Shown here piece after piece: positions 1 through 64,000 of a DNA stretch of 64,000 bases; the first letter of the stretch is position 1; the number at the start of each line of letters is the position of its first letter. The notes under the pieces are model-generated. The model was not told the DNA's origin. It ran no database searches and saw nothing but the letters and a program-made list of their open reading frames with translations. The translations under genes were made by a program, and so were the position numbers. The DNA is from Camelus dromedarius (Eukaryota), in the NCBI RefSeq assembly GCF_036321535.1, contig NC_087461.1, positions 2,728,001-2,792,000 of the forward strand, given 5' to 3'.

Positions 1-76
1 TTAGTACAGAATTTTAGTTTACAAATTTTAGTGGGTCTGAGTCCTTTGATCTGTTTTGGATTTTGCTGTTTAATAT

Positions 77-139
77 CGCACATGCACACATGCACACATG
101 CACGCATGTGCGCACACGTATGCACACGCACGCACACGC
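77..139. repeat. Perfectly alternating pyrimidine-purine tract (CA/CG/TG mix)
   Basis: cgcacatgcacacatgcac...cacgc alternates Y-R without a break for 63 bp. Confidence 0.9.
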
Positions 140-2287
140 CTGCATCAGCCCCTACATACTATGGAAAATCCAGCACAGACCATGAAGGTTCTCGTGGCCG
201 CCTTTGTCTCCATTTTTTTTGCAGCTGAATTATCTGACTCCCTATATTGTGGCCCATGGCACCTCTTTGTAACAAGTAAACCCAAACTTAAGAGGTAGCA
301 ACTTTCTTATGATTTCCCACAAACCAAAAACATGAGAGTATTTTGCATGCTGCATAATTTTACTAAAATTTGCATCATGAAACAGCTGACTCCATGGCGT
401 AACTGTCAGCTTCAGCTGGTTTGTTATTTGGGTCTGTTCCTGAAATTCCTGGATCATTTCAGTGTTTTTTTACTGATGAAGCTTCTTCCTCAGGAAGCAA
501 AGTTTTTTATACATTTGGGGGTCCCTCACACCCCACTGCTCCTCAAATGTCATCTTTTCTACTTTTACCCTCTGCCCCCTTTCTTCTGCCCTGGCTACAG
601 GAAGCGAAAATTTTCCCTGGCTTTACTATTTAATTTAGGAGGAAGATAGTCCTATAAAATTCCAAAGTCAAAAGTAGAAACTTTCCCAACAAAAAAGTCA
701 CCTTCCTGGCTTGTGGAAGGAATTGTGACCTTATTCTGGGCCCTCAGAATCAGCTGAAATCAGGTTTTGTCCTGAATAACACTCTTTTCCTGGTATACAA
801 ATGGCTTTGAACACTGTTTTGTGTGGCAGAATATCTTGAACTTCCTCCTTCTCCGTTTCTGCCAAGGGCTGGAGAGGGGAAGGCAGAAGGCACGTTGGAA
901 TCACCACCGCGTGTCAGGAACTGCGTGGCCAAGAGGGGGCACTGTGGCCACGAGCGTCTGCAGGGGCATGTGCCTGTGTGTTGTACAGAAGTTAAATGAA
1001 ATAGAGACTTCAAGCAGAGAGTAGGGCGTCTTCAAACAGGTGTGTCTCAGTTTAGTGAGGAGAGAGAGAGGTGGACGGCACCCTTTATTTAAGATGAAAG
1101 TGTTTTGCGTAAAGAGGATGCCAGGAATCTCCAGTCCAATCATCTGCGAGACGTTTCCACCTCTGTCTCCTCTGTGTTGTACTCAAAGCTCTTGCACGTC
1201 ACAGATGTCTCTTCCATAATTTCATCTCACCTAAACTCATCTTTCTATGGCCTCTAATTATTTCCAGATGTTTTTGCTGAGTGCCAAGTACCATATTCAA
1301 GAAAATCAGAGAACAAAATAGTTCATTATCAAGTACTAAATCACGGGGTAAAAATAATTGGTAAATTAGCTGCCATATTGACCAGGTGTTAATTGTGTGG
1401 CATAGAAAGAGGAGCTTGAAAACAGATCTCTTTAGACACGGGCAACTGAGGAGTTTTCCGAGGGTTGGGTTGGTGCAGGTGCATGGAGGAGACGGACCAA
1501 GCCCTCCTCAGAGCGGGCGCCGGGGACGAGGACCGATCCATCCCTCGCGTCAGCAAAGGCAGTTTTGTATTTTTATATTGCCAGTGGGCAACTGGTTTGG
1601 GTGTTGATATTATGTATTTGGCAGGAAAAATATGTGGGAAAAGGTGTGGTCTTTTGTATATTATAATTTGAAGTCATTTTGCAAGAATGAATTCTCATTG
1701 AAATTTGCTTTGCTTAAGCCTTGCCAGTAATGGTGGGAAATTGCATAACAGCAAGTGTTTCCAGGGCTTGCTTCTCTCTTGCACAATGTGCTATTTTAAA
1801 AATTTTGACAAACTGAGGATTCCACTTCTAAAGAAATCATTCTAGTTCATTATTTAGTACATTAGTAATTTATCACTGATTTTAGCAATTTAAAAAGAAA
1901 AATGGACAGCAACAAGAAAATCTCGTGTGTGTTGTGTATCCAGCCCTATGACCTGGGGTTATTTATGGCCGTATCTAGTAGTATAATTAATTTTTGGAAA
2001 ATGTTATAATTCATGTTTGCTAGGAAAAGTGGAATATCTTATACAGAGATGAATCTTTACTTTGGTCAATTTGAATAACTATAAAAAACTCCCAGATGTT
2101 TTTTTACAGGACTTGCTAAAGGCATCAGCTTCTTTTTTAAAGCAAGGTCAATGTGCACTTTCTAACAGAGAGTGAGGGAAGTTCCTGTTTTGTGACCTTC
2201 CTAAATAAAACAACACATTCAAATCTGGCCTTAACTAAGGTAAATTCTGATTATGCTCAGTACATAATTCCAACCCCTCTGTTTTAA

Positions 2288-2818
2288 ATAATGCCCATTG
2301 ACAGATGAATGGATAAAGAAGATGTGGCATATATATACATATATACTGTGGAATATTATTCAGCCATTAAAAGGAATGAAATCATGTCACTTTGAGCAAC
2401 ATGGAGGGACCTAGAGATGATTATATTAAGTGCAGTAAGTCAGACAGAGAAAGACAAATATCATATGATATCACTTATATGTGGAATCTAAAACAAAATG
2501 ATACAAATGAACTTATTTACAAAACAGAAACAGACTCACAGATGTAGTAAACAAATTTATGGTTACCAAAGGAGAAAGGGGGGAGGGATAAATTAGGAGT
2601 TTGGGATTAACAGATATAAAATAGATTAACAAGGGCCTACAGTATAGCACAAGGAACTATATTCAGTATCTTACAATAACCTATAACCAAAAAGAATCTG
2701 ATAAAGAATAGATTTATATATATATAAATTGAATTGAATCACTTTGCTCTACACCTGGAAACACTGTCAATCGACTACACTTCAATTAAAAAATGAAAAA
2801 AAATGAAAAAATAAATAG
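2288..2818 (+). mobile_element. LINE-1 3' end (artiodactyl type), 5'-truncated, with A-rich tail
   Basis: aaatgcccattgacagatgaatggataaag...gtggaatctaaa...caatcgactacacttcaattaaaaaa matches L1 ORF2 end/3'UTR from memory. Confidence 0.9.
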
Positions 2819-4698
2819 AAGCTCCTTAAAGAAGCCAGACCACATTTTAATTGGTTTGTAGTAATATCTTCACCCAAGTAATGTAAGGGCTTGCTTTCTG
2901 AACTTTTGGAAACATCTACAATTGAATTCATTTTTATTTTGGTAAGGCAGTTAAAGAGCAAACAGTATTTTTATCAGTGTGAGTTCATTAATTTCCCCTA
3001 CGCTCTGGTGGTCAGCTGTCTCGTTGCACTAACACTTTCATGTTGGTCATGTTTACCTTGTTTGTTGCCATGGGTTTGATCTCAGTGCTAGTGTAGTCCT
3101 GTTTCTAGGTCCGCCTGGGTAACCCAGAGACCGTCCATCTTCTCCTGAAGATAGGAAGGTGTCTCTCTCTCAGAGATGGACAGTGGTCCTACAGCCGTGT
3201 CGCATCCTACCTGCCTGCTCAGCTCTGCGTGCATGCGTATACTGACTAGCTCTTAATTGAAGATCTTCATTATAATAATTAAATATGAGTCATTGCCCTT
3301 CCTGTTGTTCTGGTGAAATTCTTGTTATGCGTCTCTCTCGACAAGATGAAGGTGCTGACTTAAATGTTGGCATCTGAGTAAAACTCCTGTAATCATTCCA
3401 GCTGGAGAAGAGAGAAGAAAAACATAACGTCTCTTTGGCTTTACTATTCAGTCTTACAGAATTACAGAGCTGGGATGGACAGACACATGGTAGTTTGAAA
3501 GTGTAGGAAACCCATAAGGGCTGTAAATAGTCTAGTGGTACTGTTTTAAGTGCTTAGGGCCACAAAGAACAGTCAATCCATAGAATTCTACGGTCCTGCC
3601 AGTTTGTCGGTGTGTCACGGTCCCTCCACTAGCCGTGAGTGGACTTCCTGGGATGGGCAAAGGGATGAGTCCCCATCTGCAATGATGGTCCTGCCGGGGA
3701 AGAAAGCAGTTTCTCCAGGCGGACCACAGAATGACTGGGAAGACACCTGAAGTCCCCATTCCAATCGTCCTGCAGAGGAAGGGAATTATTTTTCGCCTCC
3801 CTTTCCTCTCTGCCTCTTTCTTTATCCCTGACTAGAACTCTGCTGCATTCTTGCTTAGAGTGACTCCCCATTCAGTCGGAAGAAATTAATTTTTTTCTTT
3901 CAGTCATTAAATATATATTCAGGGAATATATCATGCAGTTACATTTGTGTTACGAAGATCCCATCTAATGTCAGAGGTAATTGAAATACTTCACTTTAAA
4001 GAAATTTTTTAAAATTCTATGAAAAGTCATGGGTTTTTTCACCCTGATAATAACTGCACTGTAATTGAGGAGAACAGATTAGAACCACGGGTGCACACGG
4101 TCCAACGCGAAGAGCCGCCGCGCGCTCCCTGCAGCGCCCCCAGCACCGCGCCGCTGGCTGGCGCGTGTCTGCCTAGGCGGGTCGGCTACGAGGACGCGGG
4201 ACGCCAGGCTGTCTGCTTCCACGAGCATCACACGCTTGGGCACCTGAAGGGTTACCTCGTGCAGGCTCTTAGGGATTTAGCTACCGGACAGAGAGCGCCC
4301 ATCTGCTGGAGCGCATGTCTCAGCCGTTCACGGCAGTCCTCGGAGGGCAGAGGGGGGACAGCAGGAGCCCTTCCCTCCTCCTCTGCCTCCAGGGAGGCCA
4401 GCTGAAACCTCTCGGCGCTGGCGTTCTGAGTTGACTTAAACTGCCTCAGTGTGGAGATGCGAGAAAGTACCTTTCTCAGTGTTTTTCTTCTCTGTCTTCA
4501 GTTTTTTGGGTTTTTTTTTTTTCAGTTTTTTTTTTCAGTTTTCAGTTTACTTTCAAAGATTACACCATCCCAGGTTACCTCCTGATTTGTTCTTCCTCGT
4601 AATGTTTCCTCTTCCATTGGTAATAATTCTTTCTTCATGGTGGATGGGGGGCTCACCACAAAAGACTGGATGAGACTGTCTCTAAAACAGAAGGTTAA

Positions 4699-4823
4699 GG
4701 GGGCAGGTACAGCTCAGTGGTACAGCGGGCGCTTGGCACGCACGAGGTCCTGGGGATTGAACCTAGGACCTCCACTGACATAAATAAATAAACCTAATTG
4801 CCGCCCCCACCAAAAAAAAAAAA
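4699..4823 (+). mobile_element. tRNA-Ala-derived SINE (camelid Vic-1-like), degenerate B box
   Basis: ggggcaggtacagctcagtggtacagc...cacgaggtcctgggga...aaataaataaacctaatt...poly(A); same family as the copy at 61.3 kb. Confidence 0.8.
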
Positions 4824-7199
4824 ACCACACACATACACACACACAAAGAAGATAAAGTATCATTGAACTTATAGTCAAAAGACAGTTTCGGTCATGTAAT
4901 TTGGCAGAAATTTTTGCCTACTTGGTACCCAAAAGAATTTTGAAAAACTATATATCCCTTCACACCATGTTAAGTTGCTACTTAAGAAAATTCTGTCATA
5001 ACTGAAATAGCTGTAAAGAGAATAATTTTCAGATCAATAAATAATTGGAGTTTTAAAAATAAGTCAACTAAAATTTAGATACCTGTTTTTAAATTTACCT
5101 AATGAAATTTAAACACTGTAATGATTTTATATCTTGGATACAAATTAAAATAAATGACTTTATAGCCTGGATCAGCCACTGAAAAGGACATGTGAACAAG
5201 CTCAGCTAACAGCTGGCTATTTTATATGACATTTTTCTTTCTTCTTGAATGTAAATTTCACTCCATTTCTCCCACTGAGTTTAATGTTGGTGTAAATGTT
5301 TTTATTCCTGAAAATGCTTTGTGGATCATCATGTTTTTTCGCTCCAGGAAAAATGTGGGCCAAAACTCATATGACCATAAAACTCAAGGGATTAAAAATT
5401 TCTTCTGGATTGATTTTTTATTGGGATTATTCATTGATACTGAATTAATCAAGCAACATAAATACAGAATATATTTATCAAACAATAGAAATACAAGTGC
5501 AACATAAACACCAGAGTTAAGCAAGCTGCTAAAGTCTGGGGCCTCTGGACCTGGAGTAGTCCATGACCCTTCAGAGATGTCCTCAGTGGGGACAGGGCTG
5601 CTTTGTCTGGCTGTGGGCGCTTCACAGAGACAGACTCAGCAGTGATCAGTCAAAACTCATTCTCCTGACAGTCGTGCGAGTGAACACCACGGTCCTGGAA
5701 GGAGGACTTGGCAGTGGGACACAGGTCACCTCATACATCAGTCTCCTCAATTAATGTGTAAAAGCACGTAGGACGGCACTCAGTGTACCACATTTGACAA
5801 ATTATTAGGAAGTTATTATACCATTAATAAGCTCTGTGTATTGATAACCTGTTATTCACTTTTGCAGACTAAATAGAATATATTATTAAGTTACCAATAA
5901 GTTAAGACCTCTAGCATTAATGAAGTCTCAAGATTAACATATTGGAAAAACAGAACCTAAATAAGTGACTAATACATTTGAATAACCAAGATAATGTTCT
6001 TCTGTTCCTGAAAAAGAAAACTCAGGTCTTATTATTTGTTAATTATTTAGGTAACTGCACAGTTTCCATAGGAGAACTTTTTTTTTTTAATTTGGGAGTA
6101 AAGTTAAAACCACTTCTCTTCCCAAGAGCGAGCAGTGTTGTAGCTCTCATTAAGTGGTTCCTTCCCAGCAAGTCCTACATCCCCTCCCTTCTGCTCTGCT
6201 CCCTGCCAGAAGCACAAATTCTGTGAGTTTTCATTTCTTTTAAGCCAAAGCATATGAGAAAATTAAAGTCTTTCCAAATTCTACTTAACTATTCCTAATA
6301 TTTATGTAAAAAAAGACATGAAAATGTCAAACATACTCTTTGGATGAGAGTATGTAAGTTGTTAAGGAAAGTATTTCATATTAAAATTATTGTCCTTGAA
6401 TTACATAGAATCGCTCTTCAAAAATGAGTTAAAGATGTTGAAATCTACTATTGTTTGGTAAATGTGTTTGCATAAATCTGCCTTTTACTCTGAGAAGATA
6501 AAGATAGGATTTGATTTATTGAACTGTTGCTTGTATTCAACAAACAGCATACTTTATTTGAAACACATTTTTAAACATATTTTGGAATTGCTAGCTTATA
6601 CTATAAAAACTCTCATTAAAAAAAAATAATAATATATATATTAACTTAACTAAGAGGCATTTTCCAGCTAGTTTAAGAATGAATCTTAGTCTAAGAATGA
6701 GTTGTTTGTTAAAACAACAAGAAATCTATCTCAGGATAATAATTACATAAAATTTCCTCTCTTAGAAGTGGAAGAATAGCTAGAAACAGCGAATTTTTTA
6801 GAAATATTTACACATTAATAAAATAGTCATACAATTTACTTCTAAACTCTGAAGACTGGTTTAGAACTTTTATTTTTAGCAGGAATTGCAAAACTCAACT
6901 CAACTTGACATTTCTAATTTTAAAACATGCAGAAAATAAAAAAATGGCGAGCATGAATTACTATTTTTTTTAAACATTTGAAAATCCGTTGTATTACTTC
7001 TGTATTTTGAGGAATAAGGTTCAATCTACTTCCGGCATTTTATTCTGTGCAACTGTATCAAGAGCTCATTTTGGCATTCTAATTTTGAAATAAATTTAAA
7101 AAGGAAGACCTTAGTGTTTAAACACAACTATCTTCCTTTTCAAAAATTTTTTTTAAAACAAGGACCGCTGCACTCCTTCCTCTACCAAACGTACTCTAA

Positions 7200-8110
7200 G
7201 TCCTGGGAAAGGATGACGCGGTGAGGCCGCGCTTCCCGGCCTGCTCAGCCAGGGGCGCTGCCACCCCCCCCCCCCCCCCCCCCGTGGTCCACGAGGAAGG
7301 ACTGGAGGCTCTTCGGTTTTATGCTGCTGTGAAGTGTTTGTTTGCTTTGCAAAACTATTGCAGCAGAAGACTCGGTCACCCGCCCTGGCACGCACAGTGA
7401 GCTGGTCCTGACAAGCCCCCCCCTGTGGCCACACGCCTGGACAGGGAGCCTGACGGCGCAGAGCGGGGCCGGCCTCTGCTGGGAGAGCGGGTTGTAAGAA
7501 AGCCGCTGTGCCTGCTTGCAAGCACAGGTCGGTGCGTTAGCATTTCGTATATAATGTATTGTGCGTTATAATTTTACATATGTTACTGCGGCTGGAGTCA
7601 ACGGCCGGGGACGGGGCGAGCCCGGGCCCCGCGCCCACGCCCACGCCCAGGCTCGCCGCGTCCCCCGCGCCTCCGACTCCTGCTGGGGGGTCCACCCCTC
7701 TGTCCTGAGGAGGGACCGGGCCGCGGCGCAGCCCGCGTCAGGACAAGGCGGCACTGGAGCGCGGGAGGGAAACGTGAGACAGAGGCCGGGGGAGCTCCGG
7801 CGGCAGCAAAGGCGGCGCGCGGCCGCAGCCGCGCTGCGCCCCGAATCCCACGCGCGCGCCCGCGGGCGTGACAGCCCGCGCACCTGCGGGGGACCTCCCT
7901 CCAGGGTCAGGGTCCCGCCGCCCTGCTGGGCCGTGAGTAGCCGTTGCCACGGCGCCGCGCCCGGCTCTGATGTTACTAAGGAAGAGCTCACAGGGTCAGC
8001 CTTCGGTGTCCCCGTCAGCACAGTCAGGTTCCTTCTCCCTAACAGGCCATCTCCTCGTCTGTGGCCTGGTTCGCATCTCAGATAGTTTACTCCTCTCCCG
8101 TTCCCCTTCT
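7200..8110. promoter_or_regulatory. Orphan CpG island, candidate promoter (probably plus strand)
   Basis: Very high CpG/GC 7590-7970; TATA-like TATATAA 7548-7554; candidate donor CC|GTGAGT at 7933-7938; no recognisable CDS. Confidence 0.6.
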
Positions 8111-8139
8111 CAGGAGTTCCCAGACTGTCCGAGGAAGAC

Positions 8140-8615
8140 GTCACTCCAAAGAACGTGAATAACCCGGACAATACGCTGTGACAAACTTGCACGTGGCCGT
8201 GGAAACTGTGCACGTTAAGGTATATTTCAGGAACAGTCATCTTCAAAAAGGAAGGCGATTCTGGCCCGCGCTGCAACACGAGTGAACGTGGAAGCTCTTA
8301 CACTCAGAGAAAAAGCCAGACACAAGAGGACGAAGGCGGTGTGAGTCCAAGTGTGTGCGGTACCTTGAGTAGCCAGTTCACAAAGATGGAAAGTTAAAAC
8401 AGTGGTGACTGGGGGCTGGAGGAGGAGGGGAGGACGGATTGTGGTGTCATGGGTACCGAATTTCAGTTTGGGATGAAGAAAAGAACTATGGAGGTGGATG
8501 GTGGTGATGGTGTCACAAGAAGAATGTACTGAATGCCACGGAACTGTACACCTAAATGTGGTTAAAATGCTAAATTTTATGTCATGTATATTTTCCCACA
8601 ACCATAAAAACAGAA
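8140..8615 (+). mobile_element. Old LINE-1 (L1MB-like) 3' end
   Basis: ...gaatgccacggaactgtacacctaaatgtggttaaaatgctaaattttatgtcatgtatattttcccacaa is the typical L1MB terminus. Confidence 0.85.
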
Positions 8616-8623
8616 AAGAAAAA

Positions 8624-8647
8624 TTATTTATGTATGTATGTATGTAT

Positions 8648-8698
<51 letters not shown>

Positions 8699-8702
8699 TT
8701 TT
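8624..8702. repeat. Compound microsatellite (TATG)4(TATT)14
   Basis: Read directly. Confidence 0.95.
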
Positions 8703-11700
8703 TCAGGCAATGTAACCTTCCTAACACAATCTATAAAGCACAAAGATTCAACCTGTGTATAGAGAAAAAGCAAGTTAGGAAATAAGTTGATAGAAAAAAA
8801 TTTTTTTTAGGTACCCTTATCCAAATTCTTAGTTCTGCCCCCAAGGAATATATGCAACAAATTTTCACATTAACGTAACTCAGCTAGAGCTTTGCGTCTC
8901 CTTGAAGACATTTCCACCCCATCTTGACATGGAGCAAAGAAGGGACACAGAATGGCAAAGTGCCTCTCAGATGCCATCCCCATATGTGGGCTTTTTGGGT
9001 TTTATCTCAAGCCACGAGAATTCATCCAGTATAAACAAAATCATTTTCAAGTGCTCAATATATTAGGCTGTTGAAGGAAGTGAAAGGTTACTGGTTTTGC
9101 TGAAACTCTTTTTCCTTCTCCCCCTAGGAGCCACACTGGACCCGTCTGATTGGCATACCTTTGGGTAGGAGCCTGGCCTAAAGGGTCCTAGGGATTCAAA
9201 CTTGGTTCTGGCCCTCCATCTGGGTTCTCTGGATGGATTGGCATGTGCTGTGGACTGGGGTCTTATTGATAGAAGCCTAAATTACAAGTCAGGAGAGACA
9301 AGGGGAACAGATTTTGCCCCGCCCCTGCTGATCACATTAATCATAGTGGCCAATGAAAAGTACGCTTGCCAGCAAACTCACCATGTGGTTGAAAGATCAT
9401 TCTCCATGCGTCTCTGGGATGTTTGGTACATCCTTACAGCAGAGGGTCTCTCTGACTACCCTTCCAGGGTATTTGAATAGCCAACAGCATGGAAGATAGA
9501 ACGTCTTCTTCCAGAGCAAAGGGGAGACCTGCTTGCATGATAATCTCTCCAAATTCAGGGTTCCTCTCCCACTGCACACATAGGCTTCCCTGTAGGCCTT
9601 GGGAGACAAGCAGTGCAAACTCAGCAAACGTTTGCTCAAGCCACCTGCTGCACCATGAGTCATGAAGTCCTTTGTCTCTGACCTGGGAGTCTCATGTCTT
9701 CAGAGATCACCCATGAAACTGACAGCCTAACTTGTTGTTTGCAAGTTGGGTGAAACCTTAGCCCCTTCACAGCCCTTGACAGTTCCGATAGGGAGCTACA
9801 CTGTATCCATGACTTCAGAGCAACCACATAGCTGGATATAAAGTAAACTTAAATTAGTCATGGGCTTTGGGAGCAGCCTCAGATGAACATCTTTATAAAA
9901 ACGTAAAATGAAATTATGCATTTAGGCACTGTGTATATTCGAAATTCTTCATTTTAAAAATCAGAATCTTCATGTTCTAAATGAAAAGTCACTCTAATCA
10001 CCCAAAAGGCACTTCGGGGAGTATTCAAAATATGGGAGTAATATTCACGTCGTAATTTTGTTTTATTGTGGTGTGTGATATGGATATTAATAATCCATGG
10101 AGGGGAGAGAGAGAGGGGACACACATATTCTGAACAGAGAAAGCTGACAGCAGGGCAGAGCAGGCCGCTGACTCTGCTCACTGCAGGGCTTCCTTCCTGT
10201 CAGTCACCTCCAGTGCAGCTGTCCTGCCCCCTCATATCATTGCGTCGATGCTGAGAGGACTGTTCATCCTATAAATCAATTCATTTGACTAACGGCTAAT
10301 TTTCATACTTAGCATTTGATTTTGTTCAAGTGACTCAAGTTCACGGGCCCATCTATTTTTTCCATCTTTCTGTTCTTTCCCCCTTCTTACTAGTCATCAT
10401 TTTCTCAGTAACTCCCCCGGGACCTGCTAAGCAAATTATTTGCTTAGTGCACTTCGTTAGAGCAGAATTGTGGTATGCCAATGGTTCCCTAATAAAAATC
10501 CTTAAATTACTGAACTGCAAAATTAATCAAAGTTAGCGTTTTTTTGTTTTTTTGTTTTTTCCAGTTAGTTTGTCCATTTGTACTGCCACCAAAAAGATAG
10601 TGAAAATTACACAGAATCAATAAAGCAAATTCGGACGGGAATGCCCCACCCTCAACCCAAGCACACGCCCTCCTCAGGTATGAACTTCCCTCCGACTTCA
10701 CTTGAAAACGGGCCTCCGTGGAGGGTGGAGCCCAGTGCCTGTGACGTCATATCCGATCCCGGCCCGGCTTTACACTCTGAGCGTTTGTATTTAGTTGGTA
10801 GGTTTCACATGTGTCCAGGTTCACACTCTTGTATCCACAATTCAAAGTGCGAATTGCATTTAAAAAAATTTTTTTTTAATCTTTATAACTCCTTTAGTCA
10901 TGACAGGCAAGACAGGGGCCTGAATGGAGGAGAAGCTATTCACAGCCCCCATTTACCACCAGAGTCCTTAATACACTCGACTCTGGAGAGCAGCCCCAGG
11001 GCTTGGTGGGAACACTGTCTAACGCGCCATATCTGCCATGTATTTCCCTTCTGAAATCAAAAGGAAAAAAACCAAATCTGACTTTTGAAACACGTGAGAG
11101 CCAGTGTGTTTGGGGACCTGCCCTCCTGGCTGCTTCAGCACCGGAGCTGTCCACCTTCCCTGCAGGCTGTTCACCTGGTCACCCATCGTCCAGGTCTAGA
11201 CCCAGGAAAGGAGCCGACGTCTCCCTTAGCCCAACTCCTTCTGCTCTGAACAGGGAACCTCAGGCCCCGGGTGGTTCACACAACTAGGTTTCCCATATTT
11301 TCCACAGTCCACAAATTTGAAAGCTTGGCAACGTTTCAGCAAGGGCAGACATGAAAAGAAAGAAGGTAATAATTAGTAAGCAATATTTTGTTATAACTAT
11401 TACTAGGTTTGAACTATCTTCTTGGTTTATATAATGAAAGTCATCAGTAGGTTTTCTATTTGTTAATCTTCTATTCTTTTAAAAAAAGAAGCCTAAATTA
11501 AACATGAACCAAAGGGGAGACACGTGAAATGCAAGAGTGTAAATCTGGGTATGAAGCTATCTTGTCAGACCTTTTAAATAATGGAGACCTACCTCCCAAG
11601 GGAATAGTTTGCCAGCATTTAGTTCAGGATATTTTCCAGTGAATAAGCATCAGGGAAGTCATGTCCTCAGAGATCATCTCCAATTCAAATAGGTACTACA

Positions 11701-12816
11701 AATAAAATTTCTTTTACCAGATTTCCCCATAATGTCATCAAATTGTTACACACAGCTGTTCATACAGGGCTCTCACTGTAAAATCAGAGAGGCTTCTTTG
11801 CTTCCTTTATTCGGAATAAGATGGTAATATCACCAAATGTTAAACCTTGGAAGTCTCCAAAAGAGCATCTGATGAGGCCATTTACTTTGAAAAATGAAAG
11901 GACATTCAGTTCTTTGCTAAAAATCCTTCCACTCTGAAGCCGCGTAAGCCGAAAATTGGATGGTCATTTTGCTGCCTTGTAATGGAAAATCTGAAAATAA
12001 TAGTAACAAGTGTTTGGAGCCTGGCAAAGGGCAAGGTGCTCTATCTGTGTTTACTCATTTCATTTTGCTTCTGAAAAATATATCCCAATGGAGAGCCCCT
12101 GTCAGACTGAAACTTAGCTAAATGTGTAATGATCCGGGCAATTTGATTTCCAGATTCTTTCAAAAGGAAACCATATTTTAAAATAATTTTTTGAAGAATT
12201 CTGTAAAAGAACTCATTTTTTCCCCCAGCTAGAAACAGAGATGTTTTAGGAAAAAGGTGGAGGTTGACAGATGGATAACAGTTTCTCCCTGAAAATGCCA
12301 TTTCTCGGAAGATATGAATGTTCTTACAAAAGCACGGAGGAGACTCTACAGACAAGCATCAGCTGAAAGGTAGTCTGAACTTCTACGATCCCATACCTTC
12401 CCCCACCAAAATGTGATTATTGGGGTAAATAAAAATGCTGTTTGGATGAAGAGCAGTGTTTGTGAGTCAGTGAGTCCTGGACCCAGCCGTGCGACCAGGA
12501 TGCTCATCCAGACCCTCCCCACCGGCTGCCGTCTGCTCAGGGTTAAGAACCTCAGGCTCCTCTGCCATTAAACAGAGAAACTGGACCAGGAAGGTCTCGG
12601 GCCCCTTTCGGTTCCAAGAGTCAGATGTTACGTGTGACGGTCCTATCATCACCCTAACACAATTACTACAGCTCCTGTGGTTATAGTCCCATACGTACTG
12701 TCAATAAAGTCATTATATGTTTAATGCATTAAGAATTAGTCAGCAGAGAGAGAAAAATGCCATTTTAGGTCGTTTTCTGATGTGAACGGCTTCCTCCGTC
12801 TATAAAGTGGGTTGTT

Positions 12817-12830
12817 GTGCCATCTGCTGG
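12817..12830 (-). promoter_or_regulatory. CTCF core motif
   Basis: Minus strand CCAGCAGATGGCAC is an exact fit to CCASYAGRKGGCRS; binding not shown. Confidence 0.5.
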
Positions 12831-14894
12831 TCGTTCTGAGGTCGCCGCTCCTGCTGTAAAGGGTACCGGTCCCTTTTCCCCCTGTTGCCCCCAAAAGCCT
12901 TCAAGATGTTTTCTGCTCTCCACAAGAAGTAGAGATAAGTGCCAAGACAGTTATGATGGTCCACAAGGAAAGTTGTGAGCATTTATTTATATGTTTTTGC
13001 ATGTTTCTCCAAAGAAGCATTGACACATACATTTTAAAACAAGAGGTTTAGATCAGAGGTGTTGATATAAACAGTGGGGCACCTGAACTCTAACTGCAGA
13101 GTGTTTTAAATGAAACGCCTTCCTCATCTCTGGACTCCGTAAAGGCTAGGACATAACGTGGCCCCATGGCTGCCACCCCCGAGTGCTGTTTCTCCCCGCA
13201 GCCCAGTAGGACGTCCCTCCAGGGCGACACTCCTGAGGCATCTTACACCCACGTGGCTTCACTGTGCCAAGGACAGGGATGCGAGCAGCTCCCCAAAAGG
13301 GGTAACTGGACGCCAAGGTACCATGAATAAGGATTTGTTAATGAACAAAGAACAAAGCAATTGTCTCCTGGGGGGGAAATGTACTTTGGATAGAATCATC
13401 AAAGGGACAAATAAAACATCTTCTATTATTAACCACTTACAAGTTCCCGAAATTATGTCTCTTTCAACAGCCTAGAGGGCCTTTGAAGATGCTCTAATTA
13501 AGTTTCTAGAGAGACCAGAATATTTGTCCCTTTTAGAGTAAACAAAGAGGGACTGTCACTCCAGTGACATTTTCATGGTCCTTGTATTTAGAAAGTTAAC
13601 TGCATTCCTCTATCACCCTTCACATAAGGCAGGCTTTCAGAACCTCTTTTAGAAAAGTCGTCCGCTTGGGTAGATTAGTGAAGCTGCACACGTGCTACCT
13701 CAGGGCACGTTGCACACACTGAAGGTGATAACCAAGCAGGCACCTTCAGGTTCTGACGTCTCTCTTGGAAAGAAGGACCAGGTGATCTTCGGATTTTATA
13801 AATGTCATATAATCATATTGTAATGCCTGGAAGTGATCGGGCAGCTAATTACCAGAATCGCTGATCAACACGATGGCACTAACAGCGCATGGCATGAAAA
13901 CAAGAAGTTTAAAATGGAAAACCTATGTTCAGTTCAGCTCTTGAAGGGCCAGTAACATCATTCATGTCCGTGGCTGAGTTCTTCTAAAAGATTCAGGGGC
14001 TCCCACTGGAATGTCGACCTCGCTGCCTTGAGCTCCTTCACAGCCACGAGTCTGTGATATGGTCGCAGCACAGGCGGGGCGAAAGAGGCTCAGAAACACG
14101 GGCCGAGGTTTTCACGTGCTTGTGTGACCTTATCAGGGTTAGCAGGGCTCTGCAGCTCGGACTGGCTGCACCCCGATTCCCTGCGATTTGCTTTATCTTT
14201 TCCTTTCTTCCTTCCACCCCACCTCCACCTGGGGACAGTGGCAAAATGCAGGAAGGTTATGGAACCAAGAGATAGATCAGGGATGGAGAGAGATTCAGTA
14301 AGGGTCCCTCAGGCTCAGGACGGGTTCCTTCCCGGGACCACCTTCCATGCTTCCTGAGTTAATAAAGACCTTTCTGTGCCCAGACAATCCAGTGAAATCC
14401 GCATGTCCTCTCTCCACCTAGAGTTGAGCCAGCTGGTTTGAGTGTCTGCCTTGCTTGATTGTTTGGAGGCTTTTATACATTTTATGGGGAAATATTTGAT
14501 TGACTTAGACACAGATGAGGTGGCGGGGTTGGGAGCCAGCGGGGTCGGGGAGAAAGAATATTTAAATCTGATCAGCACTGATGGTTTCAAAGGACAGTCA
14601 TCCTGGCCCCAGACCTCATCTTGCCCAACGTGGGCGATCAAATGAATGAAAATGTCAGGAAGGGACATAATTGAATCCGACTAGTGACTGCGCAAGCCGT
14701 GCCTTATTTAATAAGGGAACAGCCAAGAGGACCCTGGAAGCCCATTACCCTAACTCAGTTAGTCCCTTTTCCTGCAGAGGGCCTTAAGCCAGGGGAGGAT
14801 TGGAGACAACAGACTTGAGTGTGAGCAGCTGGAAGACACCTAGCCCATAAGAAGTTATGTGTAAATTATTCTTTCCCTTCGTAAAGAAAGGGTC

Positions 14895-15470
14895 TCTTCC
14901 CCCCAGCTTTATTGAGATATAACTGGCAGATAATGTCGTGTGAGCCGAAGGAGTGCAACGTGATGCTCCGATACACTTCACTATTGCAGAATGATGACCA
15001 CCTCAGCAACAGCTGACTCCTCCGTCACACCTTCATCACATCCCAAAATTACCGTCTGTGTGTGGTGAGAACATTTAATATTTACTCTCTTAGCAACCTC
15101 GTTTTATTTTTAATTTTTTTATTGAAGTAGAGTCGATTTACAATGTTGCGTTAGTCTCTGGGGCACAGCACAGTGATCCCCTAAATGCCCATTGACAGAA
15201 GCTTGGATAAAGAAATTGTGGTGGATAAATACAGTGGAATTCTTAGCAACTTCCAAGCAACTTTCAACACACACAACTTTCAAGTTACACAAGCAACTTT
15301 CAAGTAACTTTCATCGCCCCGTTAAATATCGGGTCCCCAGAACTGACGCACATTTTAGGTGGAAATGTGTACCCTTTCACCAGCACCTCCCCCCGTCCTC
15401 CGCCCCAAACTCTGGAGCCCATTTCACAAGGTAAATCTACTGTTGATACCTGTGCAAAGATAATGTCTGC
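14895..15470 (-). mobile_element. Old antisense L1 (L1MA/MB-like) 3' end interrupted by a younger L1 at 15101-15240
   Basis: cagctttattgagatataa...gtggtgagaacatttaatatttactctcttagcaac, resuming ...gggtccccagaactga... Confidence 0.75.
15101..15240 (-). mobile_element. Short 5'-inverted L1 insertion with target-site duplication
   Basis: Poly-T plus antisense L1 tail (15101-15180) joined to a sense L1 piece (15181-15240); TCTTAGCAAC at 15088-15097 and 15241-15250. Confidence 0.65.
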
Positions 15471-17639
15471 GATGACCTTTACAAATCTCTCAACTGGCGT
15501 GATTTCAGTGTTTTGGAATCCAGTCTACTGCTCACTTGTTAAGGATCTTTCCATAAACTTCATAGCACGTAAAGTCAGTGTGAGCTTCTCCATCCTGTGA
15601 CACATCGGCCCTTGGTGTCTCAGCTCCATCCTCAGTTCAGTGGGTCCCCAGCGTTCTCACAGGGAAACAGAATACAGTTGACAGCAAAGTTGGGGTTTGT
15701 TTGTTTGTTGTTTAATGTAGGAAACAGCAACACAACTCAAGGGCAGCACTATTTTCATTCTTTTTTAATTAGTAAATCATATACTTACTCATGCACAAGC
15801 CTGAGTAGACAGACACCCTACAATTCTCTCTCACCATTAGGGAAATTGGCTTATTCCTGGATGTCTCAAAAGCTTCCTAAACACATGGAATTTAGATAAT
15901 TACAGAAGGTTTTCCTAATGGAGTCTCTTTTGCAAATCAATATAAAATCACCAGCAGACTTGGAAGGGGGTGCAGACCGGAAAGCCATTTGTTTTTATTA
16001 GCTTTCCATTCGTTTTAATCTTAAGAAAAATACGTGAGAAAAGAATATGCCTTTAATAGCTTCCTAATAGATCAAAACAAAGGCTAGTTTGTGTCATAGT
16101 AAATAAAACTTTGGGGAAATTTAATTATATTATTTTTAAAGGAATAATCCTGGATGCTGTTTTGAGAACCACTAGTTTCAGAATGCACCTCCTTAGTACC
16201 AACTTTTCTTTTCCTTAATCTTCTAAACCCTAAAACACAGGAAACAATATATCTGAATGCTAACTGATACATGAAATTGGGTATTCCAATATTTTTAAAA
16301 TTATTTTAAGCATAAATTTAAAATTCATATATTAGTCACATTAACCCAATCTGCAAACTCACATATTATCCCAAATAAAAAAGCAATATGTTTGGTTATT
16401 GAAAATGTCTTAGCTTTAGAGAATTAAAACGTACATGAGAGTGGTAAAGGTTCCAACACACAGCTCAAAAATGTGGGGCATGGCATTTACTCTGCTGTCG
16501 GCACCTTCTGGAAATTCAAAATAATTATGACGTCTTAAGATCAAGATAACATTTTAGGTTATAATTAAAAATCATTGGTTCATTTTTCTTCTGCCTCTGA
16601 TTTATCCCAGCTACAAATCTGGGAGCTAATCAGAAAGAATAGTGAAACATCTTAAGGACTTTTTGAAGGGTCCTTTTTTTCTTATTTCACAAAGTAAAAT
16701 GTGTTCCATGCCCTGTTGGATAAACTAAAAAGCATCTAAGACATAGGAAAATTCACTTAACAAAAATATTTTCTATATTAATACTGATGTTTAACATCCT
16801 TTAAGTATTATTTGGCTTTTTCTTTACCTTTTAAGGTTTAAAGTTTCTCTTCCTGGTTTGGGAATCAGTAAACAAATACAGTGCTGTGAGCAACTTGGTA
16901 CCAACACAATCAGATCCTTCAAAACAGTGTTTTTTTCTGTTTTCTCTTTAAGTTTCCTGTTGCCCTGATACATTGTGTCCTCACGTCCCTTAGAAGCCAC
17001 ATGAGGAAGTAATAAAGTGCATCCTTCTGTCCACAGACAGGCAGCGTTTACCAGCTGATGGAGAGAAATACTGAGCATCGTCACCATTTGTCACACACGG
17101 CCGTTTGGTCACAGGGAGCGAGATCGGTGAGCAGGGAACACCCGTGGAAAAGGACAACGGATCATGGGCAGTTCCGCAGTTTAATTTTTCACAGGATACG
17201 GAAGTCAGACATGATCTTAGACAAACTATAAAATAGTAACAACAGGCTGGCCACTGTTCATGGAAAACAGGCTCCCTGCAAAGACAAGGGAGACACAGGA
17301 CTCACGTCTTAAAAAACCGTTTTTCCCTTTAGCACCAAGTCTTGCACATTGTAGCGCTCCTCACAGAAAAAAAAAGAAAAAAGGAGACACGAGTATTGTC
17401 TTTCAAAGACGTCCTTCCCAGGAACGTGGAAGGTGTGCAAACACGTACAGTGTGCTCGGGGACCCAGCTCCCCCTACAGGAAGCAGGAAGGAAGACAGAT
17501 TCTTTGTGAACAGCGTTCTCCGGCACACACCCTAATATGAAGATTGTTTTGCTTCTGACAAACGATGCTCCCGGCTGAGAATGTTCAAGAGAAGAAAGGA
17601 AAGTGATAGATGGGCGATGTGGCTCATTACCGAGGCACT

Positions 17640-18105
17640 GATGTGGTATGTATACATACTACTCAGCCATAAAAAAGAATAAAGTAATGCCATTTGTAAC
17701 AACACGGGTGGGCCTGGAGATTGTCGTATCAAGTGAAGGAAGTCAGACGGAGAAAGACAAATACTCTATGTTATCACTTATCCGTGGAATCTAAACAACA
17801 AAACAAATGTATGTAACAAAATAGAAACAGACTCACAGATACAGAGAACAAACCAGTGGTTACCAGTGGGAGAAGGAAGGAAGGAGGGGCAGGGGCAGGG
17901 GCAGGGTAGGCGGTGAACAGGTACACAGTACTCTGTGTGCAATAAATAAGCTACAAGGATATATTGTCCAGCATGAGGAAATGTAGTCGATAGGTTATAA
18001 TAACTGTAAATGGAGTATATTCTATAAAAATATTGAAAATCTATGTTGTACACCTGAGACTAATAGAAAATTATAAATCAACTTGACCTCAATCTTTAAA
18101 AAGAA
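17640..18105 (+). mobile_element. LINE-1 3' end
   Basis: tactactcagccataaaaaagaa...gtggaatctaaa...tgttgtacacctgagactaat...aatcaacttgacctcaat; internal (GGGGCA)3 G4-like motif 17886-17906. Confidence 0.9.
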
Positions 18106-19859
18106 GACTCTGTGGAGGGAGGGTGGCTGTGGAGCTGGCAGCTTGACACAGTCGATGCCCAGCTGCACGCACCCGATCGGGGTGGCGCCCAGCTCAGGCG
18201 CTGCCTCCTGAAACAGTGTGGGACAGGCAACAGACAAGGGGAGTAAACTCAGGGCCGCGTGTCCAGCGGGCCACGGAGGGGGAGTCCCACTAGACAGTGT
18301 CGAGGCTGGAAAAGGGGAAAATGGTGTGTCAGGAGAACATATTCTGACTCCCCCGCAACCCAGTTTCCTCTTAGGGGGCATCTGACATTCCCTTCTGATG
18401 TCTGATGTTTCACATTTACGCCTGTGTTCACTCAAGGTCTCAGCCCTGCCAGAACCTTCTCGATGGAACATCTCAGCCCTTTCCGTGTGACTGTACATCT
18501 GACAAGCCCCCCTCAAAGCAGCTACATGTGTAGTCAAGACTATAAAGTCAGAGACCCTGACTCCCCAAGAACGAAATGCTGCCTTCAGGAAACAGAGGAA
18601 GCATCGAGGTAGAGAAGAGAGATGCAGAAGGCGTTGGCAGTGACCCTGAAGCCCCAGCTGAGCCGTGTGTGCACCGGCGCCGAGCAGCCCCGACCGAGCT
18701 CGTCAGCCAAGAAGCTCCAGCAGCAGCGCTGACAGAGGAGCGTGCGCGGTCCGGCGTGCTGTATCGGCCAGAGCAGGGGCACTGTGTGTGTGTGTGCCCG
18801 CACTTGACCTTTGACGTTCTAAATAAACTTGGGAGAGCAGCGTGCTCTTCGGTAATCTGCTGGCCACGTGATGCTAATCCGTTTATCAAAGAAACCTACC
18901 TGCCTGTGCTTTCACAAGGGGCCCCTCAGATATTCGAGGACAGCTGGAATGTTCCAGCCCTTCCTTTGCACGTTTCCTCTCCCCCTGGATAAACACCCCG
19001 AGCTGTTTTAGCCGTTAGTCATGTAACATACCGCTGCGTGTCCCCATCGTCCTGAGAATGTCCCTGTCGGTGCTCACTGCTCGGGCGGCGTCCCGGGCAA
19101 ACCTGTGCTCCTTTAAAGGTAAATGACTTTTGATAAAACTTCTGTAAGAAATGAATGCAGGACTCCTCATTTCAGTTTCGACCTGTAATGAGTTCAGAAG
19201 CTATTACTCCCATTTTTACAACAAAAAAGCTGGACAAACTGAAAATAAATGTCTTTCTTGGACCCACCAGAGACCTGAGGCTGCAGGGCACGCTGCCACT
19301 CCGGAATCTGGAGACCAGTCAATCCAGAAGAGACTCGCTGGCCTCACCCAGCTAGGCTGGGGGACGGTCTTTCCTCCACCCCTTCTAACATTTACGTCTC
19401 ACTCAAGGGGATAAAACAAAATCAAAACCATAGTCAGGAGGTTACAGCGTCAGGGAACTAGACTGTCTAGTCCAGAAGGGAGGGGAGGGTGGGGGAGGAA
19501 ATTCTCTACTGTGGGAAAAACGCGTGTGCAGGTCGCAGCCCAGAGACAGCACCTGGGCTGCGACCTCCACAGGTTGCAGGACCCTGAGATTTAGCCCTAA
19601 GACTGTAGACTGTTTGTCCTTCCCCGTGGGTGCCCACCAGAGTGCAGGGTTCCTCTGCAATAACAGTGCGTTACACCTGACGGAGCTGGAAGGGGTGAAT
19701 GAGGGAAGCTCACCACCAAAGTGGAGACAGAAGCAAAGGCCCTGGAGCTGTCCGGGCCCCCAGGCACACTCAGCCCCAGCCCCCACAGCCCGATGACCAT
19801 ACCTCCTCCAGCTAAAAGCCCGCTGCCTTCAGTGCCTGTCACTCAATGTGCGTCCGGCT

Positions 19860-20135
19860 TTTTACAAAGTGGTTAGTACCTGCAAATCTCAAAGTCCCAA
19901 TTTATCCCTTCCCATTAGTTTATTTTCTATGCCTGTGAGTCTTTCTGTTTTGTAAATAAGTTCATTTGTGTCTTATTGTTTTTAGCTTCCACATATCAGG
20001 GGAACTATAGTCAATATCTTATAATAACCTATAATGAAAAGGAATATGGAGGGGAATATATATGTACATGTATGACTGAAATATGACGCTGTACCCCAGA
20101 AACTGACACACTGGAAACTGACTATACTGACCATA
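19860..20135 (+). mobile_element. 5'-inverted LINE-1 fragment
   Basis: Antisense L1 3'UTR piece (about 19870-20000) fused to a sense terminal piece (about 20000-20135). Confidence 0.7.
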
Positions 20136-20169
20136 CGTTAATTAATATGCCTATTTTAGACCAATATTT

Positions 20170-20320
20170 TTCCAACTGAGCTAGTCATTAAAATATCTGA
20201 GGTGCTTATTAAAAATATAGATTCTGAAGCACCACATTCCAGACCTGCAGATGAGAGATTTAGGAATCACTATGTGTAACAAGTTCCCCAGGAAGTTCTG
20301 CTCATGAGTCAAGTTGGGGA
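20170..20320. mobile_element. MER5-like hAT DNA transposon remnant
   Basis: gaggtgcttattaaaaatatagattctg...ccagacct...taacaagttccccagg. Confidence 0.65.
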
Positions 20321-20429
20321 AGGACCCCAAGAAAGACGTGAAAACTCATCCAGACCCACTGATGGCAGTTAGGGATGGAGCATGGTGCACAGGGTCAAAT
20401 TCTGCATCCGGGTGATTTGTGTATATTTA

Positions 20430-20610
20430 CACCTTCAGCCCCATGAGAACTAAATAAGGTCGATACTAATATTATCTCAATTTTACAGATGAAAATACTG
20501 AGGGATGTAAGTATTAAGTTACTTCCCCAAAGTCACATGGCTTCTAGGCACAGAGATGGGATTCCACCCCAGAAAATTTATTCCAGAACTGGGACCTCAA
20601 CTCCCTCTCA
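20430..20610 (-). mobile_element. MIR
   Basis: attttacagatgaaaatactgagg...aagttacttccccaaagtcacatggct core. Confidence 0.75.
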
Positions 20611-21579
20611 GTAAAGGCCATGTAATATTCCAGGGTTTCCAACAAAACCAAACAGTCTTTGATATAAAACTTTAGTCGCAATCTATTTTTTATCGATTAT
20701 TACATCCTGGTTGATTCATGGTCATCCGAGCACAGGCAAGGCGAACATCCTGAAAAAGCTGCCAGATACTCCATTTAGAAATTCAGTCGTCCTCAGACTG
20801 AAGTGCTGAATCTTCAAGTAAGCCTGGTCATTGAGTAGTAAATGCAATTCTGGAAGGAAGCATTATGGGAAATGCAAGGCATTAATTTATGTAAGTCAAA
20901 ACATGAGCTTGCAAAGAGTGTAAGATTTATTATTAAAGACACAGTAACTTTGAAAGTATTACACATTTCTCATCATCTATAAAGCCCATCTTTAAATGAC
21001 ATTTTATTTAAAAATCTCTAAAAATACTGGAACCCTGAAATGCAGAAAAATTGGTCTGAGAAGAGCTTTCAGTCTGCTTTTAATTGTCCCAGATACGCAG
21101 ACAGGAATATGACCGTTATAATTCCTGGAACATTGCCGAGCTCTCCTGCACACGTAGACTCCGAGTTTGGATCCCAGTGCCAGGAAATGGAAAAAAAGCT
21201 TGAATTGTCTTGCACTGAATGTTTGCGAGCACTTAACGTTCTCTCCCAGACCCACAGAGGACAGGACGGAGACCAGAAAGGAAAGGAAGGTGCTGTGTTG
21301 GGAGGAAAACTGTCTCATGTAAACTTCAGTTAAAATGTGCATCTTTGGACTGGGCATAAATCACCCAGACCCGAGCTTCTGTGGCCCTTCAAGCATCCAG
21401 TCATCTAGTAAACATTTCAAGATTATGTGAACTTGACTGGACCCTTGTCCTGTAATTTGACCCCATCCCCAGTTACCACAGATACTATAAAATCCAGACA
21501 CCAGGCACCTTCCTCCCTCCCCCGCTCCCCCTCTCCTTCCTTCCTTCCTTTCATTTTTTTCTTGTTGTTTTTATTCCTT

Positions 21580-22620
21580 TTTTCTCATCACGTTTTCGTT
21601 TGGGAAGTTTCAGTTGACCTTTCTTCAAGCTCAGTGATCCTCTCCCTGCCTGTGTCTCATCTGAGCGAGAGTCTGTCAGACAGGTTCCATCTCTCTGTTT
21701 CCGTCATTCCTCCCTTCGTTGTACGTTGTCTCCCTTTCCCACTAGAGCTTAATCATAGCTATTTTAAAACATTCCAAAATCTGTGCCACATCTAAGCCTA
21801 TTTCTGCTGCTCATTTTCATCTTTCCAGACTGTGATTTTCTTGCCTTTTAGCATGCCTTGTGATTTTCATTGAAAGCCAGACGTGACGTGCCGGGTGATG
21901 GGAACTGAGGTAAACAGACCTTTCACGTGGGGTTTGGACTGTGTTTAAGGTTTGCTGTGTACATGCCAGAGGCTTCAAATTCCTCTAGTTCCATTGGTTT
22001 TGTCTCCCTCTGATGTCTTTGGGGCTTCCCTAAGAATTCCTCCTTGGGTGGAGTCTGAATCCCATACAACCTACCGTTACTATACGGGAGTCCTGTTGAC
22101 GTGGTGGTGGGACGTGGGACAGAGGGAGTGCTCTGCTGCCTTCTGGTTAAACCTCAGTGTCTTGATGAGCCTGTGTCCCTGGGCTGTGGCCTTCACACAT
22201 GCATCTCAGCTTCAGCAAGTCTGGAGGGGGCTGGAGCCGGCGGGCTGCTCTTCCCCAGGTGAGATGGAAGCCCTGGTACCATCTCCTCCCGACAGAGTAG
22301 GACTTCGTGATGGAGAAGACTTGGATGCATGCCTCGGTGGTTACTCTCTTCCCTTGTCAGAGCCACAAGGGGTCTTCCGTGGCTCCTTGCAAAGTTCCTG
22401 GAGGTGGAACCCTTTTCTGTGGTCTCCACCAAGTTTCCCACTCTCAGACTCACCCACACTCTGCTCCTAGCAATTCAGCAAAATTACCATTTAAGTGCGG
22501 CTACCGGTTTACGGGTCCAGCAAGTTCTGTCCCAGGTAAGCAGCTCTTGGCTGTGACTCTCCAGAGTCACCTTTCTCTCCTGAATTCAGAGTGGCCCGCA
22601 GACCTGAGCCCTCGTTGATG
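21580..22620 (-). mobile_element. Old L1 5'/ORF1 region, antisense
   Basis: ttgggaagtttcagttgacctttcttcaagctca... and ttgaaagccagac...ggaactgaggtaaacagaccttt...cagaggcttcaaattcctctag resemble old L1M 5' sequence. Confidence 0.65.
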
Positions 22621-25414
22621 TTTTCTTCAGTGAGCTCATTTTTTTCCTGACGTGAGGACAGTAATGACGACGTCCAAGCTCCTCACACGTCGTGGCTGGA
22701 GCTACACCCGCGCGCCCGCTTTCTAGCACGTCTTCCCACCGGCCTCACGCTGTCCTGAGAGCTGCGTTTCCTCGTCCGCAGTGCTGGCGGGGGCCTGTCC
22801 CTGTGAGCGGTCTCTGAGCTCTCTACGTTACATCAGAGCCCCTGAGAGGCCACCGTTGTGGAGGAAAGGTACAAGGTGGAGAAGTACATCATTGACACCT
22901 GTATCATTTAAGTACACAGCTAATAGATAATTTTTATGTGATTTTAAAAAAACAAACCATTATCCAACAACTCTGGCAAGATTTTCAACACAATTATTTT
23001 GTAGGTAAGTAGAAAGTATTCAAGTATAGAGAGACTTTGAAACTACCAGATAAAAAGACCTGGAAGATGTTCTTTAAAATTCACAATTTCTAAAAAACAA
23101 AGCAAGATAATTTGTATTTTGACACTGAGCTCCAATAAAGGAGATTATGTATGTATATATGCATGTGCATTTTAGAAAGCCTTACTAAGATTTTAATTTG
23201 CTGTCAAGGACAACTTGTCACAGGAAGAGGAAACCGTTTTATGATTCATTTGCCAAGTTTGACTGTGACAGCCGAGATTAATTTAATCTGGGCTTTTATG
23301 CATTAGTATTCGGAAGGAATCTAACACAGAGAAAAGCGCTTGGTTTTGTCTTATTTTAACAATGAAGGAAATGTCTTGTGTGCTCTCTGTTTTGATGATT
23401 ACCATGATCTGGTGGATTAACTGGTTCTGGAGTCAAACACAAATACGGATTAGGAATCAAAGCTACTTCGAAGATGTATTTCTGTCCTTCAGACAAGGGC
23501 TCAAATAACACACGGTCATGAAAAGCAGAGGCCGTAACATTTACCCTGAAAAATAAATGTTTACCTCAAGCAGCAATTGACATTTCTAGCTTATTACGTG
23601 AATGTCAAGCACTGTTTCAAATCACTTTCGCCGGCATCCATCCTGGAGCCTTGGCCTTGGGCCTCAGGCCCAGATCAGGTTGGTTCAGTCGACTGGTGGC
23701 TTCACCTTTACTTGCTAGAAACTTGTGCTCATATCAGTAACGTGATCACAAATTCATGATGAGCGAGATGTGCTCAGAGCGGAAATAAACCCGCAGAACC
23801 ATGGAAACGAAGGAAGAGCTGCAGACGGGGGCAGGCCCGTTGAGGATGGTCTTCTGTGGGCTGCAACCCAGCCCGTGGAAGCCGCGAGGCCTCCAGCCTC
23901 ACAGGCGCTCGTCAGAGTCTGCATCTTCACCCCTCACCTCGGAGCCCGACTGAGCACCACAGAGACCGTTGTCATTGGTGACACGGCCGCAGGGACACCG
24001 GCCAACACAGAAGCCCCCTCACTTAGTTCCTCTTTTTTTTTTTTTTTTTTTTTTTTGCCAAACACAAATAATCCACCACAATAGTAAGCAGACCCCCTTC
24101 ATCCTCTCCCTTTCTTTCCATCCTAGTGACGGGAGGGTCCTCGTGGTCTCTCGCCTTCACTGCTACAGCGGGAGCTCCAGAAAGTCTTCATTCTGCTGCT
24201 CCTACCCCTTCTTGTTTCCTCCTCTTAGTGCCGGTCTGCGGAGCCAAGTTACACCTGCTCTCACACACACGCTTTTTTTTTTTAACCATAAACTGTAATT
24301 ACTCTTACTGAGAGGTCATCACACGCCGAGCATGCTGTGAGCTTCAGACATGTTTAATTCTGGGCACCTCCAGCACCTCTCCGTTAACGCATCTGTGCCA
24401 TAAATTTAGCATTTAGATTCCATTTCAGCATTTTTATTGTCTGTACATACATTCTGATTCCTCAACTAAACTTAAGCTTCTTAAAGTAAATGCCCGTGTC
24501 TTGCTGTCCCTAACAGGCGTGTGCTAAATGACCACATCCAGCTTGCTCCGTTTCTGAGACATTTTGTGAGCGATGAGCTCTGAGTCGCGGGTGTGTGGTT
24601 ACGGGTTACTCACGGGCGCCCCCAGAACCTGGATGGGGCCACACGCTCCTGTGACTGAACAGAACTCATAGATGTGTTCAAGCCCAGGCTTCGGGCCTTC
24701 GGGCCGCCTCGGAGAAGCCAGCCTCTTGCAACTGTCAAGAAGGGGCTTAAAAAAGTCACAGGAAATGAAACAGTGTCCAAAGCCCACTAAGGAATTTGAG
24801 AGAACACTGTATCTTTGGAGCAAACTGACCAAATCTTCGTGTGTCAGAACTTCGGTAGGTGGTGGGTTAACCACAGACACTAGGGGAACGTTACTTTAAG
24901 GAGGCCAAGGAGCCGACATGGAAGGCACACAGAGCTTAATAGGAAAATGTGTACCAACAAATATTTTTAACTAGAAAGTTACAGCTGAGTGGGGGATTAT
25001 ATTTAGGATTCATGTAAAGCTGGAAAATATAGCAGCTGCTATTTTTAGTCAAAGTATCCTACCAGTGCTTGTGACATAATTTGACACGTGTGTATGTGAC
25101 AATTTTTAAGACGATGTTATTGGAATAAATGAGACTCAGTTATATCAGAAATGAAATGTTTAAATACTCAAAAAATATCTAGCTAGCTCTTGGTAGAAAA
25201 GACAGCTTCTCCTGTAATACAGTTTTAAAGAGTGCCATCCTTTGTTACTTCAAAGACACAGATGCATAAATGATTATTTACAGGAATTTTGTTCAGTCAT
25301 GCATTCCAGGTTTCTAAACCTAAAAATGCCTTATAATATGTGAAAGGAGAACCACCTGTTATGCGTCTACAAGCAAAAACCAAAAACATTATTTTGAACG
25401 CTATCTGCCTACGG

Positions 25415-25640
25415 CCTTTAAAATCTAATTTTTTACATTCTTTTCTGTATTCTTTTCCATTGTGGTTTATTACAGGATATTGAATACAGTTCCCTGTGCT
25501 AGACAGTAGGACCTTGCTGTTTATTTTACTTATAGTAATTTGGGTCTGCTAATCCCGAACACCTAATTTATCCCTCCCCTCCCCCTTGACCCTTTGGGAA
25601 TCATAAATTTGTGCTCTACATCTGTGAGTCCGTTTTGTAA
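25415..25640 (-). mobile_element. LINE-1 3' end (artiodactyl type), antisense
   Basis: ttccattgtggtttattacaggatattgaatacagttccctgtgct. Confidence 0.85.
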
Positions 25641-25971
25641 GCACGTAATGAAAAATGCTCTGTGCTGGGAAAAGTGATTTCCATGCCAAAGAGAACTGAT
25701 TTTTTTCATCTCAAGTATGTCATTATTCTGGTTTGTTAAGTTGGACAATTCCAATTATCTCCGATGGCTTCTGCTTTCTCATTTATGAAATGAGGGGTTG
25801 GACGTGGCTGTCAAAGTGCCTGGTAGCGTGCGGTTCTCGGATTAGACAGCCAGGGCTTTGCTCACATGTGGTTAAGAATACGTGACGCTCAATGTGTGGG
25901 TTGACTGTCTCGTGCAATCTGTGAATTCTGTCTCCCAAATCAATCATATTAGCAAATGTGACAGCGTAACA

Positions 25972-26037
25972 ATTACATATATAAATTTATATATATAATA
26001 TATATATAAATATATAACAATTTATATATATATAAAA
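25972..26037. repeat. AT-only low-complexity (TA)n-like tract
   Basis: Read directly. Confidence 0.85.
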
Positions 26038-27689
26038 CCTTCAAACCACAGATCAAATTGGCTAAAATTATAAAGGGAAGTGATGGGCACACAAAACTGA
26101 AAAGTGAGAGGGATTTCAGGCTTCGGAGGCAGTTTCGTCACAACCCTGTCCTGCTCCTCCCAGTCTCTGGATCCGGCCGCCTCCCATGATTAAGCTTCAA
26201 ACTCAGGCTGACTTGATGATATAAATATTTAGAAGCTATGAAAGTCTTTCCCCAAATAGTACAGCGTCTAGAACACTGTTACAAACATCTATCTGTGTAA
26301 ATCAATAAAATGTGAAGAACTTGAGGTCGATGTTCAAGTGTTATTTAAGGTGTTAGCTCTTTTCTCGGAGCTCCTGGACTCAAACAGCCGAACTCATGCC
26401 TGTCTCAGGTGGTGGGGGGCGGCCTAAGGATTCCAGAGGCTGGATCAGGAAGGGTCAGCACTCCATTTGAGGCACCTCTGTTTTACCCAGAGAGCAACAT
26501 GCAGCCTTTTAAGACTGTTAACTAGGTGAGAGGCATGATCAGGCTTGAATTTCAGGAGGCTCCCTCTGAACACAGCAGGGGAGACTGGGAAAAATACAAG
26601 CCCAGGGGTAAGGGCAGTAACTGATGAGCCCGAGCAAGGCCAAGGGCACCCATGCTTCCGGGAGTTTGGATTTGGATTTCAGACACTAACTCGCATCTGT
26701 AGGTGGCCAGGACTGCTGTCCACGCCAACTCGGGAGAACAGTCAGGGTGATTCTGACACATGTACAGAGCAGTTGGTTTGCAAGCAGGGGAGAGAACAAA
26801 TCAGGAAGAACGAGATGGAGCTGAGAGCCCCCTCCCCGAGTCGTGACGGGTCCAGGGCCACAGTCCTGTGACCAGCAGCTCCGCGCCCACCCCGTGCCTC
26901 CCTTCAGGTGCTCCAGATCTTTAAATGGCCCATGATGCTTCGCTTCTACTAGAGCAACGGGGCTTTGCTAACCGCAGCCCAAAAGGCTTGCCTAAGCATT
27001 TTAATTTCCATTTCATAGTAGGTGTTAACTAACATTGCTAAATGAATTAATGTAAGAATAAATGAATACATAAATTAAGTCAGTGGCTTCAGATGAATCT
27101 TGGCAATTTCATTAACAACATAAGGCTCTCTATGATTTCTTTCAGCTAATTACCTGCGTCCGTTTATTACCTTTTCACTCCCAATTCTACCCTCTCCCCC
27201 CTGGAAGGAGGCAGTTTGTCTTTCGCGCACTAGTATGATTATCTTGCATGGATTTTCCCTAGCGAATCCTCAATCGATGTAGCTTTTATTTGATTTCTAG
27301 AGGCCAACGTGATAAAATGGCCAAGTGAGATATACAGACATTAAGTTCTCTTAACATTTCAGAAGACTCGATTTTTGGTGAGTGGAATAATAAAGGAAAA
27401 TCTACTTTCGTTAAGTTCTGGAGAAAAACGATCATGTAATTTGGCCAAAGGGAGTAGCGAACTCAAGATAACAGACAGATCTGAACCAAAGCTTGATTCC
27501 AGAACGGCCACAAAGTGTGAGAGAGGAAAACAGGTGGGCTGCGTGGGAGCAGGATGGTTAGCTTTTGGAGACAATCACACTGACAACTAAGACTCTGTAA
27601 CTTTTTTTTTTCCAGTAACAGGAAATTAACAAATTAATTAGTGTCTTTGGGGTGAAGTAACACGAGAAATGGCACATTGAATTGTTGAG

Positions 27690-27900
27690 GAAGCACTGTG
27701 GTGTCCACTGCAGCCTAGCGCACAGATTCCGGAGTCAGACTGTCTGAGATCCAGTCCCACCCCCCGACCCCCATTCACAGGCTCTGTGCCTTTGGGTAAT
27801 CAGCCTAGCCTCTCTGGGCCTCAAATTGTCAGCTCCCAAAAGGAGGTTAACACCCTATCTCAGATGGTGGTTGTCACAAATTATGGATATTTTAAGGATA
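27690..27900 (+). mobile_element. MIR
   Basis: ggagtcagactgtctgagatccagtccc...gctctgtgcctttgggtaatc...ctctctgggcctca. Confidence 0.7.
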
Positions 27901-29339
27901 TATGGGGGATGGGGAGGCTGCAGAGGGAGGGCTGTGTAGGTTTGGGAAAGGGGGCACCCGGAGAAGAAGGGTGGAGGAATGGTAGCAGCAGCTCTGGAGG
28001 GGGGGTCACCACCTAATCCCAAGGGGAAGTCGCCACAGCCCAGGGAATCCCTCCTGCATCTGCCTATGAACAGGCAGCGCAAGCCAGCATCCTTCAATTG
28101 CAGAGCACTTGTCCATTAATTGAATGTCAACAAAAGCAGTAAACCTAAGCCTCTCTGGTGCATCACCAGAGTGAGGGCACTGCTTTGTTAAGGGCCCACC
28201 CTTACACCACGTTCGGTGAGGTGGTGCTTTACCTGAATTGAGAGAGTGATACTCCAAACCCTAGCACAGCTTCTCAAATGCCATCTGGTCAGCCTGAAAG
28301 GCTAGTAAGAGAGAAAAAATACAAGCATAACTAAGAAACACAGCGATGAACAAATCACAGCTCTCTTTGACTTGAGAACCTGCAGTGGTTTTAAGACTGT
28401 GTCTCACTTAGCATAATGTCCATATTTGCTCTTTTTTTACATTATTGTAGTCTTTAATGAGATATAGAAATAAATACAAATTTAAGAGAATTAACTGTTA
28501 CCTGATCTCAAACGAATAGACCTAATCACCAACAGTTGGTGTGTCTTACAAGGAGCCCAGAGAGGCTGCTTACATGATGGTTTTGAAAGGCATGGTCAGC
28601 TTCAGCTTAAATCCTCAACACTGGAAATGCAGGGCTTACTTTAAACAGCACAAGTTTGTCCTAAGGAAATCGTTTAATGTCGTATTTGGTTTTCATGACT
28701 GTTTGGCTAAGCTTCTGACACGACCCTGACTTGCCTGGCCCACATTTCTAAATCACTCGGACTGAAAGAAGGAAGAAAAAAAAGAGCCTTTGGACAGAGA
28801 TAACCCCAAAACATGCGACTGAAATGTGGTATTTTGCAGCGTCAGAAAGACTGTTCTGGCTGAGAAGATGTTTTCCCTGCAACACAGATGTGCTTTTCAA
28901 AGCCTCATAGTTTCCTCCTGTGAAAACATGTTGAGCCAGCTGAGTCCTTGAAGGAAACAACTCTCCCCTGAACTCAGCTCTGCTGAGAGAGCAGGCGAGT
29001 CGCAGCCGCGCTCTCTGTGTCTGAGGGCCTCCTGGGCTTTACCGCGTGAGGACGAACTGGAGGACTGAGGTCCCAGGATTAACGTGGACTCCAGCTTTTA
29101 AAAGAATGAGAAAACGCACAGATGTTCCCACGGATGTGCCAGCGTGCTCGTCACCATCAGTCCTCAGAGTGTGAAAACCTCCGTCTGTAATATTCAAAAT
29201 CCTTGTTGGTCATGATTAGTAATATGTTTACTGTTAAAAGATTCCCAGTAAAGACTGAGAGTGGGTAAGTGTATGGCAATGGCAGGAATGTCCCCTCATG
29301 TGGTTCAAGTTTGCGGGGATTACAAATACAGCCGCTGGA

Positions 29340-29850
29340 AACAACTTCTCTCCAGGGTGGGGTAAACACTTGCATTCCTACCAGCACCGATCGGCATTTT
29401 CGCCAAGTACTCGGCTGGCCTTTGTTGTTGTTACCCGTGCGTAGTGGTATCTCATTTCGGTTTGAGTTTCTCTAATGATTAAAGATGTTGAGCATCTTTT
29501 CACGTGCTTATTTGCTAATCATATTCATCTGTAGTGAAGTGTCTGTTCAAACCTTTTGCCTGTTTTCTTTTTATTGGAGTCTAGTCAGTTTACCATGTTG
29601 TGTCAATCTCTGGTGTACAGCACGTTTCAGTCATACATATACATGCACATATTCCTTTTCATTTTCTTTTTCATTATAGGTTACAAGATACTGAATATAG
29701 TTCCCTGTGCTCTACAGAAGAAACTTCTTGTGTACCTACTGTACATACAGTAGTTAGCATCTGCAAATCTCAAACTCCCAATTTATCCCTTCCCACCCGT
29801 TCCCCCTGGTAACTTCAAGTTTCCTCTGTGAGTCTGTTTATTGCCTAATT
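29340..29850 (-). mobile_element. Antisense L1 ORF2 fragment followed by antisense artiodactyl L1 3' end
   Basis: gtagtggtatctcatt...ctaatgattaaagatgttgagcatcttttca; then cattataggttacaagatactgaatatagttccctgtgct. Confidence 0.85.
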
Positions 29851-30689
29851 TTTTATTGCTTCTACTTTTCCACCATTGAATTCTGTTGGCAAAGATGCTG
29901 ATGAACTTTAGTTGACTTGTTTTTATCCTCCTTTATTTTTCTGTTAGGTGTCTATGATGCCACCCTATAAAAATGGAGCTACCTTTGGCTTTAAATTTCA
30001 GAAAACTCAAGTAACAATGAAGTAATTGATAAGAAAATTTGATTACCTCACAGAATTCTGTCACACCCCTTCAGAGGTCCCAAAATGTGGAGTCTCCATA
30101 GTTGATTAATCACCAGATCATAAAACACTGCTTTCCATTTCCAATTTTACCATGTTCAGACTTTACACTTATCGAGGGTGCCTGTGTGTTTGGCAAGAGC
30201 AAAATCATACATGCCAATGTCCATCCGAAGTAGGGAGACCGTTTTTCACCACGCATCCTCCTTTGAGCAGCCCCTCATAACACAGGTCACATAACCACCT
30301 ATAAATGACTCAAAACCATGCAAGAAAAGCCCCTCACTTTCTATGGGTTCTTAAGCAGGTGAGATCCTGCTGGCCTTAGGCCCCATCCTCACATATAAGT
30401 CAATCAATCTGGAGGGAAATAGACGAATCAGCCCTTTCCAGACTCATGTAGAAAAGGGATGCACAGAGTTCTGCGAGCAAGGAGGGAAGGGGCAATGTTT
30501 GCTGGGTAGACAACCGATCAGATCTGCTGTACACTTTTTACTGGGTTTTCTGTTTCTAGCACTTATCCCTTAAGTGGCCATAATAATAGAGTTGTTTAAG
30601 GGCCTCTCTCCAGTCATTTTCTTCTCCCAACTTTTCACTCACAACTACGGTCTCTCTCCCAACTGCACGCTCTTGGCTTTGAAATCTAA

Positions 30690-30695
30690 TTTAAT
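30690..30695 (-). terminator. Candidate poly(A) signal ATTAAA for the MCTS1 retrogene
   Basis: First strong hexamer I see on the minus strand after the stop, about 295 nt downstream. Confidence 0.35.
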
Positions 30696-30767
30696 ACAGA
30701 GAGAGAATTTACCTGTTTGATCGGGTATCTGCTTGGACAGACAAGACAGCAAATCACTCGTCCGTAA

Positions 30768-30830
30768 ACACACTCACAGGCATACACTCACACAGACACA
30801 CACACACACACACAATGACACACACGCACA
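30768..30830. repeat. Imperfect (CA)n microsatellite
   Basis: Read directly. Confidence 0.9.
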
Positions 30831-30849
30831 CAGGCGGATTCGTTCCCAA

Positions 30850-30990
30850 GCTTTACTTTGTCTTTTGTCCCTTCGTTTAGCGTCCGCTGACTCGCTAACC
30901 ACGGGGGTGCTGCCTTCACGCTGTCACACACAGACACAAGCACAGGCCCAGCACTAGGTCCACCCTGGGCCCCAGCGCGTCTCCTGAGGC
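30850..30990 (-). other. MCTS1: Retrotransposed MCTS1 3'UTR plus decayed poly(A) tail
   Basis: TGAgcctcag...gtgtctgtgtgtgacagcgtgaag...gtggtta resembles the MCTS1 3'UTR as recalled, followed by A-rich aaacgaagggacaaaagacaaagtaaag. Confidence 0.65.
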
Positions 30991-31536
30991 TCACTTGTAC
31001 GTCTTCATGTGCCACAGCCCGTCGTTTAAGTAGTGGATGTTCTCAATCCCGATTCCTTTGTTGACCTTCTCGATTTCCTCCGCCGACATCTTCATGACCC
31101 CCACGCACAGCGCGTGCTGCTTTCCTTCTGCCATGATCGCGACCACCGTGTCCGCCGCGGCCGGGTAGAGCCTGGCGCCGGGGGAGGTCAGGCCCGGACA
31201 CATGATGTTCGCGCCGCTGAGCACGAACTTGATGGCGCCTTTGTCCACCTGCTGGCGCGGCAGGATGAAGGGGTACTTGTGCAGCAGCCTCAGCGTCGGG
31301 TAGAAGGGCCCCTCCCTCTGCCTGAAGAACAGCAGGTCCCCGTTGACCGTGAGGATCTCTATGTGCTCGTGGCACCGCACGATTTTGACCGGGTCTTTCT
31401 TGGGCATGATCTGGTTCAGCCACGGCTCGATACCTGGAAACTGCTCCACCAGCTGGTTCTTAATACCCTTAATCACTGACGACTTCAGCTGGATGCAGTT
31501 GGACACATTTTCTTTTTCATCAAATTTCTTGAACAT
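30991..31536 (-). CDS. MCTS1: Intact intronless MCTS1 retrogene (MCT-1 translation re-initiation/40S recycling factor, PUA domain), 181 aa
   Basis: [18 protein letters not shown]...[14 protein letters not shown]; 546 nt uninterrupted; about 8 conservative differences from human MCTS1 as recalled; no introns; UTR homology and tail remnant. Confidence 0.95.
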
Positions 31537-31539
31537 GAT

Positions 31540-32260
31540 CCAAGGCGAAGAGGGCGACGACAAGGAAGCGGCCGCAACCGGGGGGGAAAAATGAATCACC
31601 GCGAGCTCGGCGGAGGCGCTTACCGGAGGCGGGCCGGCGGGTCGCTCGGCGCGGCCGTCGCTAACCGGAAGTGAGGCGCGCTTTACGGCCGCCCGTCGTG
31701 CCGACTTCCGCCCCTCGGGGCCCGGCGGCGCGCCTGCCGGCGGGGTCGGGCTGCCGGCTCCGCCCCGGAGCGGGCGGGTAGCGGAGCGGGGCGGGGCTTG
31801 AGGAGGGAGCGGAGACACAGCCGTCACTCTCGCCGCAGGGAAAGAGACACGGAGGGGGCCTGAGTTTTAGTTTTATTACTGGGGAACCGGATCCGCATCC
31901 GCCCAAGTCCCCGAGCCGGAAACCGGGAGGGAATCCTGCCGCGTGGGCCCTCGCCCTCCGTGCGGTGGCCGCGAGGAGGCGAGCCCGGCGCGCCGCCCTC
32001 TGCCCCAGCTCGCCGCCTTCCCTGCGCTCACGCCCGCGGACGTCGCTCGGCGCCGGGCCCCGTCCTTGCAGACAGCTGCTGCCGGCCGCCTTCCGGTTTC
32101 TGTCCAGCGGCACGCGGGGGGCGGGGGGGAGGCATCGCCGGCTGGCGGGATGCAGACGCTGCAGGGTTTCAGTCCTTTTAAATATACTCAGACTTGGTCT
32201 GTAGGCCAGAATAGGGTCCCGTGGAGAACGGAGCGGCGCCTGAAAGGGAAGTGTGCTCTG
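31540..32260 (-). promoter_or_regulatory. CpG-island promoter of the retrogene, possibly bidirectional
   Basis: ETS ACCGGAAGTG 31664-31673, ACTTCCG 31704-31710, GC box GGGGCGGGGC 31788-31797; no upstream ATG on minus strand 31540-31830. Confidence 0.75.
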
Positions 32261-32284
32261 CTTTGTTGCGGCCGCTGCCTCTCT

Positions 32285-32445
32285 GGTCCTGTCTGTCTCT
32301 TCTATCAGTTACTGACGGCGTGTCGAAATCTCCATGATTGTGGATCTCTTTCCCTTTTCAGTTCTGTCAGCTTTGGATTTATGTATCTTGAAGCTCCGTT
32401 ATTAGGCCCACACTCCTTTAAGATTAATATGAAAGTCACCCTGTT
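32285..32445 (-). mobile_element. Old L1 ORF2 5' fragment, antisense
   Basis: gtcgaaatctccatgattgtggatctc...cagttctgtcagctttggatttatgtatcttgaagctccgttattagg. Confidence 0.7.
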
Positions 32446-32479
32446 AATTAGGATTTTATCTACCTAGGTTTTACTTGTC

Positions 32480-32605
32480 GTCCTAAGAAGTGTGAGGCCC
32501 GTGAGGGCAGGAGTTCTGTGTTTTACCTCTGTATTTTCTCACCTAGCATAAGGTCTGTTTCATACTACATACTGCACGCATAGTAAGTGATAAATGAATG
32601 AATGC
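32480..32605 (+). mobile_element. L2 3' end
   Basis: gtgagggcaggagttctgtgtttt...cctagcat...ataaatgaatgaatg. Confidence 0.7.
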
Positions 32606-32809
32606 TTCCTCTTCCCCAAGATACGGTCCCTTTCTTTCCCAGACAGTGCGGTGTGAAGAGAGTAAGGGCAAACCCCTGCTCTGTGGACACTTCTTTCCAA
32701 TAAACACACGCTTAACCTGGGAAGCCTGCACTGCAGCAGAATTGTAAAGTGCTGAATGTGTAACGGAAAGATAACGTGCATTTCCTCACTCTTGGGAGCT
32801 TATAGCACA

Positions 32810-33100
32810 TGAGAGTTTTATATATGATATGTATTTATATATGTATATATTATATATATAAACTCATTATTGTAAGGAATTGGCTCACATGGTTGTGGAG
32901 GCTGAGGAGTCCCAGCATCGTCAACAACCTGGAGACCCAGGAGATAAGGCCCGAGGCCCCGGGTGGTACCACTTTCAGTCAGTCCAAGTCAGAAGGCAGG
33001 TGAAGACCACTGTCCCAGCTCCAGGGCCATCAGGCAGGAGGAATTCCTTCTTACGCAGGGGAGAGTCAACCTTTTTGTTCTGGCTAGTTTATAAGCAGCT
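32810..33100. mobile_element. ERVL MLT2-like LTR fragment
   Basis: ttattgtaaggaattggctcacatggttgtggaggctgaggagtccca...ctggagacccagg...gaagaccactgtcccagctc. Confidence 0.75.
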
Positions 33101-36100
33101 AACCTTGTTATTCATGGAGTTTATGTGCTGAACTCTCAGAGGAAGATTCTCTTTCTTTGGTTCTTAAGGGATATCGTGCTGCTGTTCTTACGTGTGACGT
33201 CAGTGCTGTCCGAGCAGCACAAAGCAGATCGGGAAATTCAGCGGAGGGAAAGTCGTTACGGGCCAGAGTGACCAGGGTGGCCTGTCTGCAGACGCCTGCC
33301 GCACGATCAGAAGCGAGCTGACTTAGACCTGGCTGTCGGGGGCATGCCCAGGGGATTGTTTTGGTGCAGCCATTTTAGGCAAAGGACTCAAAAAAGTCAT
33401 CTGGATCTCCATAGCAATGGAATCTTTTTGAAGTTAACTATCAGTCTTATCTGAAATCATCCATCTTAGCCCACGAGGCACCTGTGTGCAGCTGCCATAA
33501 CAGGGACACTGAGTGCTAGTTTTTGCTTCTAAATTATTCAGTTAAGAAAATGAAAAAAAAACTCTTTTCAGACTTTCTAAAAACTCACCTTCTCTAAGAT
33601 CATGGGACCTGGTTCTCAAACTTTATACAAGAAGCTAGATCTTTGAGGCTGGCATACATTAGTATATGAAGAAATATGAGACCCAAGTGTTGCTTTAAAC
33701 ATACAAATATATTAAAACATTACCAACTTAATCTCGTTAAATAATTTTAAATCAATTCAAAATTGATTAACTATATAGATTTTAAAAAGAAGGAAAGTTA
33801 CAGAACAGAATTCATCTTTCAGGCCCCGGATGTACCAGTTGCTAAGTCTGACCCCCTTGGTAGCACTTTATTTCCTCATAAAATCAGAATAATACAGTGT
33901 ACACGCCACAAGGTATACGGTGTGATTATAAGGAATGAAAAACACAATACATAAGGAGCTTACCTGCTAGTAGGAGACTGTGTAAGTACATTTTAAAGTG
34001 TTTATTTATTTGCAAAACGCCCTTTATGCAGGTAGTTTTAAGATCTAAGATTATCGTGTACGTGTAGAATTTTTACAGAAAAGTATTGTAGCTTTGGATA
34101 ATTTGCTAAGTCAAATAGTCAAGAGATGCCAGAAATCCATTTTATGTCAGTAATCACTTGGGAGTATGTAATCGAGACATGGTGGTTATGTTGCAAAAAA
34201 TGAGGAAACCAAGTGAAAAAATTTCTCAGGTTCCTCGCATCTCCAAAATTCCCAGCGTGACCCCCACACCTTGGGTTGTACTGTTTCAAACGGTTCACCT
34301 TCAGGCAGCTTTGTCTGCATTTTGAGAAATGGCCACTAGAGGACAGGAGACCCAAACGATGAAGTCTTAGTGTTCACCAAGATCCTTAGAACGTTCCCAA
34401 CTTATAGGTAACTATTTTTTATCATACAATTGTCTTTCCTCAGTCGGGTTTCCTAAATAAACAAACCCATCTATCCAGAGCCACAAAACAGTTCCCAAGC
34501 TCAGATGAAGCACATTCTAAATAGTAAGCTACTTGATTTACAATTTGTGAGTTTTCTCTGTATAAATAATCACTTCTAAAATGATGTCTATTAAAACAAA
34601 AAGTTAGCCCCATATTTTCGGCCCTTTGAAAAGAAATATTAAAAGTGCCCTTTCTCACACTGCTTTAATGTATGAACCAGTTTTGAAAATTAAAAAAGTT
34701 CTGTGTGCTGTAAAAATAATCCCATGACATCCAAAATGTGTTTAGCTATGTCGTCTACCTCATCGCTCCGGTCCACGGGTGACACTTAAACACCACAGAA
34801 GTGTCCCCTGCACACTAAGCCTGTGGATGGACGGGTAGAAGACGTGTGGTCGCCCAGAGGAAAGGGCCCCACGTGGCAGGCGTGGGCTGGGGGGGGGGCC
34901 CCAGGGTCTTAGGGGCTCTCCTTCCCAAGGCACACCCTACCAGAGGGTGAGCCCTTGCCTGGGAGTACTGAACCCTCCCTTCTCCTCTGGACTCTGTCCC
35001 CCTTTTGGACCCTTGCCAGTCCCTGACATCCTGGCCTCAGTTTCCCGATTGTCCCAGGAGGAGATGGACACGAAATGGCATGAGCCCCGCCGCATGTGGA
35101 CATGGCCCAGGCTCCTGGCCCACAGGCCCTCGGGGTGTAGGACGCGCTCAGGGGCGCAGGGACTTCCTCCCACACGCGGACTCAGCACGGGGCAGCCCGC
35201 CTCACATCCAAGTCCACCACCTGGCGCGCACACAGGCCCACGGGCGGCGCGGGCCAGAGGCCTCACCTTGCCACGCACGTGCTCGATGCACCGAGGGCTC
35301 CCAGCTGGCCATTACTGCACGTCCCCAACGGCCTCTGAGCCCCACAGGCCACCCCACTCCAGTCAGACTGGCTGGAGACGTGGGGCCTGAAAGTCGCGGA
35401 ACACCCCCCCACATACACATCTGCTGTCCTGGCCCCCAGACTCCTCCGCGGAGGCCAGCGCGGTGCACGGCTGCGGCCGGAAGGCTTGCAGGGGACAGCA
35501 GATGACGAGTCTGCGCGGGAGACGTTCAGGCTGCCCCTTCTCCCTCCTCCCCCTTCACCCTTCCTCCCTGTCCTCAGGGGGACAGCTCCCCCCTGGCCCT
35601 GGCTGGTGGGGACCCCTAGAGGAGGTGGGTGAGTGTTGGGGGTAATTACTGTTATTAGGGAGCCCCTATCCTGGCACTCAGTGAGGTCACCCCATTTCAT
35701 AGATGAACCATGGCACCAACGCCCAGAGTCACTCAGCTCTCAGGGACAAGCCCAGACCATCGGAGACTGAGAGGTCACAACAGAAGCCTCCCTGTGTCGG
35801 GGGTGTGACTGGCCCCCCCGTCAGTCTAACCTCAAAGGCTGTGCTATGCAGCCTTGGAGGTGAGTCCATCGTGGACGGGGGACAAGGGGAGGGCACCGCA
35901 GGCTAGGGGCTGTGAGGACGCAAGGGCTTGGAGGGGCTCCTGAGGGAGAAGGGCTCCAGGAAGACGAGAGTCAGGCTGAGGGGTGCACACGGGACTGGTC
36001 CTCGGGACCAGGTCACGCAGCTCTGAATGCCAGGCCAGGCGTCGGGGCCGCTGCAGGCTGGTGGGCAGGAGACACGATGCAGCAGTCTTACTAGAGCCAC

Positions 36101-36179
36101 AGCATCCTAGAGGCAGAGCTTGTGGGCACGTTATCCACCCCAGTCACAGCACGGACCCCAGGGACCACCCGGGTTGGAG

Positions 36180-37150
36180 AAGCCTGCTTCGTGCCCTCGT
36201 GTGCACGGGGGAGGCTGCTGTGTCTCCTCGCAGGGCTGGATGCGCTGCCTGGACGTGCCAGGTACCTTTCAGGAGAGGTCTGTGCCCAGAGAGGGCTGGT
36301 TGAGGGGCCCCAGGGGACTCCCCACCCCCACCCCCATCCAGGTCACCAGGGCTCTTGTCCATGTTGCTGTCGACCCCCTCCAGACTGACAGGGTTGGAGC
36401 TGTGTCACCTACCCGCTAGAACAGGACAGCGAGGAGCTGTGCCTGCAGACCCGAGACACGGTGCTTGTGGCTGTACGCACTGGGAAGAAGGAGATGCTGC
36501 TGGAGGCGAACTGATGCTGTCGACTTGGGGGGACTCTGACGAGGTGAACTCCCAGAACAGTGGGGGATGGGAAGGTCAGCAGAAGCCCTGGACTCTGCTG
36601 GGCACCCCCATCCTAGGGGGCAGCACTGGGGCTTCTAGAGGTTGGAGCTTCTTGGCTCCTTTTGTGGGTGCAGATTGGGGAACCCAGGAGGGGCTGCAGA
36701 AGTGCCATCAAGAGAAGAGGCGGGTGTTCAGCTTCCTTCCTTGGCCATCAGAGGACTCGAGGACAAAGCTCACATTGATCTTCACTTCAGAGCCTGAGAT
36801 GCTGGCTGAGTCCCCGCTGAACTCATCGGGAAAGCCCCCTCTGCGGAGGTAGGGATCCTGTGGTCCTGGGGACTTGCAGCTGCTGCTGGTCCTGGGCTCT
36901 TTGTTGGGACCCTTGTGGCTGAGTGGAATGCTGGCTTTGCAGTGGTCAGAGCCGCCGGGAGTGGTGCTCTGGGGTGCCCGTGGGCAGAGGTGGCAGTGAC
37001 CCACCCGCAGCAAGGCACGAGGGAAGAACACAGAGGACGGTGGGGGTGGGCAGGGCTCCACGCCCGCCGCAGAACCCCTGGCAACACCAAGCTAGTCTTC
37101 AGATCCCAGAGAGCAGAAGTCCCCCACGGCTGTGAGCAGTCCATGGGCGG
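36180..37150 (-). repeat. Array unit D: diverged paralog of 39280-40100 (start region plus upstream flank), no ATG
   Basis: Collinear shared words with unit A: gcctgc(c)ttcgtg.cct..cgtgtgca, agaggtctg, catgttgctgtc, caggacagcgagg, ctcccagaacag, cttggctc....tgtgggtgca, cttcagagc. Confidence 0.8.
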
Positions 37151-37329
37151 CAGGTCAGCCCGTAGACCACCCGCTTCTTACACATGACACTGTGTATATA
37201 CACACAGCAAAAGAATTTCAGGGTAAAAGTGGGATCTGGCAGTTGGGGCCGAAAATGCCCAGGGGCCCGGCTAGTCCAGTCCGTAAGTGCTTCCCTGCCG
37301 GCCTGACCACCCAGACCCTGGGGAGTGAG

Positions 37330-38050
37330 GCTCGGTGCCTGCAGGGCCGGGGCTGGTTAGACGATGGCCCCGGTGAGCCAGAAAAAGAGGAGGAAAGTAA
37401 ACCTAGGTAGCGGGAGGAAGGAAGCAGTGAGGATAGAGCGAGACAAATGGGCAGAAAGCAAACGAGCCTTCGAGCGAAGCAAGGAAAACAAGTTCCTTCT
37501 TGAAAAGATTTACAAAATTGGCCCATATTTTCCTAAATTAATTAAAGAGAAGACTCAAATTACAAAAGCATAAGTGACCATGGGACATTATTAATGACTC
37601 TACATAAAGGAAAAGAATTATAAAAACAAAGTGCCCTGAACAATGGCAGGCTGAGAAACTGGTTAGGCTCGAGGAAGTGGATAAACTCCTAGCGCCAGCA
37701 AACTAGCAAAACCGACTCCAGAAGAAATGGAAACTGGACAGGGGCCGTCGTAAGTAACAAGACTGAGTCAGTTACCAGAAACTTCTCAACAAAGAAAAGC
37801 AGAGAATCAGAGAACCTCCCTGCTGAATTATCCCAAATACGTAAGAAGATGTGACACCAGTCACTCTCGGATCCTTGCAACAAACTACAAGAGGAAGGAG
37901 AACTCGGTCTGCGATGCCAGCGGTCCTCCCTGAGACGGAAGACAAGGGACCTCCCGAGGACAGAAAACTGCAGGCCAAAGTCCAGTATGAACAGAAATGC
38001 AAAAACCCCAGACAAGATGCTAGCAAACAGAACTGAGCGGTACGCTGAAT
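37330..38050 (+). mobile_element. Old L1 ORF2 fragment, GC-shifted
   Basis: aaagagaagactcaaattacaaaa...gaagtggataaactcctag...ccagaagaaatggaaact...aacaaagaaaagc...caagaggaagga. Confidence 0.8.
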
Positions 38051-38169
38051 GCACGCTGCATCACCGTCAAGGCAGCTGACCCAAGGACGGCCGCACTGCT
38101 GCCAACGGGGCAGTCAGCGTAGCACACCACGCCGATGGAATGAAGAATAAAACTGCACGGGCGTCTCAG

Positions 38170-38567
38170 CCGGGGTGAAGAAGGTGCGTGGCACAATACA
38201 GGCACCCTTCCACCTTGAAAACATGCTCAGTGAAAGAAATCCTTCCCCAAAGGCCAGTATTATATGGCACCTCATGTACCAAAATCCTGAGTAGGATGTA
38301 AATGAACACCCAGGCAGCAGAGTCATGGTTGCCGGGGAGCAGGGGCAGTGGGGAGCGGCTGCTTAACAGGCCGGGTGTGGGGTGATGGGAACGCTCTGGA
38401 ACTAGGTAGCAGGGGTGGCACCGTGCACTGTGAGTGGAGTTAATGCCACTGAGCTGTGCAATTCCAACTGTTTTAAAAGGTAGATTTAATTAACATGAAT
38501 CTTACGACATACAGGTACCCAGACCGCATATGAGAAAAAGAAACAGAAGCTACAAAAACAGTAAAAA
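38170..38567 (+). mobile_element. L1MB-like 3' end with A-rich tail, abutting unit A
   Basis: ttgaaaacatgctcagtgaaagaa...gttaatgccactgagctgtgca... Confidence 0.8.
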
Positions 38568-38569
38568 GG

Positions 38570-39328
38570 GCGCCCCACCCCCGGCTAGGGCCGGGAAGGC
38601 TGCGCCTGGTGAGCTGCACCTGGTGAGCTGCACCGAACGCCGCGCGGAGCCCGGCTCCGGTTCTGGAGCTGGTGTTGGCCGCGGGGCTCCTGCGGCCTTG
38701 CTGCCGAGGCTCCGCCAGCCCGCGCTCGGGAGTAGGTGTCGGGGCTGAGGCTCCAGGTCAGTTGGTGGTTTTGGAACCGGCTCCAGCTCAGACACTTGCA
38801 GTGGCTCTGCCTAGGTCGCGGGCGCGGGCAGGTGGCGGCCCTGGGGCTGGCGGAGGTGGCGCTCGAGCTCCTCTAGCCCTGCTGTTGGCGCGAGAGCGGC
38901 TGTTGCAGCGGCTGTTGGCTCTGGGCCTGACTCTTCCTCTGAAACGGGTGTGGGTTCCAGTTCTGTCCTGGTCCTTTTCTGATCCTGGAGTCTGTCGGGA
39001 GCTGCTCCGAGCGCCAGCCGTGGCGACGTGCCTGCTGGGCTCGGTGCAGGAGGCCGCAAGACAGTGGCCCGCGCCCCACGGCTGATGGCAGAGCTCGCAC
39101 TGGAGCGGGCCCCACTCCTGGCGGGGACGCTGGAGCTGAGATCGGACCTGTTCCTAGCTCTGGAGCTGGTGCAGGGGGGCGGTGCTGTCGCCGGCTCCTC
39201 CTGGGGCCCGGCGTTGGTCTAGCTCTGTCCCTGGCTCTAAATCTGCCGCTGGTTTTGGAGCTGACCGAGCTCCAGAGGTGGCCTGCCTTCGTGACCTCCC
39301 GTGTGCAGTAGGGGACCGTGGTGGCCAT
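38570..39328 (-). pseudogene. Array unit A: frameshifted remnant of a small Ser/Arg/Pro/Ala-rich ORF (MATTVPYCTREV...)
   Basis: ATG at 39328; xCC-AGx codon periodicity in three successive frames giving RFRARDRAR, SSRARNRSDLSSS, RANSRCNSRSRANSRARG; family not recognised. Confidence 0.5.
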
Positions 39329-39648
39329 CCGCCTCCTCCCGGGGCTGAGGGGGACACCTGGCAAATCCAGAGCTGACTCCTTTTACAGTAGAGGTCTGCA
39401 CTCAGAGGGGTCTGGGTGAGTGGGCCATGGGGACACTCCCAGCCCCCAGGATGCTCGTGGGCATGTTGCTGTCACCCACGTCCAGGACAGCGAGGTGGCC
39501 GTGGTGTAGGGGGGGTGACAGGGGAGAAGGGCTGGTGGAGGCCGGCTTCTGCCTGAAGAACCCAGGGAGATGGGGATACTGCCTCCCAGAACAGGGGGGG
39601 CAGCCTGAGCGACACAGTCTTGAACTCCGCAGACCCACCCCCCGCCCA

Positions 39649-40652
39649 GGCCCGCTTCTAGCTCTGGGGGATTCTAGAAACTCTGTTCAGGACCCAGGGG
39701 TACTTGGCTCTTTCTGTGGGTGCACAGCGGGAGACCTGGTGCCAGGAAGGGTGGGGCTGTCGGGGAAACTTCATATCCTGGCCAGTAGGAGCCCCAGGAA
39801 AAGCTGGCCCCCATCCCCTCCCCTTCAGAGCTGGAGAAGCGGCCGAGCACGTGAGGGACTCCTCAGGACCACCCTGTTGCTGGGGACGGCACACCTGAGC
39901 CAGTCTGAGGACAGGGAGTGAGAACGGCCCCCGGCCCTCGGCTCCACGCTGGTGCCTTCGCGGCTGGGTGGGAAGCCATGCCTGTGGGCACCGGGGGCTC
40001 GGCCCTGGATGTAGGGGGCCTTGAGAAAGTGTGCAGAAGGCAGCACCCTAGCAAGTGTCAGCTGCTCTTCCAAGACACCTATAATGTGAGTGGGCGAGGA
40101 GAGGCCGGCCAGCCTGGTGAAGGGTGGGCATTGGGGCTGCAGTGGGGGGGCTGCAGGGAGAATCTGACCCCTGGGCTGGCTGGTTGGGCAGAAGATGCCC
40201 AGCTGGTGTGGGACACCGCAGTCCATAGAGGCTTCGCTTCCTGGCCAGCAGGACCTGGGGGACGCAGCCCTGTGCTGGCCGGCACTCGGGACCCATCAGA
40301 AGGTGTCTTTTGCAATCTTGAGCCCCTCGCCAGACCTTCCTCCCCAGGGTGAAAGTCCACGTCTTCAGGACAGAGTCGCAGTTGGCAGGGGGGTTCCTGG
40401 CGCAGCACAGGTCAGGGATCGTTAGCTCTGGTCGGGGTTGGCGGGATGGAGGAACGGCCAGCTGTGGGCCACAGGCCAGGGAGGAGGAAGTGCACAGAAA
40501 CAAAGAGGAGCCGGTGGTGGGGTCGGTGGGGAGGAGGGGGTGGGGGGGGCCCTTCCTGGCGCCAGGGCTCCTGCTCTGCACCCACAGAAAGGGCCAAGTG
40601 TCCCCGGCTCCGGGACAGAGTCTCTGGAATCCCCCAGAGCTAGAAGCAGGCC
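39649..40652. repeat. Inverted repeat: arms 39649-39751 and 40550-40652
   Basis: Hand alignment: 103 bp, ungapped, 14 mismatches (86%); weaker similarity continues inward. Confidence 0.9.
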
Positions 40653-40699
40653 CGGGTGCCTGGCCGAGTCCCTGTGTCTGTACTAATGCACAGAATTTC

Positions 40700-40886
40700 T
40701 GCTCGGCGTGATCAAAACATCCTAGAAATAGACACCAGTGATGGGTGCATGTTGAGCTTACGGAATGCCATTGAATGGTATAATTTAAGGTGATTAAAAG
40801 GGAAATATTTACTACATTAAATTTTAAAACAAAATCTAATAAACCATAAAAGAAATGAAATTTTCGAGAAAATTTGAAAAAAAAAG
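40700..40886 (+). mobile_element. L1MB-like 3' end with A tail, abutting unit B
   Basis: gtgatcaaaacatcctagaaatagac...gaatgccattgaatggta...gattaaaagg. Confidence 0.7.
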
Positions 40887-40889
40887 TTG

Positions 40890-41412
40890 TCATCCACAGG
40901 GAAAGGGGGAGCGCTGGTGCTGGGTGTAGCTCTGGTGCGGATGCCCGGGGCAGGGTGGCGCTGGGCTGTGGAACTGGCATGGGGCCTGGAGCTGGCGCCG
41001 GAGCCCCCGCCCAGTCACTGGCTCACTCTGGCACTGGGACCAGAGTGGGTGACAGAGCTGGCGATGAAGGTCACGCTCAGCCTGGGTCTAGAACCAGGGC
41101 TGCCTGTGACTCCAAGCTGGTCGGAGTGTTCAGGCTGGAGGCGCCTCTCATCGTGCGGCCGGTCCTCGGCCTGGCAGGACAGCGGGGCCAGCTCCCCTCT
41201 GACTGGCGGCTGTGGAGGGTCTCGTGCTGGAAGCAGCTGAGCGGTGTGGCCCCCACCGCCTGGCCGTGGGTTAGATGCTGTCTCACCTGCTGGGTGTGAG
41301 GTCTGAGAGCCACCTGGGTGTCTAGGGGCCACCTTTGCGCTCCAGGTGCCTGCGCGCTACAGGGCGTGGTGCGCACGGATACGTGCGTGGACGAGTAGAC
41401 AGATCCAGCCAT
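40890..41412 (-). pseudogene. Array unit B: degenerate paralog (MAGSVYSSTH...)
   Basis: gacggATGGC...CTACT and GCAGGCACCTGGAGC match the unit A start region; same CCAG periodicity; internal stops. Confidence 0.4.
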
Positions 41413-41499
41413 CCGTCACCCCACCACTGCCTTGGGGGTCAGCTTTCACGTCTGTTCGAGGGCAGCACCTCCTCCCAGGACTGCTGGGAGGATGACACT

Positions 41500-41610
41500 G
41501 ATTCAGTACATGCGTAAGTGCCTACTGTGCGCTGGGCTAGAGATTCAGGAATCGAGCCAAGGAAAGCACAGCCCGGCTGGCACGGAGCTGACTGCAGCGC
41601 GGCGTATGTC
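41500..41610 (-). mobile_element. L2 3' end fragment
   Basis: attcagtacatgcgtaagtgcctactgtgcgctgggctagag. Confidence 0.5.
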
Positions 41611-42129
41611 AGGAGGGGCCGCGGGTGGAGCCCATGTCCTTGTCCGGCCAGCTGAGACCAGTCTGAGTGGGGCCCTCGGAGGGCACGTGGGGTCCTTGGT
41701 CTGAACACCCACGCTGCACGTGATCCCTTTGTGACCGCTCCCTTCACAAGTCCTGGGGTTTGCCATCTTTAAAATGGGCGTCTGAAGAAATCCGTTCCTA
41801 GTTTCCTCCAGGAAGTTTGTCTTGATCCCAGGAGACAAAGAACTGCCTGTGATCTGTCTTCTCACTGCGAACCCTGAAGCGCTGGTATTCGAGGTCACCG
41901 AGGGAATGGGGCAGTGTCTTCCCAGAGGCTGGCGAGGGTGCCCGTACTGGTCAGTGTCTAAACTGGGCTCAGGTCCCTGGGCTTTAACCCCCAGTGACCA
42001 CGATGCCCCTGGAAACGGTGGCACAGTCCTTAAGCCATGCCCCCAGGTGCCCAAAAAAGCCAGCTGGCCGTGGAAGAGACAGAACAGCGAGGCTCAGCCC
42101 TGCGAGTAACCAGGACCGGGCGGGGAACT

Positions 42130-42600
42130 TCACAAATCAGTAGGTAAAGAGCTTCCTCCCATATCTTTCCCCACCTGCACTGTTGCTCAGGTCGTGGACT
42201 GTCGCACTTAACCAGATTGCTAGCGAAGGCAGTTGGGCTCTTTCGTCCTTTGCTCGTATGCAGAGGGCTGCAGTGAACAGCGGTGATGTGTGCCGAGTGC
42301 AGTGGTGCTTCCGTGGGATAAATTCCCTGAACTCTGATTGCTGAATCAAAGGGGAGATACATTGTACTTTTGATAGACGTGGCCCAGCTGCCCCCTCTGG
42401 AAGGCAGCTTCCTTCCCGTCAGCAGTGAAAAACACTTCCCACTTCTACAGCGGCTGCGAGGGCACCTTCAGTCCCCTGGGATCAGCCCTTCTGCCGTCAC
42501 CAGGCAGCACGTTCCGTGTGTTTACGGCTGAGTGTGTTTTCTCACGAAGCGCATGATAGTGTCTTTTACCCGTTTATAGTGTGTGGTTGCTCGTTTTCTT
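42130..42600 (-). mobile_element. Old L1 (L1ME-like), antisense
   Basis: gctgcagtgaac...gggataaattccc...gattgctgaatcaaaggg...attgtacttttgatagac. Confidence 0.65.
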
Positions 42601-42759
42601 ACTGGTTTCCTTATGGCTCCGGGCCCTCCTGCGACTCTCAGAGCACAAGACTCTGAACACGTCTCCTACCAGCACTTCTGTTTTCACATATAATCTGATT
42701 TATTTGGAATTTCCCTTTTAAGTAAAAAAGTGCTATTTTCAATAAAAACAACAAAAATG

Positions 42760-43119
42760 AATTAGTCCCCACTTTAAATACATGAGCAGACACAAAAAGC
42801 CACATATTACATAATTTCATTTATAGGAATAATCCAGACTAGATAAAGCAACAGAGAAAGAACAGAGCAGCTGTTGCCAGGTGACTTGGGGACAGGAGGA
42901 AACAGGAGTGATGGCTTTGGGTACTAGCTTTCCTTTTGGGGAGATGAAAATGGTCTGCAATTAGATGGTGCTGCTGGGAGCACAGCCTGGGGAGGTATAT
43001 AACGGCCTCTGAATTGCACAGTTTAAAATGATTAAAAGGTCACATTTTATTGAATTTAAATTTTAACACATAAAATGTTAAAAATTAAATATAAAGAAGA
43101 AAAAGTTAAACAGAAAAAG
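42760..43119 (+). mobile_element. L1MB-like 3' end with A tail, abutting unit C
   Basis: cagacacaaaaagccacatatt...ttttggggagatgaaaatggtctg...ctgaattgcacagtttaaaatgattaaaagg. Confidence 0.85.
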
Positions 43120-43637
43120 CTGCCCTCGGAAGGAAGAGAAGGCAAGCTCAGTGCCTGGAGCAGCTCAGGGCGGGCGCTGAGGGAGGTGCCTGCCGTGTCC
43201 CCAGGTCTGCAGGCGGTGAAGGACGTGGGCTGGCCAGGCTCCCGGCCGGCGGCTCTGGCACCACCTGCTGCAGGAGGCGGGGCCGACCTGACGACGCGGA
43301 TGTCTGGAGCGGGCCTGGGTTCTGGGGTTAGGCAGCTGGATCTAGCACTTGAGATTGGACCGGACCTGGTGCCGGACCGAGCCAGCTCCAGCCTGGAGAC
43401 AGCACGGGAGCTGCGGGAGAAAAGCTCACCACTGTGACCGCCTCCCACGCCACCGCCTCCCGCGTGCCCTCCCGAGACAGTGCGTCCCAGTGCCTTCCCG
43501 AGTGGCCCGGGGAGGGCTGCCCGCTGACGGGTGGTCTGAGGCCAGTCTTTGCTCCTGGCCCTACAGCAGCCCCTGGGGTCCCTCCCTGAGTGGCCCAGTA
43601 GGACCCCTCCTCCTGGGCCTCCTCACCTTGGCTCCAT
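43120..43637 (-). pseudogene. Array unit C: degenerate paralog
   Basis: gaggcagATGG...GGTCCTACTG...GGGAGG matches unit A; GTRSGPISSARSS resembles RNRSDLSSS; flank aactgggaaggagcagaaggtgctggagg matches unit D cactgggaagaaggagatgctgctggagg. Confidence 0.45.
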
Positions 43638-44449
43638 CTGCCTCGGCGGGCTCCTGGTCCTCCAGCCAGGTCAGGAGAAGGTGGGCCCGGGGCTCCTGGC
43701 GGGCCTGAGCCAAACACGCTGAGCTGCATGGAAGCCACAAACTGCTTCAGGCCGAGGGCTGACAAAAGTCCTCAGGAAACTGGTCCAGCCAGTAACTGGG
43801 AAGGAGCAGAAGGTGCTGGAGGTAAGGGGGCGGGCAGCAGGGTCAGAGGACTGGACTTCCGCCCCACACCCACCCCGGGCTCCTGTGCCCATCCCTGCCA
43901 TCCGGAGGCCAGCCCCACCTCAGCTAGCCCGGCCCCCACTTGGCTGCCAGGTGGGGGCAGGCCTCCTAACCAGCAGGGGCTACACACAGTCTCCATTGCA
44001 GAGGACTGACCCCAGCCTCAGCAAGAGGCGCCCAGCCCGCAGCCCTCTAGCAGGGGTCGCAGGACAGGAGGGAGCCAGGGTTTGGCCCGGCCCCAGCCCC
44101 CGCCAGCCTCAGCCCCCAGATGTCACCCCCTCTGGAGACAGGAGCCCTCCAGGTGCCCACTCACTTCTTTAGTTGTTTCCAAGGTCCATCCTGCCTCAGA
44201 CAGTGAGGGCAGAGGAATCCCTGCCCACAGGAGGCCAGGAGGGCATCACATGTCCACTGCCCGCCATGCTGTCCAGTGGGACTGGGAGGCGCTTCCTATA
44301 CTGGGACAGAATGAATCTCCTCAGGTGTCTGAGTGTACCTGGGGCCCCTCAGCAGCCCCCGGGGATCCCCACCCTGGCTGCACCCAGGACAGGCACCTCA
44401 CCCCAGACAGAATGTGAAACCTCATTTACAAATGGGAAACAGCCTTGGC

Positions 44450-44481
44450 CAGGGTCACAGGGTCACAGGGTCACAGGGTGA
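44450..44481 (+). repeat. (CAGGGTCA)n tandem forming three GGGTCA half-sites with 2-nt spacing
   Basis: GGGTCA at 44452, 44460 and 44468. Confidence 0.85.
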
Positions 44482-46179
44482 GGCTTGAAGCAGAGGGCTT
44501 CTTCGTGGGGCACAGGGAAAGTCACAAACAAGAGGCAGCAGGTCCTTTCACAGGGCGGGGCACAGACTCAGCTCTTCCCCTGCCTCTGACAGTTCAGTCC
44601 TCGTAGCCTGTTTTCACAGGAGCAAACGCAGGAACAGAGAGGTGCAATGCCATTCCTCAGGCACACAGCTGGGCCGTAGGGGAGGCAAGCACCCACCTTT
44701 CCACCGGCAGGCCGGGGACCTGCTGGGTGCTGGCGGAGTTCCAGCAGGTGGAGGGGAGGCGGGACACAGGCGCCGCTGCTCTGGCGGGCAGGCACCAGGC
44801 GCCCAGCAGCCTCCCAGTGCGCTTGCCTGCACGTCTCAGCCGGTTCCGGGCTGACGGTTCCCATGCTGGGTGGACAGAGCAGGGACGGGTCAGCAAGGTA
44901 CTTAGACAGGAGGAAAGTGCAAAATGGCTCACAGCCGTGACGTGAAGCCGAAACACAGAGTCTTCTCAGATACTCTCGCAAATAGATGAAAAGTAATTTT
45001 GCAGCCGACCGGGGAGGGGGCTGACGGGAGGAAGGAGGGGAGGGAGGAGCCTGGCCTCCTCGGCATCGGGACCGTGGCCATGCAAGTCAAAGCCCTGGGC
45101 CTGGAACCCCAGCTGCCCGCTGTGCACAAATTCCCTTCTGTTCCCTAGCCCTTTGAGCCCCCCGCCCCACCCTGTTCGCGGATGCGTGCGGGGCTGGTGC
45201 CTCCTGACTTTCCGGTCAGGACACACGTCACCATGGAGGCCTTCTGGCCCCCGCCTAGGGCCTTTCAGCACCTCCCGCTGTCCTGACGGGGCGCCTCAGG
45301 GTGAGTGCTGAGAGCACAGCTGCTAGACGAGTAATAAAGGGATCTCGGGGTCCCCTCCCACCTCCGCGCAGCTCACACAGTGGAGACGGAGGCTAACAGT
45401 AACAGGCGCGTGCTGGGACGGGGGCAGGGGACGCCCAGAATGATCCCTGGTGTCCTTCCCCGGCCACTCTGTGGCCCGCAGTAGGCACAGCCGCCGCATG
45501 GTGGCCAGCGCCAGCACTGCAGACAGGAAACTAGAAAGTAAGACGCATCTTTGTCTGGGGTCATCAGGACAGTGGGGTTCCCAGGCCCCACGGGGCAGAC
45601 AGACAGGACCTGCAGGCCCCAGGGGGGTGAGGGGGGCTCGGCTCCTCCGTGTCCCTCAGTTTCCTTCCGCCGTCCTGGGCAGTCCAGGAGGGCTGGAAGC
45701 CTCGCCCCAGGCGGGGCAATGACTCCGCCCACTTCCGCCCGAGGACTGGCGGCTCCAGCAGGGAGGGTCTGGTACCTGGTCCCCGGAAGAGCGGCCCAGT
45801 GCTCCACCACGTTCCGCGCTCCCCAGGTCCCCAGGCTGCCCCCTGCTCCCAAGGACCCCAAAGGGTAGAACACGTTTACAGGACTTGGCGCAGCAGGTCA
45901 CCAAAGGAGAACCAAGGCCACCAAACTCCTACGAGCCCGTGGGACCCTCGGGGTCCCGCCCAAGCACACCAACGTGTCAAGGAGGAAGCAGGCCTTCCCT
46001 CCGGGGTCCTGGAGCCTCCTCGCCGTGGGAGTGGGAGTCTCGAGAGCTTACCTTCCACTCAGGCGCTCAGAGCAGTGGACACAAGGCCCCGGACTCTGCC
46101 CTCTCCTCGCTGCCTGGGCTGGTCCCGTCCAGCCGACCCTGGTAAGCTGGGGGTCCCAGCCCAGCAGCCTGGTACCTCT

Positions 46180-46600
46180 GGGCTCCAGATGCTGCGCGCC
46201 TCGGGCGAGTTGCTAGGAGACTGGGTGTGAGGCCTGGTCTTGCACCGCCCGGCCCGTGAGCACATCCACTCCCCCCGCCCTGCCTCCGGCTCCGGCACCC
46301 ACGCCGCCGACCAGTCGGGCCGCCGGCTGCCAATCGAGGTGCCCGCCGCCCGTGCTGCCAGCTAATCCAGGCGTCCACCCCAGCGGAGTCCCTCGGGATT
46401 CTCGGGGCAGCCGCAGACGCGATCTGCAGCATGGAGAAGGTACCTGTGCTGGGCCTGGGCACCTGGAAGCTGAGGTGGCCTCGTGCTGGGCAAGGGGCAG
46501 CGTCGTTTCTGGACACGCCCTGACGTGAAGGGGCCGCCTACCTGGACACCCGCAGGGACACCCCCAGGACACATGCGGCAGCGTCCGCAGGCCCATGGGT
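46180..46600 (+). promoter_or_regulatory. CpG island/promoter of AKR1E2 pseudogene
   Basis: CpG-rich, GC boxes and a CCAAT about 100 bp before the ATG at 46431. Confidence 0.7.
46431..46469 (+). pseudogene. AKR1E2: AKR1E2 exon 1 (MEKVPVLGLGTWK); donor reads CTGAGG instead of GTGAGG
   Basis: 39-nt exon, +1 G>C. Confidence 0.85.
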
Positions 46601-47594
46601 CCTTCTACTGTGTTTGGAAGATGAAATTTTTAGATATCAGATTTTCTGAAAATGGAGATTGTCTTTACCGCATTTCATACTAAGGCCCAAGCATAATTAT
46701 TCAGAAATAAGGTCTGGGAAAGCCCAGAAGAAAAGGTTGTCACTCTTGGGTAAGGGCAGAAAAATTAACGGTCACTCGGCAGGCCAGCCCAGCAGCCCAG
46801 TGAAAGATGGAGAAATGTCTGTGTCAAAAGACAAGGAAGCTCTGTCATTGCCATCTTGGCTTTAAAAAGAAACTGTCTTCTTCCCGGTGTAAAAACCTGA
46901 TAGTGGAAGCACTTTGGACCTTTCTCTACTTTGGATTTTTAAATTCCTGTCAGTGATTTAGACACAGCACTCACTAAAAAGCCTTTCAGTTTGCTTTAAA
47001 AGAAAACAAAATAGCCTTTGATAAAAACTCACTGTAAGAAGTCACATAGGAAATTTTTGGATGATAGAAACTAGAATGATCAACCCTGCTCATCAAAATA
47101 TTCTTTAAATTCTTTCTTCTATCCGGTTATCAACTCTTAAAGCCAGAGGCGTAGTTCATTGTGGTTCTCAGCATCCGGGACAGGCATTAGGCAGCCGCTC
47201 AGTTAGCACTCATGGGTTTACCTGTTTTGCGTTTCTTGTTTCATTTCCTTTTTTCTAGTCCTTAAGCTTCAGATTGTTTCTTTCTGAGCCACTTATCCCG
47301 ACTGGGCCTTCCAGTGCAATGGCCATTCCTGTTCTGTTCCTTATTTTAAAGTAAAGGGACACTTCTGATATGGCCACACTTAGGATGGTGTTTAGCCTAG
47401 GTTTTGGGTTTTTTTCTTGATATTTTTGTTGTGTTTATTTTAAATATATTATCAGGTTAAAGTAGAGCTGCACTGGGAGTGAGGTGGCCAGGGTCACAGA
47501 TGCTGCCAGGACATTACCGCAGACAAGCGGCTTGTGAAGGAAAGGTATTGTGTTCTCTGGACTGGCTGGCTTTGCACGTGGAAAGGGCATTTTT

Positions 47595-48200
47595 GCAGCA
47601 TTTTATTTGAAACTTTCTGTTAACAGTGTTACATACAAAAAGTGCACACATAAGAATAGGGCTTGACTGGTTCTCATAAACTGAGCCTGGCTCTGTGACC
47701 AGCATCAGGAAACAAGCCGGACCAGCCCCCCAGAAGACCCCACCACGCTCCTTTCTAGTCCCCCCTCCCTCTCAAAGCAGCCACTCTTCTGATTTCCAGC
47801 AGCATCGATGAGCTGCAGAGCTTTGTCTGGATAACGCGGAACAGTTGTACCAGGTTGCTGTCACGTACTTAACACCACACAGCACGTTGTGCCCTCATTT
47901 GTGCCCGGCTCCTTCACTCAGCGTGGCACCCGTTAGACTCCTCCTCGTGGGTCATCAGCTCCTCCCTCCGTGTCCTGCTCCCCGTGGGAACCTCCCAAGG
48001 GCAGCTGTCCATCCTGTCCCTGATGGGCGCTTGGGCAGTTCGCCATCTGGGGATATAAAGACCGAGCGTCACATCCTGCTCTTTCTTATGATTCAGCTTG
48101 TTAACTGAGGTATGGCAGCTTCGGAGAAGCACGTCGGTCTTGACGGGCAAAGCCCAGCTGCTTCCAGCAGTGAGCGCGCTCGAGAACCCAGAGCCCAGAG
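47595..48200 (-). mobile_element. Old L1 (L1MB/ME-like) 3' region, antisense, GC-shifted
   Basis: catacaaaaagtgcacacataag...ctccttcactcagc...tccatcctgtccctgatgggcgcttgggcagtt. Confidence 0.75.
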
Positions 48201-48494
48201 CAGGAAACAGAGCGTCGTCCAGTTCCGGAAGCTGGGGGGTCTGTCTCCTGAGCAGGGATTCGGACCCTCGGGAACGCCCCTCCCAGGGCTTCTCCATCGG
48301 GGGTTCTCCTGACGGCCGTGCCCAGCGTGTCCCTAGGTCTCCCTGATTCCCTCGAACGAGTGTTCCTCAGGCCCACTTCTGACCTGGGTCGTATATGAAA
48401 ATTCAGAGAGTGTGGAGGGACAGGGACCTGCTGTCCCGCCTCTCAGAGTCTCCACTGGAGTCACCAGGCTCGTCTGTGCCGCATGAGTCCCCAG

Positions 48495-48625
48495 CTTCCC
48501 TCATCCACCCATGTACTGAGCACCTTCTGTATGCCCAGCTTGTTCTAGGTGTTGGGGAGACATCCGTGAACAAAACAGAAACAGACCAGAATCCCTGCCT
48601 GCGTGGAGCTCACATCATAGGGACA
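48495..48625 (-). mobile_element. L2 3' end
   Basis: catgtactgagcaccttctgtatgccc...gtgaacaaaacag...atccctgcctgcgtggagctcacat. Confidence 0.75.
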
Positions 48626-48860
48626 AAAGATAGAAAATACAGTATATAAGATGTCCGCTCATGATACACACGTGTCAGTGACGGAGGCGCGAGGGCCACG
48701 GTCCTTACCTGCAGTGCTGCCCCAGCGCTCGCGACGTGGCTGTTCTCAGAGGGACGGGTCCCCTCGCGCTTCAGTGATGCGGCCACGGCAGGAACAGAGG
48801 ACCTGTTTTCGGGTGGACTGCTTGTCAGCTTTCCTTGGTGAGCTGTGACCCTCTTTGTAG

Positions 48861-48958
48861 ATCGAGTGCCACCCATACCTTACTCAGAAGAATCTGATCA
48901 GTTTTTGCCAATCCAGAAAAGTGTCCATGACCGCTTACCGGCCCCTTGGCAGCCCCAG
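48861..48958 (+). pseudogene. AKR1E2: AKR1E2 exon 6 ([32 protein letters not shown]), intact with AG/GT
   Basis: 98 nt, canonical splice sites. Confidence 0.9.
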
Positions 48959-49439
48959 GTAGGGACATGCCTCCGGTTTAACTTGGGTGCTTACGAGGGG
49001 TTTAATGAAGACGTGGGCAAGGTGTGGAGAGACCACAGGCACCCCCTGTCAGCACTCCTGGGCCCTTGGGCTGAGGGAGGGGCTGGTGCTGGGAGCCACT
49101 CTGGGGAGCTGCCCCAAGGAGGCAGTGACCATTTAAGGGACACTGGGACCAGCTGGAAGTGGCTGCTTTGCTGAGCTCGTGACCAGTACATCTCGTGACC
49201 TCTCCTGGACCTCTGAAGAATCAAAATTCATCTTTCCCAGAAGTGGCACTGTGTCCTCTGCTCCCTACATCAGCCAACGGGCCACCACCCACTCGGCCAC
49301 CCAGACCAGACAGTCCATCAGCAAGATCCACTGAGTGTTCTGCCGGGAGCTCAGAATCTGTCTCTCGATCTCTGCTCCCGCCGTCCGCCTTATTAAGATT
49401 CTCAGGATATGGGAGCAGCCTCTGTAACCCTGCCACATT

Positions 49440-49950
49440 TTCCCAGTTCCAGTCCACTGTCCACGTGGCAGCAGAAGGGGACCATTCAGTGTGACCATGT
49501 CGCCTTCTTGCTTAAAAGTCCTTTGCTTCTGGCCTAGAAGCCCCGGCTGAGCTGGCCTCTGCCTACTCCTGGCCTCTTTTCTTCCTGCAGACACTCTGCG
49601 CCAATCATTTGAAACTCCCTGGGTTCCTGGAATAAAACATGTTCTTTCTAGTCTCCTCACCCTTGTGCATACTGTTCTCTTTACCTAGAAATCTTGTTAT
49701 TATCTTTTTCTGGAATCTGGTTAACACCGGTTTCTAATGTAAGGCACAATTCAGCACCACCTCCTCCAGGAAGCCCTCCTGTCTCCCCTGACTCATGTTC
49801 TGTCCACAGCCCTCGTCACGCTATCTTGTCCTTATTTACTTCCCACTCTTCTCCACTCGTCAGAGCTCACCGAGTGCAGGGACCGATCTAACTCATGACT
49901 CTCTGCCTAGCCCCTCGCTCAGCGCCTGGCACATACGGGAGGCCCGGGAA
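49440..49950 (+). mobile_element. L2
   Basis: ctgtccacgtggcagcagaaggg...ccttcttgcttaaaagtcc...cacctcctccaggaagccctcc...cagcgcctggcacata. Confidence 0.75.
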
Positions 49951-50789
49951 GAGCTGAAATTATTTGATTGCTATTATCTGTGTGTTTCCGCGTGAAATGG
50001 GGCACATGTGCTTGAACTGGGCAGCAGCAGGGGGAGTTCCGGGAAGGTTGGGTCCTATCCCACAGCTGAGCTTGAGGCAGAGGAACCCCTTTGGGGAGTG
50101 GGTGGTAGGAGCCACCCCAGAGAGGGGACCGGGGCCCACGGGCAGATGAAGTGGGCTCTGCCTATGTCCCTGAGCACATGCTGAGGGCTGTTGGTGGCCC
50201 AGGGCTTGAAACAGTAACTTCGTCATAAACGTTTGCTGGGAAGTGGCTCTCCAGGGTGAAGGGGGCCTGTCCCCTGCTGGACGGAGGCTGAGGGACGGCT
50301 TGGTCACCATCTTCAGACTCTCTGCACTGAAGATTCACAGTCTCAACTTTTTCTTGGTATTTGAGGTTTTCTGAAATTGTCGTCATCAACAAGAACCGAT
50401 GATCCATGTGCAAGACTCTGTGCCCACAGCATGAGCTAGGAGGTCAGAGAGCCTGTGAATGTCAGAGGCGCCAAAGCACAGAGAGCACACTGCCTCACAC
50501 GCCCCGACGTTGCCACCTGGCTCTTGTGGAAAAGCGCCAAATACACGAGCAAAGCGCTCTCTCTCGCTGTCTCCATGGAAGTGTTGGCAGTGGTTTCCCC
50601 AGATGGTAGCATCTGAGTGACAGCTTTTCTGTATCATTTCAGTTTCCTCTGCTGAGCAAGTAGTATCGTGGCCAGACACAAATAAATCTAGATTTTTGCA
50701 TTTGGGGATAGTTGTGGTTGTGGTTTTTTCTCTAAAGAAGGAAACACAATCGTTTGACCGCGTAGCCCTGCCCTGTCTATGCTCTCCAG

Positions 50790-50848
50790 TGAGGGACCGC
50801 CCCGTGGTCCAGATGATGGCGCGGAGGCAAGGGAAGTCTTCAGCTCAG
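50790..50848 (+). pseudogene. AKR1E2: AKR1E2 exon 7 remnant (..RPVVQMMARRQGKSSAQ), 59 nt, frameshifting deletion
   Basis: AG/GT intact; 14 nt shorter than the 73-nt exon implied by the human protein. Confidence 0.8.
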
Positions 50849-51131
50849 GTAGGCGGGGGCTGCTTCCTTGGTAAAACGTCCGGCTGCCTGGGGACAGGAC
50901 GTGTTCATGAGTTCTCCTTACGGCGTCTGTAGGTCCTCTGAGCTTCTCCTGGACCTGCTCAGGAAATGCCAGTTTTGTTTCTAAAGGACTTTAGAATGAA
51001 AGAACTTGTAATAAAAGGTGCCCTGGCTTTTGGACTTTGCTGCACAATGAAAAGTGAGTGGTAGGGGAAAGGACTGAGCTCTGACTCTGGGTGACCCCGT
51101 GTCTGATACTGGACTTTGTTCCCCCCTGCAG

Positions 51132-51215
51132 ATTTTGATCTGATTTCAGATCCAGAGGAATGTGATAGTGATTCCCAAATCCATCAACCTACAGCGGATT
51201 CTTGAGAATATCCAG
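51132..51215 (+). pseudogene. AKR1E2: AKR1E2 exon 8 (ILI*FQIQRNVIVIPKSINLQRILENIQ): TGA at 51141-51143, donor GAAAGT
   Basis: 84 nt; CGA>TGA; +2 T>A. Confidence 0.9.
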
Positions 51216-52276
51216 GAAAGTGTGTCCTCCATTTGCATCATCGGGTTTGGAATCCGCTGTTAGCTCCAGGCAGGGGTGGGGTGACCTCTGCAGCCGGTGA
51301 CCTCTGCAGCCAGCGGCCCCGCCCTCTGTGGCTTTGACACTGCAAGGGGTGGGAGGACGGGAGTGGAGACTGGCCCTCCCAGCCTGGGAGCTGGCGAACT
51401 GGACTGAATGGGACAGGGAGAGGTGATGAGGGGACAGGGGTGCAGCCAGAGCTCTCGGGGCTGCCCGCCCAGCCAGCTACCTGTCCCCCGCCCCCAGGGC
51501 CGCCCAGTAATGCCGCACCCAGGCTGCCTTAGCCCTGACGTGTCCAGGCTCTTCCAGAGCTGTTCACGCTCTCCCCTTCACCCAGACTATGCCCGGCCCC
51601 AGCTCTCCCTCCAGGCAGAACTTTAGTTGTCACTGAGTCTCTAGACTTGGGGTAGAGGACCCACTGTGGGAAGAGGCCAGGCAATGCTCTGTCCCCTCCC
51701 GGGCTCTGCTCCTCCCCCTGGCCCCCAGCAACTCAGCTGTGGGTTCAGGGCTGGCTCTTGGGGTGGAAAGGTCTCACTGCAGGCTAGCGCCTTATAGTCC
51801 AGGAGTGTTGGGGGGGGGCAGCTTAGAATACTGCTTTCGAAGGAACAGAAATAAAAATGACACTGTGTACAGATACTATGAGTGTTAATGGTCCTGGGGA
51901 GCAAGTATCTCCCTCGCTGGTGGCGGAAGGAAGAAATGTTGTAGCTGTTTGTGTGGTTTTTTTTGGGGGGGGGGGTGTTGTTTTTGTTTCTTGTTTGTTT
52001 TTTGCGTGTGTTGGGGAAAGTTCTGTTCTGGAACGTCCTGTGCACTGCAGGCCGGGGGCAGCACACACCCATCCCTGCACGCGTTTCCTGAGCAGCCGGG
52101 CTGAGCCCGCAGGGCGGTCGGAGCCCACGTGCCCTTGGGGCCCCAGAGGACGTTCAGGGGAAGGTCAGGGTCACAGGAAGCTCTGTCCCTACAGGCCCGA
52201 AGCGCTCTGTGGCCGGCCTAACTCAACTAAAAGCCACTGAACTAAACTTCCTGTAAATGTTTCCTTCCGGTTCCAG

Positions 52277-52359
52277 GTGTTTGATTTCGGATTATCAGAG
52301 GAGGACGTGACCGACCTGCTCGGCCTGGACCGGAGTGTCCGCTTGGCCGCGTTCCCCAT
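52277..52359 (+). pseudogene. AKR1E2: AKR1E2 exon 9 (VFDFGLSEEDVTDLLGLDRSVRLAAFP)
   Basis: 83 nt, AG/GT intact. Confidence 0.9.
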
Positions 52360-52630
52360 GTAAACACCGCTCTTCCCCTCCTTGCAAAGCGGAGGGAGCG
52401 GCGTCGGCGCCCCAGGCTGGGCCCTGCACAGGCGTTTCCTAGGTACCTCTGGGGGCCAGTTAAACCTCCTCCTCGTCATTCTCCCCTGTCCGTGGACGGG
52501 CCACTTTGGAGGCCAATCTAAAGACTAAACCAGGCCACAAGGGAGTTCAAAACTACAGAAATGTATCTTTTTAATGCTTCTGTTGAAAACAATAACCCTT
52601 CTCTGCTTCTATTTTTGACTTGCTTTTCAG

Positions 52631-52673
52631 AGCTGGAAGTCACAAGGACTATCCCTTCAGAGCAGAGCGCTGA
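52631..52673 (+). pseudogene. AKR1E2: AKR1E2 exon 10 (AGSHKDYPFRAER*)
   Basis: 43 nt after ttttcag. Confidence 0.85.
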
Positions 52674-53154
52674 GGCCCGACTCGGCCCAGACGTCCTCTC
52701 CCAGGCGCAGGCAGCTCTGGCCGGGGGCGGGGTGGGGATGTGGGGGGTCCCGCCTGCAGCCGGAGTGCCCGGAGGAAGCCGGGAGCCGCTGCGGGCTGTT
52801 TTTTTTCTCCCTGGGGTTCATCTGGGCTTTTTGGTCTTATGCCCCTAATGCTCAGTAATCGTGCTGCTTGGTAACAGCAGTGCCAAACCCCAAGCCTGCC
52901 ATGAAGTTCCAGCATTCGTTTTCATAGAATGGGGTGTGTTTCAGCCTAACCACTGGTTTTCATTGTCCCGACTAAACTGGTCCTGTTTCTATTCGCACTT
53001 CCTCCAGTCTGCTCTGGGCAGAATTTCGTCTTCAGGTTACACAATAAACGGTAGGAGGGCCTACAGCTGGAGGCACCTCCAAATTCTTTCGATGGTGGAT
53101 TAAAAGGAATCCAAAAGGGACCTGGAGATGTGGAGCTGCTACCAATTTCCTAAT

Positions 53155-54600
53155 TTCTCTTTTTAAAGTAAACTTTTATTTTGAGGTAATTGGAGATTCA
53201 CATGCAGTTGAAAGAAACAATACAGAGAAACCCTTTGTTCCCTCTACTCAGTTTCCATCAATGTTACCATCTTACAAAACGGCAGCTCCATGACGCAACC
53301 AAGACAGTGACACTGACAAACTCCTGATCTCACTCAGGTCCCCCGGATTCGTGTTGCGAGCGTGTTTAGTTCTGTGTGATTCTGTCATGTGTGTTTCATG
53401 AACCCTTGGCCACTCAGGACACAGAACACCTCCATCACCCCGGGGTCCCTTTTATAACTCTTCCTCCTCTGCCGCCCCACTCCCTCCTTTAATTCCCCAG
53501 CTTTCTTGGGGTGCAATTGACAAACTCTGATTTTTAAGTGTACAACGTGATAATCTGATACATGTGCACATCGTGGAAGGATTCCCACAGTCAGATTAGT
53601 TAGCACCCATCGCCTCACGCAGTTCCCTTTTTCCTGTATGTCGTGAGAAGGCTTACGACTTACTTGAATAGAGGAGAGGTCGGATACTAGCACGGTCAAT
53701 ATAAAAGTCAGTTTTTAAAATTAGAGTCGTTATAAACCAGAAGTACTGTTCTCGCCGGCAGTTCCATCAATTCGGTCGGTTGGTGCCATTGAGAAGTGAT
53801 CCCCGTAATCTGCTAATTAACACATCCGACTCCTCTCAGTTACCTTTTTTTCTTTTTGTTCATGTTTTGGTGAGACCCCTTAAGCGCTGTTCTCTAAGCA
53901 AATTTCAGTTAGACAGTACAGTGTGATTACCTGTAGTCACCACGCCGTGCATTAGGTCCTCAGGACAGCAAGTAAGTTGTAAGGAACATTGTATAACTGA
54001 AAACTGCCACCCTTTGACAAACATCTCCCCGCTTCCCCTACTCTGATGGCATGCATGTGAGATCTTTTCTTATTGTTCCACAGGCCCCAAGGCTCTGTTC
54101 CTTTAAAAAAAAAAAATTTAGGTTCCTTTCTCTCTCTGGTTCCCACTGGATAATTTACATTGTTTCGTCTTCCAGCACACGAATTACTTCCTCTGTTCTT
54201 TCAAATCTATTGGATCAATTCACTGAGTTTTAAATTCTTATGAGTGTATTTTTCAGTTCTAAAATTTCCATATGGTTTTTCTTTATCTCTTCTATTTCTG
54301 TTGTGGGATTCTCCATGTCTTTGTTGAAGTGTTCTATTTTTGTTGTTGTTGTTGTTTTTAGTTTGTCCCCAGTTACCTGTGATGGCTGGTTGAAACATTC
54401 TTATGATGGCTGCTTTAAACCCTCGGTCAGATAATTCTAATATGGCAGTCATCTTGGTGTAGGAATCTGTTGCTTTGCTCTTTTTAAATTCAGTTTGATG
54501 CTTTTCTTATTTTTGGTATAATGAGTAATTTTTAATCAATATCTGGACATTTTGGGTATTGTTTATTCATTAAATTCTAGATCCCTTTGAAAAAAATTTT
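53155..54600 (-). mobile_element. Cluster of nested antisense old L1 fragments (3' ends and ORF1 region)
   Basis: ttttattttgaggtaattggagattcacatgcagttg...; cagctttcttggggtgcaattgac...; atgatggctgctttaaaccctcggtcagataattctaa. Confidence 0.75.
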
Positions 54601-55089
54601 TAGACCCCTTTGAAAAGTCTTATAAAATTATATACTCAATGTGAATATACAACTCACATTGTGAATTCTGTGAATGTGGTAAATTCACAGAACAAAAGTA
54701 AAGAACACGGAACTACAGACAGGTGAAGAGCTAGACTTGGAAAATTTGGAAAATACACCGCGGTTAGCTTTTTCTGAGGGATCCTGGTCACCTGTGATCA
54801 CTTCCAGGGCTGTCAGCATTTCAGTCTCAGTTACACAGGGGGAAAAAAAAGACAGATAAACAAAAAAAAAAGGCCAAATAGCAGTAGATGAGATTGTTCA
54901 AACTGTATCTTTACTTTGAGGGGAAAAGACTGGGTTTGGAAACTTTTATTTCCTGATCCAGGGACTCCAGCCTTATCGTGACTGATAAGACCAAGTGACG
55001 TGGGATGAAGCAGGTGTGTTCTCATCCTTGAGAGGTCCTCCATCATCAGCCAAAATCCAAGAACGCTGGCCCAGCCACAGACACTGTCG

Positions 55090-55132
55090 TTAACAGTCAT
55101 CATGAGATGGATGAGTTGGATGATGAGAATAT
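55090..55132 (-). pseudogene. AKR1C-like exon 9 (YSHHPTHPSHDDC*); acceptor reads TG instead of AG
   Basis: 43 nt like human AKR1C exon 9; the next AG, 12 nt upstream, would add an in-frame TGA (55132-55134). Confidence 0.7.
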
Positions 55133-55971
55133 CAAAAAAGGTATCTAAAGGGAGAGCCTTAGTCAGGTTTCAGGGCTGGGTAAAGAGTGGTTCCTTTTAA
55201 CTAGCTTAAGTATGAAAATTAATGTAATTTCCTTTTTGGACAAGTACAAACCCAACTGGTTTTATAAAAACCGTATACAATTGCATTACAGTGTAACGAA
55301 CACATTGTAGGAAATAAATACACTTACATGTACTTGGGCACACATGCAAAACACAAACCAGTATATGCCGTGTTTGTAGGTATATGATTCTACAACTCAG
55401 GGACATAGACTACTTGTGTTGACTTTATAAACTGCCAAGAGGGCAGAAATGAATTCTGCTCCTTTTACCACAGTGCCAGTTTGTGGTGTAATACAAAAAT
55501 TAACAAATATTTCAAGGTGATGACGAGGAAGGTGATAAAAATCTCTCTCTTGTTCAGTGTCTTTCATGCACTCAGACATAATTTATCTATGACTTTACTG
55601 GATGAAAAATATATATTGGATCTAAAGATGGACAGAAGGATTATAATGTAAGTCATTTCAACAGGGGCTTCCGTTTAGCAAGAGAGGTAAACTCTGTTTT
55701 CAAAGTACATTGATTTTTGTTTAGACCAGTGAGTAGGACAAAGAAGAGAGAAAAGAGAGTTGAAAAATTGGTGCAAAGGATGTCGTACTGACAGATCCTG
55801 GAGTTTCAGCAGAGGAAGGGCAGAAGAACGGGGGGAGACAGTGGTACGAGGGCTTGAAGGAAATATGTTTTCAGCCACTTTCCTAAAAGAAGAGGCAAGA
55901 GAAGACTCTGCCCTTTGTGGACTAGAATAAACGGAATCCCTTCGCTGTCCGGCCGCGCAGCGCCTACTTAC

Positions 55972-56054
55972 GGCTCATCATCCATGTAGTGCATGTCCCT
56001 GTTTAAGCCGTCCAGCCTCTCCATGTCCTCGGGAGTCAACTGAAAATCAAAAAC
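55972..56054 (-). pseudogene. AKR1C-like exon 8 (VFDFQLTPEDMERLDGLNRDMHYMDDEP)
   Basis: 83 nt, AG/GTAAGT. Confidence 0.9.
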
Positions 56055-56641
56055 CTACCAGAAACGTGAGAAGATCAAATCAATTTCCAGAGGCAATGAC
56101 TGCACACCCCCCTCCCCTCCACACACACAGACACACAACTGTATGTAGGAATTCATGAAGGTTTCATGAGACAGTTGTCTTAAACCTGGGGTTCATCCCC
56201 TGGCAAAAGTCATGGGCATTCATCCACCAGAGCGTTGACACTGGCAGTTCAGATGGCCCTCAGAGACTTTCACTGAGTGCCCGTGGCCGTGGCGAAGCAA
56301 CCCTAGGGATTCTGGAGCCCAGATCTCATCTCATCTGACTCCATCATTTTGCAGCTGAGAAATCAAGGGATGATTTACTGAGGGCCGTATGGTTGAGTGA
56401 AAACTGGGATTCAGACTCAAGCTTGATCCTCTGTTGGCTGTTCTTTCCAATCACCATGCCCCCCCCCCCTTGCAGGAGGTGGAGGACAGAACAGTTAAAC
56501 ACAGCACACAGCCGCAGAGAGCACACAGGCAGATAAGCTTGGCCCATATGCACATTGAGAGCCTCCCAAATAACCCCCACCAGGGGGAAGCAGTGTGCCT
56601 CTGTCCGTCCCTCGCCGCCCACAACCCTGCCGTTTGTATAC

Positions 56642-56819
56642 CTGGAAGTTCTCTTTCATTCTCTCCTCATTGAAGCTCTTGGCCAGGGCCACCCCCCCAC
56701 CCCCCCCACCCCGCTGAAGCTGGTAGCGCAGGGCGACCTGGGCCGGAGTTCGCCCGTGCTTTTCCGCGATGGCGCCGAGGACCGGATCCTGCAGGAGAGC
56801 TGGGTGGTTCTTCTTCACC
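56642..56819 (-). pseudogene. AKR1C-like exon 7 with 12-nt in-frame poly-G expansion
   Basis: [59 protein letters not shown]. Confidence 0.9.
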
Positions 56820-57833
56820 CTGGGAGGGAGGCAGCCCTGCTCTGTGTCCGATACTAGTCACTTCCACCTGGGACAGTGCGTTCAGGCTGGGCATGGCCAA
56901 ACCTCTAGAGTCTTCCTTAAGACCCTCGGGCTGTCTTAATATCTCTTTTGCTTCTTTTGGTAAATCCAAAGAATAAATACAAAAGAAAGCAAGGTGGAAT
57001 GGGGAAATTGGGCATTTTTTTTCATTTTTTAAACATTTCAGAGAAACTCAGTAAAAGATTAAGTCAAGAAGACAAAATTGCCCAAAGACCCAGTCACCAT
57101 CATAATAAACAAGAAGTTTGTAAGAATTTGCTATTTCAAAAAATGCTTTCCACTAATTCTCTGTTTTGTTCTTTTTTGTTTGCTTGTTTGTTTTCCCCAT
57201 GGAAAACCCTCTTGTTTATTTGATTAAACAAAAATGAAATAAGCAGCATAGGAACAACTTTAAAGTCCAAAGAGACACCAACTCTGTTTCAAGCCTGAGG
57301 AAGCTGATACTCCATCTCCTTGCTGCCCTGCCCAGCCTCCTCTGTGGTCCACGTCAGTACGTGCAGAAGCCTGTCAGCTAACACAGGGGGTTTTCAACGC
57401 TTTTTCATTGGTTCTTCACCTGCTCATTGCCTGTCACACCTGAGGCCGGCAGTGCATCATTTAAGATTTAAAGGTAAAAATTCTCAGTTTTGTTCTTAAG
57501 TGCTAAAAGGCACACATCTACATTCCTCTTGAAGAAACTAAACCTTAACAGAAATTGTTCCTTGTCTCATATCCCTCAACTGTTAAGTGTCAGAACCGTG
57601 CCTTGGAGTCACCTTGTCACTCTTAAAAGCCAAAGCATTTGTACTGGACGAACGTTTTAATCAGTCACTTGATTAGTCAATAATGGTTTGTTGAATCCCT
57701 ACAATGTGGGCTAGGGGAAGGGTCTGCAGAGGTGGATGGTCATTGCTGACTATCCTTAACTTCCCCCAGACAGTAGAGAGGTGGCTCTGGAAGGCAGGGT
57801 CTAGGACCAGAGTACCTTTCTAGAGATCATTAC

Positions 57834-57943
57834 CATGCCTTCCTCGAGTCAGACCCCAAAGGGGCGTAAGCAACAAGAAGAATGTCCTTGGATGTGCAGA
57901 ACTCCAGCAGTTTGCTCTGGTTGAGGTAAGGGTGACATTCCAC
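57834..57943 (-). pseudogene. AKR1C-like exon 6 ([37 protein letters not shown])
   Basis: 110 nt, AG/GT. Confidence 0.9.
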
Positions 57944-58398
57944 CTGGAAGTTGCCAAGCAGAAGTCGGTTTACAGGACCGGCAGGACCACCAACACCAGA
58001 TTTACGAGGAACGCCGTCCCATGTTCACGGTGTCAGAAATACTTAGGAAAACCCGCAACACGGGCCAGCACGGCCCTTCACCCGCAGGGGCGCCCGTGCA
58101 GCTCCCGGAGCTTGCCTTTGGACGACAGCCCCGTGGCGGCAGAGCGGAATGAACGGATGAGCTCAGGGCTCGCAGAGGACAAGTGACATGGGAACAGAAA
58201 TGAATAAATAAGAATTAAAAAGTGGTGCAGCCTTTAGAACCATCTTCAGTAACTTAAAATACATTCTGTTCTCTTGAAGCAGCTAATGTCCAAAGGCACA
58301 GGAACGAGAGGGGCGTGTCACTGCTGACTTTGCGGAAATGAGGAGAAAAGAAGCTGGAGAGGAGGGGGAGAGGTGGGGGGCAGATTGATGGGGCTCAC

Positions 58399-58521
58399 CT
58401 GGTTGCAGACAGGCTTGTGCTTGAGCCCTGGCTTGTTCAGGATCTTCTCCAGCTGCTCGTGGTTAAAGTTGGACACACCGATGGACTTGGCCAGTCCTGC
58501 GTCCTTACACTTCTCCATGGC
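58399..58521 (-). pseudogene. AKR1C-like exon 5 ([41 protein letters not shown])
   Basis: 123 nt; acceptor is an atypical GAG. Confidence 0.9.
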
Positions 58522-58929
58522 CTCAGGAGGAAAGGGTAGTGAGGAGTGATCTGTGTAGCTGCCTCGAGAAGCATAATCAAAGGTAGGGTGCTGGGTGGGG
58601 CCGGAATGAGAGAGACTGAGACAGAGCAGGAGAGAGAAAGTCTTCAAAGGTGCAGATGTCAATAAATAAGACAGGAATTGGCCAATAGGAGGAGAGTGAA
58701 AAATAAGATCGTTTTTTAAACAGCTAAGATAGAGTAAGAAAAGAATGCAGGTGGCCAGGGCAGGGCTGAGAGAGCCAGTACAATCTTTAGCTAAACACCT
58801 AGAAAAATCTGATTGAACAACAGCAAAACGAGCCAAGAGGGCAGGAGGTGCGGTCAGGTGCAGTCTGGGAGACAGGAGGGGGCCACGCCGCCTCCCAGAC
58901 CACTGGTTCTGTTTTCTCTTTGACCTCAC

Positions 58930-59380
58930 CTCCCAGGCTCACTCTGCTCCGGCCACACAAGCCCCTTCGCTGGTTTTGAACGTGGTAGGCTCTCTCCTGC
59001 CTTTAATCTCTGCCTCGGCTTCTCTGTGCCTGCGTCACTCTTCCCCTGGTAACCACAGAGCTGATTCCTCATCCCCTGCAAGGCTTTGCTCAGATGCCAC
59101 CTTCCCAAAGGGGCCTGCTCTGCCCATTTTTATTTTTTTTTAGTTGCTTCTCTGCGCCCTAACCCTCACCCCCTCCACACCCACCACTCTCAGTCCCCTT
59201 AATCAGCTTTGCTTTCCCGTATCCCCGCCTGCACCTCTTCCCGCCAACAGCACCAACCAATCTATGGGGCCAGAGAGCCTGGTTTCGTTCATGGATGTAG
59301 CCTGAGCGCTTAGAAGTACTCAGCACTGAGTACGTCACAGGCACTCAATAACTACTTACTGAATTACTAAATGAATAAAA
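58930..59380 (+). mobile_element. L2
   Basis: cactctgctccggccacac...ctttgctcagatgccaccttccc...ggcactcaataac...aatgaataaa. Confidence 0.7.
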
Positions 59381-59526
59381 TGTGAAACCAAGACAGAGGC
59401 ACATTTGGGGACTTGCCCAAGTCTACACAAGGGGGCAGAGTCGGACCACATCCACCTTTCCTGAGTTCTTGTCTGTCCTCTCTCCCCCAGGGTGCAGAGA
59501 CATGGCCTCTTCAGAGCTGCACTCAC

Positions 59527-59604
59527 CTCCCACGTGGCACAGAGATCCACGGGGTCAGAAATGATTTTTCCATGTGTGTCCCTTGGGAAGAAGTCCTCCC
59601 CGGG
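59527..59604 (-). pseudogene. AKR1C-like exon 4 (PGEDFFPRDTHGKIISDPVDLCATWE)
   Basis: 78 nt, AG/GTGAGT. Confidence 0.9.
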
Positions 59605-60324
59605 CTGGGAGACAGGAAAGAATAAGAGACTGGATCAAGCTCCGTCTGGCCTCAGCCAAGCTGTTCCGAGCCTGCAGACCCTGAGGCCAATGGAACAATC
59701 TGTCACTGATCCTGAAAGGAGCTGTAAGGTTAGGCCACCGGGAAAGGTAGTACAGTGGGAAAGTACACTTCCAAGAAATGTTTTTAACTGCTGAAGGGTT
59801 AATAAATACTGTTGTGCCAAGGGCATCTCGAAACACCCAAGGCCCCAAGCTAGTGAGAGCCCAGAGGGCTGCCATGGCTGGGCGGGCTCCTTGGTCCTGG
59901 ACCCTGCGGCATAAGGCCTTCTCACCTCTGCTCTCCACCTGGAGATGGGGGGCGTATACAAGAGCAGCCTGTCAGCACCTCAAGGGCTGAGTCTCATCCT
60001 CACTAAAATTTTCTGTGCCTTCACTGGTCTCCAAGTCAGGACGTTCCCCAGACACCAGTGGGCATGAGGCTGAAATTCATAGAGCACGGGGCCTTGAAAG
60101 TGTAGACAGGCGCCCACAAGATCGAGGCAAACACGCTGAGACCATTAAACCCTTGTCAGTCTGAGGCTGGCATAGTAAACTGGGGTGGGGACAGTTGCAG
60201 GGAAAAAAAAAAAAAACAAATCAAAGTATTATATATGTTTCTTCCCACTTTCACAAACTGCATCCTCCTTCTGTTTAGCTGCCAGTGTTTAGGTTGTAGC
60301 CAAAGTACAGTAACTTTCGCTAAC

Positions 60325-60441
60325 CTTCAAGGCTATCAGCTAATGAATAAGATGAAGACCCACGTAGCTCAGCTGGAGTTTCCTCAGTGACCTTTGCGGG
60401 CCAGTTTGGGCCAACTCTGGGCGGAAGAAGGGGCCCCACAC
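60325..60441 (-). pseudogene. AKR1C-like exon 3 (VWGPFFRPELAQTGPQRSLRKLQLSYVGLHLIH*LIALK), TAG at 60340-60342
   Basis: 117 nt, AG/GT; stop directly after the His117 equivalent. Confidence 0.9.
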
Positions 60442-61059
60442 CTGCAGTGGTTGAAAGAGAAGTGGGGCGGGGTTTCGTATTTAGGAGTCCTTAGGAGAGG
60501 TTTAATACACCCACCACCAAAAACCCGCTCATGGTCGTTGGAAAGTGACAAGTCATCCCGCGAAGCCCAGATTCTTTGTCATCATAGCTCATTCTCATAC
60601 TGAATTCCGTAGAAAATAAAAATATGGTCTTACAAAGACATTTTCAAAACTCAGAATACAAAGGAATTATTTGGTTTGCTTGTGCAAAATATATCCATGG
60701 CTTCTCCCTCAACCGTTGTAAATCACAGTATCTGGAGGCTGGGCTGGGAAACCGCACTTCAGACGAGCACTTCAAGTGATTGTGATTCTGGAAATTCTCT
60801 CTTGACTGTATTAAGAGTTTGTTGTTTTTTTTTTTTTTTCCAAAGAAAGGCCCATTAGGAACTTTCTGGGGGGTGGCATTTTAGTCACTTCATTTTAAGG
60901 AGAAATAGCCTAAGGAAAATCCATCAAAATTCCTAAAGGTAAAGAAATAAAAGGATCCCATGAGAAGAGGCTTAAAAGATGGGAGTTGAGAGGGTGAGAG
61001 CTGTAGGGACACCACATCTAAACACAGCCATGCGGATTCAAATTCTGGAGCTAGAAGGA

Positions 61060-61311
61060 AGAAAGAGGAGTAGGGAGAATAAATTAGGAGTTTAGGATTC
61101 ACATACACACACACTACTATGTGTAAAATAAACAACAAAGACCTACTATACAGCACAGGAAAATGTATTTGATATATTGCAATAACTTACAATGGAAAAG
61201 AATCTGAAAAAATGCATATATGTGTGTGTGTGTGTGTGTAACTGAATCGCTTTGTTGTATGCCTAAAACTAACACAACATTGTAAATCAACTATACTTCA
61301 ATTTAAAAAAA
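61060..61311 (+). mobile_element. LINE-1 3' end (artiodactyl type)
   Basis: ataaattaggagtttaggatt...tatacagcacaggaa...aacacaacattgtaaatcaactatacttcaattt. Confidence 0.9.
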
Positions 61312-61318
61312 GGAATAC

Positions 61319-61460
61319 TCAGCAGGGAGGGTACAGCTCAAGTGGCAGAGCGCATGCTTAGCATGCACGAGGTCCTGGGTTCAATCCCCAGCATCTCCAC
61401 TGAAAAACCAAATAAATACATAAGCCTAATTACCTCCCCCTGCAAAAAAAATTAAAAAAT
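61319..61460 (+). mobile_element. tRNA-Ala-derived SINE (Vic-1-like) with 14-bp TSD, inserted in the L1 tail
   Basis: tRNA-like head 61325-61399, B box GGTTCAATCCC; AAAAAAAGGAATAC at 61305-61318 and 61461-61474. Confidence 0.85.
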
Positions 61461-62074
61461 AAAAAAAGGAATACCCATTTACAGACCTGCATAGGGGTCA
61501 TGATCATGAGCATCAGCTCTCTCCATGGGCTACTCGACCCCAAATTCAAATGATTGCTAGCAGCAGTCAATTCAATGAACACGATGGGAAAAAATCTTGG
61601 GTTCCCTTATCCAACCTGACTTAAATACCAAGTTCTTTTATTTGTTTCAAATATGGTATCAGTGGATGTAAAGAAAATTAGTAGACAGTGGTTCTAGAGT
61701 TTTAAAAATACATTAAAAATACTTTTATAAACATGAGTAATATCCTCAATCAGTTTCATGGTATTATTTTTCCTGCATCACAGGAAAGAGAAATAAATGT
61801 CTATTGACAATGCAGTAGGTTGAGATACAAGGACTAAGGCTCAAAGAGGTAAAAAGACTTTTTTCTTGGTTAAGAAATTTCCCAAAGTCAAATATATAGA
61901 ATATTAAAGAACTAACATTTGATCTTAGTTTCCAAAAACCAACAACTTCTGACTAAATAGCTGTGCTTCCCAGTACAGCTAAGAAGGATTGAGTCACTTC
62001 ATCAAAACTTGAGTATGACAGAGTCAGAAAGACCAAATCCAACCCCTGACTTTCAAAACGCATGATAATAAAAA

Positions 62075-62300
62075 CAGCTAGCATACTGAGCATTTAAAAT
62101 ATGTTAAATACTTTTCTGAAAGTTTTACATGTATTTTTTGAAGTAATACTCATAAAAATCATGTGAGGCAACTATTATCTTCATTTTACAGCTTGGGAAA
62201 CTGAGGTACAGAGTTTAGTTTGTCCGAGGTCACATGTTTAGTGAGCGGCAGGACCTGGATTCAAATGCACAGAAGCCACACCCCTAGCCAGCTGTTCCAA
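62075..62300 (-). mobile_element. MIR
   Basis: cattttacagcttgggaaactgaggtacagag...ccgaggtcaca...ggacctggattcaaa. Confidence 0.85.
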
Positions 62301-62421
62301 ACCAGCCTTGTCATAGTTCAAGAGTGAATGGAAATCAAACCAATGAGAAGAGAAATCCCCCAAGAGTCTATTCAGCGAAGAGCGAGCTTCCCACAGATAC
62401 ACGTGCAACTACCCACAGCAC

Positions 62422-62589
62422 CTTCGTGGTGTAGAATATGTCATCCCTCTTCACAGTGCCATCTGCCATCTTCTCCTGGATGGCCCTTCCAATCTCTTCT
62501 TCATTTTGGTACAAGTACGCTGAGTCAATATGGCGGTAGCCTGCATCAATTGCTCTCTTGACGGCCATTTCTACCTCGCCCTTAGCAAG
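62422..62589 (-). pseudogene. AKR1C-like exon 2 ([56 protein letters not shown])
   Basis: 168 nt; D50, Y55, K84 equivalents intact. Confidence 0.95.
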
Positions 62590-62722
62590 CTGGAAGAGCA
62601 TAAAAAGATAAAGTCCTGCTTGATTCAGGAACAGGTGACCAGTTCCATTAGAAGAGCTGTCCAGTAGAAGCCACTGTTTTCCTCGGGACTTGCAATGACA
62701 AAGCTTCACATTGGCTTATAAC

Positions 62723-62895
62723 CAGTGGTGAGTTTTTAACAACTGACTCTGAAAAAAAGGTGCCCTGATTTGTAGTATCTGCCAATTTCTATGGTGGAAA
62801 TACTCCTACCATGCCTAATTTCAAGCTACTGATGTTGGGGAAAGATGCTTATAGTTGAATCTTTGAGCCCATAAGCTGGTCCCAGCACACCACTA
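62723..62895. mobile_element. MER63-like hAT element
   Basis: Termini cagtggtg...caccact; internal gccctgatttgtag...aaatactcctaccatg...atttcaagcta. Confidence 0.7.
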
Positions 62896-63089
62896 GGCTT
62901 AACTCTCTATTTCTGGATTTACACTATCTACATGACCTATAGATTTATACAATTTCTAAATTAAGTCACTCTCCAAGAGATTCTTAGACTGGTTTCAACC
63001 CAGAACTCCAGTGCTAAACATTATCAATGCAATGAAGGTATAATTTCAGGTAGAATAAATTTGTGATTTACCGATGCAAACTCAGAGAA

Positions 63090-63280
63090 CACTTCAAACA
63101 GCATTTGACCGTTGGACAAGCAGCAGCAGAACCACTTGGTGGCTCGTCAGAAACGTGGATTTGTGAGCCTTATATCCCAGATCTACTGAATCAGAACCTC
63201 TGTGGGCAGAGCCCCCCAGTCTGCACTTTCAACAAGGTTCTCAGATGTATGTCTGCCTGTTAAAAGTTGAAAAGCACTGA
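63090..63280. mobile_element. MER5A-like element
   Basis: gcagcagcagaaccac...cccagatctactgaatcagaacctctg...tctgcactttcaacaag. Confidence 0.75.
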
Positions 63281-63431
63281 CACTGCACAAAATAACCTAC
63301 TCTGGAGAGAGGCGTGTTACAGATGAAGACAGTGAGGTCCACCTGGACTCCCCGAAGTCCCTCAGTGGCTGGTACTGACCAGGACCCAAGTCTGCTACCC
63401 ATCCCACCTCCAATAATGCCTCTATGGTTAC

Positions 63432-63518
63432 CTTAGACGGAGCAGAAGTGCCCAACCCCAGCATCGGCATGAAGTGTCCATCATTCATCTTTAAGGAAAA
63501 AAGCCTCATTTGACTCAT
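63432..63518 (-). pseudogene. AKR1C-like exon 1 (MSQMRLFSLKMNDGHFMPMLGLGTSAPSK)
   Basis: 87 nt, donor GTAACC. Confidence 0.9.
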
Positions 63519-63604
63519 TTTCTCTCACTGCTCTGGCTAAACAAATACTGATTTTCTTCTTCTCAAGGAGAAATCTGCGGAAGGAAGAAAATCGTACAAT
63601 TGTT

Positions 63605-64000
63605 ATTTTTTTTTAGCAGCTTTAATGAGACACAATTCACGCATCGTAAAATCACCCCCTTTAGAATATACGATTCCGTGGCTTTCAGTATATTCATAGA
63701 GCTGTTACCACTACCAACTTTAGAATGTTCTCATCACCCCCAAAGCAGCCCCACAATCATTGGAAACAAGCCCCCACCCTTCGTCCCCTCCCGCTCCTGG
63801 CAGCTGCGTCCTGTCTCTGTAGATTTGCACATTCTAGACGTTTGATGTAAATGCCTTCATACAAACGCAGCATTGTCTGCCTGCCCTCTCTCACTCAGCA
63901 TAATGTTTCCAAGGTTTGTCCACGTTCAAGTACGCATCCGTACTTCATTCCATCTTATGGCTAAATAATATCCTGTCATTTTGGGTGTGCCACACTTTAT
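63605..64000 (-). mobile_element. L1MB-like 3' end, antisense
   Basis: cagctttaatgagacacaattcac...gtggctttcagtatattcatagag...ctctctcactcagcataatgtttccaagg. Confidence 0.9.

Follow-up and report, generated by a model that had tools for sequence, protein, structure and literature searches.

Functional retrogenes that have left the X chromosome, such as PGK2, are thought to compensate for meiotic sex-chromosome inactivation. MCTS1 is X-linked (PMC1796624), and its retrocopy MCTS2 is reported to be present in primates and rodents and absent from the H13 gene of dog and cow (Wood et al., PMC1796624); McCole et al. were unable to refine this dating. Mouse Mcts2 rises at pachytene while Mcts1 falls (PMC3107425), and it is broadly expressed (PMC3107425, PMC11790910). 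Binding to DENR has been shown for the mouse MCTS2 protein, as has rescue of re-initiation in vitro (PMC11790910). Opinion is currently divided on whether MCTS2 functions as a back-up for MCTS1 (Bohlen 2023 versus PMC11790910).

We analyzed a stretch of 64,000 nucleotides from Camelus dromedarius (contig NC_087461.1, positions 2,728,001 to 2,792,000), referred to here as the window, which contains an intact coding sequence for a 181-residue MCTS1 paralog on the minus strand at 30991–31536, with the ATG at 31536 and the TGA at 30993–30991. The parental coding structure was rebuilt from three X-type MCTS1 loci of other mammals (L025–L027), standing in for that of the camel, and comprises six coding exons, the first of which contributes only 11 nt. 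The window ORF crosses all five parental junctions and contains none of the parent’s five introns, confirming the original prediction of a complete intronless ORF at this position.

The encoded protein has the domain order and length of the MCTS1/Tma20 family, with an N-terminal Pre-PUA domain (PF17832, DUF1947; 4.4e-29) followed by a PUA domain (PF01472; 2e-18) within ~181 residues. It can be aligned with human MCTS1 over its full length (PDB: 5ons_A; E 3.7e-120) and is 96% identical to MCTS1. This alignment yields precisely the eight conservative changes that had been listed for it (T19S, I30V, E67D, H94R, K122R, V128A, I131V, and D154E), and the residues said to be retained, H58, T81, F104, and S118, are indeed unchanged. 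The role assigned to H58, that of a zinc site with DENR, does not hold. In the crystal, His58 completes the DENR zinc site only by way of a symmetry mate, and DENR binding persists in the H58A mutant of MCTS1 (PMC6013234), so the retention of H58 is no evidence for DENR binding. Six camelid assemblies encode an identical protein, and one of them is ~6% diverged in DNA from Old World camels.

The reading frame remains open upstream of the ATG, where the GC-rich, stop-poor sequence at 31537–31827 (minus strand) gives rise to a 278-residue ORF starting with GTG. We rejected this ORF as a real extension, along with N-terminally extended gene models from bats and bovids (225–300 residues, including models of 300 and 228), as there is no conserved upstream ATG; these models exploit the open leader or splice past the stop, and are probably annotation artefacts.

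A copy of the whole processed MCTS1 mRNA, ~1002 bp in length and comprising leader, CDS, 3′UTR, and a poly(A) remnant, occupies ~30857–31858 on the minus strand. A blastn search with the spliced parent mRNA matches 30896–31671, and MAFFT alignment extends the parental homology to approximately −322 relative to the ATG and, on the other side, to the parent’s cleavage site. The parent-derived leader spans 322 nt (31537–31858, minus strand), and a scan for upstream ATGs in it returned none. Alignment locates three motifs on the minus strand of this leader: a GC box (AAGYCCCGCCC) at 31783–31799, a GGAAGT ETS-like box at 31697–31714, and GCCGTAAAGCGCG...CTTCCGG at 31657–31689. The GC box, the GGAAGT box, GCCGTAAAGCGCG, and CTTCCGG are common to the upstream region of the parents, lemur MCTS2, and every laurasiatherian copy.

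The 3′UTR-derived segment, defined by alignment to parents and orthologs, covers 115 nt (30876–30990, minus strand). Its homology reaches the parent’s AATAAA...GATGCTAAAA cleavage site, where the parental genomic sequence diverges and the retrocopy enters an A-tract. In the window, this tract is the decayed poly(A) CGAAGGGACAAAAGACAAA (30857–30875, minus strand), positioned exactly at the parent’s cleavage site, and at the equivalent position ~25 A are preserved in rhino and ~18 A in Rousettus. The UTR homology and the decayed tail noted in the original prediction are therefore both present, and the absence of parental introns, the poly(A) at the cleavage site, and the restriction of homology to the mRNA are the traits of a processed (L1-mediated) retrogene. 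In the camelid copies, the parental AATAAA has been destroyed through a 7-nt deletion and substitutions, while the rhino and Eptesicus copies retain ...GAATAAATTCA(A/G)CAGATGCTA... in the region of the parental polyadenylation signal. The first candidate replacement signal downstream of the lost one is an ATTAAA at 30690–30695 (minus strand), found by motif scan.

Alignment of orthologs, parents, and MCTS2 also delimits the insertion site. The 3′ target-site flank GTAAAGCTTGGGAACGAATCC (30836–30856, minus strand) is kept in camelid, ruminant, suid, cetacean, rhino, and bat copies, is degraded but recognizable in shrew, and has no counterpart in the parent or in MCTS2. The bases that follow the A-tract, GTAAAGCTTGGGAACGA..., are common to the laurasiatherian copies, again degraded in shrew, and are missing from the parent and from MCTS2. 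The 5′ flank AATAAAACTAAAACTCAGG (31859–31877, minus strand) may contain a remnant of a target-site duplication. The candidate duplication itself, AAAAGACA, can be read on either side of the insertion in rhino and in part in cetacean, but has eroded in camel. A (CA/TG)n microsatellite is located just past the insertion at 30760–30835, and recurs at that position in most of the laurasiatherian orthologs that were examined, although it is not evident in shrew. Host-derived sequence ~320 nt upstream of the 5′ end of the retrocopy contains the element GTATATTTAAAAGGACTGAAACC (32165–32190, minus strand), which could belong to the promoter. This element is conserved across camelids, pig, cetaceans, rhino, and bat, with greater divergence in sheep.

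The window is 100% identical to CM070335.1 (assembly GCA_036321535.1), a 29-Mb chromosome on which it lies ~2.76 Mb from one end, and the autosomal location proposed for the retrogene holds. About 15 kb away, and head-to-head with the retrogene, is an aldo-keto-reductase exon-1-like sequence (..MEKVPVLGLGTWK..; 46410–46472, plus strand), a weak tblastn match to a Suncus AKR exon (E 0.003). When the Suncus AKR exons were searched against 46410–52700 of the window, this exon-1-like sequence alone was matched. Aldo_ket_red genes adjoin the retrogene in Camelus ferus and in Suncus, and the Suncus copy stands head-to-head with such a gene at a distance of 2.7 kb and shares a downstream collinear block with the window. 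The neighbor can thus be assigned to the aldo-keto reductases at the family level; the specific name, AKR1E2, is the reading of the original prediction. The uninserted site would be expected to resemble …AAAAGACA joined directly to AAAGTAAAG… upstream of AKR1E2.

No host gene around the retrogene was called in five of the six camelid assemblies or in other species. A sheep gene model spans 39 kb downstream of the retrogene, and one Camelus ferus model with Aldo_ket_red matches runs upstream on the same strand as the retrogene. The interval between the retrogene and the AKR exon contains a GC-rich block (36–46 kb) with two 107-bp direct repeats, 86% identical, at 39645–39751 and 40550–40656. 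This block appears shortened in the ~6%-diverged camelid, where the alignment jumps from 35334 to 40170.

We found orthologous copies in at least seven orders. The flanks on both sides are collinear in the second camelid lineage, sheep, Eptesicus, two rhinos, eight cetaceans, warthog, and hippo, while the shrew copy adjoins the same reductase gene. All orthologs examined in relatives are intact. In addition, R94 is present in every laurasiatherian copy (camelids, pig, warthog, sheep, goat, hippo, cetaceans, rhinos, eight bat genera, and shrew). These shared features show that the insertion predates the divergence of camels, pigs, ruminants, whales, rhinos, bats, and shrews. The retrogene is not camelid-specific and is at least as old as crown Laurasiatheria, a firm lower bound on its age. 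A Vulpes lagopus gene annotated as ‘MCTS1-like’ (L028, 10001–10570) was rejected as the carnivore ortholog because it adjoins ENOX1.

Sliding-window statistics define a CpG island of ~1.6 kb at 30700–32300 (GC 0.55–0.81, CpG o/e 0.7–1.45), which covers the whole retrocopy and extends ~400 bp past its 5′ end. The CpG promoter of the original prediction is thus verified as an island, and its use as a promoter is inferred. Within the CDS, CpG o/e is 0.88 in camel and 0.76–0.91 among the copies, compared with 0.05–0.22 in the parent CDSs. Between the camel CDS and a parent CDS (L027) there are 113 nucleotide differences, of which 106 are AT-to-GC, none GC-to-AT, and seven of other types; AT-to-GC changes are involved in six of the eight amino-acid replacements. 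The CDS became part of the CpG island through this one-directional recoding, with the protein held nearly constant. GC3 is 0.33 in the parent CDSs, 0.40 in MCTS2 and the Eptesicus copy, 0.55 in cetaceans, 0.75 in pig, rhino, and sheep, 0.85 in camelids, 0.96 in Suncus, and 0.98 in hippo. The two lineages with the highest GC3, hippo and shrew, have the most amino-acid changes, a pattern that GC-biased gene conversion would predict, and this process may be driving amino-acid change in both copies.

The protein is kept under very strong purifying selection. Pairwise dN/dS between camel and sheep, warthog, cetaceans, or rhinos is 0.013–0.029, with dS of 0.73–1.19, and falls to 0.004 between cetacean and warthog. 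Higher values are seen for camel versus Suncus (0.09) and for hippo versus sheep, warthog, and camel (0.07–0.18). The hippo and shrew copies are also the faster ones (dN ~0.07–0.11), with 34 differences from the camel protein in hippo (L029, 10001–10546) and 18 in Suncus (L012, 10001–10546), both in intact frames. A codon maximum-likelihood fit over ten orthologs (GY+F3X4, species tree) gives an omega of 0.010, with a log-likelihood of −1853.99 compared with −2329.35 at omega = 1 (2ΔlnL ~950). Near-saturated dS and uneven base composition across the orthologs make the exact omega approximate, but the conclusion does not depend on it: dN/dS is ~0.01 and not near 1, as the prediction of purifying selection demanded.

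With a probability of roughly 0.88, we interpret the locus as a functional protein-coding retrogene, derived from a near-full-length MCTS1 mRNA, inserted by an AKR gene before the laurasiatherian orders split, and separate from MCTS2. An alternative identity as the MCTS2 ortholog, with the HM13 exons simply missed, would account for the common parent, the intronless 181-residue ORF, the CpG island, and the ~79% nucleotide identity between the window CDS and that of lemur MCTS2. However, lemur MCTS2 is located inside the Peptidase_A22B (HM13) gene, and when this lemur HM13/MCTS2 locus, extended by 10 kb to either side, was compared with the window, the retrocopy (30897–31574) was the only part that matched. 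The window is free of HM13 sequence, as had been noted, and in place of the HM13/H13-intron location typical of MCTS2 orthologs the retrogene has an AKR neighbor and unmatched flanks. Parental homology stops at ~−290 in lemur MCTS2 versus ~−322/−350 in the laurasiatherian copies, and the flank beyond the poly(A) of lemur MCTS2 is unrelated to that of the window. In protein alignments, K75 marks MCTS2 sequences (E75K in lemur and apparently also in rodent-like MCTS2), whereas E75 is retained in the window copy and in every other laurasiatherian one; conversely, the parents and MCTS2 keep H94. A nucleotide maximum-likelihood tree, whose internal order is distorted by base composition, unites the laurasiatherian copies (support 90/96; 92% of bootstrap trees) and sets MCTS2 apart from them. 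The flank comparison refutes identity with MCTS2, to which we assign almost no credence. Flanks, 5′ boundary, diagnostic residues, and tree all agree with the independence originally proposed, as does synteny, which is collinear across laurasiatherians (including sheep, cetaceans, warthog, and rhinos) and not with MCTS2/HM13. By these sequence comparisons, the retrogene is an independent MCTS1 retrogene that arose through an insertion separate from that of primate and rodent MCTS2. An insertion older than Boreoeutheria, or older still, followed by loss in Euarchontoglires once MCTS2 existed, would turn the retrogene into a replaced gene rather than a laurasiatherian innovation. Its age has a lower bound only, with the gene present in all laurasiatherian orders sampled, and the dS between parent and retrogene (0.39 for Eptesicus) is similar to that between parent and MCTS2 (0.31). 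Among the matches listed, however, no euarchontogliran or afrotherian MCTS-like protein carries R94, and we consider this older origin unlikely.

The remaining alternatives concern what has been conserved. High protein identity to MCTS1 (96%) is also what a young processed pseudogene would show, or an ORF kept intact through gene conversion with the parent rather than by selection. Neither is compatible with orthologs in at least seven orders at dS of 0.7–1.2, with 106 of 113 differences being AT-to-GC, the opposite of homogenization, or with an omega of 0.010; the ortholog spread, the one-directional differences, and the omega refute this reading, whose probability we place near zero. The conserved object could instead be a CpG-island regulatory element or a non-coding transcript in which the open frame is incidental, as the island exceeds the retrocopy and host sequence further upstream can be aligned between orders. 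Yet synonymous sites have been almost completely turned over while the amino acids stayed fixed, which makes non-coding constraint highly improbable, since it would not spare non-synonymous sites alone. The three codon positions, which such constraint would leave with equal substitution rates, show the opposite. The functional protein-coding retrogene is the interpretation that we carry forward.

Indirect evidence for transcription comes from 14 sequencing runs of probable RNA (type guessed) in seven studies, which contain 77–89% of the sampled 31-mers of 30800–31900. None of these 14 runs is among those listed for 29600–36000, where the lowest listed share is 0.28. The parent differs at ~20% of sites and so is unable to supply these 31-mers. 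This run pattern fits what would be expected of a discrete transcript of ~1 kb. Logan contigs with the Rousettus and shrew proteins were rejected as RNA evidence, as they are collinear, unspliced, and repeat-bounded, and thus genomic.

We propose that reverse transcription of a near full-length MCTS1 mRNA placed a copy upstream of an aldo-keto reductase gene (AKR1E2 according to the original prediction). This insertion would have occurred before the laurasiatherian orders diverged and separately from the MCTS2 event in the HM13 intron of Euarchontoglires. Transcription could start from the retrogene’s own CpG island, helped by the GC-box and ETS-like motifs of the parental leader. Based on its 96% identity to MCTS1 and the analogy with mouse MCTS2, the protein is predicted to pair with DENR and to function, as MCTS1 and MCTS2 do, in 40S recycling and re-initiation. 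The autosomal copy may have been retained because the X-linked parent is silenced in male meiosis. As MCTS2 is reported to be absent from dog and cow H13 (PMC1796624), the retrogene is probably the only autosomal MCTS1 copy in camels. Its description as a ‘second’ functional X-to-autosome copy is appropriate for mammals as a whole, but not within camels, where there is probably only one.

The retrogene shares an X-linked parent and a CpG island with the class of imprinted X-derived retrogenes formed by Mcts2, Nap1l5, Inpp5f_v2, and U2af1-rs1. This raises the speculative scenario that two boreoeutherian superorders each independently fixed an autosomal MCTS1 retrogene, with the laurasiatherian one converging on MCTS2 regulation, its CpG island acting as a maternally methylated germline DMR with paternal expression, and with no obvious host gene. 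We regard such convergence as a long shot; if true, it would contradict the rule that places imprinted X-derived retrogenes within introns of hosts transcribed in oocytes. In either case, the locus could serve as a natural control in studies of imprinting, with the parent and the carried-over leader of MCTS2 but an apparently intergenic rather than intronic setting. Two papers on imprinting in pig do not mention the retrogene. Pig HM13 is listed among genes with parent-of-origin imbalance (PMC12969872), despite the reported absence of MCTS2 from laurasiatherian HM13.

Full-text literature searches returned no paper that describes an MCTS1 retrogene in Laurasiatheria, separates it from MCTS2, or addresses its imprinting in livestock. 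The original prediction had left open whether the gene was already annotated, and NCBI auto-annotation does label these genes ‘MCTS1-like’ in many species. Here we recognize it as an out-of-X functional retrogene that parallels MCTS2, with direct relevance to the dispute over MCTS2 redundancy. The maintenance of an independent MCTS1 retrogene at an omega of ~0.01 through approximately the whole of laurasiatherian history argues strongly, on comparative grounds, that mammals require an autosomal copy of MCTS1. In practical terms, work on MCTS1 in pig, cattle, sheep, camel, or bat that relies on knock-outs, antibodies, or expression measurements must consider a paralog that is 96% identical. The 106:0 AT-to-GC recoding at constant protein further points to CpG-island formation or GC-biased gene conversion acting on the retrogene.

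Compared with known systems, the window protein resembles MCTS1 (MCT-1/Tma20), the DENR partner, in its two domains, its length, T81, S118, and F104, and its 96% identity. The gene itself differs from MCTS1 in being autosomal and single-exon, with a CDS that lies in a CpG island, a GC3 of 0.85 versus 0.33, and eight conservative replacements. A processed copy of the same parent also exists next to ENOX1 in canids, likewise laurasiatherian; it occupies another locus, retains H94, and, at 82% identity and with a changed C-terminus, seems to be in decay. Like PGK2 and other out-of-X retrogenes, the window gene moved from the X chromosome to an autosome, has been under long-term purifying selection, and has an origin that parallels another lineage’s copy. 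For the window gene, activity in germ cells is a conjecture of the original prediction.

The parallel with MCTS2 is the most extensive. Both genes derive from X-linked MCTS1, encode an intronless 181-residue ORF under strong purifying selection, and carry a parental leader with GC-box and ETS-like motifs in a CpG-island context. They differ in site, which for MCTS2 is an HM13 intron in Euarchontoglires and for the window gene is apparently intergenic, beside an AKR gene, in Laurasiatheria. MCTS2 is further distinguished by E75K and by its other 5′ end and flanks, the window gene by H94R. Base composition also separates them, with a GC3 of 0.55–0.98 in the laurasiatherian copies, except for Eptesicus (0.40), compared with ~0.40 in MCTS2.
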